Assembly (NCBI GenBank): GCA_050115675.1
Contig: JASFQB010000001.1
Span: 1,352-65,351, forward strand
Direction of reading: 5' to 3'
DNA: 64,000 nt
Origin: Candidatus Woesebacteria bacterium
GTDB lineage: Bacteria; Patescibacteriota; Saccharimonadia; Saccharimonadales; EFPC-124
Made by a program: the position numbers and the translations under genes
Shown: positions 1 to 64,000 of the stretch, in pieces
Layout: each line of letters begins with the position of its first letter
Numbering within the stretch: the first letter of the stretch is position 1
Notes under the pieces: model-generated
Database searches by the model: none
Told to the model about the DNA's origin: nothing
Seen by the model: only the letters and a program-made list of their open reading frames with translations

Positions 1-48
1 GGACAATATTTGCAATTATATACAAACTAAAATATAATTATTGGCAAC

Positions 49-636
49 ATGCAAAACCACCCCACCCCACAATCCACAAAAACCTTTATCAAAAAACACA
101 AAAAAGCTGTTATTATTTTGTCTATCCTAATAATCCTCCTCACAGGATTAACCTACCTATTCAACAGACTATCCAACAACCTAGCAGAAAACGTAGCTAG
201 ACCAATTGAAAAGTCTTTGGTAGAAGCAGGAGCCGTAAAGATGTGTAGCGGTGGAGACGCAGGGCATGGGCCGGATAATTTTAGTCCGTGGTATAACGCA
301 TATTATTCTATAAACAAACCAGAGAATGAAGCGATATTCATCATCAAGGAGGCTGCTCAGGATAATGGCTATGTATTTTCAGAAGATTTTCCAAATATAA
401 ACAGAGAAGACGATAGGTTTTTTGTGAATATAGCATGGACGTTGAATCCATATAAAAAGCTGGAGGAGGGAGAAATCGAACTTAGTGCAAGGACTTATGG
501 TAATAGTATTTATGATAATGACAGCCAATTGTGTGACATTCCTGGAGAAAGCCTCCCAAGACTTAATAGTATGACCTATTTTAATATCGGCGTTAGCCTC
601 CCCGAATACAAAACCCCCTCCTTCTTCCAACTCTAA
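49..636 (+). CDS. Membrane-anchored secreted protein, tandem paralog 1 (core C-x2-GD-x-GHGPDNFSPWY; C-terminal LPEYKTPSFFQL)
   Basis: 195-aa ORF with a basic N-terminus and one hydrophobic helix (AVIILSILIILLTGLTYLF). It shares near-identical nucleotide blocks with copy 3 and the same C-terminal/intergenic junction. Confidence 0.75.
   Translation: MQNHPTPQSTKTFIKKHKKAVIILSILIILLTGLTYLFNRLSNNLAENVARPIEKSLVEAGAVKMCSGGDAGHGPDNFSPWYNAYYSINKPENEAIFIIKEAAQDNGYVFSEDFPNINREDDRFFVNIAWTLNPYKKLEEGEIELSARTYGNSIYDNDSQLCDIPGESLPRLNSMTYFNIGVSLPEYKTPSFFQL
154..294 (+). repeat. 141-nt conserved block of the paralog family (copy 1); 136/141 identical to 1238-1378
   Basis: Hand alignment found only 5 mismatches. 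The block encodes LFNRLSNNLAENVARPIEKSLVEAGAVKMCSGGDAGHGPDNFSPWY. Confidence 0.9.
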
Positions 637-645
637 TTAAACAAC

Positions 646-1155
646 ATGCAGAACCACCCCATTCTCCAACCCCCAAAAAATTATGTAAAAAAACACAAAA
701 AAGCATTCACTGTTTTGTTTATCTTGCTGTTAATCTCAGGTGCTATAAGCTATTGGTACATCCAATCATCACATAATCTAGCCAAAGACATAGCCAAACC
801 CATAGAAAACTCTTTAATACAAGCTGGAGCCACAAAAGTATGCGAACACGGAGACCCTGGCCATGGACCGGATAATTTTAGTCCGTGGTATAGAGTCTAT
901 TTTGAATACGAAGGTGATACTCAAAGTGCAGAGAAGATACTATCCCGAGCGCTATCAGCAGTCGATTACTCTCTGGGCAATGTAGATGGTGGATACGGAT
1001 ACTTGGGCGATTATGTTTACAAGACGGACTCGACAAATGCTTCGTATGACATAATTTGGGCATTGACAAACAGTGGCACGCTTCACGCATGTGAAGGTGG
1101 AATATATAATGATGACGACCACACGGCAATTGCTATAGAGATACAAGGTAGATAA
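646..1155 (+). CDS. Membrane-anchored secreted protein, tandem paralog 2 (more divergent)
   Basis: 169-aa ORF with the same MQNHP...KKHKK N-terminus, TM helix and GHGPDNFSPWY core. It starts 9 nt after copy 1, within the repeated junction taattaaacaacATGca. Confidence 0.75.
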   Translation: MQNHPILQPPKNYVKKHKKAFTVLFILLLISGAISYWYIQSSHNLAKDIAKPIENSLIQAGATKVCEHGDPGHGPDNFSPWYRVYFEYEGDTQSAEKILSRALSAVDYSLGNVDGGYGYLGDYVYKTDSTNASYDIIWALTNSGTLHACEGGIYNDDDHTAIAIEIQGR

Positions 1156-1165
1156 TAACAATTCG

Positions 1166-1714
1166 ATGTCATTAGCTTGCGGTAAAACGATTGCCATCAT
1201 TCTGTCCACCCTCCTCATCCTCTTTGCAGGAATATCTTACCTATTCAACAGACTATCCAACAACCTAGCAGAAAACGTAGCTAGACCAATTGAAAAGTCT
1301 TTGGTAGAAGCTGGGGCTGTAAAGATGTGTAGCGGTGGAGACGCAGGCCATGGACCGGATAATTTTAGTCCGTGGTATTATGCTGTCTTCACGGTAAACG
1401 GAACTTTAGATGAAGCTCAGCAGATTGCACGGTCTGTTACTGAAAAAAATGGCTATAATTTAGGCGAATTCAATGAAGATGAGAACAAATCCTACCTATA
1501 CTCGAGAGGCAGCAAGCCTAGTGAGTATGAGAACCTCAAAAGCGGTGATGTTGGAATTGCTTTTAATATAAACTTAAAGGCACACTATGATCCAGATGTT
1601 GATGATGAGTTCTGCTCTTTTGGCAATGCAGTTGGGCTAGAAGACGGCAAGGCCTCATTTGTTTTATTCACGGGACTCCCCGAATACAAAACTCCCTCCT
1701 TCTTCCAGCTCTAA
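1166..1714 (+). CDS. Membrane-anchored secreted protein, tandem paralog 3 (5' end replaced, core and C-terminus as in copy 1)
   Basis: 182-aa ORF with the conserved block 1238-1378 and C-terminal LPEYKTPSFFQL. Its central third is unrelated to copy 1. Confidence 0.75.
   Translation: MSLACGKTIAIILSTLLILFAGISYLFNRLSNNLAENVARPIEKSLVEAGAVKMCSGGDAGHGPDNFSPWYYAVFTVNGTLDEAQQIARSVTEKNGYNLGEFNEDENKSYLYSRGSKPSEYENLKSGDVGIAFNINLKAHYDPDVDDEFCSFGNAVGLEDGKASFVLFTGLPEYKTPSFFQL
1238..1378 (+). repeat. 141-nt conserved block of the paralog family (copy 3)
   Basis: See 154-294. Confidence 0.9.
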
Positions 1715-1723
1715 TTAAACAAC

Positions 1724-1849
1724 ATGCAAAACCACCCCACTCTCCAATCCACAAAAACCTTTGTCAAAAAACACAAAAAGCTGCATTTTAGGTATTTATT
1801 GTGGTCTGGAGGGTCCAAAAACAAGTGTTTTAATAACGCTTTTGCTTGA
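1724..1849 (+). pseudogene. Truncated fourth copy of the paralog family (only the first ~19 codons, MQNHPTLQSTKTFVKKHKK, are homologous)
   Basis: The junction repeat taattaaacaacATGcaaaaccacccc recurs after copy 3. Homology ends after KKHKK and the frame stops at 1847-1849. Confidence 0.7.
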
Positions 1850-1989
1850 CCCCTGGGTGTATGTTTGATAAATTCTTATCTGTGTTTTGCTTGCCTAAGG
1901 CCAGAGGGCAAGTGCACGGTTACGACGCTGTTAAGACACCAGTGTTTAGAGTGGTAAGTAGCCGTAAAACCAACTAATAGGAGCAATCC

Positions 1990-2082
1990 ATGCCAATTGA
2001 CATCTGCAAGGTTCCTTCAAGAGCCAAGCGTATCGAGGTGGAGGTTATCCCCCCCGAGTGGCAAATGTATATCGCCCACTAA
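1990..2082 (+). CDS. Candidate 30-aa small ORF (MPIDICKVPSRAKRIEVEVIPPEWQMYIAH)
   Basis: AGGAG (1979-1983) sits 6 nt upstream of the ATG, and a terminator hairpin follows immediately. No homology was recognised. Confidence 0.3.
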   Translation: MPIDICKVPSRAKRIEVEVIPPEWQMYIAH

Positions 2083-2087
2083 ATATA

Positions 2088-2116
2088 ACAGCCCTGCTTT
2101 ATGCGGGGCTGTTTTG
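2088..2116. terminator. Bidirectional intrinsic terminator hairpin (acagccc...ggggctgt + TTTT)
   Basis: 7-8 bp GC stem followed by a T-run, lying between convergent ORFs. Confidence 0.7.
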
Positions 2117-2119
2117 GAT

Positions 2120-2791
2120 TTAATCTATCAAGCCTGCGTCTTTTAAGGTGCCTTCTACTTCGTTTTGAAGTCCATCTTCTGATAAAGCGATTTCTTCTGA
2201 CAAGACGTTGCCATTTATTATAAATGTAGGCGTGGCGGTAATTTTAAACGATTTTGCGGTCGCGCGGTCGCGGTTAATTTTATTGGCTACGTCGTCGCTG
2301 CTTAAGTCGGCTTGATATTTCTCTATGTCCAGCCCAAGCTGTTGAGCGTAACTTTCGAATATTGCACTACGTTCAGATATGCTTGCGCCACTCCAGCTGC
2401 TTTGATTGCTGTAGAGTTTGTCGTGCATTTCAAAGTACTTTCCTTGCAGCCCTGCGGCTTCAACGGCAGTGGCTGCGGCTAACGAGTTGGGGTGAATGGT
2501 TGTTAGCGGCAAGTTTCTAAACACAAAGGTTAGCTGGTCTTTGTATTTTTCGACTATGCTGCTGACTTTTTGATTCATTGTAGAGCAAGCGGGACACTGG
2601 TAGTCCGCATATTCAATTAGAATAACCTCATTTTGATCCGACCCAGACACGTGGTCGGTAATATTGCCCTCGGTAATAACTCTGCCTGCGTCGCCAGAGT
2701 AGCTTTCTTGGCTGCTTTGATTAGCAAAAATTACTCCTGCAATTATTGCAAAGCATATAACACCGAAAATAATCCATCGTGTTTTGTTCAT
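2120..2791 (-). CDS. DsbA-family thiol:disulfide oxidoreductase, membrane-anchored
   Basis: N-terminal TM helix, a thioredoxin-fold CPAC active site (YADYQCPACSTM) and a DsbA-like C-terminal TPTFIING motif. Confidence 0.85.
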   Translation of the reverse strand: MNKTRWIIFGVICFAIIAGVIFANQSSQESYSGDAGRVITEGNITDHVSGSDQNEVILIEYADYQCPACSTMNQKVSSIVEKYKDQLTFVFRNLPLTTIHPNSLAAATAVEAAGLQGKYFEMHDKLYSNQSSWSGASISERSAIFESYAQQLGLDIEKYQADLSSDDVANKINRDRATAKSFKITATPTFIINGNVLSEEIALSEDGLQNEVEGTLKDAGLID

Positions 2792-2889
2792 GTATCTTAT
2801 GATATATCAAGAAAAAGCCTAAGCATAGATGTCAAGACTGTAAAAGTTGTGATATAGTACGCTTGTTGCTACTACTTACGGAGGTAGAA

Positions 2890-3885
2890 GTGTCTCGTAG
2901 GTTTGTTATGCCCAGACGCTATGGCGGCATGCCAATTGATGACTTTGATGCTTTGTGTCGTAGAATTGTTAAAGCACTGGCAGTCAATAATCGCCAATTT
3001 TTGGCAAGTGGTGTGGTGGATGTTCATAAAAAGGCTAGTTACGCTGGCGTAGCTGCCGCAGATGTTTTTACCGTCGCCGACAAAAGCTCCGAGGCTCTTT
3101 TTGCTGAACTTGCATGTGAATTTCCTCAAAGTATTGGCTATATTGGCGAAGAAGGTCTTCGCAGGCCATGTACGCTTGGCGACTGCGATATTTACATTAC
3201 AATCGACCCGCTAGACGGGACTCGTATGTACATTACGGCACTAAACGAGGGTAGGCAGCTCCGTCCAGGAGAAGTGTCTGCTATGCTTGGCGTGCTTGTT
3301 GGGCCAAAAAATGAACCATCCATGCTTAAAAGCGTGGCAGGCTATGTTTGTGACGTGGCAGACGATACGCTTTACAGTCTTAGTCCAAATGGATCTTGTG
3401 TTGAGGTAACTAAGGGGCTTAACATTGTTGACTCTGTAAAACTTCAAACTGCCAGACGGGCGAATACTGGCTATCTTGCCATCCACAAAAGCCAGAGTCC
3501 TAGTGCTGTAGACTTTGTGGCAGATGGCGAGGTTGCTCGTTTGCTTACCACTTCAGCAAAGGATGGGGGCATTTTCGGTAATGTGGGTGTAGAGTTTGGC
3601 AGCGTTGGGCTGCGTGTTGCAAATGTATTTAACGGACAGTACTCGGCTTTGTTAAGGCCAAACTGTCAAAGTTTTTGCACGCCCTGGGACGAGGCGCCAC
3701 TTCAGGCGTTTTGTCGCATGGGTAATGCAAAAACGTTTGCAATTTTGCCAGACCGTCTTCAAGAGGTGGTTATTGCAGATGGAGTAATTAACAAAATTTC
3801 TAGGCGTGAGCACGATATTCTTTATCTACCTCTTAATTTTCTTCGCGAAGTTAAGCGCAAAGGTATCGAGGTAGTGACTTTGTAG
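2890..3885 (+). CDS. Inositol monophosphatase / FBPase-superfamily phosphatase
   Basis: Motifs IGEEG, ITIDPLDGTRMY and TPWDEAP. GGAGG lies 5 nt before GTG 2890; the ORF track starts at 2863. Confidence 0.7.
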   Translation: MSRRFVMPRRYGGMPIDDFDALCRRIVKALAVNNRQFLASGVVDVHKKASYAGVAAADVFTVADKSSEALFAELACEFPQSIGYIGEEGLRRPCTLGDCDIYITIDPLDGTRMYITALNEGRQLRPGEVSAMLGVLVGPKNEPSMLKSVAGYVCDVADDTLYSLSPNGSCVEVTKGLNIVDSVKLQTARRANTGYLAIHKSQSPSAVDFVADGEVARLLTTSAKDGGIFGNVGVEFGSVGLRVANVFNGQYSALLRPNCQSFCTPWDEAPLQAFCRMGNAKTFAILPDRLQEVVIADGVINKISRREHDILYLPLNFLREVKRKGIEVVTL

Positions 3886-3952
3886 CATACTGGGGCAACA
3901 GCTAGGGTTGTTGCCCCAAACTTTTTAATATGATGGTATAATAGGTAATAAT

Positions 3953-4966
3953 ATGGAATGGATATCTCAGATTGTAGTTTTATTTTTTGCTGTAATAACA
4001 GCAGGCGTTAAAAGTTTGCGCTTTGCTCCAAGCGAGCTTACAGATTACGAACTGCAACGTCAGGTAGTCAAAGGTAGAGACGCTGCAATTGCCGAAGATC
4101 GTTTGCGTAAAGAGCGAAGCCTACTATTGGCTTTGCAGCAAGTTGTGCTACTGCTTTTAATGATAATCATTATTGTCACTTTGCGTGGCGCATACGATTT
4201 TATTTTTGCAGTACTTTTTGCCTTTATGTGGTTAATTGTTGTGGAGTTTTTGGGTGTACAGCAATTTTTGCATAGCTTTGCCGAAGAATTGGCCGACAAG
4301 TATCAAATGCAAATTTTAAAAGTGGCTGATTTTTTACGGCCAGTCTTAAAATTTATTACCTACAAGCAGCTTTTTGAAACCAGACAGGCTACATATTACT
4401 CTAAAGACGAAATTGTCAATTCGCTAGAGCACGATCACGGCGTACTTACCAAAGACGAAGTACTGCTTGTAAAATCTGCTTTATCATATGGCGATAAAAC
4501 CATTAAAGACATCATGACGCCTCGCTCGGTAGTTTGTTATGTAGAAAAAACCGACACAATCGGCCCAGTGTTGTTAGATAAATTGCACAAATCTGGTCAG
4601 TCGCGAATTCCAGTGGTGGTAAAAGATCTAGATCACGTTGTAGGCATGCTTTACATGCATGATTTAGTGCCGCTAAAAAAGACGTACAAAACAGTTGCCG
4701 ACGCCATGCAAGACAAAGTTTGTTATGTAAACGAAGACAAAAAACTTGACCACGTTTTGCAAGCCTTCTTGCGAACAAGGCGACATCTGTTTATAGTAGT
4801 GAATGAATTTGAGGAAACAACCGGTGTTATTAGCATTGAAGATATATTGGAACAACTTATTGGCCGCAAAATCGTGGACGAATTTGACAGATACCAGGAC
4901 TTGCGCGCGGTAGCAAAGCTTGCGGCAGCCGAGCGTCAAAAGTCCAAAGACGGCGAGCGCATTTGA
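3953..4966 (+). CDS. CNNM/DUF21 transmembrane domain + CBS-pair protein (CorC/HlyC-like putative ion transporter)
   Basis: N-terminal TM helices followed by tandem CBS-like segments (IMTPRSVVCYV...SRIPVV; VVNEFEETTGVISIEDILEQLIG). Confidence 0.75.
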   Translation: MEWISQIVVLFFAVITAGVKSLRFAPSELTDYELQRQVVKGRDAAIAEDRLRKERSLLLALQQVVLLLLMIIIIVTLRGAYDFIFAVLFAFMWLIVVEFLGVQQFLHSFAEELADKYQMQILKVADFLRPVLKFITYKQLFETRQATYYSKDEIVNSLEHDHGVLTKDEVLLVKSALSYGDKTIKDIMTPRSVVCYVEKTDTIGPVLLDKLHKSGQSRIPVVVKDLDHVVGMLYMHDLVPLKKTYKTVADAMQDKVCYVNEDKKLDHVLQAFLRTRRHLFIVVNEFEETTGVISIEDILEQLIGRKIVDEFDRYQDLRAVAKLAAAERQKSKDGERI

Positions 4967-4971
4967 AACAT

Positions 4972-5244
4972 ATGGAACAACGGATGACAAAGAAAATAAA
5001 ATTAATTAAATATCGAAGCGATAGTGAAGAATGGGTTGCTGAAGTCGGCAAGCGACTTTGCGGCAAAGGCAGAAGAGGCTCTTTGGACGACTGTGCTGTA
5101 GTGGTTTCGATAGAAAGATCGACAAGTCCAAGCAATTGCTACTTAGTCAGGACAGATGCTCATCCAGGTCGTACAGCTTGGGAGAATCCATTTCTTGTAG
5201 GCTCTGGACACATTGATTGCATTGAATATTTTGAAAACGAATAA
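4972..5244 (+). CDS. Hypothetical protein
   Basis: ORF abutting the previous gene; no motif recognised. The start is uncertain (TTG 4963 or ATG 4972). Confidence 0.4.
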   Translation: MEQRMTKKIKLIKYRSDSEEWVAEVGKRLCGKGRRGSLDDCAVVVSIERSTSPSNCYLVRTDAHPGRTAWENPFLVGSGHIDCIEYFENE

Positions 5245-5256
5245 GCGAGATTTTGT

Positions 5257-6567
5257 ATGAGAACTTTAACCAAAGAACTACCACAACAAATAGGAAAAAC
5301 CGTTGTTTTACGCGGTTGGCTACACAAAAAACGCCTTTTGGGCGGCCTTAACTTTATAACCCTGCGAGATCGCGCAGGTATTGCCCAGATCTTAGTAAAA
5401 GATAAGGACGAAGTAGAAAAACTACGCGAAAAGCAAATTGGCACCATTATGTCCGTAGAGGGCGTATTGGCAGAAGACAAGCGTGCTCCGGGCGGTGTAG
5501 AAATTCATGACGCAAAACTAACCATAGAAGTGCCTGTTGCAGACCAAAACCCAGTAGAAATCGACAAACCTCTAGACCACCACAGTGAAGCGCTAGACAC
5601 CTTATTTGACTACCGCGTGGTTGGTTTGCGTAACTTTAAAGAGCAGGCAATTTTTAAGGTTCAGGCTGAGGTAAAAGAAGCCGCTCGCAAATACTTTAAA
5701 GCCAACGATTTTACCGAATTTAACTCGCCAAAATTGTTGCCTGGTGCAACCGAAGGCGGAGCAGAAGTATTTAAGTTAGACTACTTTGGCAAAGATGCAA
5801 CTTTGGCTCAAAGCGCGCAGTTTTACAAGCAAATTATGGTTGGCGTTTTTGAGCGCGTGTACGAGATCAATCCAACTTATAGGGCCGAATTAAGTGCTAC
5901 AACTCGCCATATGACCGAATTTATGCACATTGACGCCGAAATGGGCTTTGTAACACTGCAAGAGCTGTTAGACTTTATGAGCGGTATTTTGAACTCAATT
6001 GTAGATGACGTGTGGCAAAATTGCGACGAGCAATTAAAGCTTTGGAACGCAGCAAAACCTCAGTTGTTGCCAAAAATTCCGCAAATATCGCTAGACGAAA
6101 TTCACCAAAAATACACCGAAGCAACAGGTACAAAAACCATTGGCGAAAAAGACCTTCGTCCAGACGAAGAGCGATTTATTTGCGAATGGGCAAAAGAAAA
6201 CTTGCAGTGCGAAGCTGTTTTTGTAACAAAATGGCCACGCCAAGGCGCAAAGTTTTATCACAGATTTGAAGAAGATAATCAAGAAATTGCCGAGCGAGCT
6301 GACCTGTTGTTTAGAGGCGTAGAAATTGCTACGGCAAGTATGCGCGAACATCGCTACGACAAGTTAATATCTCAGCTAAAAGGCATGACAGGTGGCGACC
6401 CAGAAAACATCGGGTTTAAACACTACCTTGAGGCGTTTAAATACGGCATGCCGCCACATGGTGGTTTTGGCATGGGGCTAGAGCGCTTAACGCAAAAAAT
6501 AATTGGTTTGGCAAACGTTAAAGAGGCGTCGCTGTTTCCACGCGACATCAATCGTTTAGCGCCGTAG
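5257..6567 (+). CDS. aspS: Aspartate--tRNA ligase, short (archaeal/type-2-like) class IIb enzyme
   Basis: 436 aa with an N-terminal OB fold, QSAQFYKQ (compare AspRS QSPQLYKQ), motif 2 YRAE..TTRHMTEF and motif 3 GGFGMGLERL. Confidence 0.8.
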   Translation: MRTLTKELPQQIGKTVVLRGWLHKKRLLGGLNFITLRDRAGIAQILVKDKDEVEKLREKQIGTIMSVEGVLAEDKRAPGGVEIHDAKLTIEVPVADQNPVEIDKPLDHHSEALDTLFDYRVVGLRNFKEQAIFKVQAEVKEAARKYFKANDFTEFNSPKLLPGATEGGAEVFKLDYFGKDATLAQSAQFYKQIMVGVFERVYEINPTYRAELSATTRHMTEFMHIDAEMGFVTLQELLDFMSGILNSIVDDVWQNCDEQLKLWNAAKPQLLPKIPQISLDEIHQKYTEATGTKTIGEKDLRPDEERFICEWAKENLQCEAVFVTKWPRQGAKFYHRFEEDNQEIAERADLLFRGVEIATASMREHRYDKLISQLKGMTGGDPENIGFKHYLEAFKYGMPPHGGFGMGLERLTQKIIGLANVKEASLFPRDINRLAP

Positions 6568-6584
6568 TTTAGGCTAAAAAGAAG

Positions 6585-6617
6585 CAGCCCGGACCCACCT
6601 TTTGTGGGTCTGGGCTG
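6585..6617. terminator. Bidirectional terminator hairpin (cagcccggacccac / gtgggtctgggctg)
   Basis: 14-bp stem with one G-U pair, between convergent genes. Confidence 0.7.
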
Positions 6618-6620
6618 ATA

Positions 6621-7436
6621 TTATCGGAGTGCGCGCAGAATCTCTGCAATCACAGGGCCAGGCTTTTCTGGCGTGGGGCAGTGTAGGCCGTGCCAGCTTG
6701 GCGGATTGATACGTCTTACGGTAAGCTGGGTTGCAGCTTTCCAGGCAGAAGCTGCCTGACGCAAGTATACAAACGAATCTGCTACGGACATTCGTCTGCA
6801 ATCGTCGATTGAATGTGGCGCACCCATGTAGGTGAGGTTGCCGATTCTATCTTTAAGTTCGCGAACGCCTAGCCTTGGCGTGTTTGCAATTCTGTCAAAT
6901 TCGCCAAGCACTTGCTTGAACGTGATGCTTGTGGAGTTGCTTTCGGCCGCCATTGCTGCGTTAACTCTGCTAGTCTCGATAGTGGGCGAATTATTCACGG
7001 CTTTGCGTTGTGAGAGTCTTAGCGCCCACGTAACCGGAAGCCAATTAGGGAGCTTGAGCGCTGCCCTAATCCACTTAATTGCCACGGCATCCTCATTGCA
7101 GCTCATGGCCGCGTTAAAAATGGCATGGTCGATGTGAAGACTGGTTTGATGGCGCAACAATGCGGCCAAGTCTAGCCCGCCGGCAGATTCGGCGTAAACA
7201 ATTATCTTGCGGTACTGTTTGCTTTGAATGGCTTTTGAAAGCCGCTCAACCAGCTGTTGCTGGTCAAACCCCCATCTGGGAAGCTCGTAGGTCAGGACAT
7301 CGCAGGTTGCAAGCGCTGGCGCTAAAACGTCGGCCAAACAGATTCCGTCTTGGTTAAAACCAGGCAAGATGACAGCAAGCGTATCGCTGTCATCCATCGT
7401 GCGGTGCAAAATGTTGATTTCGCGAACGCGCGACAC
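6621..7436 (-). CDS. Alpha/beta-hydrolase-fold protein
   Basis: Nucleophile elbow VYAESAGG (G/A-x-S-x-G) and a C-terminal His region. GC is elevated relative to neighbours. Confidence 0.55.
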   Translation of the reverse strand: MSRVREINILHRTMDDSDTLAVILPGFNQDGICLADVLAPALATCDVLTYELPRWGFDQQQLVERLSKAIQSKQYRKIIVYAESAGGLDLAALLRHQTSLHIDHAIFNAAMSCNEDAVAIKWIRAALKLPNWLPVTWALRLSQRKAVNNSPTIETSRVNAAMAAESNSTSITFKQVLGEFDRIANTPRLGVRELKDRIGNLTYMGAPHSIDDCRRMSVADSFVYLRQAASAWKAATQLTVRRINPPSWHGLHCPTPEKPGPVIAEILRALR

Positions 7437-7527
7437 TTAAGCCACCTCAGCCTAATTGAGGATTAGATAACTGTATAATTATAGCATAAAAATTGGTTTT
7501 TGTTAAGCCCAAGGCTCAAGGCAAGTA

Positions 7528-7556
7528 TTGACAGCAAAAAATAAATAGCTTATAAA
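7528..7556 (+). promoter_or_regulatory. Sigma70-like promoter TTGACA-17-TATAAA
   Basis: Consensus -35, 17-nt spacer and near-consensus -10, about 35 nt upstream of GTG 7590. Confidence 0.55.
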
Positions 7557-7589
7557 AAGTAACTGCTACTTCCTATCAAAGGAGATGCT

Positions 7590-8093
7590 GTGAACATTCG
7601 CCGTGGTCTTGTTGTGCTGGCAGCTGGCGTTGCGCTAGCTTTTGGCGTTTCGGCTTGTAGCGCTGATCAGGTTAAAGAGCAAGCCGCAGGCATTGCTGCA
7701 GACCAGTTGGCGCCGCAGATGCAGCAAACTTTGGGAGACGCTGGATTCACTAATGTAGTAGTAACTAGCGGTATGGAAAATAGCGACGATACTGGTAATC
7801 AAGAGCGGGCAGTGCTTTTGGCGCGGGTTGGCATTCCTCAGTTGAACGAAAGCTGTTCGTTGGGGTACAAGGCTCTTGTCACTAGTCCTGATACGATTTA
7901 CTTCGATAAGATATATACGACCGAAGATCCAGATGGTGCTCGCGTCTCTGACGATAGTGCTCGTAGTGCAACATCACCCGCAGACGCGCTGGCCTATCTG
8001 GCAAGTAATCATTCTGCTTGCCTGGTGCGCTGGCAAATAGCTAAGGGTTGTATTTACGGTGCGGGGGCTTATCAGCTCTCGCACCAACACTAA
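7590..8093 (+). CDS. Lipoprotein, function unknown
   Basis: Signal peptide with lipobox (LAFGVSAC). AAAGGAG SD before the GTG start. GC elevated. Confidence 0.7.
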   Translation: MNIRRGLVVLAAGVALAFGVSACSADQVKEQAAGIAADQLAPQMQQTLGDAGFTNVVVTSGMENSDDTGNQERAVLLARVGIPQLNESCSLGYKALVTSPDTIYFDKIYTTEDPDGARVSDDSARSATSPADALAYLASNHSACLVRWQIAKGCIYGAGAYQLSHQH

Positions 8094-8105
8094 AATTATA
8101 TATTT

Positions 8106-8780
8106 GTGATAAACTTTGGATTGATGATTAAAAACACTGACAAGCTATTTATTACTCGCAAACGCAAAAAATGGAAGTTTGCCCATTTTGCCGATTGGCA
8201 AAATTGTTTTGAGGTTTCTGAGGTTAACCCAAAGCAATGGAGTTCCCCGTTAGTCATCGAAGTTGGCGCCGGGACGGCCGATTTGAGTGTTGGCTTGGCA
8301 AAGCTTCAGCCTCAAAACAATTTTGTCGCGATAGACGTTAAAGCTGATCGTTTGTACACGGGCGCAAAGTTTTGTTTGCAAAATGATATTAAAAATATCA
8401 ACTTTGCAAGATCACATGCTGCGCAGATTGAGGAGCTGTTTAGGCCACATACTGTGGATAAAGTGTGGATAACTTTTCCTGATCCGTTTCCTCGTGACCG
8501 CCAGGCCAAGCACAGGTTGACAAACAGATCGTTCTTAAAGATATATCAAAAACTTTTAGCACCTGGCGGAGTTGTTCATTTTAAAACAGATAACCGCGAG
8601 CTATTTTTGTGGAGTTTAGAGCAAATTGTGGCTGACGGCTGGCGTATTAACGAGCTAAGTTTTGATTTGCACGAAAGCAATTTGCCCGAGCACTACAAAA
8701 TTACAACGTTTTACGAGCGCAAATTTATGGCGCAAGGCGTGCCAATAAATATGGTAAGTTTTACCAAATCTGACATGTAG
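8106..8780 (+). CDS. trmB: tRNA (guanine46-N7)-methyltransferase
   Basis: SAM motif VEVGAGTAD and the TrmB signature ITFPDPFPRDRQAKHRL. The start could be ATG 8124. Confidence 0.85.
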   Translation: MINFGLMIKNTDKLFITRKRKKWKFAHFADWQNCFEVSEVNPKQWSSPLVIEVGAGTADLSVGLAKLQPQNNFVAIDVKADRLYTGAKFCLQNDIKNINFARSHAAQIEELFRPHTVDKVWITFPDPFPRDRQAKHRLTNRSFLKIYQKLLAPGGVVHFKTDNRELFLWSLEQIVADGWRINELSFDLHESNLPEHYKITTFYERKFMAQGVPINMVSFTKSDM

Positions 8781-8839
8781 CAGTGATGGTTTACGCTTTT
8801 GGCTAACTAGACTATACTTTAGGTAGTAAGATCAAAATT

Positions 8840-10669
8840 ATGCCAGAACAACAAAAAACATCATACAATTTAAACAAAAAGTCAGATCAGCTAAAATCTT
8901 TTGATGACGATGTAGCTAAAATTGAGCAAGCTGAAAAAGCCAGCCAAGAAAAAACAGAGTTTTTTAAGCCATCGCCTAGCGGTCTTGCACAGTCAACAAG
9001 GCCAGATAGTTTTAAGGGTAAGCTTAAAAAACTGCTAAAAAGTCGCAAATTTTGGATTTTGACTGCACTGTCATTGACTGCTTGTTTGATTGCTGCTTGG
9101 TTTGTTCAGCCCAGCAGGCTATGGTTGGTAAATTTGCTTGGACAAAGAACTAGCTTAAATATTACAGTATCTATTCCTGCAGATGGCAAGCAAGAGGCTT
9201 CAAAGCTCCAAAATGCCATAGTTATGGTGAATGGCAAAGAATACAAAACCAACCAAGAAGGGGTCGTAAATATTACAGACCAGTCTTATGGCCAAGTTGA
9301 TATTGATGTGACAAAAAATGGCTACGAATCTGTAAATTTAAAACGCACACTAGATTTTGACCCATTCTTTTATGTATGTGGTGGGCGGCAGGCAGATGAA
9401 GACGTGCGCAATATAGAATTTAGCCTAACTTCTGTTGGAATTGCAACTGCTTTTAAGGCCGTAGATTGGCTAAGCGGCCAGCCAATTACTTCTGGCGAAT
9501 ACCAAGTCGGCGACTTAAAAGTCAAGCCGGATGATACGGGTTTGGTAGAGTTTAAGGCTCCCCCAAGCGACAACAGTAAAGTAAGCTTAACGAGCATTTT
9601 TGAGGGTGAGTACATAGACAAAACTTTTGAAGTTGATTCTGGCGCAGAAAAGGTTGCAGTAGTAGAATTTGTGCCCGCAGGCAGACAGTACTTTACCAGC
9701 AAAAAAGATGGCGCTCTTGGAATTTACAGCAGCAATATTGACGGAAGTGATCAAAAGCTTGTAATTTCGGGCACAGGTAAAGAAACTGATTATACTCCAT
9801 TTGTTGTTTCGCCTGACGGCAAATATGGCTTGCTGGCTAGTACCCGAGATGGTGCTAAAGACGACAAACATGCTTTATTGCAATATCTATACATTGTTGA
9901 CCTTGAAAAGCGTTTGCTGACAAAAATTGACGAAGCGCATTATTTTGCCTTTACTGATTGGTCTGATGACGTAATGGTTTACCAAAAACAGCAAACGGCG
10001 AATATTACAGACGAAAATTCAATCGCACAGCTACGAGCTGTAGATGTATCTACTGGTAATTTGCAAGATATTGCTACAGCTGCAAGCTTTGGTCGTAAGA
10101 TTGTTGGACTGCAGCAGGTTGCCTACGTGCAAAGAATAAGAGACAAAATTGGCGACACGTACACCACAAGCTTTAATCGTTATGACTTAAAAAACTCCTC
10201 CGCAAAAGAGCTTGCCACTGGAGTGGTAGACAATAATGTGGTTCAGGCAAGCTTTGACGTTGTAGGCTTTCAGACTCAATCAGACCAAAAATGGCACGAA
10301 TACAATTTAAATGCTAGCGCACTAAAAGATAGCGCTCAACCCACTGCCTCAACTTCAAAAGCATATATAAATGGTGCCAGTCCAAATAACAAAAATCGCC
10401 TAATCGTAGACAGAATCGACGGTAAATTTACAATAATCGCTAAAAGTATTGATGATGGTGCAGAAAAACAAATATTTGGAGATGGTGCTCTGACAGGACA
10501 GGTGAGATGGCTGCAAGACAATGTAATTACGTTTAGAATTGTTAGTGATCAACAGACGGCAGACTATGCGGTGTCAATAAAAGGCGGAGAGCCAAAAAAG
10601 ATTTCGGACGTCACTGCTATAGTGGATAGCCAAAATATCAGAGATATTAACACTTTTGAATTTTATTAA
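8840..10669 (+). CDS. Membrane-anchored extracytoplasmic protein with TolB-like (PD40/WD40-like) beta-propeller repeats
   Basis: 609 aa with one TM helix near residue 70 and repeats such as YFTSKKDGALGIYSSNIDGSDQK and VSPDGKYGLLAS. Confidence 0.6.
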   Translation: MPEQQKTSYNLNKKSDQLKSFDDDVAKIEQAEKASQEKTEFFKPSPSGLAQSTRPDSFKGKLKKLLKSRKFWILTALSLTACLIAAWFVQPSRLWLVNLLGQRTSLNITVSIPADGKQEASKLQNAIVMVNGKEYKTNQEGVVNITDQSYGQVDIDVTKNGYESVNLKRTLDFDPFFYVCGGRQADEDVRNIEFSLTSVGIATAFKAVDWLSGQPITSGEYQVGDLKVKPDDTGLVEFKAPPSDNSKVSLTSIFEGEYIDKTFEVDSGAEKVAVVEFVPAGRQYFTSKKDGALGIYSSNIDGSDQKLVISGTGKETDYTPFVVSPDGKYGLLASTRDGAKDDKHALLQYLYIVDLEKRLLTKIDEAHYFAFTDWSDDVMVYQKQQTANITDENSIAQLRAVDVSTGNLQDIATAASFGRKIVGLQQVAYVQRIRDKIGDTYTTSFNRYDLKNSSAKELATGVVDNNVVQASFDVVGFQTQSDQKWHEYNLNASALKDSAQPTASTSKAYINGASPNNKNRLIVDRIDGKFTIIAKSIDDGAEKQIFGDGALTGQVRWLQDNVITFRIVSDQQTADYAVSIKGGEPKKISDVTAIVDSQNIRDINTFEFY

Positions 10670-10680
10670 GAGGGAGATCT

Positions 10681-10962
10681 ATGTGCGTATTAACAGATGA
10701 ACAAATCAAACAGGCCTTAAAAGATTTAAACGTGGCATGGTCGGCAATTCCTGGGCAAGGCCTGGTTAGGGTTTACGAAACTACAAGTTTTTCAGAGGGT
10801 ATGCAGCTGGTTAAAAAAATTGCAGTAGTTTCTGACGAACATAATCATTTTCCTAGTATAAATCTGGCACCAAACGAGGTAGAAATAACCTTAAGTACCC
10901 CAAGTAAAAATGGCTTAACAGAGATAGACGTAAAACTTGCAAAGGCAATAGACGAAATTTAA
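10681..10962 (+). CDS. Pterin-4-alpha-carbinolamine dehydratase (PCD/DCoH family)
   Basis: 93 aa. The pattern W..........FSEGMQLVKKIAVVSDEHNHFPSI....NEVEITLST....GLTEIDVKLA matches the PCD fold signature. Confidence 0.75.
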   Translation: MCVLTDEQIKQALKDLNVAWSAIPGQGLVRVYETTSFSEGMQLVKKIAVVSDEHNHFPSINLAPNEVEITLSTPSKNGLTEIDVKLAKAIDEI

Positions 10963-11003
10963 AATTGACAGATCAACCTCAGCTGGCATAATTATTTACA
11001 GAT

Positions 11004-11546
11004 ATGATGATTAAAAAAAGTGTTCTTATAATCAGTTTGATGACTTGCTTTGTTAGTGCGCTTTTTGCGCCAATTGCAGCCTATGCTCAGGACGTAACTT
11101 GGCTTTCTGGCAATCAGCTTGAGGAAGTAAAAAGCAACTGTATTGCCACTCAAAATGTTTTAAGCAAGCTGCAAAAGCGCGATGCGGTATCTAGAATTAA
11201 CCGTGGTAGGGCTTATGACTTGTTGGCGCGACAAATTATTGCCTTTGATGACAGGCTTAGTTATAACAAAATAGATTTACCAAAAGTTCAGCAACTAGGT
11301 AGTGACTATCAAAAAGGCGTGGATAGCTTTAGAGAATTATATTACACTTATGACAACTTGCTTACAGATGCTATAAAAATGGATTGCAAGGCTACTCCGC
11401 AGGAGTTCTATAACATTATTCAATCCGCCAGAACGGCACGTAGCAGTATTGGTGTTCAGATTGCTAAGTTAGAAGATGTAACAACCGCCTACAGAGCCGA
11501 AATTGTGAAATACCAAAATACACTTCAAAATGGAGTTTCTCAATGA
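11004..11546 (+). CDS. Secreted hypothetical protein
   Basis: Signal peptide ending in AAYAQD; helical and Cys-poor. Confidence 0.55.
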   Translation: MMIKKSVLIISLMTCFVSALFAPIAAYAQDVTWLSGNQLEEVKSNCIATQNVLSKLQKRDAVSRINRGRAYDLLARQIIAFDDRLSYNKIDLPKVQQLGSDYQKGVDSFRELYYTYDNLLTDAIKMDCKATPQEFYNIIQSARTARSSIGVQIAKLEDVTTAYRAEIVKYQNTLQNGVSQ

Positions 11547-11917
11547 TACGTGCGCTAAAAAAAGTTTCTAACAAGGCATTTTTAAGTGTGTGCAACTTGT
11601 CTCGCAAGAGTAAATTGCCGGCGTTGCTCTGTATTGTAATTATATTCGCTACTGTTACAACTGTTGTTAGTGTTGCAATTTATTCTGCAGACGGAACCTA
11701 CAAGCTTGACCTAAGTCGGCCAGGTTTTGAGCACGAGCGCGAAGAAGTAAAAGCTTCTGAGTCCCAAAAAACATACGATACAACCGGCGCGGTTACCCCA
11801 ACCTCAATAACCGAGTTCTTGACAGAATATGATCAACGCACTAGCGATTTAACAGAGTACGGCAACTTTAACGATCAATCTTTAGACAATAGCGACATTC
11901 AGTTGTTCGCAAACTAG
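11543..11917 (+). CDS. Membrane-anchored hypothetical protein
   Basis: ATGA overlap with the upstream ORF; one TM helix (LPALLCIVIIFATVTTVVSVAIY). Confidence 0.55.
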   Translation: MIRALKKVSNKAFLSVCNLSRKSKLPALLCIVIIFATVTTVVSVAIYSADGTYKLDLSRPGFEHEREEVKASESQKTYDTTGAVTPTSITEFLTEYDQRTSDLTEYGNFNDQSLDNSDIQLFAN

Positions 11918-11962
11918 CCGTAGTTGTGGGCTTGCATGTTAATGTGCTAATATTTTTATATA

Positions 11963-12553
11963 ATGAAAGTTTTTAGCAGTTTGCGCAACCCAGAAGTTGC
12001 AGATCTTATAAAAAATGGTGCTGTTGGCGTTATTCCTACGGATACGCTTTATGGCATTGTTGCTAGCGTGCATTGCAAGACGGCTATCGAGCGTCTGTAT
12101 AAAATTCGCAAGCGCGACAATAACAAGGCGTGTATTGTTATCGTGTCTGACAGTTCGCAGATAACAGACACCGATGCGTGGCAGACGTCTCATTGGCAAG
12201 CTGTACATCAATATTGGCCGGGATCGGTAAGTATAATTTTGCCGACAACCGACAAAACGCCAAAATATTTACAACATGGCGATCAGGCGCCACCATATCG
12301 AGTACCAGATTACCAGGACTTGCGCAAACTCATAAAGGATTCGGGTCCAGTTATAGCACCAAGCGCCAATCCTCAGTCACTTCCGCCTGCAACAAGCCTG
12401 CAGCAAGCCCAGGACTATTTTGGGGATACGGTAGATTTTTATGTAGACGGCGACGTGCTAGACGGCAGTCCTTCTACCTTGATTTGCATAGAAGACGATA
12501 GAGCAAAAGTCTTAAGACAAGGCTGTGCAAAAATTGACGATCTAACTATTTAG
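11963..12553 (+). CDS. tsaC: L-threonylcarbamoyladenylate synthase (YrdC/TsaC type)
   Basis: GAVGVIPTDTLYGIVA and SANPQS motifs, with YrdC-domain length. Confidence 0.8.
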   Translation: MKVFSSLRNPEVADLIKNGAVGVIPTDTLYGIVASVHCKTAIERLYKIRKRDNNKACIVIVSDSSQITDTDAWQTSHWQAVHQYWPGSVSIILPTTDKTPKYLQHGDQAPPYRVPDYQDLRKLIKDSGPVIAPSANPQSLPPATSLQQAQDYFGDTVDFYVDGDVLDGSPSTLICIEDDRAKVLRQGCAKIDDLTI

Positions 12554-13817
12554 AAGTCTGCTGTTGCGTCCAGCGCCTCGCCCAGTCGTCAATATCTCCT
12601 GCGCCCAAAAACACAATTAGATCACCTTCTGACAGGTGTTTGCTAAGTTTATTGCTAAGTAAGTCGTCTAACTCTGCTGGCTGAGCGTTTGTGCTTTTTA
12701 GGGTGGCAATAAGCTGCTTAGGTGTAAGTGTATTAAGTTGCGGGTTTTCTCGTGTAAGGTAAGTTGGCAACCAATAAACTTGCTTGGCCCTAGATAGGCA
12801 GTCTTGATATTCATCTTTTATCTCGTGCTGGCGAACGTTTTGATGCGGCTGATAAACAGCGACCACGTTATTGCTTAGCTCGCGGGCAAGTTGTATTGAT
12901 GCTTTAATTTCTGCTGGATGATGCGCGTAATCCGTGTAGATGTTTTGCGCCAAGCGCTCAAAACGTCTGTCCGTCCCAGGGAATAGATCCATTTTGTGCA
13001 TAATTTCATCAAACGACTTGTCGGCAAAGATTTGTTTAAAGGTTACAGCGGCCTGCCAAGCGTTTTGGCGGTTGTGTAATCCTGCTAGTTCGCAGTTATT
13101 GATGTAGCCGTTGTTAGGGTCAATTAAAGTATCGCAGATGTCTTTTAGGTTTAGTCTAAGGGCGTCCTCGCGGCGCATAATTACATGTTGGCTTTGATGG
13201 GCAAAGTCTATAAAAGCTTGGTCGTAATTTTGTTTTGTAGGGTAGATGTCTGGGTGATCGTAGTCAACCGTGGTAATTAGACTCAAAAAAGGTTTAAAAT
13301 TTAGCATGTTGCGGTCGTACTCGTCGCATTCGTACACAAAATATTCACTGCCAGGCTCGTAGGAGCCGCTGTTGCCAAAACTAAAGCTTGTGCCCACCGA
13401 ATAGCTAACCGGCATGTTAAACTGCTTAAATAGCCATACTAGCATGGCGCTGATGGTAGTTTTGCCGTGCGTGCCTGCAACAGCAACCACTTTTAGGTTT
13501 TTTTGTTGCAGTACGAGATTTATCATATCTGCGCGTTTGGATATTTTTATTCCATTTTTTTTGGCAAATGCTATTTCTGGATGGTCGGCAGGCAGGGCAG
13601 AAGATATGACTAGCCAGTCTATGGGATTTTTTTTATGAACCTTGGCTATGTGTGAACCGTCTTGGCCAATAGCAAAATCTATTTTTAAATCTTGCATTAA
13701 TTTTGCAAAGCGACCCTCGGCCATATCTGAGCCAGAAATATCATAGCCTGCATCACGACAAATGAGCGCCAAAGGACCAAGCCCAACTCCACCTATTCCA
13801 GAGAAGTAAATATGCAT
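12546..13817 (-). CDS. murC: Mur-ligase family enzyme, UDP-N-acetylmuramate--L-alanine ligase-like
   Basis: N-terminal HIYFSGIGGVGLGPLA...GYDISGSD and P-loop VAGTHGKTT. It is short for MurC, so Mpl-type is not excluded. Confidence 0.7.
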   Translation of the reverse strand: MHIYFSGIGGVGLGPLALICRDAGYDISGSDMAEGRFAKLMQDLKIDFAIGQDGSHIAKVHKKNPIDWLVISSALPADHPEIAFAKKNGIKISKRADMINLVLQQKNLKVVAVAGTHGKTTISAMLVWLFKQFNMPVSYSVGTSFSFGNSGSYEPGSEYFVYECDEYDRNMLNFKPFLSLITTVDYDHPDIYPTKQNYDQAFIDFAHQSQHVIMRREDALRLNLKDICDTLIDPNNGYINNCELAGLHNRQNAWQAAVTFKQIFADKSFDEIMHKMDLFPGTDRRFERLAQNIYTDYAHHPAEIKASIQLARELSNNVVAVYQPHQNVRQHEIKDEYQDCLSRAKQVYWLPTYLTRENPQLNTLTPKQLIATLKSTNAQPAELDDLLSNKLSKHLSEGDLIVFLGAGDIDDWARRWTQQQTSK

Positions 13818-13912
13818 ACCTAGAGCATACCTTAATTTGAAGATAAATTAAAATGATTATGTTATTTTGGTAGTTATTTGTGATGTTATACTAAAGACAA
13901 AGAAAGGGTGGA

Positions 13913-14545
13913 ATGTCTAACCGGCGACAAGTTCATTACTGGTGGCGCATGCTACGACGCATAAAAGTATGGCAGCTAATGATTTTGCTGGCAATTTTTA
14001 GTGTTGCGAGCGTTGAACTGCTTAGGCAGAATAATCTGGGTATGATTGAGCTGCGTAATATGGTAAAAATGGCCGACGAACAGGGAAATGACGCGCAAAC
14101 TAAGCAATCATTGGCCGATTTGCAAAGCTACATCTATTCGCACATGAACACAAGCATGGGCGAGCGTGGTATTTATCTAGAGCATACTTATCAACGTGCG
14201 TACGAAAGAACTATCCAGGAGGGAATGAAGGACGATTCAGAAAGTCGTAATTTATACAACAGTGCTGACGAAGCCTGTCAGTCTGTTTTTAACAAGACAT
14301 ATTCTTTTCCTGCATATACGCAGTGTGTTGCAGAGCGGCTGGCTAATCAAGATTCTAGTGATCCATTGGCAAGCATTAAAACTCCCTCTGTTGATCTGTA
14401 TAGGTACAACTTTACATCACCATTGTGGACGCCAGATAATGCTGGGTTTGTTGTGTTAATTACGTTTTTAATTTTGATTTTTTTGCTTGTCAGAATTTTG
14501 TTAACCTCAATTTTATTTTTGTTTTTACATGACCGTCATCAGTAG
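13913..14545 (+). CDS. Membrane protein, function unknown (N- and C-terminal TM helices)
   Basis: ORF with two hydrophobic helices. Confidence 0.5.
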   Translation: MSNRRQVHYWWRMLRRIKVWQLMILLAIFSVASVELLRQNNLGMIELRNMVKMADEQGNDAQTKQSLADLQSYIYSHMNTSMGERGIYLEHTYQRAYERTIQEGMKDDSESRNLYNSADEACQSVFNKTYSFPAYTQCVAERLANQDSSDPLASIKTPSVDLYRYNFTSPLWTPDNAGFVVLITFLILIFLLVRILLTSILFLFLHDRHQ

Positions 14546-14647
14546 TAGGAGCTGTGTACAATCTTGACTTGGCTGTTGACAAACTGCAAGCGCTCAGCGT
14601 ATGTTAAAGTCACGTAAGCCAACTAAAAGGAGGAGATAAAATCTAGT

Positions 14648-14860
14648 ATGGCAGCTTACACTCACACGAACTCAAAAGGGGTAACATATTACCTTCACTC
14701 AAAGGCAGTAACTTTGCGTGGTGGAAAACAACAGACGATTTACTTTTTCGCCAAAGATGAGCGACCAGCAGACGCGGTTGCTGAGCTTCCAGAAGGCTAC
14801 GGCGTACAAGAAAACCCACGAAACGGTTTCTTGACTCTTAAAAAGATCAATAAACAGTAG
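14648..14860 (+). CDS. Small conserved-looking hypothetical protein (70 aa)
   Basis: Strong SD AAAGGAGGAG upstream, a TTGACA-18-TATGTT promoter at ~14575, and a terminator downstream. Confidence 0.6.
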   Translation: MAAYTHTNSKGVTYYLHSKAVTLRGGKQQTIYFFAKDERPADAVAELPEGYGVQENPRNGFLTLKKINKQ

Positions 14861-14924
14861 AAACAATTCATCACGTTTGCAGGTATAGCTTGCGGGCAAA
14901 GTGGACGAAGCGGTCCGACGTCTC

Positions 14925-14947
14925 AGATCCGAGAGTCGGATCTTTTC
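14925..14947 (+). terminator. Intrinsic terminator (agatccga-gag-tcggatct + TTT)
   Basis: Perfect 8-bp hairpin followed by a T-run. Confidence 0.7.
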
Positions 14948-14986
14948 GTTGCTCTTTAGCTACTCTCTTGGTAAAGTATTAGCAGA

Positions 14987-15748
14987 ATGCAAAAAGAAAT
15001 TATTGTTACGGTAAGTAATTTACAAAAAAGATACGGCAGAAAATGTGCTGTAAACGGCGTATCTTTTGAGGTAAAAAAGGGTGAAATCTTTGGAATATTG
15101 GGTCCAAATGGCGCTGGCAAAACAACCACGCTAGAGATGATGGAAGCTTTGCGCACAATAGATGGCGGAAATGTGGTAATTGATGGCGTAAACGTAGCTA
15201 GGGATCCATACAAGATTCGCCAGGTTATTGGCGTGCAGCCACAAACTCCTGCGTTCCAAGATAAAACAAAGCTATCAGAACTTATTCAGCTTTTTGGCGC
15301 GGCTTACGGTATAAAAGTTAATGCTAGAAAATTTTTAGATGACGTAAATCTTACCGAAAAAGCCAACAGCTATGCAGAGCAGCTTTCTGGTGGTCAAAAA
15401 CAGCGTTTTAGTATTGCAGCAGCCCTTGTGCATAAACCAAAGGTGCTTTTTATGGACGAGCCAACAACCGGCCTTGACCCTCAGGCTAGGCGACATTTGT
15501 GGGATCTTGTCGAAGAAATTCGCGACAAAGGCGTAAGCGTAATTATTACCACGCACTACATGGATGAGGCCGAAATTTTGTGCGATAGAGTGGCAATCAT
15601 GGACGATGGTAAAATTATTGCACTGGATACGCCAAAAAATTTGATAAAAGGACTATTAGCCAAAGGGTTTAAAAAAGCTCAACATGTCGAGCAGGCCAAT
15701 CTTGAGGATGTGTTTATTGACCTAACAGGCAAGGAGCTAAGAGGATGA
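14987..15748 (+). CDS. ABC transporter ATP-binding protein (ABC-2/DrrA-like exporter subfamily)
   Basis: Walker A GPNGAGKTT, signature LSGGQKQR and Walker B LFMDEPTTGLD. Confidence 0.9.
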   Translation: MQKEIIVTVSNLQKRYGRKCAVNGVSFEVKKGEIFGILGPNGAGKTTTLEMMEALRTIDGGNVVIDGVNVARDPYKIRQVIGVQPQTPAFQDKTKLSELIQLFGAAYGIKVNARKFLDDVNLTEKANSYAEQLSGGQKQRFSIAAALVHKPKVLFMDEPTTGLDPQARRHLWDLVEEIRDKGVSVIITTHYMDEAEILCDRVAIMDDGKIIALDTPKNLIKGLLAKGFKKAQHVEQANLEDVFIDLTGKELRG

Positions 15749-16863
15749 ACGACATAAGGCGCAAGATTTTTACAGTTTACACATTCGCTAAAATAGACAG
15801 CAAAAGGTATTTTAGAGACAAAACGGCAATATTTTTTACAATTGCGTTTCCGCTAATATTTTTGTTTGTGTTTGGCGGTATTTTTGGCGGTAGTGGTACT
15901 TTGTCTTTTAAGGTTGCGATGATTAATCAGTCACAAAGCGAGTATTCGCAACAATTTATCGAAGAAGCTAAAAAAAGTGATGTTCTAAAAATAGAAGAAG
16001 GCATTACAGCAATTGAGCAGGTGCAAGACAAAATGAACCACGGCGAGCTAGATGCGGCAATAATTTTGCCTAGCGATTTTGGTGTGGTGCAACAAGGGGC
16101 AAATTATCCTTCCGGACAAGCTACCGTTTACTATACTCAAAATAATCAGCAGGCCGCAGATACTTTGACATCTGTGTTAAACTCGCAGTTTCAGCAAATA
16201 AACAATCAATTTGTACAAAACGAGGTTCCATTTAGCGTAGTAGCCGAGCAAACTGGTGAGGTGGGTCTAACGCAGTTTGATTATACTTTTGCGGGACTGC
16301 TTGGTTATTCGCTTATGAGCTTGGGTATATTTGGTCCGGTCAATTTGTTTCCTGAACTAAAAAAGCAGGGGGTTTTGCGTCGTTTCCATACCACACCGTT
16401 GCGAGTTTGGCAGTATTTTTTGTCTACAATGATATCGCAGGTCATAATTGGGTTTTTTGCGTTTGTAGCGATGTTTGCTGTTGCCATAGGAGTATTTAAC
16501 TTAAGGGTTGTAGGCAATCCGCTAGAGTTGACAGGATTTTTAATACTCAGTACTGTAACTATTCTGGGTATTGGCTTAGCTCTTGGTGGCTGGGGCAAGA
16601 ACGAGCGCCAAGTCGCGCCACTGGCCAATATTGTGGTGTTCCCTATGATGTTTTTGTCTGGTACGTTCTTTCCACGATTTTTAATGCCCGAGTGGCTGCA
16701 AGGGGTTTCGTCTTTTTTGCCGCTTACGCCAATTATTGATGGTGTAAGACTAATCGTAACTGAAGGCAAGGGTGTTATAGATATTATGCCTCAAGTTGGC
16801 CTGATAAGCGCTTGGTGTTTAATCATATACATTGTTGCTTTTAGGGTTTTTAGATGGGAATAA
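15745..16863 (+). CDS. ABC-2 type transporter permease
   Basis: ATGA overlap with the ATPase gene; N-terminal TM, large loop and a 5-TM C-terminal domain. Confidence 0.8.
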   Translation: MNDIRRKIFTVYTFAKIDSKRYFRDKTAIFFTIAFPLIFLFVFGGIFGGSGTLSFKVAMINQSQSEYSQQFIEEAKKSDVLKIEEGITAIEQVQDKMNHGELDAAIILPSDFGVVQQGANYPSGQATVYYTQNNQQAADTLTSVLNSQFQQINNQFVQNEVPFSVVAEQTGEVGLTQFDYTFAGLLGYSLMSLGIFGPVNLFPELKKQGVLRRFHTTPLRVWQYFLSTMISQVIIGFFAFVAMFAVAIGVFNLRVVGNPLELTGFLILSTVTILGIGLALGGWGKNERQVAPLANIVVFPMMFLSGTFFPRFLMPEWLQGVSSFLPLTPIIDGVRLIVTEGKGVIDIMPQVGLISAWCLIIYIVAFRVFRWE

Positions 16864-16904
16864 AAACGTAGAAAGTTTTTGCGCAAGTTGCTACAATATA
16901 GCAG

Positions 16905-17432
16905 ATGGATTTAACGTATATTCGTGCTCTTGCAGAAGAGTATGCTGTCAAATACAACCCTGAAAACGTTGCGCCTTTTCCGTATGCAAATGTACTAGAA
17001 GACCGCAGCGATTTAGAGATTTACTTTGTTGATCTTGAAGACAAGGCTGTTTCAGGGGTGACCCTGTTTAAGGACGGCAAGTTTAATATTCTTATTAATA
17101 ATAATAAGCCAGAGACGCGACATAACTTTACCTTAGCGCACGAGCTGGGGCATTATTTTTTGCATCAAGACGTTTTAAAGCAACAGCACGGAATTATCGA
17201 TGGTGACGACACGCTGGATAATCCACGTGTTTTATATCGCACAGCTGGCGATTCTGGCAAAAAAATCGAGGTAGAGACCAATAATTTTGCTGCAAGCTTA
17301 ATTATGCCTGCAGATTTAGTTAGGCGTGCCTGGGAGGCTACTCGTAGCATAGAAGATTGTGCCCGAATTTTTAAAGTTTCGGCAGTTGCTATGAGCGTAA
17401 GGCTGACTCGATTAGGGCTGGTGTGTGACTAA
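16905..17432 (+). CDS. ImmA/IrrE-family (DUF955) zinc metallopeptidase
   Basis: HEXXH motif in FTLAHELGHYFLH, with family-typical length. Confidence 0.75.
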   Translation: MDLTYIRALAEEYAVKYNPENVAPFPYANVLEDRSDLEIYFVDLEDKAVSGVTLFKDGKFNILINNNKPETRHNFTLAHELGHYFLHQDVLKQQHGIIDGDDTLDNPRVLYRTAGDSGKKIEVETNNFAASLIMPADLVRRAWEATRSIEDCARIFKVSAVAMSVRLTRLGLVCD

Positions 17433-17851
17433 TGGCCGACAAGCCCAAAAAAGTATTGCCAAATAATAACGCAGAACTGTTTGAGCCATACTTTACGGTA
17501 CTACAAAGGGCGCAAACCTCAGACCTGCCGCTTTTAAGCGCTGGCGTACAAGACGCAACTGCAAAAGTTGACATTGAAGATGAGATCGCCAGAGAGAAAA
17601 AAATAAAAAACGACGACGCCGAGCAAGACATTCGCTTAAAAAGAAAAACCTTGGGACGTTTGTTTGGCTTTTTGTCGTGCGAAACATTTGCTATATTTAT
17701 TTTTGCTTACATGCAGGCAACGAAATTGTTTGGCTTTGCACTCGAAGAATGGAGCTTTAAGCTTTTAACGGTTGTAACTATAACTCAAATTACAGTAATG
17801 TTGCGGATAGCTGTTAAATATCTTTTTCCTCAGCGGTCAGATAATGGTTAA
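17432..17851 (+). CDS. Hypothetical protein with two C-terminal TM helices, translationally coupled to the ImmA/IrrE gene
   Basis: TAATG 1-nt overlap with the upstream stop; acidic/basic soluble N-domain followed by 2 TM helices. Confidence 0.55.
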   Translation: MADKPKKVLPNNNAELFEPYFTVLQRAQTSDLPLLSAGVQDATAKVDIEDEIAREKKIKNDDAEQDIRLKRKTLGRLFGFLSCETFAIFIFAYMQATKLFGFALEEWSFKLLTVVTITQITVMLRIAVKYLFPQRSDNG

Positions 17852-17863
17852 AAAATTACAAAA

Positions 17864-17887
17864 GGGGCGAGAGTTATCTCTCGCCCC
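17864..17887. terminator. Terminator hairpin ggggcgagag-ttat-ctctcgcccc
   Basis: Perfect 10-bp stem with an A-run upstream, which is a T-run for the minus-strand gene. Confidence 0.7.
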
Positions 17888-17892
17888 GCGTT

Positions 17893-18213
17893 CTACCAGC
17901 CATCACCGCGTCTGATTCGATTTTGAATTACCAAGTATGCTACGTAAAATGCAATAACAAGGGGAATAACAAGCCACCAGGGAGCAGAAAAAAGTCCAAG
18001 GATAGCTCCGACTACAGCACCAAATGACCCCATAATTACGCAGCCCTTGATCCAACTTTTAAAAACGCCCTCTCCATACCAACCATGGAAAAAGAGTGCA
18101 ATGGGGTTTAGCAAAATCAAATCCATTACTAAAGAGACAAGGACAGCTCCGGTTAGAGCTCCAATTAGAGCTCCCTTAATGAGGCCATCGCTGATGGTGA
18201 CCGTAAAACTCAC
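17893..18213 (-). CDS. Small Gly-rich integral membrane protein (about 106 aa)
   Basis: GGAGG SD and GTG at 18213. The longer tracked ORF (to 18357) runs into the tRNA gene and is rejected. Confidence 0.6.
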   Translation of the reverse strand: MSFTVTISDGLIKGALIGALTGAVLVSLVMDLILLNPIALFFHGWYGEGVFKSWIKGCVIMGSFGAVVGAILGLFSAPWWLVIPLVIAFYVAYLVIQNRIRRGDGW

Positions 18214-18287
18214 AATACACCTCCATGAAAGGCTGAGAACTTGCTTATTATATTGCGATAAAGTGTTTCTGTCAAAGGTAAATGTGC

Positions 18288-18323
18288 AAGAAAGAAGTTC
18301 ACATATATGTGAACTTCTTTCTT
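18288..18323 (-). terminator. 36-nt perfect palindrome / terminator directly 3' of the tRNA
   Basis: The sequence aagaaagaagttcacatat|atgtgaacttctttctt. Confidence 0.7.
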
Positions 18324-18399
18324 TGGTGGGGCCAGCTGGATTTGAACCAGCGACCAATCGGTTATGAGCCGACTGCTCTAACCACTGAGCTATGGCCCC
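18324..18399 (-). tRNA. tRNA with anticodon CAT (elongator Met or lysidine-dependent Ile2), CCA encoded
   Basis: Cloverleaf by hand: acceptor GGGGCCA/TGGCCCC, D arm, anticodon stem GTCGG/CCGAT with loop CTCATAA, and T arm GCTGG-TTCAAAT-CCAGC. There is no initiator hallmark. Confidence 0.9.
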
Positions 18400-18566
18400 A
18401 TTTTTACTGTTTGGCGTATGCCATCAGAGTAAGTATATCAAAAACATGCCTTGACATGCTATGACTTTTTTGCAAAAATTACCGATTGTGCACAAAAAGT
18501 TATTTTTGATGGTTCTCAGTTAGCCATAACGCGCTTATAATAAAGAAAAGGCTCAGCATTCCACGG

Positions 18567-20180
18567 GTGGCATACAGTATGAAAATTCCATTTTTTAATC
18601 TTAAGCAAACAGTTCAATCACAATTAACCAAGGCCACTGGAGGCTTTGGCGCTAAAGCGTCGCCAGATGAGCTTTTGGGCGAGTTGTTTCAAGATGTACA
18701 GCTAAGGAGAATTTATCCTGATGGCATGACTTTTGTAGATTTAGTTCCTGCCAATAAATTACGCAAGGTATTAAGGGCGTACGAATTGCAGCGTCAAAGT
18801 CCTGAATTTAATTTGCATGAGTTTGTTCAAAAATATTTTAAACAGTATTTGTCGCAAGCTCACGACTACAAAACTAATCCAGACCACACTATAAAGCAAC
18901 ATATAAACGAGCTTTGGAATGTGTTAACCCGTGAAAACTACACTGGCAAGGGCTCGTTGGTTGCTTTGCCGCATCCATATATTGTGCCAGGCGGACGTTT
19001 TAGTGCTCAGTGGTATTGGGATACGTATTTTACAATGCTAGGGCTTGCAGCAAGCGGTAGATGGGATTTGATAGAGGGTATGGTTAAGAACTTTGCGTTT
19101 TTAATTCGCAAATTTGGCTATATTCCGAGTGGTAATCGCACTTACTATGTTGGCCGTTCGCAACCACCGTTTTTTTCGCACATGGTTTGTTTATTGGCCG
19201 AAAAGGAGGGTAAAAGTACGCTGGTAAAATATTTGCCGTACATGCTGGTAGAGCAGCGTTTTTGGATGAAGGGCTATAAGCAGTTGCATGCGCTAGCGCC
19301 TGCATATCGTCGTGTAGTACGTATGCCTGATGGCAGTGTTTTAAACAGATATTACGACAACAAACGCACGCCGCGCCCAGAGTCCTACAAAGAAGACGTA
19401 GATACCGCCCTAAAAGCTCCAGAGCGTATTGCAAGCCAGGTTTATCTTGACTTGCGTGCGGCTGCAGAATCTGGCTGGGATTTTTCTTCAAGATGGCTTA
19501 AGGACGCAAATGATCTGTCTAGTATTCATACAACAGATATTATCCCTGTTGATTTAAACTGCCTAATGGTTCAGCTAGAGCAGGCTATTGCCAGCACATA
19601 CAAGATGCTTAAGCAGCCTTTACTGGTTCGTCGTTTTAAACAAAAGGCAGAGGCCAGAATCGCAGCAATTAATAAATATTGCTGGTCGCCCGAAAAAGGT
19701 TTTTACTTTGATTACGACTTTGTTGCAAAAACGCAAACTCCACACTACAGTCTAGTAGCTGCCTTTCCGCTATATGCAAAGATAGCTACGCAAAAACAGG
19801 CAGACAGCGTAGCAAAGGTTTTAAAAGAAAAGTTTTTGAAAGATGGTGGACTTGTAACTACGCCAACTAATAGTGGTCAACAGTGGGATAGTCCAAATGG
19901 CTGGTCTGCTTTACAGTGGGTTGCAATTGTAGGTTTGCGTAATTATGGTCACAATGATCTTGCAGAAGAAATTAAAAAACGGTGGATAGCGACAAACGAA
20001 GCAATTTATAAAACAGAAGGTAAACTGGTAGAAAAATACAACGTAGAGCACGTCGGTCATGTTGCAGGAGGTGGCGAGTACCTTTTGCAGGATGGCTTTG
20101 GCATGACAAACGGCGTGCTAATGGCTTTGCTATGTGAAGATAATTTGCAAAACAAGCAAGGCTGTAAAAAACACGGATAA
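18567..20180 (+). CDS. treF: Alpha,alpha-trehalase (GH37), apparently cytoplasmic
   Basis: Both GH37 signatures are present (PGGRFSAQWYWDTYF and QWDSPNGWSALQW). No signal peptide was seen. The start may be ATG 18579. Confidence 0.85.
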   Translation: MAYSMKIPFFNLKQTVQSQLTKATGGFGAKASPDELLGELFQDVQLRRIYPDGMTFVDLVPANKLRKVLRAYELQRQSPEFNLHEFVQKYFKQYLSQAHDYKTNPDHTIKQHINELWNVLTRENYTGKGSLVALPHPYIVPGGRFSAQWYWDTYFTMLGLAASGRWDLIEGMVKNFAFLIRKFGYIPSGNRTYYVGRSQPPFFSHMVCLLAEKEGKSTLVKYLPYMLVEQRFWMKGYKQLHALAPAYRRVVRMPDGSVLNRYYDNKRTPRPESYKEDVDTALKAPERIASQVYLDLRAAAESGWDFSSRWLKDANDLSSIHTTDIIPVDLNCLMVQLEQAIASTYKMLKQPLLVRRFKQKAEARIAAINKYCWSPEKGFYFDYDFVAKTQTPHYSLVAAFPLYAKIATQKQADSVAKVLKEKFLKDGGLVTTPTNSGQQWDSPNGWSALQWVAIVGLRNYGHNDLAEEIKKRWIATNEAIYKTEGKLVEKYNVEHVGHVAGGGEYLLQDGFGMTNGVLMALLCEDNLQNKQGCKKHG

Positions 20181-20239
20181 AACTAACCAACTTGTTAACG
20201 GTTCGTACTTCTTTTATACTTAAAACAAAGAATGCAAAA

Positions 20240-20635
20240 ATGAAAAACCGACTAAAATCATTAATCACCCTAAACAACGGCGTACTGTTAGTGGCGGCTT
20301 TAATAACTTTTAGCTGGGTGTGGGGAAGTGTAGAGGCAATAGGTCGTAACTTTGCATTGCAGCAGCAGGTAGATACGCTGTCTCAAGAGGTAGAATATTA
20401 CAGTTTGCAAAACGAAACGTTAGAATTCCAGCAAAAATATTATCAAACAAACGAGTTTTTAGAGCTGAGTGCGCGAGAGCGCTTAAATAAAGCAAGTGAT
20501 GGCGAAAAAGTTTTGGTTTTGCAAAAAAATACTGTATCAGCAAAAGAAGAAGGGGCTCAAGCAACCCCTACAGATACCGAACAGCGAAGCAATATTGAGC
20601 AATGGCTTTATTTTTTGTTTGCGAACAAGAAGTAA
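20240..20635 (+). CDS. Septum-formation initiator family protein (FtsB/DivIC-like)
   Basis: Short basic N-terminus, one TM helix and a coiled coil (LQQQVDTLSQEVEYYSLQNETLEFQQKY...ARERL). Confidence 0.65.
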   Translation: MKNRLKSLITLNNGVLLVAALITFSWVWGSVEAIGRNFALQQQVDTLSQEVEYYSLQNETLEFQQKYYQTNEFLELSARERLNKASDGEKVLVLQKNTVSAKEEGAQATPTDTEQRSNIEQWLYFLFANKK

Positions 20636-20725
20636 TTATTGTAAAAATATATTATCGTGCTATAATGTCACGGTTGGCAAAAGGCAGTCGGGTTTTTTGC
20701 CTTGCTAGAGAAAGCGAGGAGTCCA

Positions 20726-21568
20726 GTGAGACTTCTTGGTAAAATGCGGCCAATTGGCTGCGTCGTAATTGCATTCTCGCTTGTGGCTGGCGTAATCGGA
20801 TGTGGTTCGCCCGACACGGACTACGATGATGACTACGCCAGTGTTAGCGTGGAGGGCATTTCGCCAGACGTCTTCGTGGATACTGCTGGGAATGCTTGGT
20901 GCGTCTACCCAGACGACATGGACGAGCTGGATGGCGTTGACGGCATTGTCAATGACGCCATTGTCGGCGCCTACTGTGGCGAGGTTTTCGACAGCATGGG
21001 CAACCCCGTTGCTCAGCAGTACTGGGTTGAGGCCGATGAACCAGACAACTTTGTTGATACCGATACATCGATGTCGACACTGCTTTGGATCTACTACCTC
21101 ACGTACCTGAACGACTGGTACCTTTCGGCGATGTTTATGAACGCCTACATGCCAAGCCACGTGCACAGCGCGTACAAGACAAAACATAGTGGGTACTCTA
21201 CTAAGTACTCTGTTCAGGTTAACAGGTATGCGCCTTTGGGTGCTTACCACACCAGAAGGGGAGTGTATGTTGCTCGAGATCAGCTTAACAGTGGCAAGTA
21301 CAAGATTGCTCCTGCTCGCTGCAAGCTTGTTGCTTACGATGGTGAAGGTGTGCAGTTTGCCCCCGCGGCACTGCAAGCTACTACTAAGCCAAGGGTGCCA
21401 ACCAAGCCCAAACCGAAGGTGACGACAAAACCGAAGACTGTAGCGCCGCCCAAAACGACAGCTCGGGCAACGCAACCAACGGCTGTGACCGGTACCAAGC
21501 CGTCCAATGGTCCAAGCACTAAGTCTACGTACGTTGCTCCTAATGTGAGTGCGACAAAGGCTTGTTAA
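20726..21568 (+). CDS. Lipoprotein with acidic N-domain and Pro/Thr/Lys-rich C-terminal tail, GC-elevated
   Basis: Lipobox LVAGVIGC, GAGGAG SD before GTG 20726, and a PTKPKPKVTTKPKTVAPPKTT tail. Confidence 0.65.
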   Translation: MRLLGKMRPIGCVVIAFSLVAGVIGCGSPDTDYDDDYASVSVEGISPDVFVDTAGNAWCVYPDDMDELDGVDGIVNDAIVGAYCGEVFDSMGNPVAQQYWVEADEPDNFVDTDTSMSTLLWIYYLTYLNDWYLSAMFMNAYMPSHVHSAYKTKHSGYSTKYSVQVNRYAPLGAYHTRRGVYVARDQLNSGKYKIAPARCKLVAYDGEGVQFAPAALQATTKPRVPTKPKPKVTTKPKTVAPPKTTARATQPTAVTGTKPSNGPSTKSTYVAPNVSATKAC

Positions 21569-21579
21569 ACGCAGTTAAG

Positions 21580-21616
21580 CCCTGCATCGACTTGTTCGAT
21601 GCAGGGTATTTTTTTG
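21580..21616 (+). terminator. Intrinsic terminator (ccctgcatcga...tcgatgcaggg + T7)
   Basis: 11-bp stem followed by a long T-run. Confidence 0.8.
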
Positions 21617-21715
21617 TTTTTAAGTAGTATACGGCCTTAAGTGTTTACTTTATCGTAAAAAATGTTATTATACATTAAGCACTGTTTGTCTCAACTGAAC
21701 TTTTTGGAGGCAGTG

Positions 21716-22111
21716 ATGATTCCGAGCGGTAACCCGAGTTGGACCGAAGCTGCGCGCCGCGCGCGAGCTGCGCAAAAAGCACCCACGCCTGTTGAATCCA
21801 GTCTTACAGAGCGACAGAAGGCAGCAAAGCTGCTGGAGCTTTTCATGCAAGAGCAGGGTGATGCTGCGATGACACTATTGAGGGCTACGAATAAGGCGGT
21901 TGTCTTTGGCGGTGGCATTTCATCGCAGACTGTCTGGCTGGATGGCAATGGACTTTGCTCTTCAGGCGGGCTGGTGACTGGCGGTAATGTTACGCCTCCA
22001 GAAGCTGTTATGGCGTACATGTCGAGTCACGAATCCGAGCAGTTTTCTGCCGAAGCATTCATTGAATGGCTTCGTAAGCAAATTGATGATATTGCAAAGC
22101 AGGTTAGCTGA
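21716..22111 (+). CDS. Hypothetical protein (131 aa), GC-elevated
   Basis: GGAGG lies 5 nt before ATG 21716. A terminator-like GC hairpin follows at 22128-22154. Confidence 0.5.
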   Translation: MIPSGNPSWTEAARRARAAQKAPTPVESSLTERQKAAKLLELFMQEQGDAAMTLLRATNKAVVFGGGISSQTVWLDGNGLCSSGGLVTGGNVTPPEAVMAYMSSHESEQFSAEAFIEWLRKQIDDIAKQVS

Positions 22112-22165
22112 TTTGCACAGTATTTGTGCCCGCGCCAGAAGTTTTGGCGCGGGCCTTATAAAATA

Positions 22166-22194
22166 TTGACAAAATAATGTCACTTAGGTATTAT
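22166..22194 (+). promoter_or_regulatory. Sigma70-like promoter TTGACA-17-TATTAT upstream of tRNA-fMet
   Basis: Consensus -35 with a 17-nt spacer, 35 nt before the tRNA 5' end. Confidence 0.5.
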
Positions 22195-22228
22195 AATTAG
22201 GAGTTAATATGTAGTTTAGCTCTGTTAT

Positions 22229-22305
22229 CGCGGGGTAGAGCAGTCTGGCAGCTCGCTTGGCTCATAACCAAGAGGTCGTAGGTTCAAATCCTACCCCCGC
22301 TACCA
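22229..22305 (+). tRNA. Initiator-type tRNA-fMet (anticodon CAT), CCA encoded
   Basis: 5' CGCGGGG and 3' CCCCGCT-A-CCA give an unpaired position 1-72 (C1xU72), the bacterial initiator hallmark. The anticodon loop is CTCATAA and the T arm is GTAGG-TTCAAAT-CCTAC. Confidence 0.9.
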
Positions 22306-22340
22306 AGAAAAGACGATCACATCTGTGGTCGTTTTTTCTT
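22281..22340 (+). repeat. Direct repeat copy 1: last 25 nt of tRNA-fMet (from the T-stem/T-loop on) plus 35 nt including its terminator
   Basis: 60/60 identical to 22456-22515. Confidence 0.95.
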
Positions 22341-22455
22341 TCTGGATAAGGGTTTGAACCTACGACCGTAGGCATTAACTGCCTGTGGCAGTTAATGTTT
22401 TCGTACTTAACGCTCGAGTGGAGGGCCTGCCCAAACGAGAGGAAAAGTGTTAAAG
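22341..22455. other. 115-bp insert between the tRNA-fMet 3'-end direct repeats
   Basis: It carries an inverted 18/19 copy of the tRNA variable/T-arm segment (22349-22367 versus 22274-22292). This is followed by a perfect 11-bp hairpin CATTAACTGCC-tgt-GGCAGTTAATG (22373-22397) and TTTT. No ORF is present. Confidence 0.85.
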
Positions 22456-22515
22456 GGTTCAAATCCTACCCCCGCTACCAAGAAAAGACGATCACATCTG
22501 TGGTCGTTTTTTCTT
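22456..22515 (+). repeat. Direct repeat copy 2 (orphan tRNA-fMet 3' fragment plus terminator)
   Basis: 60/60 identical to 22281-22340. The upstream sequence cannot complete a cloverleaf. Confidence 0.95.
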
Positions 22516-22520
22516 AAAAG

Positions 22521-22549
22521 TTGACAATTGTTATAAAAACAATTATAAT
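22521..22549 (+). promoter_or_regulatory. Perfect consensus sigma70 promoter TTGACA-17-TATAAT
   Basis: Exact hexamers with an exact 17-nt spacer, starting 6 nt after repeat copy 2. Confidence 0.7.
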
Positions 22550-22586
22550 TTCACGGTCATCTTTTGTTGTAGGATGGGAGTTCGAG

Positions 22587-23018
22587 ATGGGACAGATTAC
22601 GCCACGTGTCATAATTCAGATGACACACGAGAGTCAGAATGCACCTCATCGCTCACCAGAATGGGTTAAGATTATTAAGGCTGCCCAAGTTGAGGTTGAT
22701 CGTCCACCCGTAGGCAGGTCGATTTACGAGCTTGAGTGTGTGCAGGATGGCTGCCATAAGATTGAAACCGTAAAAGTTCTAAGTTTGGCTTCTGCGCAAC
22801 GTTGGCGCATGATGATGAACATTTTTGGCATTCTGGTGGCTGTGACGGGGGCTGCGCTAACCGTGGTGGGCCTAATCGACACAAAATTGATGTTTATCGG
22901 ATCAATTCCTGTGCTTGGATTTGGATTTTACTTGCTTCGTAGGGCCAGGCGCTACACTGGTATTGCTACTGGACGTGGGACTGATGAAGATCACTTGATC
23001 TTTTCTTGGAACATCTGA
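22587..23018 (+). CDS. Hypothetical membrane protein (2 TM helices)
   Basis: ATG 22587. The tracked TTG 22521 lies inside the promoter hexamer and is rejected. A terminator hairpin lies at 23025-23050. Confidence 0.5.
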   Translation: MGQITPRVIIQMTHESQNAPHRSPEWVKIIKAAQVEVDRPPVGRSIYELECVQDGCHKIETVKVLSLASAQRWRMMMNIFGILVAVTGAALTVVGLIDTKLMFIGSIPVLGFGFYLLRRARRYTGIATGRGTDEDHLIFSWNI

Positions 23019-23070
23019 ATGTAAAGCGGCGAGCTAATTATGGCTCGCCGCGTTTAAATTTTAAACTTTT

Positions 23071-24444
23071 TTAACGCATAACTTTATTGCAGGCTGTGCG
23101 TATGGCTTCGCTCCAGGTTGGAAATGCGTGAATTGTGTTGGCTATGTCTGCAGCGGTCATGCGATGCTGTATTGCTAGGGTAAGTTCGTGAATCATCTCT
23201 GTTGCGCCAGGGCAAACAATGGTTGCGCCAATTAGCTGATCGTCTTTGTTGGTAATTACTTTTACAAAACCAGCGTCGTTATTGGTGGTGTTTGATCGGC
23301 CAATGATTGAGATAGGCACAACGGCTTTTTTAGTGCGAAGATCGCGTTTTATGCATTCGTCTTCGCTAACGCCCACAGACGCTACCTCTGGAGTGGTGTA
23401 TGTACAGCGAGGAACTGCTCTGTAATCTGCGGCAATTTTTTGCTTGTGCAATATGTTATTGGCTGCGAGTCTGCTTTGGTAAATTGCCATGTGCGTGTAC
23501 ATATACGGACCAACTACATCGCCCGCAGCATAAATGTTTTTGGCTGAGGTTTGCATATATTCGTTGGTTATGATGCCGCGAGGAGTGTAGTCTACTTTGG
23601 CATTTTCTAGCCCAATATCAACGTTGGCTGTTTTGCCTGTGGCTATCAAAATTTCGTCTACTTTTACAGATTTTACCCCTGTTCCTTGCTGGTATGTGAC
23701 TCGTTTGGTTATGCCGTCTTTAGCTACCTTTATGACTTTTGTGTTGGTTAGTACGGTCATGCCGCGTTTAGTTTCAAACTCTTCGCGGAGCAGTTCGCCA
23801 ACTTCTTCGTCTTCTTTGTTTAAGATTCGCGAGGTCATGTCAGATAGGTAAACTTTTGTGCCAAAAATGGCAAAAAGCTCGGCAAATTCGCAGCCAGTTG
23901 GGCCTGAGCCAATAATAAATATTGATTTTGGTGGGCGAGTGAGGTTCGTGGCTTCTTTAAAAGTTATGTATCCGCATTTTTGAAGGCCGTCAATTGGAGG
24001 AATGTAGGTTGAGGTGCCCGTGGCGATCAAAAAGTTTTCGGCGGTGTAGTGGCGGCGATTAACTGTGATTTCGTGCGGGCTTACAAAATGGGCTGCACCA
24101 CTGTAGACCTTAATTCCTTCATTTTCGTAAGCGCGTTTGCCTTGTGCGGTGCCTGTTCTGTAGACTGCTAAGTCTTTCCAGGCTTTTATGGACGGATAAT
24201 TGTAACTTAATGCGCCAGATCTAATGCCAAATTGCTGTCCGCGTTTGGCTTGGTCGTATATTGTTGCAGCATGAATTAGCGCTTTTGTGGGAATGCAACC
24301 CCAGTTAGGGCACTCTCCGCCTATTTCGGTAGCTTCTATGATTGCTACTTTTTTGCTAGCTGCAGCGGCAATGTGCGCAGCTACGCTGCCACCGCCACCT
24401 GTACCCAGTATTATTAAGTCAAAATCGTATTTTTGCTTTGCCAT
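23071..24444 (-). CDS. Class I FAD-dependent pyridine nucleotide-disulfide oxidoreductase (dihydrolipoamide dehydrogenase / mercuric-reductase-like)
   Basis: GTGGGG dinucleotide fold, redox-active GGECPNWGCIPTK (C-x4-C) and the C-terminal interface motif HAFPTWSE. Confidence 0.85.
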   Translation of the reverse strand: MAKQKYDFDLIILGTGGGGSVAAHIAAAASKKVAIIEATEIGGECPNWGCIPTKALIHAATIYDQAKRGQQFGIRSGALSYNYPSIKAWKDLAVYRTGTAQGKRAYENEGIKVYSGAAHFVSPHEITVNRRHYTAENFLIATGTSTYIPPIDGLQKCGYITFKEATNLTRPPKSIFIIGSGPTGCEFAELFAIFGTKVYLSDMTSRILNKEDEEVGELLREEFETKRGMTVLTNTKVIKVAKDGITKRVTYQQGTGVKSVKVDEILIATGKTANVDIGLENAKVDYTPRGIITNEYMQTSAKNIYAAGDVVGPYMYTHMAIYQSRLAANNILHKQKIAADYRAVPRCTYTTPEVASVGVSEDECIKRDLRTKKAVVPISIIGRSNTTNNDAGFVKVITNKDDQLIGATIVCPGATEMIHELTLAIQHRMTAADIANTIHAFPTWSEAIRTACNKVMR

Positions 24445-24453
24445 GTTTGTCCC

Positions 24454-24723
24454 CTATGATATTACTCGATGATGCTTGTAAAGGTATGCTGCGTTTGGAT
24501 TGTATATTCCCAGATGTTCGGCAGCCTTGCGACGAATGTCGGCAGATGTAACCTCGCTCTTGCCAAGCAGCCAAGGTTTTACATCTTTGCATACGTGATC
24601 TGCGGTAATTTCAGCCTCACCTTGCGGGGCTCGTACGCTTAAACAGATTGCATAAATACTGGCGTATAGTTTGCGTTCGTCGTATGGTTCGTTGTGCTCT
24701 GGTGATCTTTTTACTATGTTCAT
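24454..24723 (-). CDS. Stand-alone ATP-cone domain protein
   Basis: 89 aa. IVKRSPEHNEPYDERKLYASI...AAYLYKHH fits the ATP-cone pattern V-KR-G-x-E-x-F-D-x-x-K...Y. Confidence 0.65.
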   Translation of the reverse strand: MNIVKRSPEHNEPYDERKLYASIYAICLSVRAPQGEAEITADHVCKDVKPWLLGKSEVTSADIRRKAAEHLGIYNPNAAYLYKHHRVIS

Positions 24724-24724
24724 T

Positions 24725-25423
24725 TTAGTTAAAATTTAATGCGCCGTTGGCTATTAGTATTAATATCCAGCCTAAAATTATTAGCAGTATGCCTATTGCT
24801 AGGCGAACTTTAGCCTTACTAGATTCTTTCCATTTATGTATATGGCTAAGTGTAACTCCACTGGCTGCTAGCGCCAAGATAATTGCTAGCGGCAAGATAA
24901 ATATTATGTTGTACAAAATTAGCATCCAAAAAGAATTAATGCTAAAACTGCTGTGCAATATTGTAACTATGGCAAGATATGGTGCACCGGTGCATGGGAT
25001 TTCTATGACTGTAACAATTACGCCCAATATGGCAATTCCAATTAGGGTTGCGTTGGCAGAGTAGTGCTGAACTTTTTTAACAAAGTTGTGCGACAGGTGT
25101 ATACTAATTCCTTTGCCGTACCAAAAATAGTCTTTTATCTCTAACAAGCCTGCAATTACAACCAGCAGGCCAATGGCGATAGATAGGTATTGACCTATTG
25201 CTAAAGGTATTGCCGATAGTAAAAATGTTAAAACCAGGCCTGTCGACAGGTAAGTGACAAAAACTGCAGTTATATATGTACATCCAAGTAAAATCAATTG
25301 ATTGGTAGACTTGCCAAGTCCTAAGATGATCGATAGTAGCAATACTAAAACTCCAATTAAACAGGGGTTAATAGAATCAATCAAAGCCGACACAAACACC
25401 AATGCCAATGTTGGAAAATCCAT
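24725..25423 (-). CDS. ccdA: CcdA/DsbD-family transmembrane thiol-disulfide electron transporter
   Basis: Polytopic protein with conserved Cys in SINPC and IPCTGAPY. GGGAGG SD, and the ATG at 25423 overlaps the upstream stop by 1 nt. Confidence 0.8.
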   Translation of the reverse strand: MDFPTLALVFVSALIDSINPCLIGVLVLLLSIILGLGKSTNQLILLGCTYITAVFVTYLSTGLVLTFLLSAIPLAIGQYLSIAIGLLVVIAGLLEIKDYFWYGKGISIHLSHNFVKKVQHYSANATLIGIAILGVIVTVIEIPCTGAPYLAIVTILHSSFSINSFWMLILYNIIFILPLAIILALAASGVTLSHIHKWKESSKAKVRLAIGILLIILGWILILIANGALNFN

Positions 25424-26328
25424 TAAAATTCCTCCCATATCGTGCAAGTGTCTCTTTTTGTAGCGCGTACGCCAAACAGGCCACAGCGATTTTTATCTTT
25501 TGTGCCGTAGCTATTGCAGAGCTTGTCGGTTTTGTCCTGTTTTGGGCCAAATTCTACAATTATGCAGTCGCCAGGAGGGGATTGGTTGTAATGGGATATT
25601 TCGTAATCTTGGGGGGTGCTAATTTTTGTTTGTGTGTAGGTGTCGTTGTTTTTGTTAAATCTAAAGGTGTAAATTTGCACTTCAGACGGCTCGCTGCCGC
25701 AGTTTTGACCACTTGTAAAAGTGGCGTAGGTGCCATCTTTTTTGGTTGATATGTTGTTTGCAATCATGCCAGGTTGGGTGGATGTTAGCCCGTCGCCATC
25801 TACCGTGTCTTCAAAATAATTCTCGTCATTTAGAGGTAGTGTAAAAGAGTTGGCATTCATGCTACCACCGATAGAACTCATAAACTTAGACAAACTGGCA
25901 TCTTGTGGCAAATCTATTGGGGTTCCGGTGTAGTGGATTTTTCCGTCATTTTGCTCGTACATTGTAGATGTACCAATTCGGTTATTTAACAAACCTCTCG
26001 GGTCGCGAATTTCTAGCTGATTGCCGCAAGCCCAAAATTCTATATCTGCACTCCATCTAACAGGGCCACCAGTTGCCGAGACGGCATTTAAGTAGACCGT
26101 AGATCCACCTATTGTAAGTGTTGTTCCCATCGAAACTACAGCAATAAGTACAAACAAAAACATTTTAGATTTTGGCCATCTTTTGTTAATAAAAGCGGAT
26201 GCTATCACTAAAACGACCAAGCAAATGCCAGCGCCAATAACTGCAGTTACGCAAAAATCGTCTATGGCTTTTTGCAGATCTGTCACAGCGAGACTCGTGA
26301 AAGAAGAAAATATTATCGATGTGTTCAT
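25423..26328 (-). CDS. Membrane-anchored, Cys-containing extracytoplasmic protein, function unknown
   Basis: N-terminal TM helices, then a Thr/Asn/Gly-rich domain with scattered Cys. Translationally coupled to ccdA. Confidence 0.55.
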   Translation of the reverse strand: MNTSIIFSSFTSLAVTDLQKAIDDFCVTAVIGAGICLVVLVIASAFINKRWPKSKMFLFVLIAVVSMGTTLTIGGSTVYLNAVSATGGPVRWSADIEFWACGNQLEIRDPRGLLNNRIGTSTMYEQNDGKIHYTGTPIDLPQDASLSKFMSSIGGSMNANSFTLPLNDENYFEDTVDGDGLTSTQPGMIANNISTKKDGTYATFTSGQNCGSEPSEVQIYTFRFNKNNDTYTQTKISTPQDYEISHYNQSPPGDCIIVEFGPKQDKTDKLCNSYGTKDKNRCGLFGVRATKRDTCTIWEEF

Positions 26329-26425
26329 TTTTTATTTTTTGCTTAAGCTTATAATAATTTTACTGCACATTGTAAAAAATACAAAGGGCAGCACTTGGCG
26401 ATGCAAGTGCTGCCTTGTAGAGCTT

Positions 26426-26905
26426 CTAGATGTAAAAAAGAAAGAACCATCCCAGAGCGGCTACTACAATACCACCGATTAGCCCTAGTAAGATCTCGCT
26501 GATGTCTGTGCTCCTTGGTTTTGCATCACGCTCGTCCTCAATGAATCCACCATTGCTCCTAATCTCAATAATTCGAACATTTGGTGGCAGGAATACTGTT
26601 GGAATTACGCAAGGCCCACGGCGTTCACTATCGTAGACGAGCTTGTCGATTTTAATATGTTTGCCATTCACATATACGCCGTCATGACACTGGCTTATTT
26701 CTGTATCTGTCAAAAAGTAACAAAGCCATTTGCGCCATTTCCTATTTCCCTGGTGAAGGGTAATGTCCACGTGACTCCACTTTTTGTGCATGTTGACATC
26801 GGCATCAGCCACCATCACACAGGGGGCGTTACGAATGCGTATGCCCGGATAGGTAGATTCAATGCTAACCGTAGTGATTTTCCTTGGGCGGTTTTTCTTA
26901 CCCAT
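26426..26905 (-). CDS. Tail-anchored hypothetical protein (C-terminal TM helix)
   Basis: AGAGGTG SD before ATG 26905; C-terminal LLGLIGGIVVAALGWFFLFYI. Confidence 0.5.
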   Translation of the reverse strand: MGKKNRPRKITTVSIESTYPGIRIRNAPCVMVADADVNMHKKWSHVDITLHQGNRKWRKWLCYFLTDTEISQCHDGVYVNGKHIKIDKLVYDSERRGPCVIPTVFLPPNVRIIEIRSNGGFIEDERDAKPRSTDISEILLGLIGGIVVAALGWFFLFYI

Positions 26906-27047
26906 TCTACACCTCTGTTCAAAGTGTCGAGTACAATAACAAATTATATAATACAAGTAGGATTTTTAAAAGGGCTGTTAGCTTGAAATTAATCAAACTT
27001 TGTGGTTAAATAGTCAAAGTCTGCATTCCGTATAATTTGGAGGAAGC

Positions 27048-27803
27048 ATGAAGGCTGGACGGTTGAGCCTGGTGGCTTTGCTGACAGTAATCGCTATTGT
27101 TGCTGGCTGCGGCGGTAAAGATGACACGGCTTCGTCTCAAGGCCCATCGTCAACAGTTGCTGGCTCGGCGATGGCAAGTCCAAGCAATTCGCCCAATCCC
27201 ACTGAGGCCTATAGCGCATCAGAGGTTGTTGAGTCTGTAACGGTTCGCGCGGGTGAGCGCTGGACGGGTGTTACGCCAGCCATGCACAGTGCGCTGAAGG
27301 GCGTGGGGTACGAACTTCTCGACTGCGAGTCGGAAGATATCGTGCGCATCACCATTGACGGCGCTGAGTTTTCTAACCGCGTGGATCGAACAGCGGGCTA
27401 CATCCCGCTTACGTGGCTTGGGTCGCAGGGTGGAGGCAACGCTTATACTGTCTCGGCGGCCACCCCTGTTACGTGTTCGATGAGGCTGGATTTTGTAAAT
27501 CAGTCCAGTGGCGAAGGGCATGTGCTGGTTTATACCACTGGTGATCAGCAGGGTTCTGGAGATTTTACCACCAATGTTTTGTCAGACGGCTACTTTGTTG
27601 TACTGAGTGTCAATTGCAGTATGGACAATGCCAACTTTGTTGTTGGGTATGACGAGCTGGGCACGGATTGGATAAGCTTTACGGCATCAAACGCTGGTGC
27701 TCGCTACTATCAAACGATCGACCCTAGTGATGTCATCACAGGGAGTCATGTCTTGAACGTGCAGGCAAAGGGCTGCTACTGGCGACTTGCGATTATTCAG
27801 TAG
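27048..27803 (+). CDS. Lipoprotein, function unknown, GC-elevated
   Basis: TATAAT and GGAGGA upstream; lipobox IVAGCGG. A terminator hairpin lies at ~27811-27840. Confidence 0.7.
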   Translation: MKAGRLSLVALLTVIAIVAGCGGKDDTASSQGPSSTVAGSAMASPSNSPNPTEAYSASEVVESVTVRAGERWTGVTPAMHSALKGVGYELLDCESEDIVRITIDGAEFSNRVDRTAGYIPLTWLGSQGGGNAYTVSAATPVTCSMRLDFVNQSSGEGHVLVYTTGDQQGSGDFTTNVLSDGYFVVLSVNCSMDNANFVVGYDELGTDWISFTASNAGARYYQTIDPSDVITGSHVLNVQAKGCYWRLAIIQ

Positions 27804-27932
27804 ATTTAGTGTGGGCCGGGTGTAAAAACTCAGCCCACATGCAATACATTTAACTTGATATTATAATAAACAAATCTCGTTCGTTTAAGCAGTAGAAAGG
27901 CCGAACATAAGTTCGGCCTTGAGTAACTCTAT

Positions 27933-28622
27933 CTATTTTTTGTGCATTTTACGCTTTGGCTTTTTTGGGGTTGTCTTTTTGCGTTTTGTGTAAAGTGCAT
28001 ACGCAAGCCAAATAATAATGGCAAACAGGCCAAAATATAGGACTGGCTCGGTGTGTAGCCCAAAAAGCTGAGGTGTGCTAATAAAATTACCAAGTAAAAA
28101 TTGGCCAACTGGAATCAGCAAAAATGCGACTGTAAGAACCAGTAGGGTTTGCACGGCTTTGTCTTCGGTTTTTTCTCCAGTAGTCATGCGCAACTTCTTT
28201 GGAAGTCTGATGTGTTTTTTGTAAAACGGGTAAAAAAGCGGAACTCCAAGTTCGGTAAGAATGTCCGCAAACAGGTGGGAGCCTACCCCTGCAGTAAGCG
28301 CAATGGGTCCAAAAGGCAATCCAGGTTCTTTCCAGATGCTAAAAAAGTGTACTCCCAAATATTGTACCCCTAGCGCAATGGCAAAAACCAAGGCTGTGTA
28401 TGGAATAGAGTGGGTAAAGCGCCTATGTCCTGGCGTTAGCTTATGCCACCATTTTGGCAAAAGCTTACCCAAAATAGAGGAGTGCGTGTCTGCATCTGAC
28501 AGTAGTCCGCCAAAAGCTCCAGTGGCTACCATAAAAATGCGAGTTCCAAAGTGTGCCTCAACCGCTGCTCCAGCAACTGCGCCAGCGGCAGCGCCAAGCA
28601 TCAGATGGTGACGCCCTAACAA
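27933..28622 (-). CDS. YdjM/DUF457-family membrane-bound metal-dependent hydrolase
   Basis: Motifs GHRRFTHS and GSHLFADILT, several TM helices and a Lys-rich tail. Confidence 0.6.
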   Translation of the reverse strand: MLGRHHLMLGAAAGAVAGAAVEAHFGTRIFMVATGAFGGLLSDADTHSSILGKLLPKWWHKLTPGHRRFTHSIPYTALVFAIALGVQYLGVHFFSIWKEPGLPFGPIALTAGVGSHLFADILTELGVPLFYPFYKKHIRLPKKLRMTTGEKTEDKAVQTLLVLTVAFLLIPVGQFLLGNFISTPQLFGLHTEPVLYFGLFAIIIWLAYALYTKRKKTTPKKPKRKMHKK

Positions 28623-28773
28623 TTTACCACACCTGCCTTAAGCTAGACAAAAGTGTCTTATTAATAATGCTTTGTTAGTTTGCTAATGTCAAATTTATGT
28701 TGCAGTATATTGAGCTGTCTGTCATAATATTTTTTGGCAAGGACTCATCTGCTCTTCTTATGTTGGAGGTATT

Positions 28774-29580
28774 GTGATTTCCCCGACCGTATACGAAACT
28801 GTAATTCCGCGCGACGAGTCTGCAAGGCTTAGGGCTGACACTTATGTAAGTGAGGCGCTCGACGAGTTTTCTTTGAGGCTGGCAGGTAATCTGTTTCGTA
28901 GAAATTACTTTATCGACATTGGTTGCGGTGAAAATACTGGTCTAGAACGATTGGTTTGCGGTGCTCGGGCGACCTATGCTGGTTTTGACTGTCGTACAGA
29001 TCTTGAACGACAAACGACGCTAAGTGAGGCAGGTCCGGTTGCGGTCTGCAATGTTAGATATCTACCATCTTCAAGGCAAGTTGACTTTGTTCACGCAAGA
29101 AATGTAATTGCGCATATCGACAAAAGAGTTCGTGCTGGCGTAATTAGCCAACTTCTACAAAGGATTAAGCGAGGTGGACGACTGATTGTTATCGACGAAG
29201 ACTGGTCTTCGGTTCGTGGTAGCGATGCTGTCGTGGGTCTTCGTGACATACTTTTGCAAGAGGCTGTCTTTTTTGATGCCGACTACGGCAGAAACATGCT
29301 TGAAAGAGATGTTAATTCGGCAATTGGTGTAGGTCGCAGCGAATACTTCATGCTCAGGAGGGAGTTCGAGACTAGCTGCGACTATGCTCCATTGCTTGCG
29401 CTAAGGCCAATTATTAAAGCTGGTTTTGCTATGCAGGATGGGCCCGCAAATCAAAAAGAGCAGCTTATTGCCGAGGTGGATAAGCTCTTTGGTGATATTC
29501 GTGCCGAAGCCAGGCGCAAAAGCCCTCCTGGTTATCGCTGGCCAACTGCTGTTGGTGTTGTGGTTCGCATGATGGTTTAG
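28774..29580 (+). CDS. Class I SAM-dependent methyltransferase-like protein
   Basis: GGAGGT SD before the GTG; motif I-like FIDIGCGENTG and the later GGRLIVIDEDW. Confidence 0.55.
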   Translation: MISPTVYETVIPRDESARLRADTYVSEALDEFSLRLAGNLFRRNYFIDIGCGENTGLERLVCGARATYAGFDCRTDLERQTTLSEAGPVAVCNVRYLPSSRQVDFVHARNVIAHIDKRVRAGVISQLLQRIKRGGRLIVIDEDWSSVRGSDAVVGLRDILLQEAVFFDADYGRNMLERDVNSAIGVGRSEYFMLRREFETSCDYAPLLALRPIIKAGFAMQDGPANQKEQLIAEVDKLFGDIRAEARRKSPPGYRWPTAVGVVVRMMV

Positions 29581-29684
29581 TCTGACAGTTGCAGCTTGCT
29601 GGGTAATTCCAGCAAGCTGACTATAAAACACTAGTCAAAAACAGATCAATTTGATAAAATATGACTGTTCAGTATAAAAATTAT

Positions 29685-29761
29685 GGCAGCGTAGCTCAGT
29701 CGGTTAGAGCGTAGGACTCATAAGCCTAAGGTCACTGGTTCAATCCCAGTCGCTGCTACCA
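29685..29761 (+). tRNA. tRNA-Met elongator-type (anticodon CAT), CCA encoded
   Basis: Acceptor GGCAGCG/CGCTGCT (G1-U72), anticodon stem TAGGA/GCCTA region with loop CTCATAA, and T arm ACTGG-TTCAATC-CCAGT. Confidence 0.9.
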
Positions 29762-29798
29762 CGAAAAATCCTCACTTTTTGGTGAGGCTTTTTCGTGG
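29762..29798 (+). terminator. tRNA terminator; the outer stem includes the CCA end (CCACGAAAAA...TTTTTCGTGG), the inner stem is CCTCAC/GTGAGG
   Basis: Nested hairpin followed by a T-run. Confidence 0.75.
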
Positions 29799-29820
29799 CA
29801 AAAGTATTTTTACTAAAAGA

Positions 29821-29895
29821 GTGAACCAGCGATCTTAGGTATAAACTCCAGTGGAAACTTGTGTTTTCCGACCTTACGCCGAGACGGAGTTTATA
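29821..29895. other. Inverted tRNA T-arm-like fragment plus a long hairpin TATAAACTCC...GGAGTTTATA
   Basis: The reverse complement of 29821-29834 is gatcgctggttcac, compared with ggtcgctggttcaa in the tRNA at 18324-18399. A 10-bp stem pairs 29840-29849 with 29886-29895. Confidence 0.5.
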
Positions 29896-29921
29896 AGGAG
29901 GGCAGGGGTGGGATAGGCCTT

Positions 29922-30473
29922 CTACTTTTTAAGCTTATACACCACAGCGTTTTCCATTCGAGGTTCTGTATAAAGTTTAAGCGGCTTGTTATTTTTTACT
30001 ACAGTTTGTAACATTCGGCCGATGCCATTGTGGCACACGAGTAAAATGTTATCTTGTGGCTGTTTGCTGATGAAGTTTAAAACGTTTTTTGCACGTGCGT
30101 AAAAGTCTTTAATTGGCTCAAGGCCTTTGGCTTTTTCCACATCCTCAAAGTTGCCGTCGTACTGCTTGTTTATTAATTGTCCATAGCTAGCTCCCTCCAT
30201 CTCGCCAAGGTTACGTTCGCGTAAATTAGATAAGGTAGAAATTTTGCCTGGGTTAATATTTGCATTTTTTGCAATAATTTGTGCCGTTTCTTGCGCGCGA
30301 CTAAGGGGTGAGCAGTAAATTGCATCTATTTTAAAATGCTTTTTTATGGTTCTGCCGGCAATTTTTGCTTGTTCGCGGCCAAGGTCAGAGAGAGGGGAGT
30401 CGATTGACCCAACTACCTTGTGCGAAGAGTTGGCAATGCTTTGAGCGTGGCGAATGATGTATAAATGTTTCAT
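29922..30473 (-). CDS. Histidine phosphatase family protein (phosphoglycerate-mutase-like)
   Basis: N-terminal LYIIRHAQS (RHG motif) and a second His region, CHNG. Confidence 0.8.
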   Translation of the reverse strand: MKHLYIIRHAQSIANSSHKVVGSIDSPLSDLGREQAKIAGRTIKKHFKIDAIYCSPLSRAQETAQIIAKNANINPGKISTLSNLRERNLGEMEGASYGQLINKQYDGNFEDVEKAKGLEPIKDFYARAKNVLNFISKQPQDNILLVCHNGIGRMLQTVVKNNKPLKLYTEPRMENAVVYKLKK

Positions 30474-30513
30474 AATGTAGTAAAATTAGTTAGCTATACC
30501 CAGTATAACAGAG

Positions 30514-31458
30514 TTGAAGGCTCAATATATTATTAAGATATTACGACTACCAGATATAAAACCGGGACGATATATTGTTGCAGTGTCGGGTGGAGTGGAC
30601 TCGATGGTGCTATTAGATTTGTTGCAAAAAACGCCAGGCATTGAAATAATTGTGGCTCATTTTGATCATGGAATCCGCGAAGAATCGCAACAAGATCGCA
30701 AATTCGTACAAAATTACGCAATGTCGCACAATCTTTTTTTTGTTTACAAGTGCGTGGTACTGGGGTCTGGTGCCAGTGAGGAATCAGCCAGAAAAGCAAG
30801 ATACGGCTTTTTGCGACACTCTTGCAAAAAATACAACGCTTTGGCAATTATTATGGCTCATCATCAAGATGATTTGCTAGAAACCGCCGTTATCAATCTA
30901 TTAAGAGGCACTGGGCGCAACGGTTTAACGTCACTTCGTAGTCACAAACAGCTGTTAAGGCCAATGTTGGAATTTTCTAAGATTCAAATTATAAACTATG
31001 CGAAAGAGAGAGGTTTGCTTTGGAGAGAAGATAAAACAAATAGCGACACAAAATATTTAAGAAATTACATTCGCCAAAAAATTTTAAAAAACATTGACGA
31101 ACCAACTAGAAAAAAATTACAATTAATCATTGTGCGACATTTCGCACTAAATCAACAAATTGATACTGAGCTTAATAATCTACAAAAAAAATTTTGTACC
31201 ATTAATTTGGTAAAAAATTTTGCACTACTCCCCCGCTATCTTTTGGTCATGTTACCGACAGATGTTTCGTATGAGTTGCTGCAAAAAACACTTAAAGATT
31301 TAACAGGGAATACTGTTGTAAGAAATGTTGCAAATCAGGCGCTGCTTTTTGCAAAAACAGCAAAAAATGACAAAAAGTTTGAACTAGGCAGCTTTTGGCA
31401 GCTGCGTGTTTTGGATGCGCAGATAATTGTAGAGCCCAAGGTCAACATGATAAGCTAA
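30514..31458 (+). CDS. tilS: tRNA(Ile)-lysidine synthetase
   Basis: PP-loop VAVSGGVDSMVLL, in the conserved tilS-ftsH arrangement. Confidence 0.85.
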   Translation: MKAQYIIKILRLPDIKPGRYIVAVSGGVDSMVLLDLLQKTPGIEIIVAHFDHGIREESQQDRKFVQNYAMSHNLFFVYKCVVLGSGASEESARKARYGFLRHSCKKYNALAIIMAHHQDDLLETAVINLLRGTGRNGLTSLRSHKQLLRPMLEFSKIQIINYAKERGLLWREDKTNSDTKYLRNYIRQKILKNIDEPTRKKLQLIIVRHFALNQQIDTELNNLQKKFCTINLVKNFALLPRYLLVMLPTDVSYELLQKTLKDLTGNTVVRNVANQALLFAKTAKNDKKFELGSFWQLRVLDAQIIVEPKVNMIS

Positions 31459-31500
31459 AGTGGTACACATATCTCAGTTTAAATAGCGAGGAAGATTAAC

Positions 31501-33348
31501 TTGAAACCGAAAAAACCAAATAATAAATTCATTCGCACAACCGTCTTTTGGGCAATTATTGTTACATTTGTGCTTGTTGTGTGGGCTGTTTATACACCAC
31601 AGAACAAACTGACTGATGTCGCCTTCTCTGACGTTATAAATCGTGCAAACAGCGGTCAAATTTCAAAGATCCAAATTCAGGGAGATGAACTAACGATCAC
31701 GCCTGAAGGTGAAGAATCAGCTACCGAAAAATCGTATAAGGAAGCTGGCAGTAGTATCTACGAGCAAGGTCTAGAAAAAGACGCGCAAGTTCAGGTGGAC
31801 GTTAAGCAGCCATCTGATAATGGCGCGCTAATATGGAACATTGCAAGTATATTTTTGCCTATCTTGCTGTTTGGTGCCTTCTTCTTCTTTATGTTTCGTC
31901 AGGCGCAAGGTCAAAGCAATCAAGCAATGGGCTTTGGTAAATCTAAGGCGCGCTTGTATGGAAGTGATAAAGAGAAGGTTGTATTTAAGGATGTTGCTGG
32001 CAATAACGAAGCTAAAGAAGATTTAGTAGAAGTTGTAGACTTTTTAAAGCATCCAAAAAAGTTTAAAGACGTTGGTGCTCGTATTCCAAAAGGCGTTTTG
32101 CTGGTAGGCCCTCCGGGGACAGGTAAAACTATGCTTGCGCGCGCGGTTGCAGGCGAGGCGGGCGTGCCATTCTTTAGTATTTCGGGTTCTGAATTTGTCG
32201 AGATGTTTGTAGGCGTTGGCGCTAGTCGCGTGCGCGATTTGTTTGCCAAGGCTAAAAAGAACGCTCCATGCATTATCTTTATTGATGAGATTGACGCTGT
32301 AGGTCGCAAGCGAGGCAGCGGAATGGGCGGTGGCCACGACGAGCGAGAGCAGACACTTAACCAGATTTTGGTAGAGATGGACGGTTTTGAGACAGACACA
32401 AATGTTATTGTTTTGGCTGCCACAAACCGATCTGATGTGCTTGATCCAGCCTTATTGAGGCCAGGACGCTTTGATCGCAGAGTTAATATTGCATTGCCAG
32501 AGCGCAAAGATCGTGAAGCGATTTTAAAGGTGCATTTTGCTAAAAAACCAACAGATGACACAGTTGATATTGATGCGTTGGCCGCTAAGAGCGCAGGCTC
32601 GTCTGGTGCGGATTTGGCAAACATTACCAACGAAGCGGCAATTATTGCGGCTCGCCATAATCGCAAGCAGATCAACAACAAAGACGTTACGAATGCATTC
32701 GAAAAAGTAGCAATTGGCCCAGAGCGAAAAACTCACGTAATGACAGAGCACGAGAAAGAGCTGACTGCATATCATGAAGCTGGTCACGCACTTGTTGGTC
32801 ATGTTCTCCCCCACTCTGATCCAGTTCACAAAGTTACCATTATTTCGCGCGGTAATACTGGTGGTGTAACTTGGTTTTTGCCAGGCGAAGATCGATCATA
32901 CACATCTATTTTGGAATTTAAAGATGTTTTGGCTCGAGCACTTGGCGGTCGTATTGCCGAAAAAGTCATTTATGGTCCCGAAAATGTTACAACAGGTGCG
33001 GGTAGTGATTTGCGAAAAGCCACAGAGATTGCCCGCGACATGGTTATAGAACAAGGAATGGGTACAAATCTTCGCGACCAAGTGTTTCATGAGGATGCAG
33101 GTGGCATGATGCTTGACCGAATGGTCAAAGAGCGTCCATATTCTGAAGAAACAGCTAAAGAGATTGACAAAGAAGTTCAAGGCATAATTAATGAGGCCGC
33201 AAATCGTGCAGAAGCTGTGATCGATGCCAATCAAGATGCCCTTAAGCGTTTGGCAAAAGCCTTGCTAGAAAAAGAGACACTTGAGGCAGACGAAGTTGCA
33301 AAGGTTCTTGATGGCACTAAGATGCCAAAAGAGGCAAGACTGGCTTAA
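31501..33348 (+). CDS. ftsH: ATP-dependent zinc metalloprotease FtsH
   Basis: Two N-terminal TM helices, AAA+ Walker A GPPGTGKT, Walker [12 protein letters not shown], and protease motif HEAGHAL. Confidence 0.97.
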
Positions 33349-33432
33349 ACTGGCCAGATGTGTGTAGCATTTTGCATCTGTATTAGGCTATAATTAACCT
33401 AAACATCAAGTAATTCTTTGCGCAGTATATAA

Positions 33433-35055
33433 ATGAAAAATCTTTTAAGTAAAGCTAACGGTCGCCTAAGCGTTTCGTCTGCGGCGGCATTGCTAGCAGG
33501 GTCCTCGTTGCTGTCGACCCTGCTGGGGCTTTATAGAGAACGTTTGCTGGTTGGAAACTACTACGACACGTATCCAACGGCGATCGACGCCTATAAGGTT
33601 GCGTTTACTGTGCCTGATTTTATGTTTTTTGTGTTGGTTTCTGGCGCGCTAAGCGTAACCTTTATACCTGTACTAAACGAGCGTCTGTCAAAGGGTAATA
33701 AAAAATCTGCTTGGGAACTTTCCTCTAGCTTGCTTAATTTAATGGCCGTTGCAACAATGATTGTCAGTGTTTTAATAATGATCTTTGCAGGGCCATTAAT
33801 TAGGTATTTGGTTGCTCCGGGTTTAGATGAAGTTACAAGCTCTTTGGCTGTTTCTATGATGAGAGTTATAGCCATCAACCCTTTGCTGTTTGCTATTTCT
33901 AGTGTTTTATCTAGCATGCAACAGGCGGTCGGCAAGTTTTTCTTTTTTGCACTTGCTCCTTCAATGTACAGCGTGGGAATTATTTTTGGTGCAGTAGTGC
34001 TAGTTGACGGTATAAATGTGTTTGGTTTCCAGCTTTTTGAAGGTGGCATTATGGGCGTTGCATTGGGCGTGGTCTTGGGTTCAATCGCGCAGCTGATAGT
34101 TAGTAGTTTGGGTATGCGAGGTTTAGATTTTAGGTATCAGTTTAAAATATTTTGGCGCAATCTTGGTTTTAGAAAAGTTTTAAGCATGCTGCCAGCACGG
34201 TCGATCGACCAAGGCATGGATTACTTTAACTATTTGGTAGAAATTAACTTGGCATCTCGTTTGCGTGAGGGTATGATTACGGCTTATCAAGTTGCTACAC
34301 AGCTTCATATGGTGCCCATTACGCTTATCGGGGTTGCAATATCCACGGCCGCGTTTCCAAAAATGACAGAGCGCATAGCTCAAGGTCAGTCAGATTTGTT
34401 TAAACAAGAGCTTCAGACTGTTTTGCGAGTAATTATTTGGCTTGCGCTGCCAACGGCGGTTGTGGCGTTTTTGGGGCGGGGCTACTTAGTGAGCTTTGTT
34501 AAGTATGGAGGCGATCCGCTAATGGCTGATATTTTAGGCTTGTTGGCGATTGCAATACTTTTTAGATCAATTTATCACATTGCATCGCGCAGTTTTTATG
34601 CTCAGCAAGATACAAAAACACCATTGTATATTTCTATCGCGGCGATTGCTTTAAATATTGCAATAGCCATTTGGTTTGTAACTAAGCTTGATTTTGGTGT
34701 ACTAGGACTGGCTGCCGCGCAGTCTATCGTGTCTTTTGTAGAGGTTGTTATTTTGTTCTTTATTATGTCTTCGCGCATAAAAGGCTTGTTTGATGCTGAT
34801 TTTGTTCAGGCTGTGCTTAAAATGATATCAGCGTCAGGCTTGATGTTTGTTGTAACATATGTCATGGTAAAGATGTTCGACTTAACTGCAGATGCTACTG
34901 GTTTTTTTGCGCTAATACCAAAATTTGCGCTAATCGTGGTGGTTGGCTTGGGGTCGTATTTGATCATAAGTAAGATATTCCGCCTTAAAGAAACCAAGCC
35001 GGTTATGGATTTGCTAAAGCGAACTCTTTTTCGTAGGTATAAAGTACTAGGATAA
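33433..35055 (+). CDS. murJ: Lipid II flippase MurJ (MviN family)
   Basis: 540 aa with about 14 TM helices and an MviN-like N-terminus (LLSTLLGLYRERLL...AF.VPDF). Confidence 0.8.
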   Translation: MKNLLSKANGRLSVSSAAALLAGSSLLSTLLGLYRERLLVGNYYDTYPTAIDAYKVAFTVPDFMFFVLVSGALSVTFIPVLNERLSKGNKKSAWELSSSLLNLMAVATMIVSVLIMIFAGPLIRYLVAPGLDEVTSSLAVSMMRVIAINPLLFAISSVLSSMQQAVGKFFFFALAPSMYSVGIIFGAVVLVDGINVFGFQLFEGGIMGVALGVVLGSIAQLIVSSLGMRGLDFRYQFKIFWRNLGFRKVLSMLPARSIDQGMDYFNYLVEINLASRLREGMITAYQVATQLHMVPITLIGVAISTAAFPKMTERIAQGQSDLFKQELQTVLRVIIWLALPTAVVAFLGRGYLVSFVKYGGDPLMADILGLLAIAILFRSIYHIASRSFYAQQDTKTPLYISIAAIALNIAIAIWFVTKLDFGVLGLAAAQSIVSFVEVVILFFIMSSRIKGLFDADFVQAVLKMISASGLMFVVTYVMVKMFDLTADATGFFALIPKFALIVVVGLGSYLIISKIFRLKETKPVMDLLKRTLFRRYKVLG

Positions 35056-35059
35056 TTCT

Positions 35060-36847
35060 GTGTCTGACCAAGAACATATTAGAAATTTTTGCATAATTGC
35101 GCACATAGATCACGGTAAGTCTACTTTAGCTGACCGTCTATTAGAAATAACTGGCACGGTTTCTAAAAGAGACATGAAAGAGCAGTTGCTAGACCGAATG
35201 GACTTAGAGCGCGAAAAAGGCATAACAATTAAATTACAGCCTGTTAAAATGGAGTGGCAAGGTCACCAACTTAATTTAATTGATACGCCAGGCCATGTTG
35301 ACTTTAGTTACGAAGTGTCACGTAGCTTAGAGGCCTGCGAGACTGCCTTGCTGGTTGTGGACGCTGCTCAGGGCATACAGGCTCAAACACTGGCCAACGT
35401 TTATTTGGCACTTGCAGCTGATTTAACAATTATTCCAGTTTTAAACAAAATTGACTTGCCTGCTGCGGATGTTGAACGTGTAAGTCAGGAAGTTATTAGT
35501 TTGCTTGGTTGTAAAAAAGAAGAAATTATTGAAGTTTCTGCTAAAACTGGCCTAAATGTAGAGCAAGTTTTGCAGCGAATTATATCTGTTGGTCGGCCAC
35601 CAATAGGCGAGCAAGATAGTTCGTGTCGTGCGCTGGTGTTTGATTCGGTTTACGATGATTATCGCGGCGTTATTTTGTACGTGCGAATAGTAGATGGCCA
35701 GCTGCACAAAAGCGCTCAAATTAGTATGATGGCGGCCAAGTCAGAAGGAATTGCACTCGAGGTTGGAATCTTAAACCCTGTCATGAAACCAACAGAAACT
35801 TTGCAAACAGGTGAAATTGGCTACATAGTAACTAATTTTAAATCTGTCTCTCAGGCGCGCGTGGGCGATACGGTTACTCTTGCAAATAAGCCTGCCAGTC
35901 AAGCTCTGCCCGGATATCAAGAGGTTAAGCCTTTTGTCTATGCGGGAATATTTCCAAGTTCAAACGAAGATTATCCAGCACTTAAAGACGCGCTAGAAAA
36001 GCTATCTTTAAACGACGCGGCGTTGCAATACACGCCAGAAAACAGCCAGGTATTGGGCTTTGGTTTTAGGGTGGGCTTTTTGGGGCTGCTACACATGGAC
36101 ATTGTTAAAGAGCGTCTAGAGCGAGGGTACAATTTAGAATTAATTATCACTAACCCATCCACGAATTACGAAGTTAAGTTAATTAATGGCGAAGTCATAA
36201 CTATTCAAAATGCTGCCGATTTGCCAGATGTTACAAAAATTGTAGAAATTCGCGAACCATGGATCAAGGGCGAAGTGGTTTGCCCCAAAGATTATGTTGG
36301 CGGTGTAATACAGCTAATTGTGCAGCAGCGAGGAGTGCATAAAACGATAGAATATGTTGACGAGCAACTTACGTTAATCCATTTTGAAGCGCCACTAGCA
36401 AACATGCTTACAGATTTTTACGACCAGCTAAAAAGCTTAACAAGTGGCTATGGGTCATTTAATTACGACATCGCGCGCTACCAGTCGGAAGATTTGGTGC
36501 GATTGGATTTTTTGGTTGCGGGTGAGCGTATTGACAGTTTGGGAATTATGGTTCACAGATCAGAATCTATGCGCATTGGTCGTGAAATGGTAGCAAAATT
36601 AAAGCAAGTTATTCCAAAACAATTATTTGTTGTTTCTTTGCAAGCGGCAATTGGCAATAAAATTATTGCACGCGAAGACATACAGGCTTTAAAAAAGAAT
36701 GTAACTGGTCACTTGTATGGCGGCGACGTATCTCGCAAAAAGAAGCTTTGGGCAAAGCAAAAAGCCGGAAAAGCGCGCATGAAACGTTTTGGCAAGGTGG
36801 ATATCCCTGCCGAAACGTTTGCTATGCTGTTACATAAAGACTCTTAA
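35060..36847 (+). CDS. lepA: Elongation factor 4 (LepA)
   Basis: GTPase motifs AHIDHGKST, DTPGHVDF and NKID, plus a LepA C-terminal domain. Confidence 0.95.
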   Translation: MSDQEHIRNFCIIAHIDHGKSTLADRLLEITGTVSKRDMKEQLLDRMDLEREKGITIKLQPVKMEWQGHQLNLIDTPGHVDFSYEVSRSLEACETALLVVDAAQGIQAQTLANVYLALAADLTIIPVLNKIDLPAADVERVSQEVISLLGCKKEEIIEVSAKTGLNVEQVLQRIISVGRPPIGEQDSSCRALVFDSVYDDYRGVILYVRIVDGQLHKSAQISMMAAKSEGIALEVGILNPVMKPTETLQTGEIGYIVTNFKSVSQARVGDTVTLANKPASQALPGYQEVKPFVYAGIFPSSNEDYPALKDALEKLSLNDAALQYTPENSQVLGFGFRVGFLGLLHMDIVKERLERGYNLELIITNPSTNYEVKLINGEVITIQNAADLPDVTKIVEIREPWIKGEVVCPKDYVGGVIQLIVQQRGVHKTIEYVDEQLTLIHFEAPLANMLTDFYDQLKSLTSGYGSFNYDIARYQSEDLVRLDFLVAGERIDSLGIMVHRSESMRIGREMVAKLKQVIPKQLFVVSLQAAIGNKIIAREDIQALKKNVTGHLYGGDVSRKKKLWAKQKAGKARMKRFGKVDIPAETFAMLLHKDS

Positions 36848-37227
36848 AACTGACCGCCGTCAAAAGTGCTTAAACGGTTTCTTCGCCAACGGCGCCACAA
36901 AAATATTATTATTGCAATTAACAATGCGCCCAAAAACGACCATAATAAAATTGCGTCCCAGCCGATTTCCTCGTTGATTGTCTCGGCTGGATAGGTGGTT
37001 TGTTGCTGGGTCGTAGATTGACTTTCTTCTTGTTCTTCTTCAGTTGTTTCTGTGGATAGATCTTCGGCAGTTTCGGCAGCATCAGCTGCGTATGTTGTTG
37101 TGCCAGAAGCAGTTGAATCGCCTGAAGGTGTTGGCGTTGGCGCCTCTGCACATTCTCCATAGGCCGATCCTCCATAAGAATCACAGCTGTATGCTTGCGC
37201 CAAAAAAGTATAAATCATGAATTCCAT
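36844..37227 (-). CDS. Secreted acidic low-complexity protein with C-terminal TM helix and Arg-rich tail
   Basis: Short signal peptide, Thr/Glu/Ala-rich region, then LLWSFLGALLIAIIIFLWRRWRRNR. Its stop codon overlaps the lepA stop (shared TTAA). Confidence 0.5.
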   Translation of the reverse strand: MEFMIYTFLAQAYSCDSYGGSAYGECAEAPTPTPSGDSTASGTTTYAADAAETAEDLSTETTEEEQEESQSTTQQQTTYPAETINEEIGWDAILLWSFLGALLIAIIIFLWRRWRRNRLSTFDGGQF

Positions 37228-37356
37228 ATCTTATTCCTAACTATTACTGATAATGATAGCATATGTAACGTAAGCATAATAACATTAATTGGCATAAACT
37301 GCTTGCCTAACATGCCAAAAACAGGTTAAGCTTAAAGGTACTAAGGGAGTAAAAAA

Positions 37357-37560
37357 ATGTTATCAAATTTTGGGGATATTCTTGGGCTGGGTGTTCCAGA
37401 GCTGGTTGTTATTTTGGTCATACTACTAATATTATTTGGTGGTAAAAAATTGCCAGAACTTGCTCGTAGTATTGGGTCTTCAGTCAAAGAATTGCGTGAT
37501 GGCGTAAGTGAAAGCTCGCAAGCAAAAAATGACACCAAAACCAAAACAGACGAGGCCTAA
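37357..37560 (+). CDS. tatA: Twin-arginine translocase subunit TatA/E
   Basis: 67 aa with a TM helix followed by FGGKKLPELARSIG. Confidence 0.9.
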   Translation: MLSNFGDILGLGVPELVVILVILLILFGGKKLPELARSIGSSVKELRDGVSESSQAKNDTKTKTDEA

Positions 37561-38581
37561 AGATAGCTCCGAGCAACTTACCTTTCTAGAGCATCTTCAT
37601 GAGCTGAGGGGGCGCGTGTTTAAGGTTGCCTTGGTGCTATTGCTGGGGTCGCTTATAGGGTATGCGTTTCAGGGTCAGATAATAAGTTTTTTGCTGGCCC
37701 CGCTTGCTGGCGAAAAATTAGTATATCTAACGCCTGGGGGTGGGTTTGACTTTATTTTTAAAGTTGCGCTTTATGTTGGCTGTGCGATTGCCATACCTTC
37801 TGCTATATATCAGATATATCGCTACCTTGCGCCTGTAATGAAGCGTAGGCAATCTAGGCGCTTGACTGCAACGGTTGTTCTTTTGTCTTTGGCGCTGGCT
37901 GTGTCGGGAATGCTTTTTGGCTACTACGTTGCCTTGCCAGCTGCTCTTAATTTTTTAACCAATTTTGCGGGTGATTATGTAGAAGCTAACTTAACGGCTT
38001 CGTCGTATCTAAATTTTGTTACGGTGTATTCGCTTGGCTTGGCCGCACTGTTTCAGTTGCCAATAATTTTGCTGTTTATCAATTCTATAAATGGTCCGAT
38101 AAAACCGTCAAAACTTTTGTCTTCAGAAAGATTTGTTTTGGTCGGTGCCTTTATTTTGGCCGCAATAATCACTCCAACCCCAGATGTAGTAAATCAATTG
38201 ATAGTGGCTGCTCCAGTTATGGGGGTCTATCAAATAGGTATTATTTTAGTAATTTTGCAGAATCAAAAAAACAAAACAAAAGAGGTGCAAGAAACGACGG
38301 ACATGAATTCTGGCTTTACTGCAAACAGTCGTGCCAGAATTAAATCGGAGGAGTTGGGCTTTGGCGGCTCTGTGTCCAAGACAATGTCGCAAAATAATAT
38401 CACCACCAGCAAAACACCATCAAGAGCTCTTGATGGTGTTGTTGTGACAAGGGCTCGATCAGCAGGGGCGCCTCGTATTCCGCAACGCCCTATATCTACT
38501 ACTAGCCGAGTTCAACCGCGCCGCATAGTCCGTCCAGTTAGTATTGACGGAATTGTTGCGGCAAGGCAACCAGCTGAGTAG
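37529..38581 (+). CDS. tatC: Twin-arginine translocase subunit TatC with a ~100-aa Ser/Thr/Arg-rich C-terminal extension
   Basis: LTFLEHLHELRGR N-terminus and 6 TM helices. The start is uncertain (GTG 37508 or ATG 37529), and either overlaps tatA. Confidence 0.85.
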   Translation: MTPKPKQTRPKDSSEQLTFLEHLHELRGRVFKVALVLLLGSLIGYAFQGQIISFLLAPLAGEKLVYLTPGGGFDFIFKVALYVGCAIAIPSAIYQIYRYLAPVMKRRQSRRLTATVVLLSLALAVSGMLFGYYVALPAALNFLTNFAGDYVEANLTASSYLNFVTVYSLGLAALFQLPIILLFINSINGPIKPSKLLSSERFVLVGAFILAAIITPTPDVVNQLIVAAPVMGVYQIGIILVILQNQKNKTKEVQETTDMNSGFTANSRARIKSEELGFGGSVSKTMSQNNITTSKTPSRALDGVVVTRARSAGAPRIPQRPISTTSRVQPRRIVRPVSIDGIVAARQPAE

Positions 38582-38655
38582 TTAGTTGGGTATTGACAGC
38601 ACAAGCAAATAAGCTTAACCTTTAATAAAAGGGAATACAAAAACAAAGGAATAAC

Positions 38656-38904
38656 ATGAGCAGACAAATAGACGAATTGCTAACCAAGCAAATGGACAGG
38701 CGTGACTTTATAAAACACCTTGGCGTTGGCATGATGGCCTTATTTGGCATTGGTACAATTGTAAAAATGCTTTTACCTATAGAAAAAGCGCCTTCTGCAA
38801 CTGTATCAACAACCACAACGTCGTCTAGTAATTCAACTACACGATCCACAGCACAGGCTTTAGCATACGGTGGTGGCACATACGGTGGCAAGCGAGTTAA
38901 TTAA
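38656..38904 (+). CDS. Small protein (82 aa) with a canonical twin-arginine signal peptide
   Basis: DRRDFIKHLGVGMMALFGIGTIV (RR-x-F-I-K plus an h-region), then a Ser/Thr-rich tail. It lies immediately downstream of tatC. Confidence 0.6.
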   Translation: MSRQIDELLTKQMDRRDFIKHLGVGMMALFGIGTIVKMLLPIEKAPSATVSTTTTSSSNSTTRSTAQALAYGGGTYGGKRVN

Positions 38905-38953
38905 CCTCAAAATTTATTTGGTTTAAACGCCAGTTTATTGTACAATTATAACC

Positions 38954-39703
38954 ATGAAAACACCTAGCTTGCACAGACGAGAAGAGTTTGAGGCAATCCT
39001 TGGCAATTATCATATTAGCGAGGGCGCCCGTCAAATTCTAAATGAGACGCCATTTGTTGTAATGGTGGCTCCTAGCGCATCTGGCCGTAACACAATAATT
39101 AACGAGCTGCTCAAAACTGAGCAGTATCATTTTATCGTATCTGATACTACTCGCCCACCTCGAGTTAACAACGGCGTGCTCGAGCAAAACGGTGTGGAGT
39201 ATTTTTTCCGTGACGAAGACGACATGCTGGCAGACATAGAAGCAGGTCGTTTTTTAGAGGCAGAGGTTATTCATAAGCAGCAAGTTTCTGGTATTAGTGT
39301 TCGCGAAATCGAAAAAGCTCACAAAATGGGCAAAATCGCAATTACAGATGTAGACTTAGGTGGTGCGCAAAACATTGCAAAAACAGATCCAACCGCGATA
39401 GTAATTTTTGTAGTTCCGCCAAACTTTAACGAATGGCTAAGGCGCATGCGAGAGCGCGGCAGCATCTCTGATGAAGAGGTTTGCAGACGTGTAGAAACCG
39501 CAATTAGGCATTTTAGAGCAGTACTTAATGACGACCGCTTTATTTGTGTAGTTAACGATGATCTGCAAAAAGCCGTCAACGAAGTAGACGTAGTCGCAAC
39601 GCAGCAGCAAGTTGACGTAATGTCGCAAAATGACGCGCATCAAATTGTAAAAATTCTATTAGGAGACGCCGAGGACTTTATTGCCCAGGCAAAAAATGCA
39701 TAG
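38954..39703 (+). CDS. Guanylate-kinase-like protein with an atypical P-loop
   Basis: SDTTRPPR and the E-x-x-V..YG-like region fit Gmk, but the Walker A reads APSASGRNT (Lys replaced by Arg). Confidence 0.55.
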   Translation: MKTPSLHRREEFEAILGNYHISEGARQILNETPFVVMVAPSASGRNTIINELLKTEQYHFIVSDTTRPPRVNNGVLEQNGVEYFFRDEDDMLADIEAGRFLEAEVIHKQQVSGISVREIEKAHKMGKIAITDVDLGGAQNIAKTDPTAIVIFVVPPNFNEWLRRMRERGSISDEEVCRRVETAIRHFRAVLNDDRFICVVNDDLQKAVNEVDVVATQQQVDVMSQNDAHQIVKILLGDAEDFIAQAKNA

Positions 39704-39847
39704 CCATAATCCGCCCTTGCCTACTTAGATAGCTGTGGTGAGGGCGGATTTTATAATTAAGAATGTACACAAAACATTATTGACACGTAGTCCTATTGCT
39801 GATATTCTGCGACAAGGGTAACCGTTACTAGTGAGAGGACTTGAGCT

Positions 39848-40619
39848 ATGGACCTCAAGTTTATCAAGTCTAGCACTGAGGCTGCGTATCTCAGCGACTG
39901 GCGTCTGATTCCAGTTGATGAGTGTGGCGGAAGCTCTTGTTAAGATTGATGATGACGTGGCTTATTCTTGGTACTGTCATGAAATGTGACTGACGCGCGA
40001 TGCTAACCTCTATCTTCGCGAAAGAGTGTATGAGATGTTCAACAAGGCGCGTAGCTCCCTAGGGGGGATTGGCTATGACCTTAGAGTATATGATGCCTGG
40101 CGCCCTGTCGATCTTCAGGAAGAGCTCTTTTGGTACTATCTTAAGCTTTTTACTATCAAGCCGTTTGGGCTGGAGGAATTCTTTTCATCTTGTCAGAATG
40201 GTGAGCAGATTGTAAATAAGCTTTCAGAGTTGCCTCAGGGCTTGCAGGACAAGCTTAAAGAGGTTAACAGGCAATATGTAAGTTGGCCGTCAACAGATGT
40301 CAAGTGCCCAAGTCCTCATGCGACAGGTGGTGCAGTTGACGTTTGGCTTTTTGAAGATGATAAGCCTGCAGATCTGGGTGTGCCATTTGATTGGATGGAA
40401 GCTAGTGCAGGAGCATTCTATCATTTGGGTAGCAGTGTGCAGCCTTGGCCCTCGGGCGATGATCTTGCAGTAAACTTCCGTCGCGAAATCTTGATTCGCG
40501 CCATGGTCTCTGCTGGGTTTACGTGCTATCCGCATGAGGTTTGGCACTTTAACTTTGGCAATCAGATGGATGCCGTCGTTAGGGGAGGTGGAGCTCGCTA
40601 TGGTTATGTAGAGCCATAG
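39848..40619 (+). pseudogene. ddpX: D-alanyl-D-alanine dipeptidase (VanX/DdpX, peptidase M15D), disrupted
   Basis: The catalytic part is intact from GTG 40026 (YDAWRP, SPHATGGAVDVWL, EVWHFNFG). The N-terminal ~60 codons are in pieces: ATG 39848 in another frame, a 1-nt frameshift near 39926-39931, and an in-frame TGA at 39987-39989. Confidence 0.75.
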
Positions 40620-40627
40620 CTAACAAT

Positions 40628-40666
40628 ATGGCGACGTGAGAACAAAAGCTTTTCTTACGTCGCCAT
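40628..40666. terminator. Bidirectional terminator hairpin atggcgacgt...acgtcgccat
   Basis: Perfect 10-bp stem between convergent ddpX and ddl. Confidence 0.7.
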
Positions 40667-41739
40667 TATATACAACTCGATAAGTTGCTTTTATTATATT
40701 TTTCAATAGCAAACTCGATTAACATAGTAATCAAGTCGCTGTAAGACACGCCGCTAGCTTGCCACAGCTTGGGGTACATACTGATCTTGGTAAAACCTGG
40801 TATTGTATTTATTTCGTTTACTAAAATATCTCCGTCGTTTGCCACAAACATGTCAACGCGACTCATACCCTCGCATTCCATAACTTGATACGTTTTGAGT
40901 GCAATGTCACGTGCTTTTTTGGCAACTTGGGGCGAAATTTTGGCTGGAATTTGCAAAATTGCGCCATTCTCGTCTAAATATTTTGCCTCGTAACTGTAAA
41001 AGTCACCTTCGCGAGGTATAATTTGCCCGATCTCTGAGGTCTGTGGGTTGGCATTGCCAAGTATAGAGCATTCTATTTCTTGGCCTTCTATGGCACTTTC
41101 AATAATTATTTTTGTATCGTGCTTAAATGCTTCATTTATCGCTACATCAAGTTCAGTGGCATTATGTGCCTTTTTAATACCAACCGACGAGCCCATATTT
41201 GCAGGCTTTACAAATACAGTTTGTCCGAGTTTTTTAAAGATATCGCCAGGCAAAATATCATTTTTTTGATGAATTCTAAACGATAAGTATGCAGCTGTGG
41301 CAATGCTGGCATTTTGTAAAAGCCGCTTCATTACTTCTTTGTCCATGCATAAAGCCGAACTTAAAACGCCTGGGCCAACGTATGGTACATCTAAAAGCTC
41401 AAATAAACCCTGAACAGTGCCGTCTTCGCCAAATGGTCCATGCAGAATTGGCATAGCAACATCTATTTTATGTTTGTGGCCGTCTGCGCAGGTTAGTTCA
41501 TTGCTGCCAGGAGTTATAGATAAGAGATTGTTCGATTTTGAATTAATTTGCAATTGATTATTGCCTGGTTGCTGTAAGCACCATTGCCCGTTTTTTGCAA
41601 TTCCAATCAGCAGTAAATTGAATTTATCTTTATCAATTGCATCAATAATATTTTTGGCGGACATTATTGAGACTTCGTGTTCGGCAGATTTGCCGCCAAA
41701 AAGAACGGCAACATTTATTTTGGACAGAGTAGTGTTCAT
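40666..41739 (-). CDS. ddl: D-alanine--D-alanine ligase
   Basis: N-terminal VAVLFGGKSAEHEVS, an ATP-grasp core, and C-terminal EINTIPGFT. Confidence 0.92.
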   Translation of the reverse strand: MNTTLSKINVAVLFGGKSAEHEVSIMSAKNIIDAIDKDKFNLLLIGIAKNGQWCLQQPGNNQLQINSKSNNLLSITPGSNELTCADGHKHKIDVAMPILHGPFGEDGTVQGLFELLDVPYVGPGVLSSALCMDKEVMKRLLQNASIATAAYLSFRIHQKNDILPGDIFKKLGQTVFVKPANMGSSVGIKKAHNATELDVAINEAFKHDTKIIIESAIEGQEIECSILGNANPQTSEIGQIIPREGDFYSYEAKYLDENGAILQIPAKISPQVAKKARDIALKTYQVMECEGMSRVDMFVANDGDILVNEINTIPGFTKISMYPKLWQASGVSYSDLITMLIEFAIEKYNKSNLSSCI

Positions 41740-41850
41740 ATTATCTATTATATAATATTATTGCAAAATGGGCATTGCTTGTAGGTAGAGGTCTTGACCA
41801 CTGTTTACAATAATATTATTATAAGTTCAACTTAAGGTCATATTTTGCCC

Positions 41851-42561
41851 ATGACAGAACGACAAGCCAAGATTTTAGCCGCAATCATAGAGCAATATGC
41901 AGAGGTGGCTTCGCCTGTGGGTTCTTTAATGCTGGCCAGGCTTTTTAACGTTAGCTCGGCAACCATTAGGGCCGAGATGGCGCGTTTGGAAGATATGGGG
42001 TTTATAGAGCAACCACATACATCTGCTGGGCGTATTCCAACCGACAAGGGTTATCGGTTTTATGTTAACGGTATAACTCAGGTAGATCGACCTCAACTTA
42101 CAGAGCCAGACAGAGCGATTTATGCTATAGAAACACGAGTTGCTAACGCGGGTCGAACAGATTTGGCTATTCGCGCAGCTGTAGATACCTTAGTAGAGCT
42201 AACGCAAAACGTTGGCCTGGCTACTATTGGTGGGCAGTTGTATTTAAGCGGTTTTGGGCGCTTGTTTAATAGGCCAGATTTTATTCAAAATGCCACGCCT
42301 GTGTATGAGGTTGCTCAGTTGCTAGATAATCTAGAGCCGTGGTTGCACGAGGCGGCGCCAAACAAACCGCTTAGCGTTTATATTGGTCAAGAAAACCCAA
42401 TAGGCAAAACAAGTGGCTGTACACTTATAATTAGCCGTTTTAACTCAAATTATTCTGACAGTAGCTACATAGGCGTTTTAGGCCCAACTCGCCAAAGTTA
42501 CAGGCAAGTAATGAGTTTAGTGCAGCATGCTGGGCAAATGCTAGACCAAATTTGTAGATAA
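41851..42561 (+). CDS. hrcA: Heat-inducible transcription repressor HrcA (short form, ~236 aa)
   Basis: wHTH N-terminus [14 protein letters not shown]...PVGS...SSATIR.EMA.LE..G and C-terminal [10 protein letters not shown]. About 100 aa shorter than typical HrcA. Confidence 0.85.
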
Positions 42562-42621
42562 TTATAAAAAGCAAAAGAGCCGCAAGGTCATACCTTAACG
42601 GCTCTTTGCCTACTTCTTGAA

Positions 42622-43101
42622 TCAGCGGTTGGCGAGTTCGCGCAGCACGCTCAAGGCCTCTTCGGGTTTGGGCTGCATGTCGGGAAAGCGGCAATCCTCC
42701 AGAATCGTTTTAAGCGCCATCAGCGCCTGCTGCGTGGTCTCGGGCCACATGATCGAGAGGGTGCTGTACCCGTCGTCCTGGCGGCAGACCTGCAGCATGA
42801 TTCGGTCGTTCCACATGCTGATGTCGTAATGGTAGTGCTCGCCGGGAAGCTCGAGGTAGATGGGGTACCCACCCGCGATATCGTCGAGCTGAACATTGAG
42901 AGCCAGCAGCTCCACGCCGAACAGAGTGATCGTGCGGTCGTCGATGCCCTTGATGGCCTCAAGAACTTCCGCGATGTTACCGCGGAACCCCAGGTAGTGA
43001 TACGCCGGGACCTCGTATTCGCAGGCGAAGCGCGGGTCGAAATTCCCCGGAATCTCCGGCGTGATCGGCTGTGTGGGCTGCTCGACGGCAAGAATGCTCA
43101 T
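42622..43101 (-). CDS. Hypothetical protein (159 aa) of strongly foreign composition (~60% GC, GC3-rich)
   Basis: GAGGT SD before ATG 43101. Hand GC counts of four 60-nt lines gave 53-67%. High GC also creates long shadow ORFs in other frames. Confidence 0.65.
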   Translation of the reverse strand: MSILAVEQPTQPITPEIPGNFDPRFACEYEVPAYHYLGFRGNIAEVLEAIKGIDDRTITLFGVELLALNVQLDDIAGGYPIYLELPGEHYHYDISMWNDRIMLQVCRQDDGYSTLSIMWPETTQQALMALKTILEDCRFPDMQPKPEEALSVLRELANR

Positions 43102-43199
43102 TTTTACCTCAAAAAAGTAGGCTACAACCGCGTTTAACGCGATATTACTGTTATAATAACACAAAATGTAGTTTTTTGCAATGTTTTTAACAAATATTG

Positions 43200-43226
43200 T
43201 TAGCACTCTTGACGTTAGAGTGCTAA
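43200..43226 (+). promoter_or_regulatory. CIRCE operator (HrcA binding site) TTAGCACTC-N9-GAGTGCTAA
   Basis: Perfect match to the CIRCE consensus, 42 nt upstream of grpE. A TTGACG -35 sits in the N9 spacer, with TAACAT 17 nt downstream. Confidence 0.92.
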
Positions 43227-43267
43227 TTGTCTAACATATAAGTAGCAACATTAGCATGGAGAAAATC

Positions 43268-43822
43268 ATGGCTAAAAATATTAAAAACAATCAGTCAGAC
43301 GACGTAGTTGCAGAGCTTACGGCGGATTTGCAGCGGATTCAGGCTGATTTTATAAACTATCGCCGTCGCACAGACGAAGAGCGCGTGCAGCTTTCGCAGA
43401 CTGCAAAGGCTGCCACTGTGGTTAAGCTTTTGCCTCTTTTAGACGACATAGAGCGAGCAATTAGCCATGTTCCGGCTGAGTTGTCTGACAACTCTTGGGC
43501 GCAAGGCATTGTAGCGCTGGGTAGGCGGTTTGAAAAATCTCTTGAAGATCTTGGCCTAAGTCGTATAAATGCTAGCAAAGGCACGCCATTTAACCCAGAG
43601 CTTCACGAAGCCGTAAGTGTGGAAGACGGCGAAGGCGACCAAGAGGTAATTAGCGAAGAGCTTCGTGCTGGCTATGAGCTAGGCGGCCAAATTGTGCGGC
43701 CAAGCATGGTAAAAGTTACACATCAGGTTCAGGCGCCAGTGGCAGCTGACAATGATGTAGAGCAAATTGTAGAAGAACAAATCGGACAAGAACCTGCCGA
43801 ACAGCTAAAAGATGAAGATTAG
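43268..43822 (+). CDS. grpE: Nucleotide exchange factor GrpE
   Basis: DFINYRRR motif and a GrpE C-terminal beta domain. GGAGA SD favours ATG 43268 over 43256. Confidence 0.9.
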   Translation: MAKNIKNNQSDDVVAELTADLQRIQADFINYRRRTDEERVQLSQTAKAATVVKLLPLLDDIERAISHVPAELSDNSWAQGIVALGRRFEKSLEDLGLSRINASKGTPFNPELHEAVSVEDGEGDQEVISEELRAGYELGGQIVRPSMVKVTHQVQAPVAADNDVEQIVEEQIGQEPAEQLKDED

Positions 43823-43831
43823 GAGAATTAT

Positions 43832-45718
43832 ATGGGAAAAATTATAGGTATAGACTTAGGTACAACTAACAGCGCAATGGCCTGTCTGGTTGCAGGTAAA
43901 CCAGACGTAGTAACAAACGCCGAAGGCAACCGAACAACGCCATCTGTTGTGGCTATCAACAAAACTGGCGAACGCCTTGTTGGTCAGGTGGCACAGCGAC
44001 AGCGCGTAACTAACGCTCAAAACACAATTTACGGCGTAAAACGCTTAATTGGCCGCAAATGGGACGACGCCGAGGTACAAAAAGACCTCGACATTATGCC
44101 TTATCAAATTGTTAAAGGTGGTAACGGCGTTAAGGTAAAAATGGGCGACAAAGAGTACAGTCCAGAAGAAATTAGCGCAATGATTTTGGCAAAGCTTAAA
44201 GCAGATGCCGAGGCATTTTTGGGCGAACCAGTAACAGAGGCAGTCATTACTGTTCCTGCTTACTTTGACGATTCTCAGCGTCAAGCAACCAAAGATGCTG
44301 GCCGAATTGCCGGACTAGAAGTTAAACGTATTATCAACGAACCAACCGCGGCTGCTCTAGCATACGGTCTAGAAAAGAAAAAAGAAGAAAAAATTGCCGT
44401 ATTTGACCTTGGTGGCGGTACATTTGACGTATCCATTTTGGAGCTAGGCGACGGCGTGTTTGAAGTAAAAAGCACCAATGGCGATACTCACCTGGGTGGC
44501 GAAGACTTTGACAACCGTATTGTAAACTACTTTATTGATGTATTTAAGCAGCAAAACGGTATAGACCTTAAGGGTGACAACGCAGCCATGCAACGTCTAA
44601 AAGACGAAGCAGAAAAGGCCAAAAAAGAGCTTTCTACGGTAGCTGAAGTTGAAATTAACTTGCCATTTTTGACCGCTGATGCAGATGGTCCAAAGCACTT
44701 TGAGACCAAACTTACCCGCGCAAAACTAGAAGAACTAGTTGGCGACTTGGTAGAAAAAACAGCTATTCCTTGCGAAAAAGCACTTAAAGACGCTGGTTTG
44801 TCGGCAGGCGACATTGACGAGATTGTACTTGTGGGTGGCATGACGCGCATGCCAGCTGTTGTAGAAAAAGTTAAAAAAATCTTTGGCAAAGAGCCTCTAA
44901 AAGGTGTTAACCCAGACGAAGTTGTTGCCGTAGGCGCAGCAATTCAGGGCGGCGTGTTGGCTGGTGATGTTAAGGACGTTTTGTTGCTTGATGTTACTCC
45001 GCTAAGTTTGGGTATCGAGACTATGGGAAGTGTAAGCACCAAGTTAATTGACCGCAACACAACTGTTCCAACCAGCAAAAGCCAGGTATTTTCGACCGCT
45101 GCAGACAATCAGCCGCAGGTAGAAATTCATGTTTTGCAGGGCGAGCGCGAAATGGCTGCCGACAACAAAAGCTTAGGCAAATTTGTGCTAGACGGCATTG
45201 CGCCAGCTCCACGCGGCGTGCCGCAAATTGAAGTTGCCTTTAACTTGGACGCAAACGGCATTTTGCACGTTACTGCTAAAGATAAAGGTACCGGCAAAGA
45301 GCAAAGTATTACTATTCAAAACAGTGGCAACTTGAGCAAAGATGACATCGAAAAAGCTCAAAAAGAAGCCGAGCTTCACGCCGAAGAAGACAAAAAGAAG
45401 CGCGAAGCAATAGAAGCCAAAAACAATTTGGCTCAGGCAATTTACCAGGCCGAAAAAATGCCGCGCGAATTTGAAGGCAAAATTAGCGACGACGATAAAA
45501 AAGTCATAGAAGAAGCTGTTGCAGAAGCTAAAAAGCATGAAGAAAGTAACGACAAAGAAGAACTAGAAAAAGCAGTAAAAGATTTAAGCGACAAGATTAT
45601 GCCAATTGGTGCTAAAATGTACGAAGCTGCAAGCAAAGAGCAACCTGCAGACGTAAAGCCAGAAGGCGAAGACAAAAAAGACGGCCCAGTAGAGGGCGAA
45701 GTAGTGGACGAGAAGTAA
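43832..45718 (+). CDS. dnaK: Chaperone DnaK (Hsp70)
   Basis: [18 protein letters not shown] and [10 protein letters not shown] signatures. Confidence 0.98.
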
Positions 45719-45720
45719 AG

Positions 45721-46068
45721 ATGGATAATGCAGCAAACTTTATCCGGATGAAGTTCAGAGAGTTTCCGGAGCGTGTTGATGTTGATGAGAAAGACGAGCC
45801 AGTACTTGAACGAAGGAGATATCTTGAGTTTAGTGAGAGAGAGGGAGGTCCTTTCTCTGAAGTTATTAAGATCGGATTTTTGAGTCACCCTAATTCATCG
45901 ACTCCCAAAAAAGAAGCCCCATATATTGATAGCAATAAACACAGGTTGTGTATCGTTGATGAAAGCGTAAAAAGTGTCTTCGGGGGTGATTTCTACGATC
46001 CAGATTTTGTCACCCAAACAATTAAAAAAATTGAGAACAAAGAACCAGATGTGGTGCATAAAACATGA
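45721..46068 (+). CDS. Hypothetical protein (115 aa) embedded between dnaK and dnaJ
   Basis: Starts 2 nt after the dnaK stop and ends in an ATGA overlap with dnaJ. No motif recognised. Confidence 0.55.
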
Positions 46069-47165
46069 CAAAACGCGATTACTACGATGTACTAGGAATC
46101 TCTAAAGGCGCTTCGCAAGATGAGATTAAGAAGGCTTTTCGCAAGCTGGCTGTTAAGCATCATCCAGACAAAGAGGGTGGTGATGAGTCTAAGTTTAAAG
46201 AGATAAACGAAGCTTACGAAGTTTTAAAAGATGATTCTAAGCGTCAGCGTTACGACCAATTTGGCCATGCTGGTGTTGGTGGGGACGCTGGCGCTGGCGG
46301 TAATCCTTTTGGTGGTTTTGGCGGCCAGGGTCAAAATGTTCACTTTGATTTTGGCGATCTTGGTTTGGGCGACATTTTTGGCAGCTTTTTTGGCAGCCAA
46401 GGTGGCGCGAGACGCGGTGCATCAAACAGGGGTAGAGACCTTAGCGTAGACCTAGCTCTAAACTTTGAAGAAGCGGTTTTTGGCGCAGAAAAAGAAATTA
46501 GCTTAAGCTTAAATACTCCTTGCCATCATTGCAAGGGAACCACTGCAGAGCCTGGTCACGATCTTAAAACTTGCTCAACCTGTAAAGGTGCTGGCCAAAC
46601 TAACCAAGTTGTTAATACAATTTTTGGGCCAATTCAGCAAGCCGTGGTTTGTCCAACTTGCAAAGGCAAGGGTAAAGTTCCAGAAAAAGTCTGCACGGTT
46701 TGCCGCGGCAAGGGCGTAGAAAGAAAACCTCAAGACATAACTCTTAAAATTCCTGCTGGCGTGGACGACGGAACAACAATTAGACTTAATGGTCGCGGTG
46801 ATGCAATTGCTCAGGGCGAAAACGGCGATTTGTATGTAAACTTAAGAGTAAGACCACACAAAAAGTTTACGCGCGAGGGCGATATAATTTTGTCTGAAGA
46901 GCATATTGACATGGTAGATGCAGCTCTTGGGACCACAATAGAAGTTGATACTGTTGATGGTCCGTTAAGCATGAAAATTCCTGCTGGAACTCAAAGCAAT
47001 ACAGACTTTAAACTGTCGGGTCACGGCGTGCCGCACTTGCGCAGTAGTGTGCGTGGTGCGCAAATTGTAACTGTAAAAATTGATATTCCAACTAAATTAA
47101 GCAAAAAACAAAAAGAGTTACTAGAAGAATTTAAAGGCAGCCCGAGCAAAAAACATTTTTGGTAA
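46065..47165 (+). CDS. dnaJ: Co-chaperone DnaJ
   Basis: J domain with HPD, a Gly-rich linker and four CxxCxG zinc-finger repeats. Confidence 0.97.
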
Positions 47166-47226
47166 AAAATACTTGGTTTGATATAGAATAAAAGTGGATT
47201 GTTGAGCTACGAAAGGGCGGTTTGGT

Positions 47227-48048
47227 GTGTCTATCGAAGAATACTATCGTACAGATGATACTGCCGAAGGTAAAATTATTACCGTTCTGGATCCATCCAG
47301 CGGCAGCCCACTTTTGTCAAATATCCCACCGTATTGTTTAATGCAAGATCCAAGGCTTAAGATTGGTGCGGATTTTTTAAGTAAAATCGGCAGGCGTTTA
47401 ACAATTAACTTGGTTCTTTCAACGCATGGAGCGTCAACAGATATGGCGTGCGTCATTAATCAACGTCCAGAAGCTTTTAGCGGAATTGTTCCGTTTTGCG
47501 GTGTTGAGACGGATTGGAAATCTGATGGTTCTGATTTTCCGTCAGGCCCTAGTGTGATTTTTGCAGCTGGATCTCAAGGTCGTAAAGAGTTTCAAGCTGC
47601 ACAGCTAAAATGGCTTGACGAGCAGCATATCGCGCCGTTGCCTTGCGAGTATGAAGAAACAAGGCCAACAGAGCTATCAAAACACCTTAACTATCTTTTG
47701 AGCGTTTACTCAAGTGCTGGTAAAGATTCTTTGCCGCAAAAACGTGACTCCGCGATTGCACTAGGCGTATATCAGGCGATTCGTCACTGGATTATGCCTA
47801 TGCAGCTTGGATATTGGTTGAGTCGACTAGATATCGCAGGTGCTTTGCCAAAAACATCGCCAATGTATGTTCCGCTTATTTTGGGGAGCTGGCATGCTCC
47901 AACTGAGTTTAAGATTGGGCGGTTGGGCGCGAATGCTTTGACGTATCGTGTAGTCACCGGAAACGAATGTGGCTCTGGTAGCTCGTTTATGAAACTTGTC
48001 AAAACCGGTTGTTTGCCAGAATCTGACATCATGAATCTGTTGACTTAA
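47227..48048 (+). CDS. Hypothetical protein (273 aa), GC-elevated
   Basis: GTG start after AAGGG. A terminator hairpin lies at 48054-48080. Confidence 0.5.
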   Translation: MSIEEYYRTDDTAEGKIITVLDPSSGSPLLSNIPPYCLMQDPRLKIGADFLSKIGRRLTINLVLSTHGASTDMACVINQRPEAFSGIVPFCGVETDWKSDGSDFPSGPSVIFAAGSQGRKEFQAAQLKWLDEQHIAPLPCEYEETRPTELSKHLNYLLSVYSSAGKDSLPQKRDSAIALGVYQAIRHWIMPMQLGYWLSRLDIAGALPKTSPMYVPLILGSWHAPTEFKIGRLGANALTYRVVTGNECGSGSSFMKLVKTGCLPESDIMNLLT

Positions 48049-48087
48049 TTAATATGGCCCACTCATCATGAGCGGGCCATATGACTA

Positions 48088-48852
48088 CTAAATCGTAAAA
48101 GTGCCGCAGCTAGGCGTTAGTATCGCATTGCGTATGCCGCGTTTAGTTCTGGTTAGCCTGTGAACGAAGTTGTCTTTAGCGCTCAAAACCTTTGCCGTTC
48201 TGCCTATGACTTGCAGTGCGGCATGATTGTCGATTCCCCAGCCAATGTAGTTCTGCTCTCTGGTAAAAAGCATTTGCGCAAAAGCGCTGCTGCGTCTTTC
48301 TTTTGTTTGGGGGTGCAGCGTGTTGTAATGTGGGCAGGCTAAGCTGTTGAATAGTCCTAGTGCTTCAACTTCGCAATACTGCCAAGGCTGGTTGCTGTCG
48401 ACATCGTAGCTGTCGCTATCGCTGCAGCCTCCTGTAAACCATGCCAGCGCCCCAGCGCTAATCCCGCAAGCAACAACCGTGCCGGCACAAACGCGCTGCG
48501 ACAAGATGGCGCTAATGCCAGATTCTACCCAAATCCTTACAGCGTGTCTTGTGTCGCCTCCAGAAATATAGATCATATCTGCCCATTGCATAAGTCGACA
48601 TGTCCTTTTAATGCTGGGCCGCTTGTCGAATGGGTGAAGTACCTCAACGTTAAGACCGGATTTGCGTTCGTATAACTCGGTGAAGTTGTAAATCGCAAGG
48701 TCGTAGGCGTCTTGGGTGCGCTTTGGGGTCGGTATGTAAAGGACTCTTGGCCTCTGTTTGCCCGTCATGTCTAAGGCGGTGTTAACGTGCATGCTACAAT
48801 TGCTAGCCGGGTTGCCTCCACCAATGGCCACAAGGCGCATATTGTTAGTCAT
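48088..48852 (-). CDS. Peptidase S51 family (dipeptidase E / cyanophycinase-like)
   Basis: VAIGGGN, YISGGDT and the nucleophile region CGISAGA. Confidence 0.7.
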   Translation of the reverse strand: MTNNMRLVAIGGGNPASNCSMHVNTALDMTGKQRPRVLYIPTPKRTQDAYDLAIYNFTELYERKSGLNVEVLHPFDKRPSIKRTCRLMQWADMIYISGGDTRHAVRIWVESGISAILSQRVCAGTVVACGISAGALAWFTGGCSDSDSYDVDSNQPWQYCEVEALGLFNSLACPHYNTLHPQTKERRSSAFAQMLFTREQNYIGWGIDNHAALQVIGRTAKVLSAKDNFVHRLTRTKRGIRNAILTPSCGTFTI

Positions 48853-48962
48853 GATGCATACCTTACCATAGTTAAAGCGGTGTGTAAATGGCCTAAAGTT
48901 GATTAATGCTGGTTAATATGTTATAGTTATTAATAATAACTATTTACACAAAAAGGTTTTGC

Positions 48963-49898
48963 ATGCTAAAAATGACTAGCCAACTTATTTTTGATGAACT
49001 TGCTTCCCGTGGCATTGCAGTAGAAGTGTTTGATTTGCAGGCAGGCATTTTGCGATATAGGCACAATAACAGATGGCATTATATATTTAGTAGTCGCCCA
49101 GAAAGCACAAGCGCAATTGGTGCAAAAATTTGTGACGAAAAAAACCTGACCACAAAACTTGCTATTGATCTTGGTGTGTTATCGCCAGCAACTTTGTTTT
49201 ATAGCGATGTATTGACGGCAAAAGATTTTTTAAGTAAGCACAAAATTATTGTTGTAAAGCCTTTGGATGCTTCGCATGGCAATGGCATTACTGTAAATGT
49301 TAAGACCGAGGAAGGCCTAAAAAATGCCTGTAATGTTGCAAGTGCAGCAAGCGAAACAGGTCAGATTATTTTACAGCAGCAGGTAACTGGTGACGATCTG
49401 CGCGTTTTAGTGATAGGTGGTAAATATGTGGCAGCCTGCCAAAGAATTCCAGCGCGAGTTTTTGGTAACGGTAAAAGCACGATTTTGCAACTAATTGAGC
49501 ACGAAAACCAAACAAACTCTTTGCGTGATTATGATTATAAAAATCAGCTAAATGTAATTGATTTAGGTGCTGCAAAGCGTTATTTAAAAGATCAAATAAA
49601 TAGCATTCCAGCAGATGGGCAAGAGGTCAGGGTGGTAGGCACGGCTAATATGGGTACTGGCGGTGAAGCTATTGATATCACAAACACGTTGCCAAGCCAA
49701 ATAATTAAAGACGCCGAAAAACTAGCCCAAGCTCTTAAAATTACTGCCTGTGGCGTTGATTTTATGTATAATTCAAAAACTCAAGAGTATAACTTTATTG
49801 AGGCAAATAGCACCCCAAGCTTTGGCCTGCACGAAAACCCAACACATGGTCAGGCTCAGCCAGTTACAAAGCGGTTTGTAGAGTACATTTTAAGTTAA
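48963..49898 (+). CDS. ATP-grasp ligase resembling the ATP-grasp (G) domain of cyanophycin synthetase / GshAB
   Basis: VVKPLDASHGNGITVNV, RIPARVFGNGKSTILQLIEHENQ, ANMGTGGEAIDIT and IEANSTPSFGLHENP parallel the CphA G-domain pattern. No Mur-ligase-like M domain is present. Confidence 0.7.
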   Translation: MLKMTSQLIFDELASRGIAVEVFDLQAGILRYRHNNRWHYIFSSRPESTSAIGAKICDEKNLTTKLAIDLGVLSPATLFYSDVLTAKDFLSKHKIIVVKPLDASHGNGITVNVKTEEGLKNACNVASAASETGQIILQQQVTGDDLRVLVIGGKYVAACQRIPARVFGNGKSTILQLIEHENQTNSLRDYDYKNQLNVIDLGAAKRYLKDQINSIPADGQEVRVVGTANMGTGGEAIDITNTLPSQIIKDAEKLAQALKITACGVDFMYNSKTQEYNFIEANSTPSFGLHENPTHGQAQPVTKRFVEYILS

Positions 49899-49987
49899 AG
49901 TGTTATAAAAGCGCCAACTAAAAAGCAGCTGTTAAAAGGTATATTGACTATTTGGCCAGGTTGACGTACACTCTATAAACAGTCAGA

Positions 49988-50096
49988 TTTGCTGGCGCCT
50001 CGCCTAGAGTCAAAGTGGCTCTAGCTAATCGAGAGGGTGTGGTTAAGCGGGGCTTATTAGCTTCATTGCCAACGACGGAATCCTTGGCGCTGCAAA
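49988..50096 (+). promoter_or_regulatory. Candidate structured 5' leader (three-helix junction; riboswitch- or attenuator-like, class unknown)
   Basis: A closing helix pairs TTTGCTGGCGCC (49988-49999) with GGCGCTGCAAA (50086-96). Internal hairpins are CTAGAG/CTCTAG (50004-50024) and GCTAAT/ATTAGC (50024-50061). A TTGACT-17-TACACT promoter lies at ~49946-49974. Confidence 0.35.
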
Positions 50097-50139
50097 GCAT
50101 CAGATCAATGCGTATGTTGATAGGCATACAACTGCGAGT

Positions 50140-50427
50140 ATGCGATACCTAACCCCGCGACAGACTTGCTTTTTGCTCGACAAATATAATTTTGGGAATG
50201 GACTTGCTCCTATGAACAGAGGTAGAAGCAGGTTTACGACGCCGATTCATGCGATGCTTGATGACGGCAGGGAAGTTGCTGTTGCCTTTGGAATTGGAGC
50301 GTGTCATGGCCAGACGCTAATTGCACGCGGCTATCTAGGTCAAGAGCAGTTTTATGCACATCGGAGCGGACATGACCACTATGGTCCCAATGGCGAACTC
50401 TATGGAGATCGAGGCTGCATAGACTGA
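50140..50427 (+). CDS. Hypothetical protein (95 aa), GC-elevated; coding status uncertain
   Basis: ORF without an obvious SD. A terminator hairpin at ~50434-50464 follows. Confidence 0.35.
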   Translation: MRYLTPRQTCFLLDKYNFGNGLAPMNRGRSRFTTPIHAMLDDGREVAVAFGIGACHGQTLIARGYLGQEQFYAHRSGHDHYGPNGELYGDRGCID

Positions 50428-50488
50428 AAGACGGGGGTGGATGTTTTGTCCACCCCTCATTTATAAAATAACATGATAAAGTAATGAC

Positions 50489-50980
50489 ATGCATGAGTCA
50501 TCTAAAGATAGCTACGATAAGCCAATTAGCCATCTACTTACTGCCCAACTTGGTTTGGCAGAAGGCTTAATGATTGCGGCAGAGACTGCGGCAAAAAATA
50601 AAGACGTTGACACTATTAGCGATTTGATTGATTATTTGATTAGCTCGGTTTTTATTTTAGATTATATCGAGATTGATTTTGTAACTTTTATGAGGGAGTA
50701 CTTTGATACTCTTATTAATTGTGTCAAAAATGATCTTGACCCTATTAGAGATAAAGAGACGATGCGCGCACGCAATGTTGTGGTAGAAGATATGATAGAG
50801 GCTGCAGCCAGATACGATGACCCAACATATACCTTATGGTCGTCTCCGGACGAGTATAATGGGCTGTTGGCCAACTTTGAGCTTAACCAGGCAACATTGA
50901 GCAGGCCATATAAAGATCTTGCCTCGGAGGTGGCAAAAAAACCAAGCAAAAAAATGCTATGGTTTTTTGGTAAAAAATAG
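50489..50980 (+). CDS. Hypothetical protein (163 aa)
   Basis: ORF only; predicted helical. Confidence 0.45.
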   Translation: MHESSKDSYDKPISHLLTAQLGLAEGLMIAAETAAKNKDVDTISDLIDYLISSVFILDYIEIDFVTFMREYFDTLINCVKNDLDPIRDKETMRARNVVVEDMIEAAARYDDPTYTLWSSPDEYNGLLANFELNQATLSRPYKDLASEVAKKPSKKMLWFFGKK

Positions 50981-50985
50981 GCTAT

Positions 50986-52215
50986 TTACGGTTTCGTCAC
51001 AACATGTACATGCTTATTAACAAAGTCTAAATCTTTGTTAAATTGCTCTGCATCGCTGTTGTGTAGTACAACAATTGCGCACATTTTGTAGCCGTCTGCC
51101 GCTTTGCCAACAAAATCTCCTTGGCTGGCTTTTGGTATTAAATTGTTTAGCGACGGTAGTTTTAATAACTTGTCTTCGCCTGCTATGCCTACAAAAAATC
51201 CTGGATTTTTAGGAAACAGCTCTAATACTGCGCAAGACTCGTTTTTAGATGCAGTAACTTGAGGATCTTTACCCATAGCCAAAGCTATAGCTGCACCGTC
51301 AATGTCTAGCCCGTTTGCCAGTTTGTGCATGCGTTCTCGGTATCCACCGTTGCGGGCGCCAATTTCTACGATGCGCGGGCCATCTTTGGTTATAATTATT
51401 TCTATATGGGCAGGTGAGTTTTTCATACCCAAAGCTTTAACGCCAAGTTCTGCACATTTTTTAAACGCTTTTTGGTCTGTGGCACTTAATTTGCTTGGGA
51501 GCAATCTGCTGTAATGAAAATTGTCGTTGTAGCCTATATCGTAGCCAGTTTGGTAATCTACTATGTGATCTAAGATGTGTGGGATGCCATCGTCACCCGT
51601 AAAGGCGTCAACAGAGTGCACAGAACCTTCTAAAAACTCTTCGATAAGCATTCGTGGTTTGCGATGAGGCGCATATTTAGAGTAAATTGCATCTATTTGG
51701 CTAATAGATCGTTCGTAGTTACCCAAAAGCTCCTCGATGTCATGATTTTTTGTAACTAAAAGGCTTTTTGCCAGGTTTGCGGGCTTTAAAATTAGCGGAA
51801 AGCTGTGTGTATTGGCAAAATTAATTACATCTGCTTGGCTATCTATAAGCGCAAAATCAGGACTGATTTTTTGTGGAGCTTTTGCAAACAGGTTACGCAT
51901 TAAAAATTTATCCGTACAGGCCCCTATGCTTTTAATTGGCATGCCTGGCAAGTTAAGATGTTCTGCAATCCAGGCTGCGGGCAGGGCGTAATTTTCGTAG
52001 GTGTTTACTATAAAATCAACTGGTTTTTTGATAGAATCAACAGCTGCAAGGATGCTTTGTTTGCTGGAAAAATCACAAACAACCCTTCTTTTAAAACGCT
52101 TATGAGGAGATTTAGCTTTAAGCGCGTCTTTTAACAGAATATAATCATAATCGTTACCTTTTAAATAGCTCATTAAGCCACTAAAACCGCTACCAACAAT
52201 TAACGCTCGTGCCAT
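50986..52215 (-). CDS. ATP-grasp domain protein (L-amino-acid-ligase-like, ATP-grasp_4 type)
   Basis: 409 aa with FPLILKPANLAKS, LIEEFLEG and the IVEIGARNGG motifs of the ATP-grasp fold. Confidence 0.7.
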   Translation of the reverse strand: MARALIVGSGFSGLMSYLKGNDYDYILLKDALKAKSPHKRFKRRVVCDFSSKQSILAAVDSIKKPVDFIVNTYENYALPAAWIAEHLNLPGMPIKSIGACTDKFLMRNLFAKAPQKISPDFALIDSQADVINFANTHSFPLILKPANLAKSLLVTKNHDIEELLGNYERSISQIDAIYSKYAPHRKPRMLIEEFLEGSVHSVDAFTGDDGIPHILDHIVDYQTGYDIGYNDNFHYSRLLPSKLSATDQKAFKKCAELGVKALGMKNSPAHIEIIITKDGPRIVEIGARNGGYRERMHKLANGLDIDGAAIALAMGKDPQVTASKNESCAVLELFPKNPGFFVGIAGEDKLLKLPSLNNLIPKASQGDFVGKAADGYKMCAIVVLHNSDAEQFNKDLDFVNKHVHVVTKP

Positions 52216-52300
52216 GGTACTTGAAAAATATCCCTTTTTATGCTATATTAAGTCTACTTCTGTATGGTAATGCAATTATAACGTATTGTAAAGAATAAAT

Positions 52301-52795
52301 ATGTCTAGACGAGATTTTCACAAAGTAATTATTGGACGATCAGAATCACTTAGCTTTGTTGGCCACGATATTGTTGGCGTTCCAGCAAAGACCGACACTG
52401 GTGCCTACAGATCTGCTGTTCATGCAAGTGATATTAAGCTTAACCCTAAAACGGGCTTGCTTTCTTTTGTGTTGCTTGGCAACCATCCAGTTTGTGGTAA
52501 TATGAGCACAAAGACCGAGGTTAAAAGCTTTAAGAAGGTATCTATCGAAAACTCTTTTGGGCACTCAGAAGAGCGATACGAAGTAAAACTTAAAGTCAAA
52601 CTTGGTCCAAAGGTCTTTATGGCTCGTTTTACTTTGGCCGATCGCAGCAAAAAGATTTACCCAATTTTACTTGGGCGTAAGCTGCTAAACGATCGCTTTT
52701 TGGTCGATTCAGCCGAATCGGCAATTAATCGCGTAATGTTGCGTGAGCGATACAGCGTGGCATTTCCTGATGACGAAGAAGAAAGGCGGGAATAA
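52301..52795 (+). CDS. RimK-associated retropepsin-like protease (DUF785, annotated as 'ATP-dependent zinc protease', RimB-like)
   Basis: AKTDTGAYRSAVHA and TLADRSKKIYPILLGRKLL..RFLVD; directly upstream of rimK. Confidence 0.7.
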   Translation: MSRRDFHKVIIGRSESLSFVGHDIVGVPAKTDTGAYRSAVHASDIKLNPKTGLLSFVLLGNHPVCGNMSTKTEVKSFKKVSIENSFGHSEERYEVKLKVKLGPKVFMARFTLADRSKKIYPILLGRKLLNDRFLVDSAESAINRVMLRERYSVAFPDDEEERRE

Positions 52796-52797
52796 AA

Positions 52798-53703
52798 ATG
52801 AAAATTGCAATCTTATCACGTGGTCCAGGCAACTATACTACAAAACGCCTTAAAGAAGAGGCTGTTAAGCGTGGTCACGAAGTAAAAGTTATTAGTTATA
52901 CTAAATGCTATGTTGGCATAGAGTCTAGTCACCCCGTCGTGCGCTACGAAGGTAAAGACCTTGAGGGCTTTGATGCAATTATTCCAAGGATTGCGCAGTC
53001 TTACACGCGCTATGGTACGGCTATCGCTCGCCAATTTGAGATGCAAGGCGTTTATAGTACCGCTAGCTCTATTGCTATTGCTCGCTCCAGGGACAAGCTG
53101 CGTTCTATGCAGGTTTTGGCACGAGCTGGGGTTGGTATTCCAAAAACTCTTATCGCTAACGAAACTTATCAGTACGATGACCTTATTCAGCAGGCAGGTG
53201 GTGCGCCCTTAATTATTAAAGTTGCACGCGGCACACATGGTAACGGCGTAGTTTTAGCCGAAACCGCCAAAGCAGCCAAGGCTGTAATGCAGGCGTTTTA
53301 CGTAGAAAATGTAAGCTTTTTTGTGCAAGAGTTTGTAAAAGAGTCCATGGGTACGGATATTCGTGCAATTGTTGTTGGCAACAAAGTCGTTGCAAGTGTT
53401 CAGAGGCAAAGCTTAGATGACGATTTTAGGTCAAATACTCATCAGGGTGGAGTTGCTAAGCCAATTAAATTGTCTGAAGAAGAGCGCCAAACGGCCATAA
53501 AAGCTGCAAAAGCCATGGGCTTGCCAGTTTGTGGTGTAGACATGATGCGATCGTCCAGAGGGTCGCTGGTACTAGAGGTCAATTCCTCGGCTAGCTTTAG
53601 GGCTCCAGAAACCATGACCAGCCGAAACGTGGCTGTAAAAGTCATAGAATATATAGAGCAAAACGCCAAGAGGCGCAACAAAAAAGATCGCGTTGGTGCT
53701 TAA
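52798..53703 (+). CDS. rimK: Ribosomal protein S6--L-glutamate ligase RimK (ATP-grasp)
   Basis: MKIAILSR..., IIKVARGTHGNGV, FVQEF, and the GVDMM...LEVNSS pattern. Confidence 0.85.
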   Translation: MKIAILSRGPGNYTTKRLKEEAVKRGHEVKVISYTKCYVGIESSHPVVRYEGKDLEGFDAIIPRIAQSYTRYGTAIARQFEMQGVYSTASSIAIARSRDKLRSMQVLARAGVGIPKTLIANETYQYDDLIQQAGGAPLIIKVARGTHGNGVVLAETAKAAKAVMQAFYVENVSFFVQEFVKESMGTDIRAIVVGNKVVASVQRQSLDDDFRSNTHQGGVAKPIKLSEEERQTAIKAAKAMGLPVCGVDMMRSSRGSLVLEVNSSASFRAPETMTSRNVAVKVIEYIEQNAKRRNKKDRVGA

Positions 53704-53726
53704 ATCTAAGTGTATAATTAAGCTTA

Positions 53727-54191
53727 GTGCAGGCAAATATTGATAAAAAAATCTTAAACATCGTTTTAGCAACTACGTTGTTAATGATTTTTGTTTGCTC
53801 GTTAATCTTTATAGTCAGCTTTTACGGCAGGTATAGCGCAGATGTATATATTGGGGGAGCCCAAGTTAAAGCAAAGGTGGCCGATGATGATGTTGAGCGG
53901 CAAAAGGGCTTGTCTGGCACTAATCAGCTTAATCAGGGTGACGGAATGTTATTTGTTTTTGATTATCCAGCAGATTGGCCGATATGGATGAAAGACATGA
54001 GGTATCCAATTGATATCGTATGGATGGACGAAGACAAAAAAGTGGTGGATGTGGCGGTTGAAGTATCCCCAGATAGTTACCCAGAGCAATTTGTGCCTAA
54101 AAAGGCTGCAAAATACGTTTTAGAATTGCCATCAGGCTTTGTAAAGCAATATAGCGTAGAAGTTAACACTATGGCAGCCTTTGCGTATTAA
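53727..54191 (+). CDS. DUF192 family protein (membrane-anchored)
   Basis: GLSG....GDGMLFVF......WMKDMRYPIDIVWMD motif. Confidence 0.7.
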   Translation: MQANIDKKILNIVLATTLLMIFVCSLIFIVSFYGRYSADVYIGGAQVKAKVADDDVERQKGLSGTNQLNQGDGMLFVFDYPADWPIWMKDMRYPIDIVWMDEDKKVVDVAVEVSPDSYPEQFVPKKAAKYVLELPSGFVKQYSVEVNTMAAFAY

Positions 54192-54220
54192 CTAAATGGC
54201 AAGTTTGTTATTATAGGCTT

Positions 54221-54697
54221 ATGAACGGACTAATTGTAATATCTGTTTTGCTGGTGGTGCTGTTTGCTGCTGCGTACTTTTCTAAGCGGCGTTTTGGCGC
54301 TTTGGGGTTGGCCTTGTGTGCGGGAGCTTTGCTTAGTAAAAGCTGGGCATCTATGTTAACTCCTATACTAGAGAGTTACGGTTTTTATGTGGATATGCCA
54401 CCGCTATCGGTTATTGTTACTGTTGGGTTGGTGCTTTTGCCGGCAATCGTATTGTTGTTTAGTGGTCCAAGCTACAAAACAGCAGCCGGTCAAATAGGGG
54501 GTGCTATAGCATTCGCTGTTTTTGCTTTTGTCTTAATAATGGATCCGTTGGGCGCGGCAATAAATTTTGACGGCATAACTTATAATATTTACAAAGTAGT
54601 TACAGATTACAGCACGCTGATAATCGCCGCTGCCATTTGCCTGGCCATTGGCGATATGCTGGTTGTAAGAACAAAGCACGGCAAACACGGAAAGTAA
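54221..54697 (+). CDS. Integral membrane protein (4-5 TM helices), function unknown
   Basis: Hydrophobic ORF. Confidence 0.55.
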   Translation: MNGLIVISVLLVVLFAAAYFSKRRFGALGLALCAGALLSKSWASMLTPILESYGFYVDMPPLSVIVTVGLVLLPAIVLLFSGPSYKTAAGQIGGAIAFAVFAFVLIMDPLGAAINFDGITYNIYKVVTDYSTLIIAAAICLAIGDMLVVRTKHGKHGK

Positions 54698-54788
54698 TAA
54701 CAATCGCTCCCGATCTGTTTATGGATGTTGTTGGCTGCAACCTATTGACAAAACGTCTGCAAAAGTGTAAATTACTACTGTTAGCTAT

Positions 54789-54865
54789 GGGTCCATAGCT
54801 CAGCCGGTTAGAGCACCTGCCTTTTAAGCAGGGTGTCCTGGGTTCGAGTCCCAGTGGACCCTCCA
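54789..54865 (+). tRNA. tRNA-Lys (anticodon TTT), CCA encoded
   Basis: Acceptor GGGTCCA/TGGACCC, anticodon stem CCTGC/GCAGG with loop CTTTTAA, and T arm CTGGG-TTCGAGT-CCCAG. Confidence 0.92.
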
Positions 54866-54899
54866 CGAAAAATACCTCATCGTAAGATGGGGTGTTTTT
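54845..54899 (+). repeat. Direct repeat copy 1: last 21 nt of tRNA-Lys (from mid T-loop) plus 34 nt including its terminator
   Basis: 55/55 identical to 55030-55084. Confidence 0.95.
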
Positions 54900-55029
54900 T
54901 CGTGAGAAGTTTAATAATGTGTCTCGAACCCAGGTGTTCTGGGTGAGAACTGCCAGCGGCAGTTCGCAAGAGAATCAACTCTTGAAAACTGGTTTTCAAA
55001 GATGTTGTTCTGGGGCCGCGGAACGTGGC
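54900..55029. other. 130-bp insert between the tRNA-Lys 3'-end direct repeats
   Basis: It carries an inverted exact 12-nt copy of the tRNA-Lys T-arm (54923-54934 versus 54837-54848). It also has a hairpin CCCAG-gtgtt-CTGGG (54929-54943) and an 8-bp hairpin GAACTGCC-agc-GGCAGTTC (54947-54965). No ORF is present. Confidence 0.85.
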
Positions 55030-55084
55030 CGAGTCCCAGTGGACCCTCCACGAAAAATACCTCATCGTAAGATGGGGTGTTTTT
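55030..55084 (+). repeat. Direct repeat copy 2 (orphan tRNA-Lys 3' fragment plus terminator)
   Basis: 55/55 identical to 54845-54899. Confidence 0.95.
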
Positions 55085-55265
55085 ATGGAAAGCTTGGTGT
55101 GACTTGAGCTCGAATAGGGCTGTTGGTGGGCTCCTATTTGTCATTTGTGGCAAGCCTTGTATGGGTAATAAAACTTACTGTGTTAATATTAATGACAAGA
55201 GCATGCCTTAGCCGTTATCAATTAGGAAGTGCTCGATTTTATAAAGCATAAATAGGAGATGGTAT

Positions 55266-55484
55266 ATGGCAAAATATTATGTAAACGAAGACACCTCGGC
55301 AAATCCAGAAGGCAATAATGAGATACATACAGAGGATTGCTATTTGTTTCCTGATATAGAAGATACATGTGTGTTTCTTTGCGAAACTGACGATTGCAGC
55401 GAAGCTGTTGAGGATGCAAAACAGAGAGGCTATATCAAAGCCGATGGCTGCATGCATTGTTGCAAAAGCTGTCACACGGGATAA
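55266..55484 (+). CDS. Small acidic Cys-rich protein (72 aa)
   Basis: TAGGAG SD; 8 Cys including C-x2-C-x2-C-H at the C-terminus (CMHCCKSCH). Confidence 0.6.
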   Translation: MAKYYVNEDTSANPEGNNEIHTEDCYLFPDIEDTCVFLCETDDCSEAVEDAKQRGYIKADGCMHCCKSCHTG

Positions 55485-55572
55485 AAATAATTTTGTCGCT
55501 TATAGATCGGCAAGCTAAATAAAATGCGACTGAACAGATGCTTATGCGGCGTACCTTGCTCAGCCGCGTTGG

Positions 55573-55953
55573 CTATTTGCTACATTGTGCATTGTAAGCG
55601 TTAAGTAGTGCTGTCGCGAATGTGCTGACAGTTCTGTCGACGTCCTCTTGATAGCAATTGGTTGCGAAGACCACGCTCTCCCAGGTATGACTAGTGACGA
55701 CTACTTCAGAGTAGCGACCATTAGGGCTAAAATACTGCGGTCCGCCGGGTGGTGGGCTAACGCGAATGTGATCTTCGAGCGCCATTGACGTTTGGCCAAG
55801 GTTTACAATATTACCGTCATCGTCATATTCAATGACAAGCTCGGCTGCTGCGCCCCGCGCAACACTCCACACCAGTTTCACTAGCTGATCGCTCGTGATT
55901 GGTTGCTTGTCAAAGCGGACGGTGGCAGTGGCTGTGGGGCTTTCGCTACCCAT
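55573..55953 (-). CDS. Hypothetical protein (126 aa), GC-elevated
   Basis: Own TTGACA-17-TAAAGT promoter and AAGAGG SD. Confidence 0.5.
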   Translation of the reverse strand: MGSESPTATATVRFDKQPITSDQLVKLVWSVARGAAAELVIEYDDDGNIVNLGQTSMALEDHIRVSPPPGGPQYFSPNGRYSEVVVTSHTWESVVFATNCYQEDVDRTVSTFATALLNAYNAQCSK

Positions 55954-56101
55954 GGTTAACCTCTTTAACTGAACGGCAAAGGACTAAGATACTTTAACAC
56001 TAAAGCCTATGCGTGTCAATTTTGTTATTGACGTAACTGTGTTGTGGCAGGGCATATAATAAGTTTTAAGAGGCGCTATGTAAAAACATAGCGCCTTGGA
56101 A

Positions 56102-56506
56102 TCACTTCTCGTATGGGTTATTGGCTTCGTGCACCTCCCTTGCAATGTTTGACCAGAGGGCAGTTGACAACGGGTCGATCACCGCAGGTCCGATTCCGCT
56201 GCCCATTGTGTATCCGCAGCTTTGCAGTGCGGCGGGAAACTCGGTGTGGGCCTGCGGATTGGAGCTGACGATGTAAAACATGCCGATATTCAGCTTGGGC
56301 CCAACCGTCGCTCGCATCTGGATAAAGGTAATCAGACGCTTGACCGTGTCTGTGCCAAGGTCGTGGTCAAGCACAAGGACGTCTACGTGTCGGGTTGCCA
56401 GTGCGACTGCGGCATGCTCGACTGTGCGGGCATGAATTACCTCATACTCTTCCGGAAAAATCAGTGTGCGCAGGTCATCTACCACAAGGGCCAATAGCTT
56501 GCTCAT
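56102..56506 (-). CDS. Stand-alone receiver (REC)-fold protein of the LDHDLG type (possibly the 'cyclic-phosphate-processing receiver' family)
   Basis: LLALVVDDLR....VLVLDHDLG pattern. GGGAG SD before ATG 56506. GC elevated. Confidence 0.5.
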   Translation of the reverse strand: MSKLLALVVDDLRTLIFPEEYEVIHARTVEHAAVALATRHVDVLVLDHDLGTDTVKRLITFIQMRATVGPKLNIGMFYIVSSNPQAHTEFPAALQSCGYTMGSGIGPAVIDPLSTALWSNIAREVHEANNPYEK

Positions 56507-56655
56507 TTGTACTCCCAAAAAGAGACAGTTGTTTAATTATACTATATTTATGTAAAAATGTAAAGTTATGTCAATTATTAAAGCTAAGTTGTAAAAAATG
56601 CAAAGTATCTTGCTTAAGCTAGCATTGTTTACCCAATTTTGTTTATAATTTTTTT

Positions 56656-58098
56656 ATGTTTTTGTGGCGTTATTATAAGGTAAAACGTACAACTTTGATT
56701 AGCTTGGGCTGCTTGGCTTTTTTGGGTGGTTTAGCGTTGCCTAAGTTGCAAATAGTTTGTACAGATTACGCGTTGTTGATTTTTGGGTTAAGTTTGCTGC
56801 TGTGGTGCAAAAAGCGCTGGTGGCTAATTAGCGTACCTGCTGTGATGGTCGCGGGGTTGATGTTTGGCTTGTGGCGCGGAAGTGTTATGCAGGTTCAGAT
56901 AGATGACTACAAAGTTTATACCAACCAAAAAGTTGTAGTGCAAGGCGTTGTGCGAGAAGACCCATCCAGAGATAAATATCGTAATACTGTGCTAATGCTT
57001 GGAGATATAAAAATAAACGGCCAAAATTTGCCAGGAACGATGCGCATAACCACTGCCGGGATAGCCAGGCCGTTGCGTGGCGATAAGGTAGAGGCAGAAG
57101 GCAAATTACGAGACGGCTTTGCGAGTTACCAGGGTTCAATGTTTTTTGCAGAGGTGGTAGTTGTTCAAAAACAAGCAAATTGGATAGAGAGCTTGCGGCA
57201 TAATTTTAGCGCCAAAATTTTAAGTATTTTGCCCGAACCTCAGGCAAGTTTGGCTTTGGGGTTCTTGCTTGGGCTAAAATCACAGTTGCCAGAGGATTTG
57301 AATGGCCAGTTACGATTGCTAGGTTTGACGCATATTGTAGTGGCTTCGGGCTATAATTTAACGATTTTAGTTAGGCTTAGTCGTCGTTTGTTTGCAAGGT
57401 TTTCTAAATATCAGGCAACAGCTGCCTCTGGGGCGATGATTGCGTTTTTTGTTTGCATTACTGGTTTTAGCGCCTCTATGTCACGTGCAGCGCTAGTAAC
57501 GGGACTGTCGATAGCTGCTTGGTATTATGGGCGCAAAATTCACCCTGTTGTTTTGCTGATGGTTTCGTCGGCCATTACTGCTGCGGTTAATCCAGTATTT
57601 TTGTGGGGAGATGCGGGTTGGTGGTTGTCGTTTTTGGCGTTTGCGGGTGTAATGTTGGGCGCACCTTTGTTGCAGGCTAGAATTTTTGGCAAAAAGCAGC
57701 CGCCGCTTTTAATTCAGGTAGCAATAGAAACAATTTGCGCGCAGCTTTTAACCCTGCCGTACATCTTATTTGTTTTTGGAAACCTGTCGATTATTTCTGT
57801 TTTTGCAAATGTTTTGGTTGTGCCGTTTATTCCTGTGGCGATGCTGTTTACATTTATTACAGGAGTCGCATCGTGGATTTTGCCAGGCGTTGCAGCAATA
57901 ATTGCCCAGCCGGCAATTTGGATTTTAACTTACATGACTAATGTCGCTGGGTTGCTGTCTAAAATCCCGTGGGCTTCGTTGAATGTAAGCGTTAATCTAA
58001 ATGGCATGCTGCTTTTGCTTGGGTGTGTTGGTTTTTGCGGTTTAATTTTGTATAAAAAACTAAAATTTGATTATTTGCAAGCAAGTGTGGTGGAATAG
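56656..58098 (+). CDS. comEC: ComEC/Rec2-family DNA internalisation channel (no metallo-beta-lactamase domain)
   Basis: Polytopic protein with an OB-like N-domain and the competence motif LGLTHIVVASGYNLTIL. Confidence 0.8.
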   Translation: MFLWRYYKVKRTTLISLGCLAFLGGLALPKLQIVCTDYALLIFGLSLLLWCKKRWWLISVPAVMVAGLMFGLWRGSVMQVQIDDYKVYTNQKVVVQGVVREDPSRDKYRNTVLMLGDIKINGQNLPGTMRITTAGIARPLRGDKVEAEGKLRDGFASYQGSMFFAEVVVVQKQANWIESLRHNFSAKILSILPEPQASLALGFLLGLKSQLPEDLNGQLRLLGLTHIVVASGYNLTILVRLSRRLFARFSKYQATAASGAMIAFFVCITGFSASMSRAALVTGLSIAAWYYGRKIHPVVLLMVSSAITAAVNPVFLWGDAGWWLSFLAFAGVMLGAPLLQARIFGKKQPPLLIQVAIETICAQLLTLPYILFVFGNLSIISVFANVLVVPFIPVAMLFTFITGVASWILPGVAAIIAQPAIWILTYMTNVAGLLSKIPWASLNVSVNLNGMLLLLGCVGFCGLILYKKLKFDYLQASVVE

Positions 58099-58148
58099 TG
58101 GTAAAATATAATTAGATTTTACAATACTTTAACTAGGAGGCCACAAAT

Positions 58149-58874
58149 ATGTCAGGACATTCCAAATGGTCAACCATTAAACGACAGAAAGCCGTTACAG
58201 ATGCAAAAAAGGGAGCTGCCTTTACCCAGCTTGGCAACGCCATTGCCTTGGCGGCGAAAGGCGGAGCTGACCCAGATATGAACTTTGCTTTGCGTTTGGC
58301 TATAGATAAAGCTCGTGCAGCTAATATGCCAATGGCAAACATTCAGCGTTCAATAGATCGCGGTTCGGGAAAGCTTGGTGGGGCAATCATTGAAGAAGTG
58401 ACTTATGAAGGTTATGGGGCTGGAGGAGTTGCAGTAATAGTTGAATGCGCCACAGACAACAAAAATCGTACCTATCCAGATGTACGCTTGGCATTTAGTA
58501 AAAATGGCGGAAACATGGCAGAACCAGGTTCGGTTGCGTTTCAGTTTGCGCGCAAGGGCGTTATCCGTAGCACATTTTTAGGTGATTCGGACGAGGCCAT
58601 GCTAGAGGTTATTGACGCTGGTGCAGAAGATGCAGATGTAGTGGGCGACAACGAGCTTGTTATTTACACAGACCCCAAAGAGCTAGCTGCTGTTAGAGAC
58701 GACTTAAAAGCGCGCGGCTTTGCAATTGACGAGGCCGAACTAACATATGTTCCAAATAACGTTGTAGAAATTACAGATTCCGAAACTGCTCGCAAGGCCA
58801 CAAATCTAATTAATGCACTAGAAGATCTAGACGACGTTACTAACGTACACGCCAACTTTGAGATAAAGGACTAA
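58149..58874 (+). CDS. yebC: YebC/PmpR-family DNA-binding regulator
   Basis: MSGHSKWSTIKRQK N-terminus. Confidence 0.92.
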   Translation: MSGHSKWSTIKRQKAVTDAKKGAAFTQLGNAIALAAKGGADPDMNFALRLAIDKARAANMPMANIQRSIDRGSGKLGGAIIEEVTYEGYGAGGVAVIVECATDNKNRTYPDVRLAFSKNGGNMAEPGSVAFQFARKGVIRSTFLGDSDEAMLEVIDAGAEDADVVGDNELVIYTDPKELAAVRDDLKARGFAIDEAELTYVPNNVVEITDSETARKATNLINALEDLDDVTNVHANFEIKD

Positions 58875-58875
58875 C

Positions 58876-59343
58876 ATGCGCATACTGGGGATAGACCCCG
58901 GCACTGGCATATTGGGTTTTGGTGTTATAGAGGGCGATTCGCATTCTCCAAAAATGGTTGATGCAGGTGTAATCAAAACCAAAGTTCATCAGCCAGAGCC
59001 CGAACGTCTAGAAATAATATATAATTCACTGCACGAAATAATAGATTCAGCTAAACCCCATGCGGTATCTGTAGAAAAACTTTTTTTTGCACGCAACGTT
59101 ACAACTGCAATGTCTGTTGCGCAAGCGCGTGGCGTGGTACTTTTGGTCGCAAAGCAGTATAGTTTGCCAATTTTTGAATACACCCCAATGCAAATAAAAA
59201 TGGCGCTAACAGGCTACGGAAAAGCAGACAAAAAACAGGTTCAAGAAATGGTTAGAGTAATTTTAAAACTGCGCGAAGTCCCAAAACCAGACGATTGCGC
59301 AGATGCCTTGGCGGCTGCGTTGACGCACAGGGTGCAGGTTTAG
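58876..59343 (+). CDS. ruvC: Holliday junction resolvase RuvC
   Basis: ILGIDPGTG..G.GVIE and a C-terminal DDCADALA motif. Confidence 0.9.
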   Translation: MRILGIDPGTGILGFGVIEGDSHSPKMVDAGVIKTKVHQPEPERLEIIYNSLHEIIDSAKPHAVSVEKLFFARNVTTAMSVAQARGVVLLVAKQYSLPIFEYTPMQIKMALTGYGKADKKQVQEMVRVILKLREVPKPDDCADALAAALTHRVQV

Positions 59344-59411
59344 CTATAAAATTTGCACAAACATCTGCAGTTTAACGCCAAATTACATCACCACCTTGCT
59401 ATAATGTATAT

Positions 59412-59996
59412 ATGATTGCACATGTTAGCGGCCAGGTTGCCGAAAAAACCGACGATGCTATTATTATTGATGTCCACGGAGTGGGCTACGAGGTCCAGGT
59501 TGCCAGTGGGGATTACGAAGGCGCTGACCATGGTCAACAAATAAAACTTTATACTCATTACCATGTGCGCGAGACCGAGCACCAGCTTTTTGGGTTTTCG
59601 ACCCTTGTTGCCAAGCGTTTGTTTGAGCTGTTAATCTCTGTGTCTGGCGTTGGTCCAAAAATGGCCTTGGCAATTTTAAGCCTTGGCGATATAGAGAGTA
59701 TCCGCAGTGCGATTGCTTTGGGCGATAGTGCTTTTGTGCAACGCGCTTCGGGCGTGGGCAAGCGCATTGCCGAAAGAATTGCGGTTGATTTGCGCGATAA
59801 AGTTGGTTTGCCAGGTGCGGGCCCTGTTGCGGGAATAGCTCCTCGAAATAATGGCGTTAATGACGACGCGTTAGATGCTTTGTTGGCGTTGGGCTATAGT
59901 TTACAACAGGCAAACGAAGCTTTACTGCAAACCGACTCTGCTGCAAATGTACAAAACCGCATAAAACAAGCTTTGCAAATTTTAAGTAGACTATGA
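59412..59996 (+). CDS. ruvA: Holliday junction branch-migration protein RuvA
   Basis: MIAHVSG N-terminus and HhH motifs ([27 protein letters not shown]). Confidence 0.9.
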
Positions 59997-61030
59997 TAGA
60001 CAGAATTGTAAACACTACAGTTACCGAAGACGAAGACCAGGCGCAAGAAGTTCAACTTGAGAATACCTTGCGCCCCAAGGATTTTGCTAGCTATATTGGC
60101 CAAGAGCGGCTAAAAACTAATCTAAAATTGGCCATAGACGCAGCAAAAAAACGTGGAGAGCCAATTGACCACGTGTTAATGTACGGTCCGCCAGGTCTTG
60201 GCAAAACTACCATGGCCGCTGTTATTGCCAACGAAATGGGCACAAACATCAGAATTACCTCTGGTCCGGCCGTAGAGCGCGCGGGCGATCTTGCCAGCTT
60301 GCTTACAAACTTAAAAGATGGCGACATATTGTTTATTGATGAAATTCATCGTTTAAACCGCACTGTCGAAGAAGTTTTATACAGCGCGATGGAAGATTTT
60401 AAGCTAGACATTATGCTTGGTAAAGGCCCTTCTGCCAGAAGTTTACGACTTGATTTGCCAAAATTTACGGTAATTGGCGCTACGACTCGCACTGGTAATT
60501 TAGCTGCACCCTTGCGCGACAGGTTTGGTATGTTGCACAGGCTAGAGTTTTACACTCCAGGTGAAATTGCCAAAATAATCTCACGTTCGGCAAACATTTT
60601 GGGCATACAAATAGATGCTGTTGCTGCTCAAGATTTAGCCAAGCGTGCCAGGTTAACACCCAGAATTGCCAACCGTTTGCTAAAGCGTGTTCGCGATTTT
60701 GCTGAGGTTAATGGCAATGGTGTAATTAATATCCCTTTGGCGCACGATGCACTAAATTTGCTAGAAATTGACGATTTGGGGCTTGATCCAGGTGACAGGC
60801 ATTTATTAAACGCAATAGTTGAGCGTTTTGATGGCGGTCCAGTTGGCGTAGAAACTTTGGCTGCAATAACAGGCGACGAAAGAGCGACTATCGAGGATTT
60901 TTACGAGCCATACCTAATGCAAATTGGCTTGTTAGAGCGTACGCCGCGCGGGCGAAAAGTTACCAAGCAAGCATATAGGCACTTGGGTAAGAAGCTAAAA
61001 CAAGACGACAATCAGCAAAACTTGCTATAA
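59993..61030 (+). CDS. ruvB: Holliday junction DNA helicase RuvB
   Basis: [17 protein letters not shown] and FIDEIHRL motifs. Confidence 0.97.
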
Positions 61031-61049
61031 TGTAATCAAGGCGGTAAAT

Positions 61050-61763
61050 ATGCAAGATAGTTCAAAACAACGCAAAAGCAATTTATTTAAAAAGTTAGTC
61101 AAAGGCGAAGATTATAAGTCTAAAAAAATCGTACTAAGCGACGATGAACCCAAAGAAGAAGCAGTTTTTGCTTTGCACGAAGAGTCGGTTTTGGCCTACC
61201 CCGAACTGCATTTAAGCAAAGATGAATACGTGATTCAATCTGTCAAACGTCACCCAATTGGGGTTTTGTCTATTTGGTTGTTTTATGTGCTGATGACTGT
61301 TATTGTTCTTGCGTTTTTGCCATTTTATTCTGCCAACAAAGACAGTATAGATAACGCCTTGTTGATTACTGCACCCACGGCCGCAGATTTGTTTTTGCCA
61401 GCTTTAGTTGTGGACGGCATCTTCTTTTTGGGCGCATTTATAGCCACAATAGTATATCAACGTAACAGGTTTTATTTAACAAACGAGAGTGTTATTCAAC
61501 ATGTGAGTAAGAGCTTGTTTCAAAACCAAGAACAAATTGTAAACTTGGTTAACGTTGAGGATGTGAGTTTTGAGCAAAAAGGAATAATGCAGCAGCTTTT
61601 AAGCTATGGTACATTACGATTGTCTACTCAAGGTGACGAAACTATTTACAGATTTTATTTTGTAACAAATCCGCGCGTGGTTACAAATGCCATTAACGAC
61701 TCGGTAGAAATGGCAATGGCAAAGCTAGAGGGAAACCTACGAATGCATCAAATACGAGAGTAG
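61050..61763 (+). CDS. Membrane protein with a bacterial PH (bPH_2/DUF304, YdbT-like) domain
   Basis: EYVIQSVKRHPIGVL followed by two TM helices and a PH-like C-domain. Confidence 0.6.
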   Translation: MQDSSKQRKSNLFKKLVKGEDYKSKKIVLSDDEPKEEAVFALHEESVLAYPELHLSKDEYVIQSVKRHPIGVLSIWLFYVLMTVIVLAFLPFYSANKDSIDNALLITAPTAADLFLPALVVDGIFFLGAFIATIVYQRNRFYLTNESVIQHVSKSLFQNQEQIVNLVNVEDVSFEQKGIMQQLLSYGTLRLSTQGDETIYRFYFVTNPRVVTNAINDSVEMAMAKLEGNLRMHQIRE

Positions 61764-61764
61764 T

Positions 61765-62157
61765 TTATTGGTGGCGACTTTCTTTTACAAAGTCGGCCTC
61801 GGCCTCTAAATCTGCGCGAAGCTCGTAGCTTTTGCATAGACCATCTAGGCAGTCTTTTGGCTCGTAGCGGTAAGTTGAATCTTGCTCGCCAATAGTAACG
61901 CCGTCAGGGTCTTGAAGTATCGTTGGGTCAAGGCCTTTTAGCGCGTCTGCGGTTAGAGTCTCTGGATACGCATTGTTTGTTGCGTAATAAACCTCTTCTA
62001 AGTTGTAATAAATGGAATTTATAGCAGTTTTGCTTTGGTTGTCGCGGCTAGAAACCTGCAAATCGCGGCGCTGGACTAAAAACACCGTGCCAACAACCAG
62101 CAAAAATACTATAACAATAATTAATTCTAGAACGGTAAAACCGCGCTGCTTTTGCAT
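61765..62157 (-). CDS. Type IV pilin / pseudopilin-like protein (prepilin N-terminal methylation motif)
   Basis: MQKQRGFTVLELIIVIVFLLVV matches the G|FT-L-x-E class III signal. Confidence 0.8.
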   Translation of the reverse strand: MQKQRGFTVLELIIVIVFLLVVGTVFLVQRRDLQVSSRDNQSKTAINSIYYNLEEVYYATNNAYPETLTADALKGLDPTILQDPDGVTIGEQDSTYRYEPKDCLDGLCKSYELRADLEAEADFVKESRHQ

Positions 62158-62341
62158 AAAGTTAACGCTCCTTTAAGGATATTGTACTATAGTTTTTGTC
62201 TGATTGGGCCAGTTGTTGAAAAATTGGCATGTAAGTAAACAGTGTTATGTTGTGTTTTAAACTCTCGCGCTTTTTGGGAGTTTATATTAAAATCGCCTTA
62301 CGGTGGGTTATACTTGTAGGGACGAATAGAGAGGTATATTT

Positions 62342-63391
62342 ATGGCAGATGCAGCAAAAAAGGCCGACAAGGCAAAGGATTCTAAAGAGTCTAAGGTGGC
62401 AAACGAAGGCAAGCTAAAAGCCCTTGGTTTGGCAATGGAGCAGATTGAAAAGCAGTTTGGCTCGGGTGCAATTATGAAGTTGGGTGAGCACCAACGTGCG
62501 GATGTAGAATTTATTCAATCAGGCGCTCTTAGCTTAGATTTGGCGCTTGGCGGAGGATATCCAAAAGGCCGCATTATAGAGATTTTTGGCCCAGAAAGTT
62601 CTGGTAAAACCACTTTGACGCTGCATGCCATTGCCGAGTGTCAGCGAAAGGGCGGCACGGCTGCATTTATAGATGCCGAGCACGCTCTTGATCCAGCATA
62701 CGCACGCCGCTTGGGTGTAGACACAGACAATTTGTTAGTTAGTCAGCCAGATAATGGCGAGCAAGCTCTAGAAATTTGCGAAACATTGGTTCGCAGCAAC
62801 GCTGTTGATCTTGTGGTAGTCGACTCTGTTGCGGCGCTTGTTCCTCAGGCAGAGATTGAAGGCGACATGGGCGATTCGCACATGGGATTGCAGGCTCGCT
62901 TGATGAGCCAGGCTTTGCGTAAACTCACGGGTGTGATTAACAAGAGCAAAGCAACAGTTATGTTTATTAACCAAATTCGCATGAAGATTGGTGTAATGTT
63001 TGGCAACCCAGAGACCACCACTGGTGGTAACGCCTTAAAATTTTATGCTTCTGTGCGCTTGGATATTAGGCGAACAGGCCAAATTAAGGCGGGCGAGGAT
63101 ATCATTGGTAATCGTACCAGGGTTAAAGTTGTAAAAAATAAGATTGCTCCACCGTTTCGCAATGCCGAGTTTGACATTATGTATAACCAAGGCATATCTG
63201 TTGAGGGTGACGTGCTAGACCTAGCTGTACTGCATGGTATTGTTGGTAAATCAGGTGCTTGGTTTGACTACAACGACGGCAAAATTGGTCAAGGTCGCGA
63301 AGCTGCTAAAGCATATCTAAAACAAAATCCAGAAGTTCTAGCAGAAGTTGACCAGAAGGTTCGCAAAAAAGTAGCCGAATCAGAGGAGTAG
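62342..63391 (+). CDS. recA: Recombinase RecA
   Basis: [18 protein letters not shown] and [15 protein letters not shown]. Confidence 0.98.
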
Positions 63392-63396
63392 CTGCC

Positions 63397-63765
63397 GTGG
63401 CGCACCCTGTTTTGCCAAAAGAACCAACTTTGCCGCAGATACAATTGTATATTGACCAAATGGTTAAGCATCGTGGTTTAAACAACAGTAACGCGCATTA
63501 CGAACTAATGTTGCTAGTAGAAGAAGTTGGCGAGTTGGCAAAAGCAATCCGAAAAGCCACAGGGGGTAAATTTGCCGCAGACACAAGCAGAACAAATCTT
63601 GATCACGAAGCAGCGGATGTTTTTATGATGCTAATTGGAATCTGCAACATCTTCAAAATTGACCTAGAAAAAGCTCTGCGAGACAAAGAAGAAATAAACA
63701 AGCTTCGCAAGTGGGAATTTAAAGATGAAAATAACTGCAATCAAAGCCCAAGTAAAAAATCCTGA
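63397..63765 (+). CDS. MazG-like nucleotide pyrophosphohydrolase domain protein
   Basis: EEVGELAKAIRK ... EAADVFMMLIGI (the E-x2-E...E-x2-D pattern). Confidence 0.7.
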   Translation: MAHPVLPKEPTLPQIQLYIDQMVKHRGLNNSNAHYELMLLVEEVGELAKAIRKATGGKFAADTSRTNLDHEAADVFMMLIGICNIFKIDLEKALRDKEEINKLRKWEFKDENNCNQSPSKKS

Positions 63766-64000
63766 TCGCGTATCTGTTTACGTTGACGAAAAATATAGCT
63801 TTTCGCTAAATTGCGCGCAGCTTTTAGACTTAAAACTGTGCGTTGGTTTAGAAGTTGATCAAGCAAAATTAGACGAATTTAAAAAAGCAAGCGATTTTGG
63901 CAAACTTTACGAACGACTTATGCGCTACGCACTTTTGCGGCCGCGATCGGTTTACGAAATAGAGCAATATTGCAGGCGTAAAAAATATGTTTTAGACGAT
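63725..64000 (+). CDS. recX: RecX regulatory protein, 5' partial (runs off the window)
   Basis: The ATG at 63725 opens a frame that stays open to the window end. The translation MKITAIKAQVKNPDRVSVYVDEKYSFSL...LLRPRSVYEIEQYC is RecX-like and lies downstream of recA. It is not in the supplied ORF track because it has no stop. Confidence 0.7.
   Translation, partial: MKITAIKAQVKNPDRVSVYVDEKYSFSLNCAQLLDLKLCVGLEVDQAKLDEFKKASDFGKLYERLMRYALLRPRSVYEIEQYCRRKKYVLDD

Follow-up and report, generated by a model that had tools for sequence, protein, structure and literature searches.

Among the described systems, integrative elements that target tRNA genes (the T-loop sublocation class) share with the modules reported here a direct repeat that starts in the T-arm, an intact tRNA, stacking on the downstream side and presence/absence variation. 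However, the modules are only 115-190 bp long and have neither integrase nor cargo. They add an inverted T-arm copy and a conserved structured core, one core family is found at many tRNA species, and the repeat can pass through the terminator. REPIN/RAYT, MITE or PATE-type elements are likewise about 100 nt long, non-coding, hairpin-forming, multi-copy and persistent at orthologous sites, with a presumed dependence on a factor encoded elsewhere. In contrast to these, the arms of a module are copies of the neighbouring tRNA and not terminal repeats owned by the element, there is no short target duplication of fixed length, the modules occur solely at tRNA genes, and no cognate transposase is known. 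Integration through a folded single-strand hairpin is established for the CTX phage and for attC. In the CTX-phage attP(+) and the integron attC, as in the modules, two inverted target-like copies flank a loop of 60-100 nt and the hairpin mimics a double-stranded target. However, the target of the modules is the tRNA T-arm instead of dif or attI, no recombinase link is known, and the spacer is not conserved between copies. Compared with attC, the module arms read TTYGAAC / GTTCRAA, which is neither the R-box RYYYAAC / GTTRRRY nor dif-like, and the R-box triplet rules do not apply.

Other systems are less close. The 178-bp repeats of the E. coli tyrT operon (compared together with rtT RNA) are also repeat units downstream of a tRNA gene that carry its 3' end, but there is no similarity in sequence or structure, no Rfam rtT match and no inverted arm at tyrT, and tyrT is one locus only while the modules form a genome-wide family. 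The same direct-inverted-direct order with junctions at hairpins is produced by tandem inversion duplications and quasipalindrome template switching, but these processes add no foreign conserved sequence, whereas the modules always have a homologous core. As opposed to a tRNA intron (group I, archaeal bulge-helix-bulge), one of the two main core types (type B, see below) lies in a partial spare copy with the intact tRNA adjacent, so that the functional gene is uninterrupted. For an IS110/IS1111 bridge or seek RNA a DEDD recombinase would be expected, whereas no ORF adjoins the modules at any locus. Since at least one defining feature fails for every family considered, the modules were filed under no known family. 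The closest functional analogy would be an integrative element for tRNA targets reduced to its attachment region; REPIN-type hairpin repeats are also similar.

No description of the family was found in Rfam, the literature or the sequence collections searched. Rfam 15, whose families include rtT, tRNA-like RNAs, group I/II introns, known ribozymes and transposon-associated guide RNAs, gave no credible match over the modules at gathering or permissive threshold (E <= 10), and only the tRNAs reached a gathering score. No phage or plasmid similarity beyond the tRNA itself was found in IMG/VR, INPHARED and PLSDB. A phage or plasmid origin was considered and rejected: the core patterns were absent in IMG/VR, and six matches to the palindrome only were in unrelated phage sequence, with the core missing beyond the palindrome. 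Full-text literature searches returned no description of such modules, the nearest topic being group I introns in tRNA anticodon loops of Patescibacteria.

The stretch analysed here (the window, 64 kb) is chromosomal DNA of a Patescibacteria MAG with a G+C content of about 43%. It is labelled Woesebacteria at NCBI, and its close homologues and motif matches are all Saccharimonadales or Saccharibacteria. The features of the initiator tRNA locus are as follows.

22166-22194, + strand: promoter-like site of the tRNA-fMet gene, TTGACA-17-TATTAT, 11/12 by promoter scoring
22229-22305, + strand: intact initiator-type tRNA-Met(CAT), CCA encoded (ARAGORN, Rfam)
22281-22340, + strand: direct repeat copy 1, tRNA G52-A76 plus 35 nt of trailer and terminator to the T-tract
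22306-22345, + strand: proximal terminator hairpin of tRNA-fMet, with a 3' strand extension (TCTGG) pairing with the CCA end of the tRNA
22349-22367, + strand: inverted T-arm copy (I arm), antisense, 18/19 against 22274-22292
22368-22455, + strand: type A core, consisting of GTAGGC, P1, GUUUUC and a second domain
22456-22515, + strand: direct repeat copy 2 (D arm), T-loop to CCA plus a terminator copy to the T-tract, 60/60 against 22281-22340
22521-22549, + strand: consensus promoter TTGACA-17-TATAAT, 12/12, serving the downstream gene and lying outside the module

The tRNA was assigned as an initiator from hallmarks read in its sequence, the A11:U24 pair and the C1xU72 mismatch. The mismatch is C1xU72 instead of C1xA72, and the anticodon stem is closed by only two G-C pairs, not three. 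The I arm consists of the variable loop, the 5' strand of the T-stem, the T-loop and 3 nt of the T-stem 3' strand. In the core, P1 pairs 22370-22383 with 22387-22400 and contains a perfect 11-bp hairpin (22373-22383 / 22387-22397). The second domain (about 22401-22450) has an inner hairpin GGGC/GCCC and a flanking internal loop GAGUGGA / AAACGA. A 13-bp helix closing the core is possible between 22349-22361 and 22455-22467. For the gene downstream (ORF end 23018) we place the start at ATG 22587.

A sequence-only reading of this locus had already reported the perfect 60-bp duplication of the tRNA 3' end and terminator, the inverted T-arm copy, the 11-bp hairpin and the downstream promoter, and all four were recovered in the present analysis. 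Its statement that the insert has no ORF holds in substance but not to the letter: a formal 66-aa ORF with a TTG start overlaps the insert at 22262-22462 on the minus strand, which runs antisense through the tRNA and is not credible. The hairpin followed by TTTT, which could be taken for a terminator, was rejected as such, as it corresponds to helix P1 plus the conserved GUUUUCC of the core, and other members have GGAAUCC or GUAGUCC at that place.

Long A-tract/T-tract palindromes make up the terminators at 22306-22345 (fMet), 54866-54904 (Lys) and 18288-18323 in the window, at 9409-9450 in L083 and at about 13040-13087 in L085. The 3' strand of tRNA terminators in these genomes usually extends to pair with the CCA/acceptor end, also at the element-free tRNA-Lys genes of L083 and L085, while the terminator palindrome of the element-free tRNA-Met 18324 is without such an extension.

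The sequence-only reading had proposed to look for the hairpin AACTGCC-N3-GGCAGTT beside tRNA genes. The hairpin occurs exactly twice in the 64 kb, and its second occurrence is 83 nt after tRNA-Lys(UUU). A third, degenerate module was found after a tRNA-Met gene. Their features are listed below.

54789-54865, + strand: tRNA-Lys(UUU), host of the second module
54918-55084, + strand: complete type B module, its parts given in the next four lines
54918-54934, + strand: inverted T-arm, a copy of the Lys T-arm and not of the Met T-arm
54935-54945, + strand: sense variable loop, T-stem 5' strand and T54
54946-55029, + strand: type B core with P1, P2 and P3
55030-55084, + strand: 55-nt direct repeat, 55/55 against 54845-54899
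29819-29900, + strand: decayed type A module after tRNA-Met(CAT) 29685-29761 (nhmmer E = 8e-5)

The direct repeat of tRNA-Lys begins in the T-loop and extends through the terminator. In the decayed module the inverted T-arm and variable region are 86% identical, P1 and the core are degenerate, and the direct repeat is gone. The fourth tRNA of the window, tRNA-Met 18324, has no module. Right after the tRNA-Lys module, GAGCTCGAATAGGGC at 55085-55130 looks like the beginning of a further type A module, older and decayed, with the anti-T-loop and TAGGGC. At 1.6 kb from the tRNA-Lys module is a gene for a ComEC-type competence protein (56656-58098), and natural transformation could carry modules from strain to strain.

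A module is built of three parts: the local T-arm in inverted orientation, a conserved core, and the tRNA 3' segment from the T-arm onwards in direct orientation. In the window's genome this direct copy continues through the terminator to the T-tract. The intact tRNA is always kept next to it. In type A the tRNA and its terminator are followed, after about 10 nt, by the inverted T-arm, the core, and the direct T-arm to the 3' end, so that the core forms the apex of a hairpin whose stem is the T-arm sense against the T-arm antisense. The type A core consists of G(W)WAGGC, an 11-bp P1 with an invariant GCC-NNN-GGC top, GUUUUCC, and a second domain, in which an inner hairpin is flanked by internal loops rich in G.A. 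In type B the inverted T-arm is followed by the sense variable loop, the T-stem 5' strand and T54, then by a core of three helices, and then by the T-loop from T55 or C56 to CCA; the core is thus placed between T54 and T55 of a spare T-arm copy. Both structures are supported by covariation. In the type B core 98% of cells are paired and 22 pairs vary on both strands of the helix, where shuffles gave 8 +/- 1.9 and slid controls 1-3. For the type A core (P1 plus inner hairpin) the corresponding values are 96% and 9 pairs, against 4.3 +/- 1.3 in shuffles and 0-4 in slid controls. The P3 helix of type B holds an invariant G.U, and such invariant G.U pairs show which strand of type B is predicted to fold, namely the tRNA-sense strand. 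Further RNA-like features are a GCAA segment and internal loops with tandem G.A. Two strong folds that exclude each other were predicted, with energies of -48.6 kcal/mol (z -3.5) and -54.4 kcal/mol (z -9.9).

The family was then followed outside the window. The pattern GAACC-N14-20-AACTGCCNNNGGCAGTT was scanned over 185,579 species genomes and gave 57 matches, mostly scattered chance ones; all eight matches in Saccharibacteria MAGs adjoin a tRNA, just 3' of it (in one case 5'). A metagenome scan with the type A pattern gave 11 matches, eight of them just 3' of a tRNA. Further loci were obtained by fetching orthologous regions via flanking proteins. In total about 35 copies were gathered from Saccharibacteria-type genomes and metagenomes, and profile and covariance-model searches over about 0.28 Mb found copies solely at tRNA genes. 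The cores serve at least nine amino-acid identities, their hosts being fMet, two other CAT tRNAs, Lys, Leu, Arg, Tyr, Pro, Ala and Thr. Modules are some 120 nt long, within a range of about 100-190 bp, and are non-coding, hairpin-forming and multi-copy; direct repeats range from 8 to 61 nt across loci, and the inverted arm has a constant offset, +39 to +57 in most loci. The 60-bp repeat of the window is a real feature and part of a recurrent, lineage-wide family.

The duplication could alternatively be ascribed to the assembly, a possibility also raised by the sequence-only reading, since repeats can be duplicated in short-read MAG assemblies. However, an independent Logan assembly of run SRR11713588 has a contig that covers 22486-54874 of the window and ends exactly 30 nt into the distal fMet repeat copy and 30 nt into the proximal tRNA-Lys copy, that is, inside the repeats as true repeats should break. 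We take the 30-nt breaks as the mark of a k=31 graph that branches where a repeat is real, an inference on how the assembler works. Because this contig ends inside both repeats and the junctions are confirmed, the repeat is not regarded as an artefact. The same design also recurs across NCBI, JGI, ENA and Logan assemblies, and the probability left for an artefact is virtually negligible. If the family is real, the tRNA-linked modules explain the recurrent contig breaks at tRNA genes in Saccharibacteria assemblies, and such breaks may bias the tRNA counts and contiguity of these MAGs. Contig breaks or N-gap scaffolding at tRNA-linked repeats were seen at the end of L084, at 4693-4842 of L063 and at the ends of L076 and L086.

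At the initiator tRNA locus a type A module was present in all five genomes compared (the window, L058, L060, L063/L064 and L072), so that the layout recurs in 4/4 other genomes and no empty site was found. P1 shows compensatory changes, and the inverted arm follows the T-stem of its own genome (GTAGG, GCTGG and AGAGG in three genomes). The fMet cores of the window, L058 and L063 are 83-88% identical to each other, the tRNAs 87-94% and the terminators 64-70%. The same core subtype is also found beside tRNA-Pro in L050, where it is 82-87% identical. Other sites vary between relatives. In L083, whose RimK is 96% identical to that of the window, tRNA-Lys(UUU) has no module, while its promoter, tRNA and terminator are nearly identical to those of the window (about 97%, estimated from the alignment). 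The tRNA-Lys of L085 has no module either. Conversely, tRNA-Met 18324 is empty in the window and its orthologues in L058 and L063 are occupied. When the tRNA-Lys flanks were aligned to the empty site in search of an ancestral one, the shuffle p values were 0.18 for the proximal and 0.06 for the distal side. Copies also accumulate at single loci: there are two tandem copies in L035, a type B copy inside a type A copy in L058, tandem or nested copies in L054, and older remnants distal to the current copy in L064. Two tRNA-Leu genes on one contig (L066, L068) have units with about 95% identity that begin with the inverted arm and end with the 3' end of the acceptor. The two genes have unrelated terminators and spacers, so the conserved unit excludes the tRNA-proximal terminator. 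These comparisons show gain and loss between relatives, shifts of core subtypes between tRNA identities, and arms templated by the local tRNA.

The explanation that we favour, with about an even chance of being right, is that these are a previously undescribed family of non-autonomous structured insertion modules (MITE-/REPIN-like) which target tRNA T-arms in Saccharimonadia-type Patescibacteria. It accounts for the recurrence within the window, where the tRNA-Lys module has its own 55/55 repeat and inverted Lys T-arm around the same AACTGCC-N3-GGCAGTT and a decayed copy lies at tRNA-Met 29685. It also accounts for the recurrence beside tRNAs elsewhere with a conserved covarying structure and arms of local tRNA sequence, for empty and occupied sites, for tandem and nested copies, and for one core subtype at different tRNAs. 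Insertion, or later gene conversion, would copy the local stretch that begins at the T-loop and closes the transcription unit. Such copying at insertion, or refreshing by gene conversion, would be the reason for the long perfect repeats (60 and 55 nt), both of which end at the terminator T-tract. Spread may occur via the universally conserved T-loop, used as homology or microhomology on folded single strands, and the nearly invariant GCC-NNN-GGC top of P1 is probably the binding site of a protein whose gene lies elsewhere. Mobility is read only from the distribution of copies, however, since neither a transposase, a recombinase nor an autonomous copy was found. Furthermore, the fMet locus is occupied in 5/5 genomes with a core identity near that of the tRNA, which a selected function fits equally well. 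The near-identical tRNA-Leu units could stem from gene conversion and not transposition, and the empty tRNA-Lys sites could be precise deletions via the 55-nt repeat. With neither a fixed-length target duplication nor element-owned terminal repeats, the MITE analogy is a loose one. If the family is real, a large share of tRNA genes in the abundant and poorly understood Saccharibacteria (Patescibacteria) bear a structured module that copies the T-arm in both directions. It would then be either a new strategy by which DNA without genes persists and spreads via the most conserved sequence of the cell, or a new class of tRNA-linked RNA.

The latter possibility, a functional tRNA-trailer RNA that is transcribed with or after the tRNA, with a protein-binding or catalytic core and only rare and secondary spread, is doubtful in our view, though it is the main rival. 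The sequence-only reading had mentioned an undescribed tRNA-linked RNA module as its alternative, and the recurrence at the orthologous locus supports that part of it. Full occupancy of the fMet locus with compensatory changes, a core identity near that of the tRNA and above that of the terminators, the RNA-like features, the two exclusive folds and the retention of modules in very small genomes all speak for a functional RNA; the inverted arm could pair with the T-arm of the tRNA itself or with the distal copy. However, there is no promoter between the strong proximal terminator and the module, and decayed, truncated, nested and tandem copies are common. Intact-looking cores are also found antisense within tRNA leaders, the tRNA-Lys copy is missing from a close relative, and several unrelated core types occupy the same position. 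In a more speculative idea, drawn by analogy with bridge-type and other guide RNAs and considered improbable here, the tRNA-derived arms would be programmable guides around a conserved scaffold, by which a structured RNA or ssDNA might home to any tRNA T-loop, or act on that tRNA, with the help of a putative protein or of ribozyme activity. Of the T-arm, the left half is represented in antisense by the inverted arm and the right half in sense by the direct arm.

The remaining explanations derive the locus from known recombination or replication processes. If a T-arm mimic were folded into a hairpin attachment site of the CTX-phage attP(+) or integron attC type and recombined by a tyrosine recombinase of the host or a helper, the predicted order would be tRNA, new 3' end with terminator, inverted arm, loop (the core) and direct arm. 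The direct-inverted-direct order with the core at the apex is exactly this product, no integrase inside the element would be necessary, and tandem arrays fit successive integrations. But the spacer and proximal terminator should then be internal to the element, yet they are unrelated between the tRNA-Leu units of L066 and L068. The T-loop GTTCRAN is unlike the attC R box GTTRRRY, no link to Xer or IntI is known, and type B cores are inside the T-loop and not at the apex; such a site is distinctly unlikely. A classical tyrosine-integrase island scar or cis-mobilisable remnant, with attL/attR left after deletion of the interior, was one of the two proposals of the sequence-only reading and is very unlikely. 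A direct repeat with its start in the T-arm by which the 3' end of the tRNA is restored, and older copies lying distal in arrays, would fit such an element. However, no integrase, transposase or reverse transcriptase is encoded among the 30 proteins of the 64-kb window (Pfam), in agreement with the sequence-only reading. No integrase or cargo was found in any of the about 35 copies, and a scan of 12 kb downstream of 37 tRNAs for distant 3'-end repeats found no cargo-bearing or autonomous copy, all 37 having the repeat of the 3' end within 360 nt downstream. Homologous cores at at least nine tRNA identities are not expected of one integrase. The conserved, structured and covarying core, the inverted arm, and an interior of equal size and design at independent loci also contradict it, as does the conserved tRNA-Leu unit in which the tRNA-proximal terminator is left out. 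Conservation with compensatory changes in all relatives had been named beforehand as the outcome that would defeat a simple scar; since the fMet arrangement was so conserved in all relatives examined, that reading falls. What stands of the insertion idea is that the repeat acts like an insertion boundary and that a close relative is without the tRNA-Lys copy. The sequence-only reading is thus partly supported, in its RNA-module alternative and not in its integrase scar as stated. For annotation, such tRNA 3' fragments should not be taken as evidence of integrase islands. Finally, a replication error confined to the locus, in which snap-back or a tandem-inversion duplication takes place at the palindromes of terminator and T-arm and no element takes part, would give the T-arm as a direct-inverted-direct triplet and a repeat that stops where the palindromic terminator ends. 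The change from antisense to sense at tRNA-Lys also falls on a shared CAGG, as read from the sequence. But such an error leaves unexplained the homologous covarying core common to dozens of loci and genomes, and as a full account it is highly improbable; it is contradicted for the core and could apply to the origin of the arms.

Three further candidates were rejected. The TGG extension of the proximal terminator was considered as evidence of snap-back, but element-free tRNA-Lys loci have the same CCA-pairing extension. An RNA intermediate (retro-insertion) would fit a repeat that ends at the predicted transcript end, but variants duplicate the promoter upstream of the tRNA. In L054 the second element seemed to run on into an ORF, but this ORF is a small gene of no relation that cuts a truncated copy.

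Several variants of the design were also observed. L047 and L054 have mirror-image variants, in which the promoter and the 5' part of the tRNA are duplicated upstream of the intact gene. In L071 (911-1110, + strand) and L058 (381-445, + strand), type A cores are on the strand opposite to the tRNA and abut its 5' end; three of them are in tandem in L071. These cores are thus inside the tRNA leader in antisense orientation, and they carry the compensatory P1 variants AGTTGCC/GGCAACT and CACAGCC/GGCTGTG. Other core types with different sequences were found in the T-loop of a 3' tRNA fragment in L035 (4168-4340) and L047 (2400-2576, minus strand), where they follow tRNA-Thr(UGU) and tRNA-Lys(CUU) with the same GTGAC|TCGA-type junction. 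A D-loop analogue is present at two different tRNA-Arg genes of L069 (2986-3250 and 7567-7830, minus strand). At each, a 5' fragment of the tRNA that extends to the D-loop CAGCTGG comes first, then a block of about 110 nt shared by the two genes as homologous sequence, and then the intact tRNA.

Follow-up and report, generated by a model that had tools for sequence, protein, structure and literature searches.

RimK extends a C-terminal carboxylate, that of ribosomal protein S6 or of free poly-alpha-glutamate, with alpha-linked glutamates, and RimB is an endopeptidase that cuts poly-glutamate tails, not dipeptides (PMC11957791). Cyanophycin synthetase (CphA1) combines a G domain with an N domain, which anchors the polymer, and an M domain; its Glu215 holds the arginine of the primer and its Arg458 the alpha-carboxylate of aspartate. 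Among hydrolases, the S51 family holds cyanophycinase and an Asp-specific dipeptidase, and PepE, an S51 enzyme, is a dipeptidase.

In the window (the whole 64,000-nucleotide stretch analysed), three peptide-bond-forming and two peptide-cutting enzymes of a bacterium with a tiny genome cluster around RimK and RimB. Pfam, NCBIfam and PDB matches placed every open reading frame listed in a preliminary description of this DNA in the family it had named, at the positions it had given:

48088..48852, minus strand: S51-family serine peptidase, 254 aa (PF03575)
48853..48962: intergenic region of 110 nt separating the divergent S51 and G-like genes; promoter-like site at 48899-48927 (+)
48963..49898, plus strand: stand-alone ATP-grasp ligase of the CphA1 G-domain type, 311 aa (TIGR02068 positions 161-470)
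50140..50427, plus strand: small open reading frame without family, 95 aa, lineage-specific
50489..50980, plus strand: open reading frame without family, 163 aa, lineage-specific, in a recombined tract
50986..52215, minus strand: ATP-grasp enzyme of the L-amino-acid-ligase (LAL) type, 409 aa (PF13535 and LAL_C2)
52216..52300: divergent intergenic region of 85 nt between the LAL-type gene and rimB, with a conserved sigma-70-like promoter towards rimB-rimK
52301..52795, plus strand: RimB-like retropepsin-type aspartic endopeptidase, 164 aa (PF05618)
52798..53703, plus strand: RimK, ribosomal protein S6 / poly-alpha-L-glutamate ligase, 301 aa (NF007764)
53727..54191, plus strand: DUF192 protein with an N-terminal hydrophobic segment (PF02643, 91 bits)
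54221..54697, plus strand: conserved multi-pass membrane protein, 158 aa, without a family match in Pfam or NCBIfam

A variable island between dnaJ and DUF192

The same family set recurs in the same slot, from dnaJ to DUF192: 54 species-level Saccharibacteria genomes have it there, as do further metagenome contigs, and the juxtaposition is not due to chance. The island is real and widely conserved, and one of its enzymes comes from an unstudied family. At its far end, the DUF192 gene lies 3′ of rimK in most loci, and the gene for the 158-aa membrane protein follows DUF192 or rimK in most loci and closes the syntenic block. Variation within the interval consists overwhelmingly of ATP-grasp ligases and peptidases (G, K2, LAL, RimK, RimB, MATCAP, S51, GNAT). 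The window would show one of the arrangements that this variable island of ATP-grasp ligases and peptidases takes across Saccharibacteria, with the known RimB/RimK pair as its probable core.

All three ATP-grasp ligases and both peptidases counted in the preliminary description are present, and the count grows when the surroundings are included: a fourth ATP-grasp enzyme, Ddl, which is clearly housekeeping, lies ~7-8 kb upstream of the cluster together with an M15 peptidase whose match to the D-Ala-D-Ala dipeptidase model is weak (48.7 bits, cut-off 176).

RimK exceeds the equivalog cut-off for the S6-glutamate ligase (NF007764, 333.8 against 331 bits), has Rimk_N and RimK domains, and is 96% identical in L088, the nearest relative examined (dN/dS 0.018). 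The RimB-like protein matches PF05618 with 64.8 bits and the RimB and RloA3 models with 58 bits each, under their cut-offs; it has a DTG motif at residue 32, and no N-terminal hydrophobic stretch resembling a signal peptide is visible in its sequence. Only 2 nt separate rimB from rimK, and a promoter (52221-52249, TTGAAA-17-TATATT with TG) precedes the pair in an intergenic region that is 96% identical to that of L088; a TTGACA...TATAAT-like pattern is visible 5′ of rimB in most of 11 aligned loci.

The 409-aa protein is in the L-amino-acid-ligase family. It matches PF13535 (ATP-grasp_4) with 67 bits, its LAL_C2 domain falls just short of threshold (28.3 against 29.4 bits), and its PDB matches are the L-amino-acid ligases BL00235 (7e-16) and BacD (4e-10). 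Its homologues form 718 clusters, with over 100 at 60-70% identity, and its dN/dS is 0.07; among Saccharibacteria it is far commoner than either S51 or the G-like ligase. Its gene lies on the opposite strand between the G-like gene and rimB in 14 of the 54 loci and in 5 further contexts, and contexts seeded from the LAL-type gene contained the same module in three of three cases. It is a third, very conserved ligase, divergent from rimB, and probably makes or adds a dipeptide unit.

A stand-alone equivalent of the cyanophycin synthetase G domain

The 311-aa protein, hereafter the G-like ligase, is a complete stand-alone equivalent of the CphA1 G domain, which bears out the parallel drawn from its motifs. 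It covers positions 161-470 of TIGR02068, corresponding to that domain; its top match among solved structures is TeCphA1 (7wac, E 3e-36), and its AF2 model (pLDDT 95) aligned in Foldseek to TeCphA1 (7wae) with a TM score of 0.86-0.87. Compared with the PDB, the family profile scored 242 bits for CphA1 and 208 bits for GshAB. NCBIfam scores were 194 bits for TIGR02068, 193 for the C-terminal half of TIGR03103 and 174 for the C-terminal half of GshAB, all under the respective cut-offs (850 bits for cyanophycin synthetase). The protein belongs in the CphA-G / GshAB / NAGGN-synthetase clade; neither it nor the LAL-type enzyme falls into the housekeeping families (Ddl, PurK, carboxylases) raised earlier as an alternative.

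Across 38 homologues, K60, K99, R147, R161, N229, D266, E280 and N282 never vary, and H105 is kept in at least 90%. In sequence order, with H105 in third place, these residues correspond to TeCphA1 K220, K261, H267, R309, R323, N394, D431, E450 and N452, and all ATP, Mg and acyl-phosphate residues are kept. The P-loop histidine is of the type found in CphA, a polymer-extending enzyme, whereas GshAB lacks it. Unlike CphA1, the ligase has neither the N nor the M domain, Arg458 is replaced by Gly288, and Glu215 by Lys55 at an unconserved position. Arg161 and Asn229 also occur in GshAB and thus do not specify the incoming amino acid. By homology, the enzyme would use ATP to phosphorylate the terminal carboxylate of a peptide-like acceptor and then couple it to an incoming amino acid through the latter's amino group, and its product is expected to be something other than cyanophycin.

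Partners of the G-like ligase

Downstream of the G-like gene we observed a RimB domain in 40 of the 54 species loci and RimK in 39. The G-like stop codon lies -50 to +56 nt from the rimB start in 14 loci, spacing that indicates an operon, and in 11 the gap is at most 3 nt, often with overlap. Seven divergent G::RimB fusion proteins share full-length identities of only 34-68%, and five keep the DTG motif. In the window itself, the G-like gene is 2.4 kb from rimB, with a gene of the other strand in between and rimB behind a promoter of its own, and the cluster comprises at least four transcription units, not a single operon. Eleven species have the G-like gene together with a LAL paralogue but lack RimB/RimK; since LAL(+) and RimK are moreover mutually exclusive (p = 2e-7; the test ignores kinship), RimK is not obligatory. 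The constant partners of the G-like ligase are RimB/RimK (about 40/54) or an LAL-type enzyme, not S51 (9/54). The co-conservation that the preliminary description proposed to check holds for the ligases with RimB/RimK across Saccharibacteria and fails for S51 with the G-like ligase.

The S51 peptidase belongs to a small distinct subfamily and is an accessory, variable member of the island. It matches PF03575 with 112 bits (E 4e-32) and is well under the NCBIfam cut-offs for cyanophycinase (29 against 127 bits) and PepE (32 against 156 bits). Ser132 (GISAGA) and His175 (PHYN) are invariant in homologue alignments of 22 and 31 sequences, and Asn stands at the position of Glu192, the triad Glu of PepE. 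Its AF2 model (pLDDT 95.7) is equally distant from PepE, cyanophycinase and pseudo-CphB (TM 0.66-0.71). In four loci the S51 gene and the G-like gene point away from each other across 42-110 nt; in the window, the promoter-like site between them reads TTGATT-17-TATAGT plus an extended TG and is no more than a match to the consensus. S51 tracks the LAL-type ligase at least as well as the G-like ligase, being accompanied by it in nine of nine loci (p = 0.0004; the test ignores kinship), and homologues of S51 are also found next to dnaJ, or by themselves, with no ATP-grasp gene present.

Elsewhere, other hydrolases take this place. A MATCAP-like metallopeptidase is found in S51's position in 18 of the 54 loci, directly adjoins the G-like gene in 12 (gaps -44 to +76 nt), and never shares a locus with S51 (Fisher p = 0.02 over 54 loci; the test ignores kinship). 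In one distant genome (L091), the gene 25 nt upstream of a distant G-like family member encodes a Peptidase_C26 protein.

Candidate functions of the island

The leading reading, at about even odds, is that the island, variable in its ligases and hydrolases, serves to assemble and cut back short peptide tails or oligomers, with RimK/RimB at its centre. We infer that the G-like ligase could be a second “writer” beside RimK, working on RimK's own tail or oligomer or on a related one, and that the adjoining hydrolase would be the matching “eraser”: S51 here, and elsewhere the MATCAP-like metallocarboxypeptidase or, in the one distant genome, the C26 peptidase. S51 may instead partner the LAL-type enzyme. 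The broader proposal, that peptides are formed or tailed non-ribosomally and that hydrolases are paired with the ligases, gains support from co-conservation, operon structure and gene fusions.

Small-molecule peptide metabolism is an unlikely but substantive alternative. Here the G-like enzyme would work like the GshAB C-terminal domain or the ATP-grasp half of NAGGN synthetase, coupling free amino acids to give a soluble product of two or three residues, for instance an osmolyte, a thiol or a storage peptide; the LAL-type enzyme would make another dipeptide, the S51, MATCAP-like and C26 enzymes would recycle them, and RimB/RimK would be mere neighbours. The near-equal CphA, NAGGN-synthetase and GshAB scores are consistent with this, as are the S51 dipeptidase PepE and the regular company of S51 and the LAL-type ligase. 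In L091 the family member is flanked by a GCS2 carboxylate-amine ligase and the C26 peptidase, which is gamma-glutamyl-hydrolase-like. In 4 loci a GNAT gene adjoins the G-like gene and separates it from the MATCAP-like one, an arrangement that resembles a split Ngg (GNAT plus ATP-grasp dipeptide synthetase) and points to a small-molecule product; in the window, however, the G-like gene has no GNAT neighbour. Mere neighbourhood also fits poorly with the operon overlaps at rimB-rimK, the deep, retained G::RimB fusions, the action of RimB on poly-glutamate tails, not on dipeptides, and the CphA-type rather than GshAB-type P-loop histidine.

Quite improbably, the genes are independent and stand together through kept gene order and an insertion-tolerant interval. 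Gene order is well kept in Saccharibacteria generally, with the housekeeping flanks dnaK-dnaJ ... comEC-yebC equally syntenic, and the co-occurrence may in part be inherited gene order. The interval has also taken up unrelated genes (sortase-like, GGDEF, VKOR-like, the last recognized by eye from motifs, a glycosyltransferase and a DUF3137 protein), and its transcription units in the window are separate. Recombination has been recent as well: the block 49700-50900 is 88-99% identical to L088 in nucleotides, against mostly 61-85% in its flanks, and the two small open reading frames, without a family match in four libraries and, among relatives, found only in L088, are within this tract. The 95-aa frame (95% identity, dS 0.05 against ~1 in the flanks, dN/dS 0.48), which a gene caller shortens to 71 aa and which had no tblastn match in 80 other loci, probably lies outside the system's core; the 163-aa frame shows 86% identity, dS 0.31 and dN/dS 0.18. 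Against independence stand the predominance of ATP-grasp ligases and peptidases among the variable genes, the joining of G, RimB and RimK-type domains by start/stop overlaps and fusions, and the return of a similar combination in a non-syntenic locus (L089), where one row of genes encodes the G-like enzyme, a 7TM-transglutaminase protein, an ATP-grasp/RimB-like protein and two further ATP-grasp enzymes.

A cyanophycin system proper was rejected on the missing N and M domains, the replaced Arg458 and Glu215, and the rarity of S51 beside the G-like ligase. We hold as highly improbable a reduced version, in which S51 and the G-like ligase make and degrade a poly-Asp homopolymer or Asp-containing dipeptides without the Mur-ligase half. 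CphA1 G domains are the closest solved structures and give the top profile score, the ligase shares their P-loop histidine, and S51 relatives include cyanophycinase and the Asp-specific dipeptidase. The source databases name these proteins “cyanophycin synthetase” and “dipeptidase E”, and a 2026 preprint reads Saccharimonadia genomes in the same way. The “cyanophycin-like pair” of the preliminary description is nonetheless not supported: the ligase scores 194 bits against 850 and lacks both substrate contacts, while the peptidase is no cyanophycinase by score or structure, has Asn for the triad Glu, and gives way to an unrelated metallopeptidase in twice as many species as have it (18 against 9). 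The window has a single Mur ligase, a MurC-like one at a distance of 35 kb.

Cell-wall chemistry, in which one or more of the ligases would extend peptidoglycan precursors by amino acids, at the stem peptide or cross-bridge, and the peptidases would trim these, has the slightest chance of all: some ATP-grasp enzymes do add cross-bridge residues, the Ddl and M15 genes are near, and in L089 the gene after the row of ATP-grasp genes encodes a penicillin-binding protein, but the ligases show no affinity to Ddl-type or known cross-bridge ligases beyond superfamily level, RimK passes the S6-ligase equivalog cut-off, the ligases and S51 are probably cytoplasmic since, by eye, they have no N-terminal hydrophobic signal-peptide-like stretch, and the hrcA-grpE-dnaK-dnaJ operon lies between the Ddl/M15 pair and the island.

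The ligase and peptidase island and its syntenic slot

The ORFs that the preliminary description listed in 48088-53703 are all present, and none differs from that list:

48088-48852, minus strand: S51 peptidase, 254 aa
48963-49898, plus strand: ATP-grasp ligase resembling the CphA G domain (G-like ligase), 311 aa
50140-50427, plus strand: small ORF, orf95
50489-50980, plus strand: small ORF, orf163
50986-52215, minus strand: ATP-grasp ligase resembling L-amino acid ligases (LAL-type ligase), 409 aa
52301-52795, plus strand: RimB-like retropepsin
52798-53703, plus strand: RimK

A locus scan with a 15-sequence alignment, taking one genome per GTDB species, yielded 80 loci. About 54 of these belong to Saccharibacteria/Patescibacteria and carry a stand-alone G-like homologue of 309-367 aa, and counts below are out of these 54; the remaining loci encode full-length CphA1 of about 880 aa in Acidobacteriota and others, with no synteny. 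Window proteins were located by tblastn followed by conserved-ORF clustering, ORFs in the loci being the longest ORFs that passed a conservation filter. We observed a single syntenic slot, running from dnaK-dnaJ through a set of variable genes to DUF192, a 160-aa membrane protein, comEC and yebC, in which nearly all variable genes encode ATP-grasp ligases and peptidases. A RimK or LAL-type gene is present in 50/54 loci, the four exceptions being two loci cut by contig ends and two in other genomic contexts. All three contexts seeded independently by LAL-type homologues likewise showed the order DnaJ, (K2), G-like, LAL, RimB, RimK, DUF192, with the G-like member identified by the family HMM at 162-343 bits.

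Variable members of the slot (loci out of 54 where counted)
G-like ligase
RimK paralogues ("K2")
LAL-type ligase: opposite strand in 14 loci, or same-strand paralogue in 11 loci
RimB domain: 40/54 loci
RimK: 39/54 loci
MATCAP-family HExxH metallopeptidase: 18 loci (PF08014 E 7e-19 for locus L005; TIGR02421-like)
S51 peptidase: 9 loci
GNAT acetyltransferase: 4 loci

Further genes found ahead of the G-like gene, which by eye resemble sortases (TLYTC motif) and GGDEF proteins, were considered as hydrolase partners and set aside as probably unrelated. A role in anti-phage defence was also rejected, with zero PADLOC matches among the island proteins.

RimK of the window exceeds the cut-off of NF007764, the equivalog model for S6--L-glutamate ligase (333.8 bits against 331), and matches PF18030 and PF08443 (Rimk_N and RimK) over its full length. 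Separated from it by a 2-nt gap, the upstream gene encodes a RimB-like protein that matches PF05618 at 64.8 bits and carries DTG at residue 32; it scores 58.3 bits on the RimB equivalog NF052261, whose cut-off is 200, and equally on the RloA3 model. A search of the window and of 1.49 Mb of collected loci did not turn up rpsF, the gene for ribosomal protein S6.

Across loci, the G-like gene is closely joined to this pair. The distance from its stop to the rimB start is −50 to +56 nt in 14 loci, and 3 nt or less in 11. A MATCAP-like gene abuts the G-like gene in 12 loci (−44 to +76 nt), giving a MATCAP-G-RimB-RimK operon. Furthermore, seven proteins consist of a G-like ligase fused to a C-terminal RimB domain; since these share only 34-68% full-length identity and five keep the DTG, the fusion is old or recurrent, and retained. 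RimB is also joined to a RimK paralogue in three loci (L002, L003 and L036), hybrids of a type reported by Little et al. 2025 (PMC11957791). No description of RimB fused to a CphA-G-type ligase was found in the literature searched.

A known counterpart is the RimABK system for S6 glutamylation in Pseudomonas (PMC11957791, PMC10092738), which shares a RimB-type retropepsin and RimK with the window. Unlike RimABK, the island lacks RimA and has one to three further ATP-grasp ligases (G-like, LAL-type or RimK paralogues) and extra peptidases (S51 or MATCAP-like) attached. Studied to date in Pseudomonas and E. coli, RimB/RimK are extended here to ultra-small epibiotic bacteria, where their embedding in a multi-ligase, multi-peptidase island suggests a richer post-translational or peptide chemistry than expected of genomes of about 1 Mb. 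The literature searched contained no link between Saccharibacteria and RimK; the 2009 ATP-grasp/peptidase survey of Iyer et al., which was outside that search, may mention some of the associations.

A divergent G-like protein (P0090, in locus L089) occupies another context, where it is lined up with genes for a 7TM-transglutaminase protein and an ATP-grasp/RimB-like protein and with two more ATP-grasp genes. This arrangement resembles the RloABC operon of Pseudomonas aeruginosa, which encodes a secreted retropepsin, a 7TM inactive transglutaminase and an ATP-grasp protein (PMC12239564). The window, unlike RloABC, has no 7TM-transglutaminase gene, and its retropepsin reads as having no N-terminal signal-peptide-like hydrophobic stretch.

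A stand-alone G-domain ligase

The G-like ligase matched three ATP-grasp families over one part of each model alone, scoring below the cut-off each time: cyanophycin synthetase (TIGR02068, 194 bits, cut-off 850, model positions 161-470, the G domain), NAGGN synthetase (TIGR03103, 193 bits, cut-off 569, positions 240-540, the C-terminal half, with the GNAT domain absent) and GshAB (NF002688, 174 bits, cut-off 425, positions 432-750, also the C-terminal half). A search of solved structures returned CphA1 at 3e-36 as well as GshAB and CphA2, and a family profile ranked the same three at 242 bits, 208 and about 200 for CphA1, GshAB and CphA2. The AlphaFold model, built from a 38-sequence alignment, reached a pLDDT of 95 and a pTM of 0.90; in Foldseek, the G domains of CphA1 came first (7wae, TM 0.86-0.87), followed by CphA2 (0.85) and GshAB (0.81). 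The protein aligns to CphA1 residues about 163-480, and its homologues are stand-alone proteins of 305-345 aa.

We transferred the active-site residues of TeCphA1 (PMC9427784) to the G-like ligase by pairwise alignment and scored conservation in 38 homologues.

Active-site residues of TeCphA1 and their counterparts in the G-like ligase
Lys220: K60, invariant in the family
Lys261: K99, invariant in the family
His267 (P-loop): H105, 90% or more conserved
Arg309: R147, invariant in the family
Arg323: R161, invariant in the family
Asn394: N229, invariant in the family
Asp431: D266, invariant in the family
Glu450: E280, invariant in the family
Asn452: N282, invariant in the family

Two positions are replaced. 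Arg458, which contacts the Asp alpha-carboxylate in TeCphA1, corresponds to Gly288 (motif PSFGLH in the family, PGFRMH in CphA), and Glu215, which contacts the primer Arg side chain, corresponds to Lys55 in a variable column. The P-loop LDxxHGxG with its His is common to the G-like ligase and CphA1, the GshAB equivalent being KSTNFGLG. Asp specificity was also considered from Arg161 and Asn229, equivalent to the CphA1 residues that bind the Asp beta-carboxylate (Arg323/Asn394), but GshAB has the same residues, making them non-diagnostic. The residue mapping thus shows a catalytically complete, stand-alone G domain with neither N nor M domain, and its residues offer no evidence of cyanophycin-type substrate recognition.

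CphA1 (TeCphA1 7wac/7wae, SuCphA1 7lg5) shares with the G-like ligase the whole G domain (core, lid and omega parts), and the residues for ATP, Mg and the acyl-phosphate, among them the His of the P-loop and the Arg to which the terminal carboxylate of the acceptor binds. With these in common, the G-like ligase is expected to have the chemistry of CphA1, namely the ATP-dependent addition of an amino acid to a C-terminal carboxylate. Unlike the 311-aa protein, CphA1 has about 880 aa, including an N domain for polymer anchoring and a MurE-like M domain; the G-like ligase for its part has no cyanophycinase linkage, its genomic partners being RimB/RimK, LAL-type, MATCAP-like or S51 genes. CphA2 (7ta5, 8fxh) is a further precedent, since its G-domain active site alone is functional, but at about 630 aa (600-650) it retains the N domain as well as a shortened M domain, and it polymerizes beta-Asp-Arg. 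We rejected a split CphA with its Mur-ligase half encoded separately: the window has a single Mur ligase, MurC-like and at a distance of 35 kb, and none was found in the 54 islands.

The best 150 profile matches, representatives of 50%-identity clusters, are mostly stand-alone proteins of 300-345 aa. Together these define a large uncharacterized family, of which no description was found in the literature searched, and whose members could be of biotechnological interest as minimal enzymes for C-terminal peptide extension. In source annotations these short proteins appear as "cyanophycin synthetase", "dipeptidase E" or "biotin carboxylase", and a 2026 preprint inferred cyanophycin metabolism in Saccharimonadia from such annotations, not necessarily from these short proteins. 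The evidence says that they are not cyanophycin synthetases. Four library proteins of 750-2400 aa (P0257, P0259, P0263 and P0272) contain two to four tandem G-like ATP-grasp domains and score on the G-like profile as high as the stand-alone family; several of those scanned carry an acylphosphatase domain and one an LPG_synthase_C domain.

Taken together, the data agree with a variable island in which ATP-dependent peptide ligases and matching hydrolases are grouped around RimB/RimK. Within it, the G-like ligase most likely extends the terminal carboxylate of a peptide-like acceptor, given that its closest characterized relative and RimK both do so; operon structure and fusion couple it to RimB/RimK. 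Every component family was known before; the novelty lies in the stand-alone G-domain family, in its coupling to RimB/RimK and in hydrolases that are interchangeable.

A serious rival is that the G-like ligase acts on small molecules, as GshB or NAGGN synthetase (Ngg) does. The CphA, Ngg and GshAB family scores are nearly equal, and the C-terminal module of GshAB/GshF and the ATP-grasp half of Ngg belong to the same ATP-grasp clade as the G-like ligase (GshAB structure 3ln6, TM 0.81). Ngg is a GNAT domain fused to ATP-grasp, an arrangement echoed in four related loci, but not in the window, by a separate GNAT gene adjoining the G-like gene. In addition, a Peptidase_C26/GATase gene is followed after 25 nt by a distant G-like member (P0089; L091:5169-6945), which also neighbours a GCS2 carboxylate-amine ligase; this context suggests a further ligase/hydrolase pairing, possibly for gamma-glutamyl peptides. 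Unlike GshAB and Ngg, the G-like ligase has no fused GshA or GNAT domain and scores below every family cut-off. For the window's own arrangement, in which the four units are transcribed separately, mere synteny is a further possible reading; it leaves unexplained the overlaps, the fusions and the recurrence outside the slot.

The LAL-type ligase and the interchangeable hydrolases

The second additional ATP-grasp enzyme, the 409-aa protein, matches PF13535 (ATP-grasp_4) at 67 bits and LAL_C2 at 28.3 bits, just under the 29.4 cut-off. Its best solved-structure matches are BL00235 (7e-16) and BacD, and on the BacD equivalog it scores 38 bits, the cut-off being 850. The protein shares the ATP-grasp_4 core and probably the LAL-type C-terminal domain of the L-amino acid ligases (BL00235 3vot, BacD/YwfE 3vmm, RizA 4wd3) and, unlike them, forms its own highly conserved Saccharibacteria family, always beside rimB or the G-like gene. 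The preliminary description saw peptide-bond-forming ligases in both additional ATP-grasp proteins; the 311-aa protein groups with CphA, GshAB and CphA2 and the 409-aa protein with BL00235 and BacD, and neither belongs with Ddl, PurK, the carboxylases or a similar housekeeping family.

LAL-type homologues form 718 clusters, more than 100 of them at 60-70% identity, and are far more widespread than the G-like ligase and S51. The gene is under strong purifying selection (dN/dS 0.07 against L088, the locus closest to the window). It diverges from rimB across an 85-nt region (52216-52300) that is 96% identical to L088, above the coding flanks, and contains a sigma-70-like promoter (TTGACA-17-TATAAT-like) directed towards rimB, discernible in most of 11 aligned loci.

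The S51 protein matches its family model (PF03575, 112 bits, cut-off 23.9), with Ser132, the GxSAG nucleophile, and His175 invariant in homologue alignments of 22 and 31 sequences. The position of Glu192 in the PepE triad is Asn in this subfamily (GIDN), where the Asp just before it does not occur in every member. Scores for cyanophycinase (TIGR02069, 29.4 bits, cut-off 126.6) and PepE (NF003642, 31.8 bits, cut-off 156) are similarly low, and the predicted structure (pLDDT 95.7) lies equally far from pseudo-CphB, PepE and cyanophycinase (TM 0.66-0.71, 15-23% identity). The S51 fold, the nucleophile-elbow Ser and the His are shared with PepE, cyanophycinase (CphB/CphE) and pseudo-CphB; the segment GHSDSxSYR is specific to the subfamily.

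Only 46 S51 homologue clusters were found, and on a rough neighbour-joining tree of G-like proteins the loci with S51 are scattered. The layout in the window is reproduced in one locus (L082); in another (L084) the S51 homologue directly follows dnaJ with no ATP-grasp gene, and in a third (L083) it occurs alone in an apparently archaeal context. S51 and MATCAP-like genes occur together in 0/54 loci (Fisher p = 0.02, with relatedness ignored). Thus S51 is an accessory, replaceable hydrolase of the island, as shown by its presence in 9/54 loci, its scatter on the tree, the exclusion of MATCAP-like genes and the copies without ATP-grasp genes. All S51 loci carry a LAL-type gene (9/9, compared with 16/45 others; p = 0.0004, again ignoring relatedness), and on these data the G-like and LAL-type ligases are both candidates for its partner. 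A cyanophycin-like or poly-aspartate system, as the preliminary description had read the S51/G-like pair, is unlikely: the ligase has neither N nor M domain and does not keep Arg458 or Glu215, and the peptidase falls below the cyanophycinase cut-off and is absent from most G-like loci.

MATCAP-family (formerly DUF1704, QEGLA-like) HExxH metallopeptidases of 440-535 aa share an operon with the G-like gene in 18 species (for example in loci L005, L010, L004 and L029; L005:8575-9993), and none is found among the window's predicted ORFs of at least 90 aa. The literature searched held no link between MATCAP or DUF1704 and ATP-grasp enzymes. This recurrent operon places in a bacterial context a peptidase family known chiefly for tubulin detyrosination. 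In analogy alone, an ATP-grasp writer paired with an eraser of the MATCAP carboxypeptidase type recalls the eukaryotic tubulin tyrosine ligase/MATCAP cycle; unlike tubulin tyrosine ligase, the G-like ligase is not of the TTL family.

Extending this analogy, Saccharibacteria might run a multi-enzyme C-terminal tail code on S6 or another protein, like the tubulin code, an idea that we consider improbable. RimK would lay down a poly-glutamate tail, to which the G-like ligase, perhaps together with the LAL-type one, would attach another kind of residue as a cap or an extension, and the RimB endopeptidase, the MATCAP-like carboxypeptidase and the S51 or C26 peptidases would be interchangeable erasers of specific parts. 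If so, the variable content of the island would reflect species-specific tail chemistries.

A recombined tract and neighbouring features

L088, whose G-like protein is 79% identical to that of the window, has the window's layout, and three small ORFs separate its G-like gene from the LAL-type gene. A 1.2-kb stretch (49700-50900) that takes in the final 200 nt of the G-like gene shows 88-99% nucleotide identity to L088, compared with mostly 61-85% in the flanks. The proteins of orf95 and orf163 are 95% and 86% identical, with dS of 0.05 (dN/dS 0.48) and 0.31, against about 0.75-2.2 for neighbouring genes. This jump in identity and the low dS indicate a tract of recent recombination or horizontal transfer. 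At the end of the tract, L088 has an extra 483-nt insertion encoding a 138-aa ORF.

We considered whether orf95 and orf163 supply the ligases with precursor or carrier peptides and rejected this, as both are absent from 80 other loci, have no family hits and lie inside the recombined tract. Neither has homologues elsewhere in the data, and the tract has no Rfam match; we therefore treat both as lineage-specific cargo and not as core parts of the system.

Between dnaJ and S51, an ORF of 273 aa (47227-48048) has no family match and is kept in L088 alone (69% identity, dN/dS 0.20), and appears to be a real lineage-specific gene. Further upstream (40026-41739), an M15 D-Ala-D-Ala-dipeptidase-like peptidase gene and a Ddl gene converge just before hrcA-grpE-dnaK-dnaJ, bringing a fourth ATP-grasp enzyme and a third peptidase, the latter by a weak match, within 14 kb of the island; Ddl clearly represents housekeeping cell-wall chemistry.

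Proteins identical to those of the window (P0001, P0137) are labelled Candidatus Woesebacteria at NCBI and also occur in a Logan assembly. The syntenic relatives found all carry the label Saccharibacteria, Saccharimonadales or Patescibacteria, with RimK identity of up to 79%, and the MAG labelled Candidatus Woesebacteria may be misclassified.

Downstream of the island, a tRNA-Lys(ttt) gene (54789-54865) overlaps the first copy of a perfect 55-nt direct repeat (54845-54899 and 55030-55084, spacing 185 nt). The repeat duplicates the 3' end of the tRNA plus 34 nt and resembles an att-like scar left by the integration or excision of an element. Three tRNA-Met(cat) genes lie within 12 kb (18324-18399, 22229-22305 and 29685-29761), presumably of initiator, elongator and tRNA-Ile2 type.

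Follow-up and report, generated by a model that had tools for sequence, protein, structure and literature searches.

The tRNA-Lys(TTT) gene of the window analysed here (the whole stretch of 64 000 nt from contig JASFQB010000001.1, assigned to Candidatus Woesebacteria) is followed by a second, perfect copy of its own 3' end. The question raised by this locus is what the 130 bp lying between the two copies are, i.e. the remains of a duplicated tRNA gene or part of an element that takes up tRNA ends.

The tRNA-Lys insert and its sister loci

The 130-bp insert is a folded RNA core with tRNA-derived flanks and not a scar (Table 1). The 55-bp perfect duplication, the inverted T-arm copy of 12 exact bases and the two hairpins described in the initial annotation were all recovered at the same coordinates, both hairpins being present in the MFE fold of the insert, which contains Pa, H1, H2 and H3 (z = -5.65). 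A 23-nt spacer separates repeat copy 1 from the inverted copy, the exact part of which (54923-54934, CTCGAACCCAGG) is the reverse complement of tRNA-Lys positions 49-60. As read from the sequence, the whole inverted copy (54918-54934) is complementary to both flanks of the core, CTCG being able to pair with 55030-55033 and ACCCAG with 54939-54944. At 54933-54943 tRNA positions 44-54 are copied directly with one mismatch, and the 3' strand of Pa belongs to this segment. The order of parts originally described holds, but the unit is better seen as a truncated tRNA copy whose T loop holds the core, accompanied by a fold-back complement. The base helix of H2, AGAA/UUCU in the window copy, is GGAG/CGAC or GAAA/UUUC elsewhere in the family. 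A promoter scan found no promoter-like site inside the window inserts, and the Lys insert contains no plausible gene. The RimK-like protein encoded upstream of the locus has relatives of 70-83% identity only in Saccharibacteria (Saccharimonadales) genomes, the group to which the organism of the window belongs; as to strain-level presence or absence, the sole other contig encoding an identical upstream protein stops inside the repeat. Beyond the second Lys terminator, at about 55105-55135, the sequence CTCGAATAGGGC-TGTT-GGTGGGC bears a weak likeness to an older unit.

Four tRNA genes were found in the window (ARAGORN and Rfam), the fourth of which, besides those for tRNA-Lys, tRNA-fMet and tRNA(CAT), has no such element. 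The like order of parts claimed for tRNA-fMet was confirmed, and at both Lys and fMet the duplicated segment (55 and 60 nt respectively) ends exactly at the terminator T-run. At tRNA(CAT) (29685-29761), the inverted copy is 21 nt long at 86% identity (three mismatches) and is accompanied by a degenerate H1; a GTGTTTTCC...ACGC...GAG block has its homologue in the fMet core, and an orphan 3' end is absent downstream. Only the 5' module, i.e. H1 with a CC-NGU-GG top, is common to the type-3 core and the type-1 core of the Lys locus; after H1, type 3 has G(A/U)GUUUUC in place of the type-1 GCAAGG. Type-3 cores were also found in two relatives (L007 and L039), and the idea that type 3 is a diverged type 1 was rejected, as only H1 scores against covariance model R1 (see below).

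The initial annotation had proposed that the two loci share a hairpin core; H1 is indeed a homologous module at Lys and fMet, whereas the remaining parts of the two core types differ. The AACTGCC-N3-GGCAGTT pattern taken alone occurs marginally more often than expected by chance (two matches in the window vs 0.26 expected, with two reached in 3 of 100 shuffles). About six of 52 type-1 cores have the AACTGCC stem, and the identity of the H1 stem at Lys and fMet in one genome may be due to chance. The local anticodon arm was rejected as a source of H1, since the fMet sequences do not correspond.

Table 1. Features of the tRNA-Lys(TTT), tRNA-fMet and tRNA(CAT) loci, in window coordinates.
Feature	Position	Strand	Evidence
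Promoter-like site of tRNA-Lys gene, TTGACA-17-TAAATT	54745..54773	+	promoter scan
Intact tRNA-Lys(TTT), CCA encoded	54789..54865	+	ARAGORN call; Rfam 72.3 bits
Direct repeat copy 1: tRNA positions 57-77 (C56 of T loop to CCA), terminator hairpin 54874-54893, T-run	54845..54899	+	55/55 repeat
Inverted copy of uninterrupted T-arm site; exact 12 bases at 54923-54934, 17 nt at 88% overall	54918..54934	+	repeat comparison
Helix Pa: ACCCAG / CTGGGT hairpin, loop GTGTT	54928..54944	+	MFE fold
Type-1 core: 87-nt structured RNA, UGA-H1-GCAAG-H2-GG-H3, in T loop of truncated tRNA copy	54944..55030	+	covariance model R1, 102.9 bits, E 3e-23
H1: GAACTGCC-AGC-GGCAGTTC, the hairpin flagged in the initial annotation	54947..54965	+	fold and covariation
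H2: long irregular hairpin, base helix AGAA/UUCU	54971..55011	+	fold and alignment
H3: GGCCGCG-GAA-CGTGGCC, carries the family-invariant G·U pair	55014..55030	+	covariation; GU in 41/41
Direct repeat copy 2: orphan tRNA-Lys 3' end 55030-55050 (to CCA) and identical terminator 55051-55084	55030..55084	+	55/55 repeat
Intact tRNA-fMet(CAT), host of the sister element	22229..22305	+	ARAGORN and Rfam
Inverted copy of tRNA-fMet T-arm site, 19 nt at 95%	22349..22367	+	repeat comparison
GTAGG closing the CCTAC-GACC-GTAGG hairpin, after the fMet inverted copy	22368-22372	+	fold
Type-3 core; H1 at 22374-22396 = ATTAACTGCC-TGT-GGCAGTTAAT, then GTTTTC, then long hairpin	22373..22455	+	10.2 bits to R1, H1 alone
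Orphan tRNA-fMet 3' end and terminator, 60/60 identical to 22281-22340	22456..22515	+	repeat comparison
Decayed type-3 element 3' of tRNA(CAT) 29685-29761; inverted copy 29819-29839	29819..29915	+	sequence comparison

A covarying RNA core

The first search pattern was built from four type-1 copies (the window and the relatives L038, L052 and L058), the hairpins of which differ by compensatory substitutions. It matched 82 metagenomic stretches, about 60 of them being true copies, and 41 distinct core sequences entered the structure alignment. In the resulting fold U1-G2 pairs with C-A, H1 is an 8-bp helix with an NGU triloop, a short AG linker leads to the long irregular H2, and a GG linker leads to H3, a 7-bp helix with a GAA triloop. 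Pairing is kept in 98% of the cells of this alignment and 21 of the 30 pairs show compensatory (two-sided) changes, a result equalled by none of 500 shuffles (slid controls, 30-45%); seven of the ten modelled H1 pairs covary across the family. The invariant G·U pair of H3, together with other wobble pairs, makes the structure specific to the tRNA strand, which argues for an RNA rather than double-stranded DNA. The core RNA would be transcribed in the tRNA sense.

Scanning with a covariance model, as recommended in the initial annotation, established that further copies exist: model R1 located 79 cores, in contigs from metagenomes and from Saccharibacteria. That simple tandem tRNA duplications decayed independently and share a hairpin by chance would agree with the marginal significance of the 7-nt hairpin match when that match is taken alone, but is refuted by a homologous, covarying core in 79 places at many tRNAs; moreover, no portion of the core comes from the tRNA segments that are missing. 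This explanation is thus extremely improbable, and the argument against decay first made from the recurrence at two loci is borne out by the homologous cores, their covariation, and the arrays and one filled/empty pair described below.

Searches of Rfam 15, at the gathering threshold and at E<=10, returned tRNA and chance matches only, and the hammerhead, twister, twister-sister, pistol, hatchet and HDV-like ribozymes had no match at E<=10 in 54700-55200. A tmRNA or permuted tRNA-like gene was discarded, none being called by ARAGORN or Rfam, as was a tRNA-like minihelix using the orphan acceptor strand, the insert offering no partner for TGGACCC. Full-text literature searching, of incomplete coverage, found no description of the family, and no blastn match to the core was obtained in 50,697 phage and 72,556 plasmid records; the earlier remark that this is not a recognized element type agrees with the fact that the literature, Rfam, phage and plasmid comparisons gave no account of it. 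The core is apparently a previously undescribed structured RNA family and, if so, would add to the structured RNAs a new class, clearly covarying and represented by about 80 examples.

Linkage to tRNA genes, mirror forms and arrays

An intact tRNA gene lies on the same strand within 420 nt of 54 of the 79 cores. Adjacency to a tRNA, a check proposed with the initial annotation, thus stands for these copies, while most of the remaining 25 (19) are no more than 150 nt away from the end of their contig; linkage to a tRNA is seen wherever the neighbourhood is visible, and in most such copies the core is 44-94 nt from the tRNA. At least 20 anticodons are represented, in 23 combinations of type and anticodon, and the unit is about 175-190 bp long. 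Within a partial tRNA copy the core always occupies a loop position (T loop, anticodon loop or D region), and its flanks match the adjacent tRNA on both sides of that position. The suggestion of an element family was therefore well founded, the family being tied to tRNA genes in Saccharibacteria and related uncultured bacteria.

Two arrangements were distinguished. The downstream type (30 copies, including that of the window) opens with the intact tRNA and a terminator, after which come the inverted copy of the site, a direct copy of about positions 42-54, the core, and the tRNA from about position 56 to CCA; most cores start 69-94 nt past the tRNA and, wherever the flanks could be mapped, the core is in the T loop. 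The upstream or mirror type (24 copies, most of them 44-75 nt from the tRNA) consists of the tRNA 5' part up to a loop, the core, a 3' flank of about 10 nt, an inverted copy or other hairpin, a spacer of 44-75 nt that is often promoter-like (e.g. L125), and the intact tRNA. Its cores use four locations: the T loop, the anticodon loop following G37 (Pro-GGG, Leu-TAG), the D loop (Glu) and the junction of the D stem with position 26 (Ala, Pro-TGG, Ser). Its 5' flank ends in G without exception. As the inverted segment is able to base-pair to the sequence on either side of the core, the downstream and upstream forms represent a single multi-helix junction in circularly permuted order.

Among relatives anchored on the RimK gene, orphan tRNA-Lys 3' ends were found 120-175 nt downstream in about a fifth of the species, sometimes two in succession. 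The sequences between tRNA-Lys and the orphan fall into few types, type 1 being that of the window, L038, L052 and L058. Element-borne and resident terminators differ in the relatives, and inclusion of the terminator in the repeat is peculiar to this window.

Tandem arrays were found at several loci (L038, L039, L075, L082, L087, L088, L107, L119, L125 and L146), and in seven of them (L075, L038, L039, L082, L088, L125 and L107) the copies farther from the tRNA are more decayed. In L075, for example, the unit adjoining the tRNA is an intact one of type 2, and the type-1 core found 1.3 kb farther out is decayed (24 bits). Units flank one tRNA on both sides in L104 and L146, and arrays contain different core types at the same site. 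Comparison of L039 with L041 provides the filled/empty pair. L039 has an extra type-3 unit of about 176 nt; the tRNA-adjacent terminator and type-2 unit of L041 are orthologous to those following the first L039 orphan (52/67), whereas the tRNA-proximal terminator of L039 is less similar to the L041 terminator (41/69). These identities place the newcomer's point of entry after the tRNA body and before the former 3' end of that tRNA, and indicate, on sequence comparison, that the newcomer supplied a new 3' end and terminator. Against a mobile element, neither an excised form nor a within-species empty/filled pair nor a recombinase was seen. Such an element would also have to rewrite three tRNA-derived segments (the inverted copy, the short flank and the long flank) for each new tRNA. 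Cores at different tRNAs of one contig have diverged (L099 and L107) and hence show no trace of a recent burst.

All-against-all comparison of the ORFs within 3.5 kb of 54 cores gave local synteny only, with no recurring protein family. No recombinase or reverse-transcriptase domain was found in the ORFs beside the window loci (Pfam, PADLOC, NCBIfam), and no ORF for IS110 DEDD, TnpB or IscB lies beside these loci or recurs in the relatives. MITEs and other non-autonomous DNA transposons are marked by terminal inverted repeats, a target-site duplication of 2-15 bp and many near-identical dispersed copies. Such an origin was rejected: the ends of the insert (TCGTGAGAAG...GGAACGTGGC) form no inverted repeat, the duplicated segment is as long as 55-60 bp, and the copy pattern is absent, with one full core in 64 kb, divergent cores within a contig and visible copies linked to tRNAs.

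Possible origin and role of the units

From the anatomy, family membership, RNA-type structure, tRNA linkage, mirror forms, arrays, insertion polarity and lack of a linked gene set out above, we infer mobility by recombination, and likewise any role of the RNA. We read the unit, at a probability of roughly one half, as a protein-less integrative element that recombines via its partial tRNA copy with the help of an enzyme acting in trans, the core being needed for spread or retention. Recombination of the partial copy borne by the unit with the chromosomal tRNA gene would bring the unit into that gene at a loop position and regenerate an intact tRNA on one side of it; the displaced original end would stay as an orphan adjoining the core, and the 55-bp repeat would be the junction duplication. 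The recombination enzyme is putative, and the core, which on this reading would be under selection as RNA, is probably a ribozyme or protein-binding scaffold serving the spread or retention of the element. Each unit carries the missing tRNA part with its expression signal, i.e. the 3' end and terminator in the downstream form, and the promoter-like spacer and tRNA 5' part in the mirror form. As no promoter-like site precedes a downstream-type unit, its expression would need read-through of the terminator.

The identical terminators of the window, set against the differing ones of relatives, mean that a model with element-borne terminators needs a further step here, for which recent duplication of the unit, gene conversion or copying of the resident end are candidates. 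Gene conversion as the sole cause of the identity was dropped because the segment boundaries do not fit, and for the same reason snap-back cDNA, hairpin-opening footprints and a Cas1-like long target duplication were set aside as mechanisms.

If such an element is real, an overlooked folded-RNA companion set in a spare tRNA piece is common at the tRNA genes of a major radiation of uncultured bacteria, and tRNA genes can be occupied without any element-encoded protein. The family would also account for orphan tRNA fragments and for assembly breaks at tRNA loci in these genomes, and would offer a defined substrate for asking how a mobile or regulatory RNA gains target sequence, and whether reduced genomes control or protect their tRNAs by means of such units.

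It is doubtful, though conceivable, that the core is itself a new small ribozyme or RNP scaffold making the unit an RNA-directed mobile element. In such a scheme the fold-back segment would act as a splint or guide aligning the tRNA loop with the core, recombination with the tRNA would occur at the level of RNA or single-stranded DNA, and the local tRNA end would be copied on insertion, giving a tRNA-restoring element with no protein gene, possibly via a small circular intermediate. The circularly permuted arrangements would fit such a route, as would insertion in exposed loops after a G and the fact that the duplication in the window reaches the exact end of the terminator T-run at both loci. 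IS110 bridge RNA and IS200-IS605 omega RNA offer an analogy only, being folded RNAs of about 90-180 nt with segments identical and complementary to the target. Unlike those systems, the present unit has no adjacent recombinase, TnpB or IscB gene, its target-derived segments can pair mutually, and its target duplication is long. Equally by analogy only, eukaryotic tRNA-derived SINEs fuse a tRNA 5' part to a conserved non-tRNA core and comprise several core families with many copies, whereas the present units are bacterial, each abuts its own matching tRNA instead of being dispersed, and no hallmarks of retrotransposition were seen.

Insertion of an intron-like or reverse-splicing RNA into exposed tRNA loops, at the level of RNA or single-stranded DNA and tolerated only in spare copies, is very unlikely. 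Insertion at the single-stranded loops of a folded tRNA, always after G, and an inverted copy that spans both 'exons' in the manner of an internal guide are what it would lead one to expect. Virtual splicing with six boundary offsets, however, gave a junction-spanning tRNA for none of 56 cores, and as removal of the core never yields a complete tRNA, the units are not introns. Neither group I nor group II intron models matched (Rfam 15, to E<=10), nor did any known ribozyme, and no core-free partial tRNA copies that could have served as pre-existing landing sites were seen. Group I introns occupy the anticodon loops of bacterial tRNAs and the T loop of tmRNA. Those reported from tRNAs of Patescibacteria (PMC13011429) concern a different thing from the present units, and resemble them in being structured RNAs in tRNA loops of the same phylum with a guide-like segment complementary to both flanks. 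The core measures 87 nt vs at least 200 nt for the introns and lacks an Rfam intron match; furthermore, the interrupted copy is here always truncated, so that splicing yields no tRNA, and the guide-like segment lies outside the core.

A function for the host is unlikely on balance. On such a reading the units would be a family of non-coding RNAs acting as leaders or trailers of tRNAs, with the core as a sensor, decoy or processing module; maturation of the neighbouring tRNA could be controlled by a change of pairing partners between the inverted (anti-tRNA) and split direct (anti-anti-tRNA) copies. Alternatively, the unit could release defined tRNA fragments, the partial copies being functional parts rather than scars. 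Such a function would agree with long-term purifying selection with compensatory changes in each copy and with the divergence of copies within a contig; with the constant cis placement of the core, which invariably shares the strand of its matching tRNA and keeps a fixed distance to it; with an inverted copy that is complementary to the uninterrupted site and pairs both flanks, in arrangements that are circularly permuted; and with the promoter-like sequences of the upstream form (L125). Long residence under selection would fit a host function as well, and counts against a mobile element. Against a host function stand the patchy distribution, the orphan being present at only about 8-12 of 59 Saccharibacteria tRNA-Lys loci, and the tandem arrays with decaying copies and different core types at one site. 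The distal tRNA part extends to the natural end of the tRNA, though pairing needs only about 10 nt; beside an intact core, decay has affected one orphan in two and many of the pseudo-tRNA parts of upstream units; and an Arg-TCG copy (L107) has no inverted segment.

By analogy, the unit appears to behave most like the tRNA-targeting integrative elements, minus the element-encoded integrase that defines them. Integrases that target tRNA genes have a classic signature, consisting of direct repeats of the tRNA 3' end, restoration of the tRNA, and insertion in the T and anticodon loops. The units resemble such islands and prophages in the 3' direct repeat, in an intact tRNA regenerated by element-borne sequence, in insertion at the T or anticodon loop, and in successive insertions leaving arrays of orphan ends. 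They differ in their length and in having no integrase or other gene, in the strand-specific RNA placed exactly in the loop of the orphan copy with its fold-back complement, and in possessing a 5'-duplicating mirror form with a promoter-like spacer and sites in the D loop and D stem. CIMEs are cis-mobilizable attL-attR units that lack recombination genes and derive from ICEs. They, too, are protein-less units with att-like repeats at a tRNA gene and a presumed factor in trans, but are deletion derivatives of identifiable ICEs and have no conserved RNA, while the present family has no known parent element and keeps a uniform layout in more than 50 copies.

The same likeness leaves room for a reading of the units as scars of integrase-borne islands or prophages, each unit being attL plus attR after an internal deletion and the core an attP-arm or untranslated region. 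The match to the classic signature speaks for this, as do cargo islets between the tRNA-Lys repeats of two relatives (L082 and L057). We nevertheless consider it rather unlikely: more than 50 units with one compact layout and spacing are not expected of random deletions, the covariation of the core is RNA-type and strand-specific, no copy is linked to an integrase, and a mirror form duplicating the tRNA 5' part would be unusual for integrases. Apart from the lack of phage and plasmid matches, a viral origin was rejected because matches in viral contigs (21-22 bits) are located in coding-like sequence, are supported by the model weakly or not at all, and have no tRNA nearby.

As to the content of the islets, that of L082 comprises two ORFs without assigned identity, and that of L057 a 207-aa ORF, likewise without assigned identity, and two small adjacent ORFs.

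Further core types and arrays in relatives

Additional core types were found in relatives (type 2 in contigs L041, L043, L044, L071 and L075; others in L024, at tRNA-Asp in L106 and downstream of tRNA-Pro in L088), all of which keep the common layout of inverted copy, direct flank, structured T-loop insert and orphan end. Their hairpins are unrelated, that of type 2, for example, reading ...GGTTCGGTC...GCGCAGATGTGCGC... Good type-1 cores (the 87-nt structured RNA found at tRNA-Lys in the window) also occurred in three contigs away from the contig ends with no tRNA within 420 nt; their flanks could be another host RNA or very old arrays.

Putative cargo lies between tRNA-Lys repeats in relatives. 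Two complete tRNA-Lys genes in L057 are separated by 1.6 kb, in which an ORF of 207 aa is accompanied by a putative toxin–antitoxin pair, judged by eye, formed by neighbouring small ORFs of 129 and 83 aa. No integrase-sized ORF lies between the two genes. The array of L082 comprises, in order, tRNA-Lys(CTT), a type-1 unit and its orphan; 1.5 kb with two putative cargo ORFs; and a degenerate orphan with terminator, a second type-1 unit and a further orphan.

Traces of elements in the window

The third tRNA, with anticodon CAT, is accompanied by a decayed element of type 3 (the sister type at tRNA-fMet), from which the orphan 3′ end is absent. An ORF 750 nt downstream of this locus is, from the look of its start, a putative TilS/PP-loop ATPase; in that case the tRNA with anticodon CAT could be tRNA-Ile2 instead of tRNA-Met.

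Directly past the second terminator of the tRNA-Lys unit lies the segment CTCGAATAGGGC-TGTT-GGTGGGC, which weakly resembles the element's inverted-copy/loop/direct-copy module. It may be a leftover of an older unit. A small variable islet separates the orphan tRNA-Lys end from the gene of a large membrane protein, presumably ComEC-like judging from its sequence; relatives have other genes at the islet position.

Coordinates of loci in the window and in compared contigs
Feature	Sequence	Position	Details
Decayed type-3 element, including tRNA	window	29685-29915	inverted copy with 3 mismatches; degenerate H1
tRNA(CAT)	window	29685-29761	
Putative TilS/PP-loop ORF	window	30514-31458	start AVSGGVDSMV...
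Module-like segment	window	55105-55135	
Variable islet	window	55266-56518	ORFs of 72 aa (Cys-rich) and 126 aa (no family); 138-aa protein with cREC_REC (cyclic-phosphate processing receiver) domain, PF20274, E 4e-11
Extended terminator stems	window	54863-54907; 22303-22345; 29759-29798	
Palindrome	window	18288-18323	perfect, 18+18 nt
tRNA-Lys pair	L057	7914-9638	
tRNA-Lys array	L082	1057-3100	reverse strand, oriented positions
Type-1 cores without tRNA	L086; L123; L146	1421-1506; 2995-3080; 939-1026	

Terminators and assembly breaks

The strain of the window is also represented by an independently assembled Logan contig from SRR11713588 (L164), which stops within the 55-bp repeat of the tRNA-Lys unit, directly past ...CCACGAAAAATA. 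A stop there is what one would expect of a repeat that interrupts short-read assembly. At tRNA loci, CPR assemblies may be fragmented by elements of this kind.

Extended terminator stems follow three tRNAs of the window and also occur in relatives. The encoded CCA and A-tract pair with the T-run and the following TGG or CGTG, so that the mature tRNA 3′ end is buried in the terminator helix. The only window tRNA without an element, a tRNA-Met on the minus strand, is followed by a palindrome that we read as a putative bidirectional terminator.
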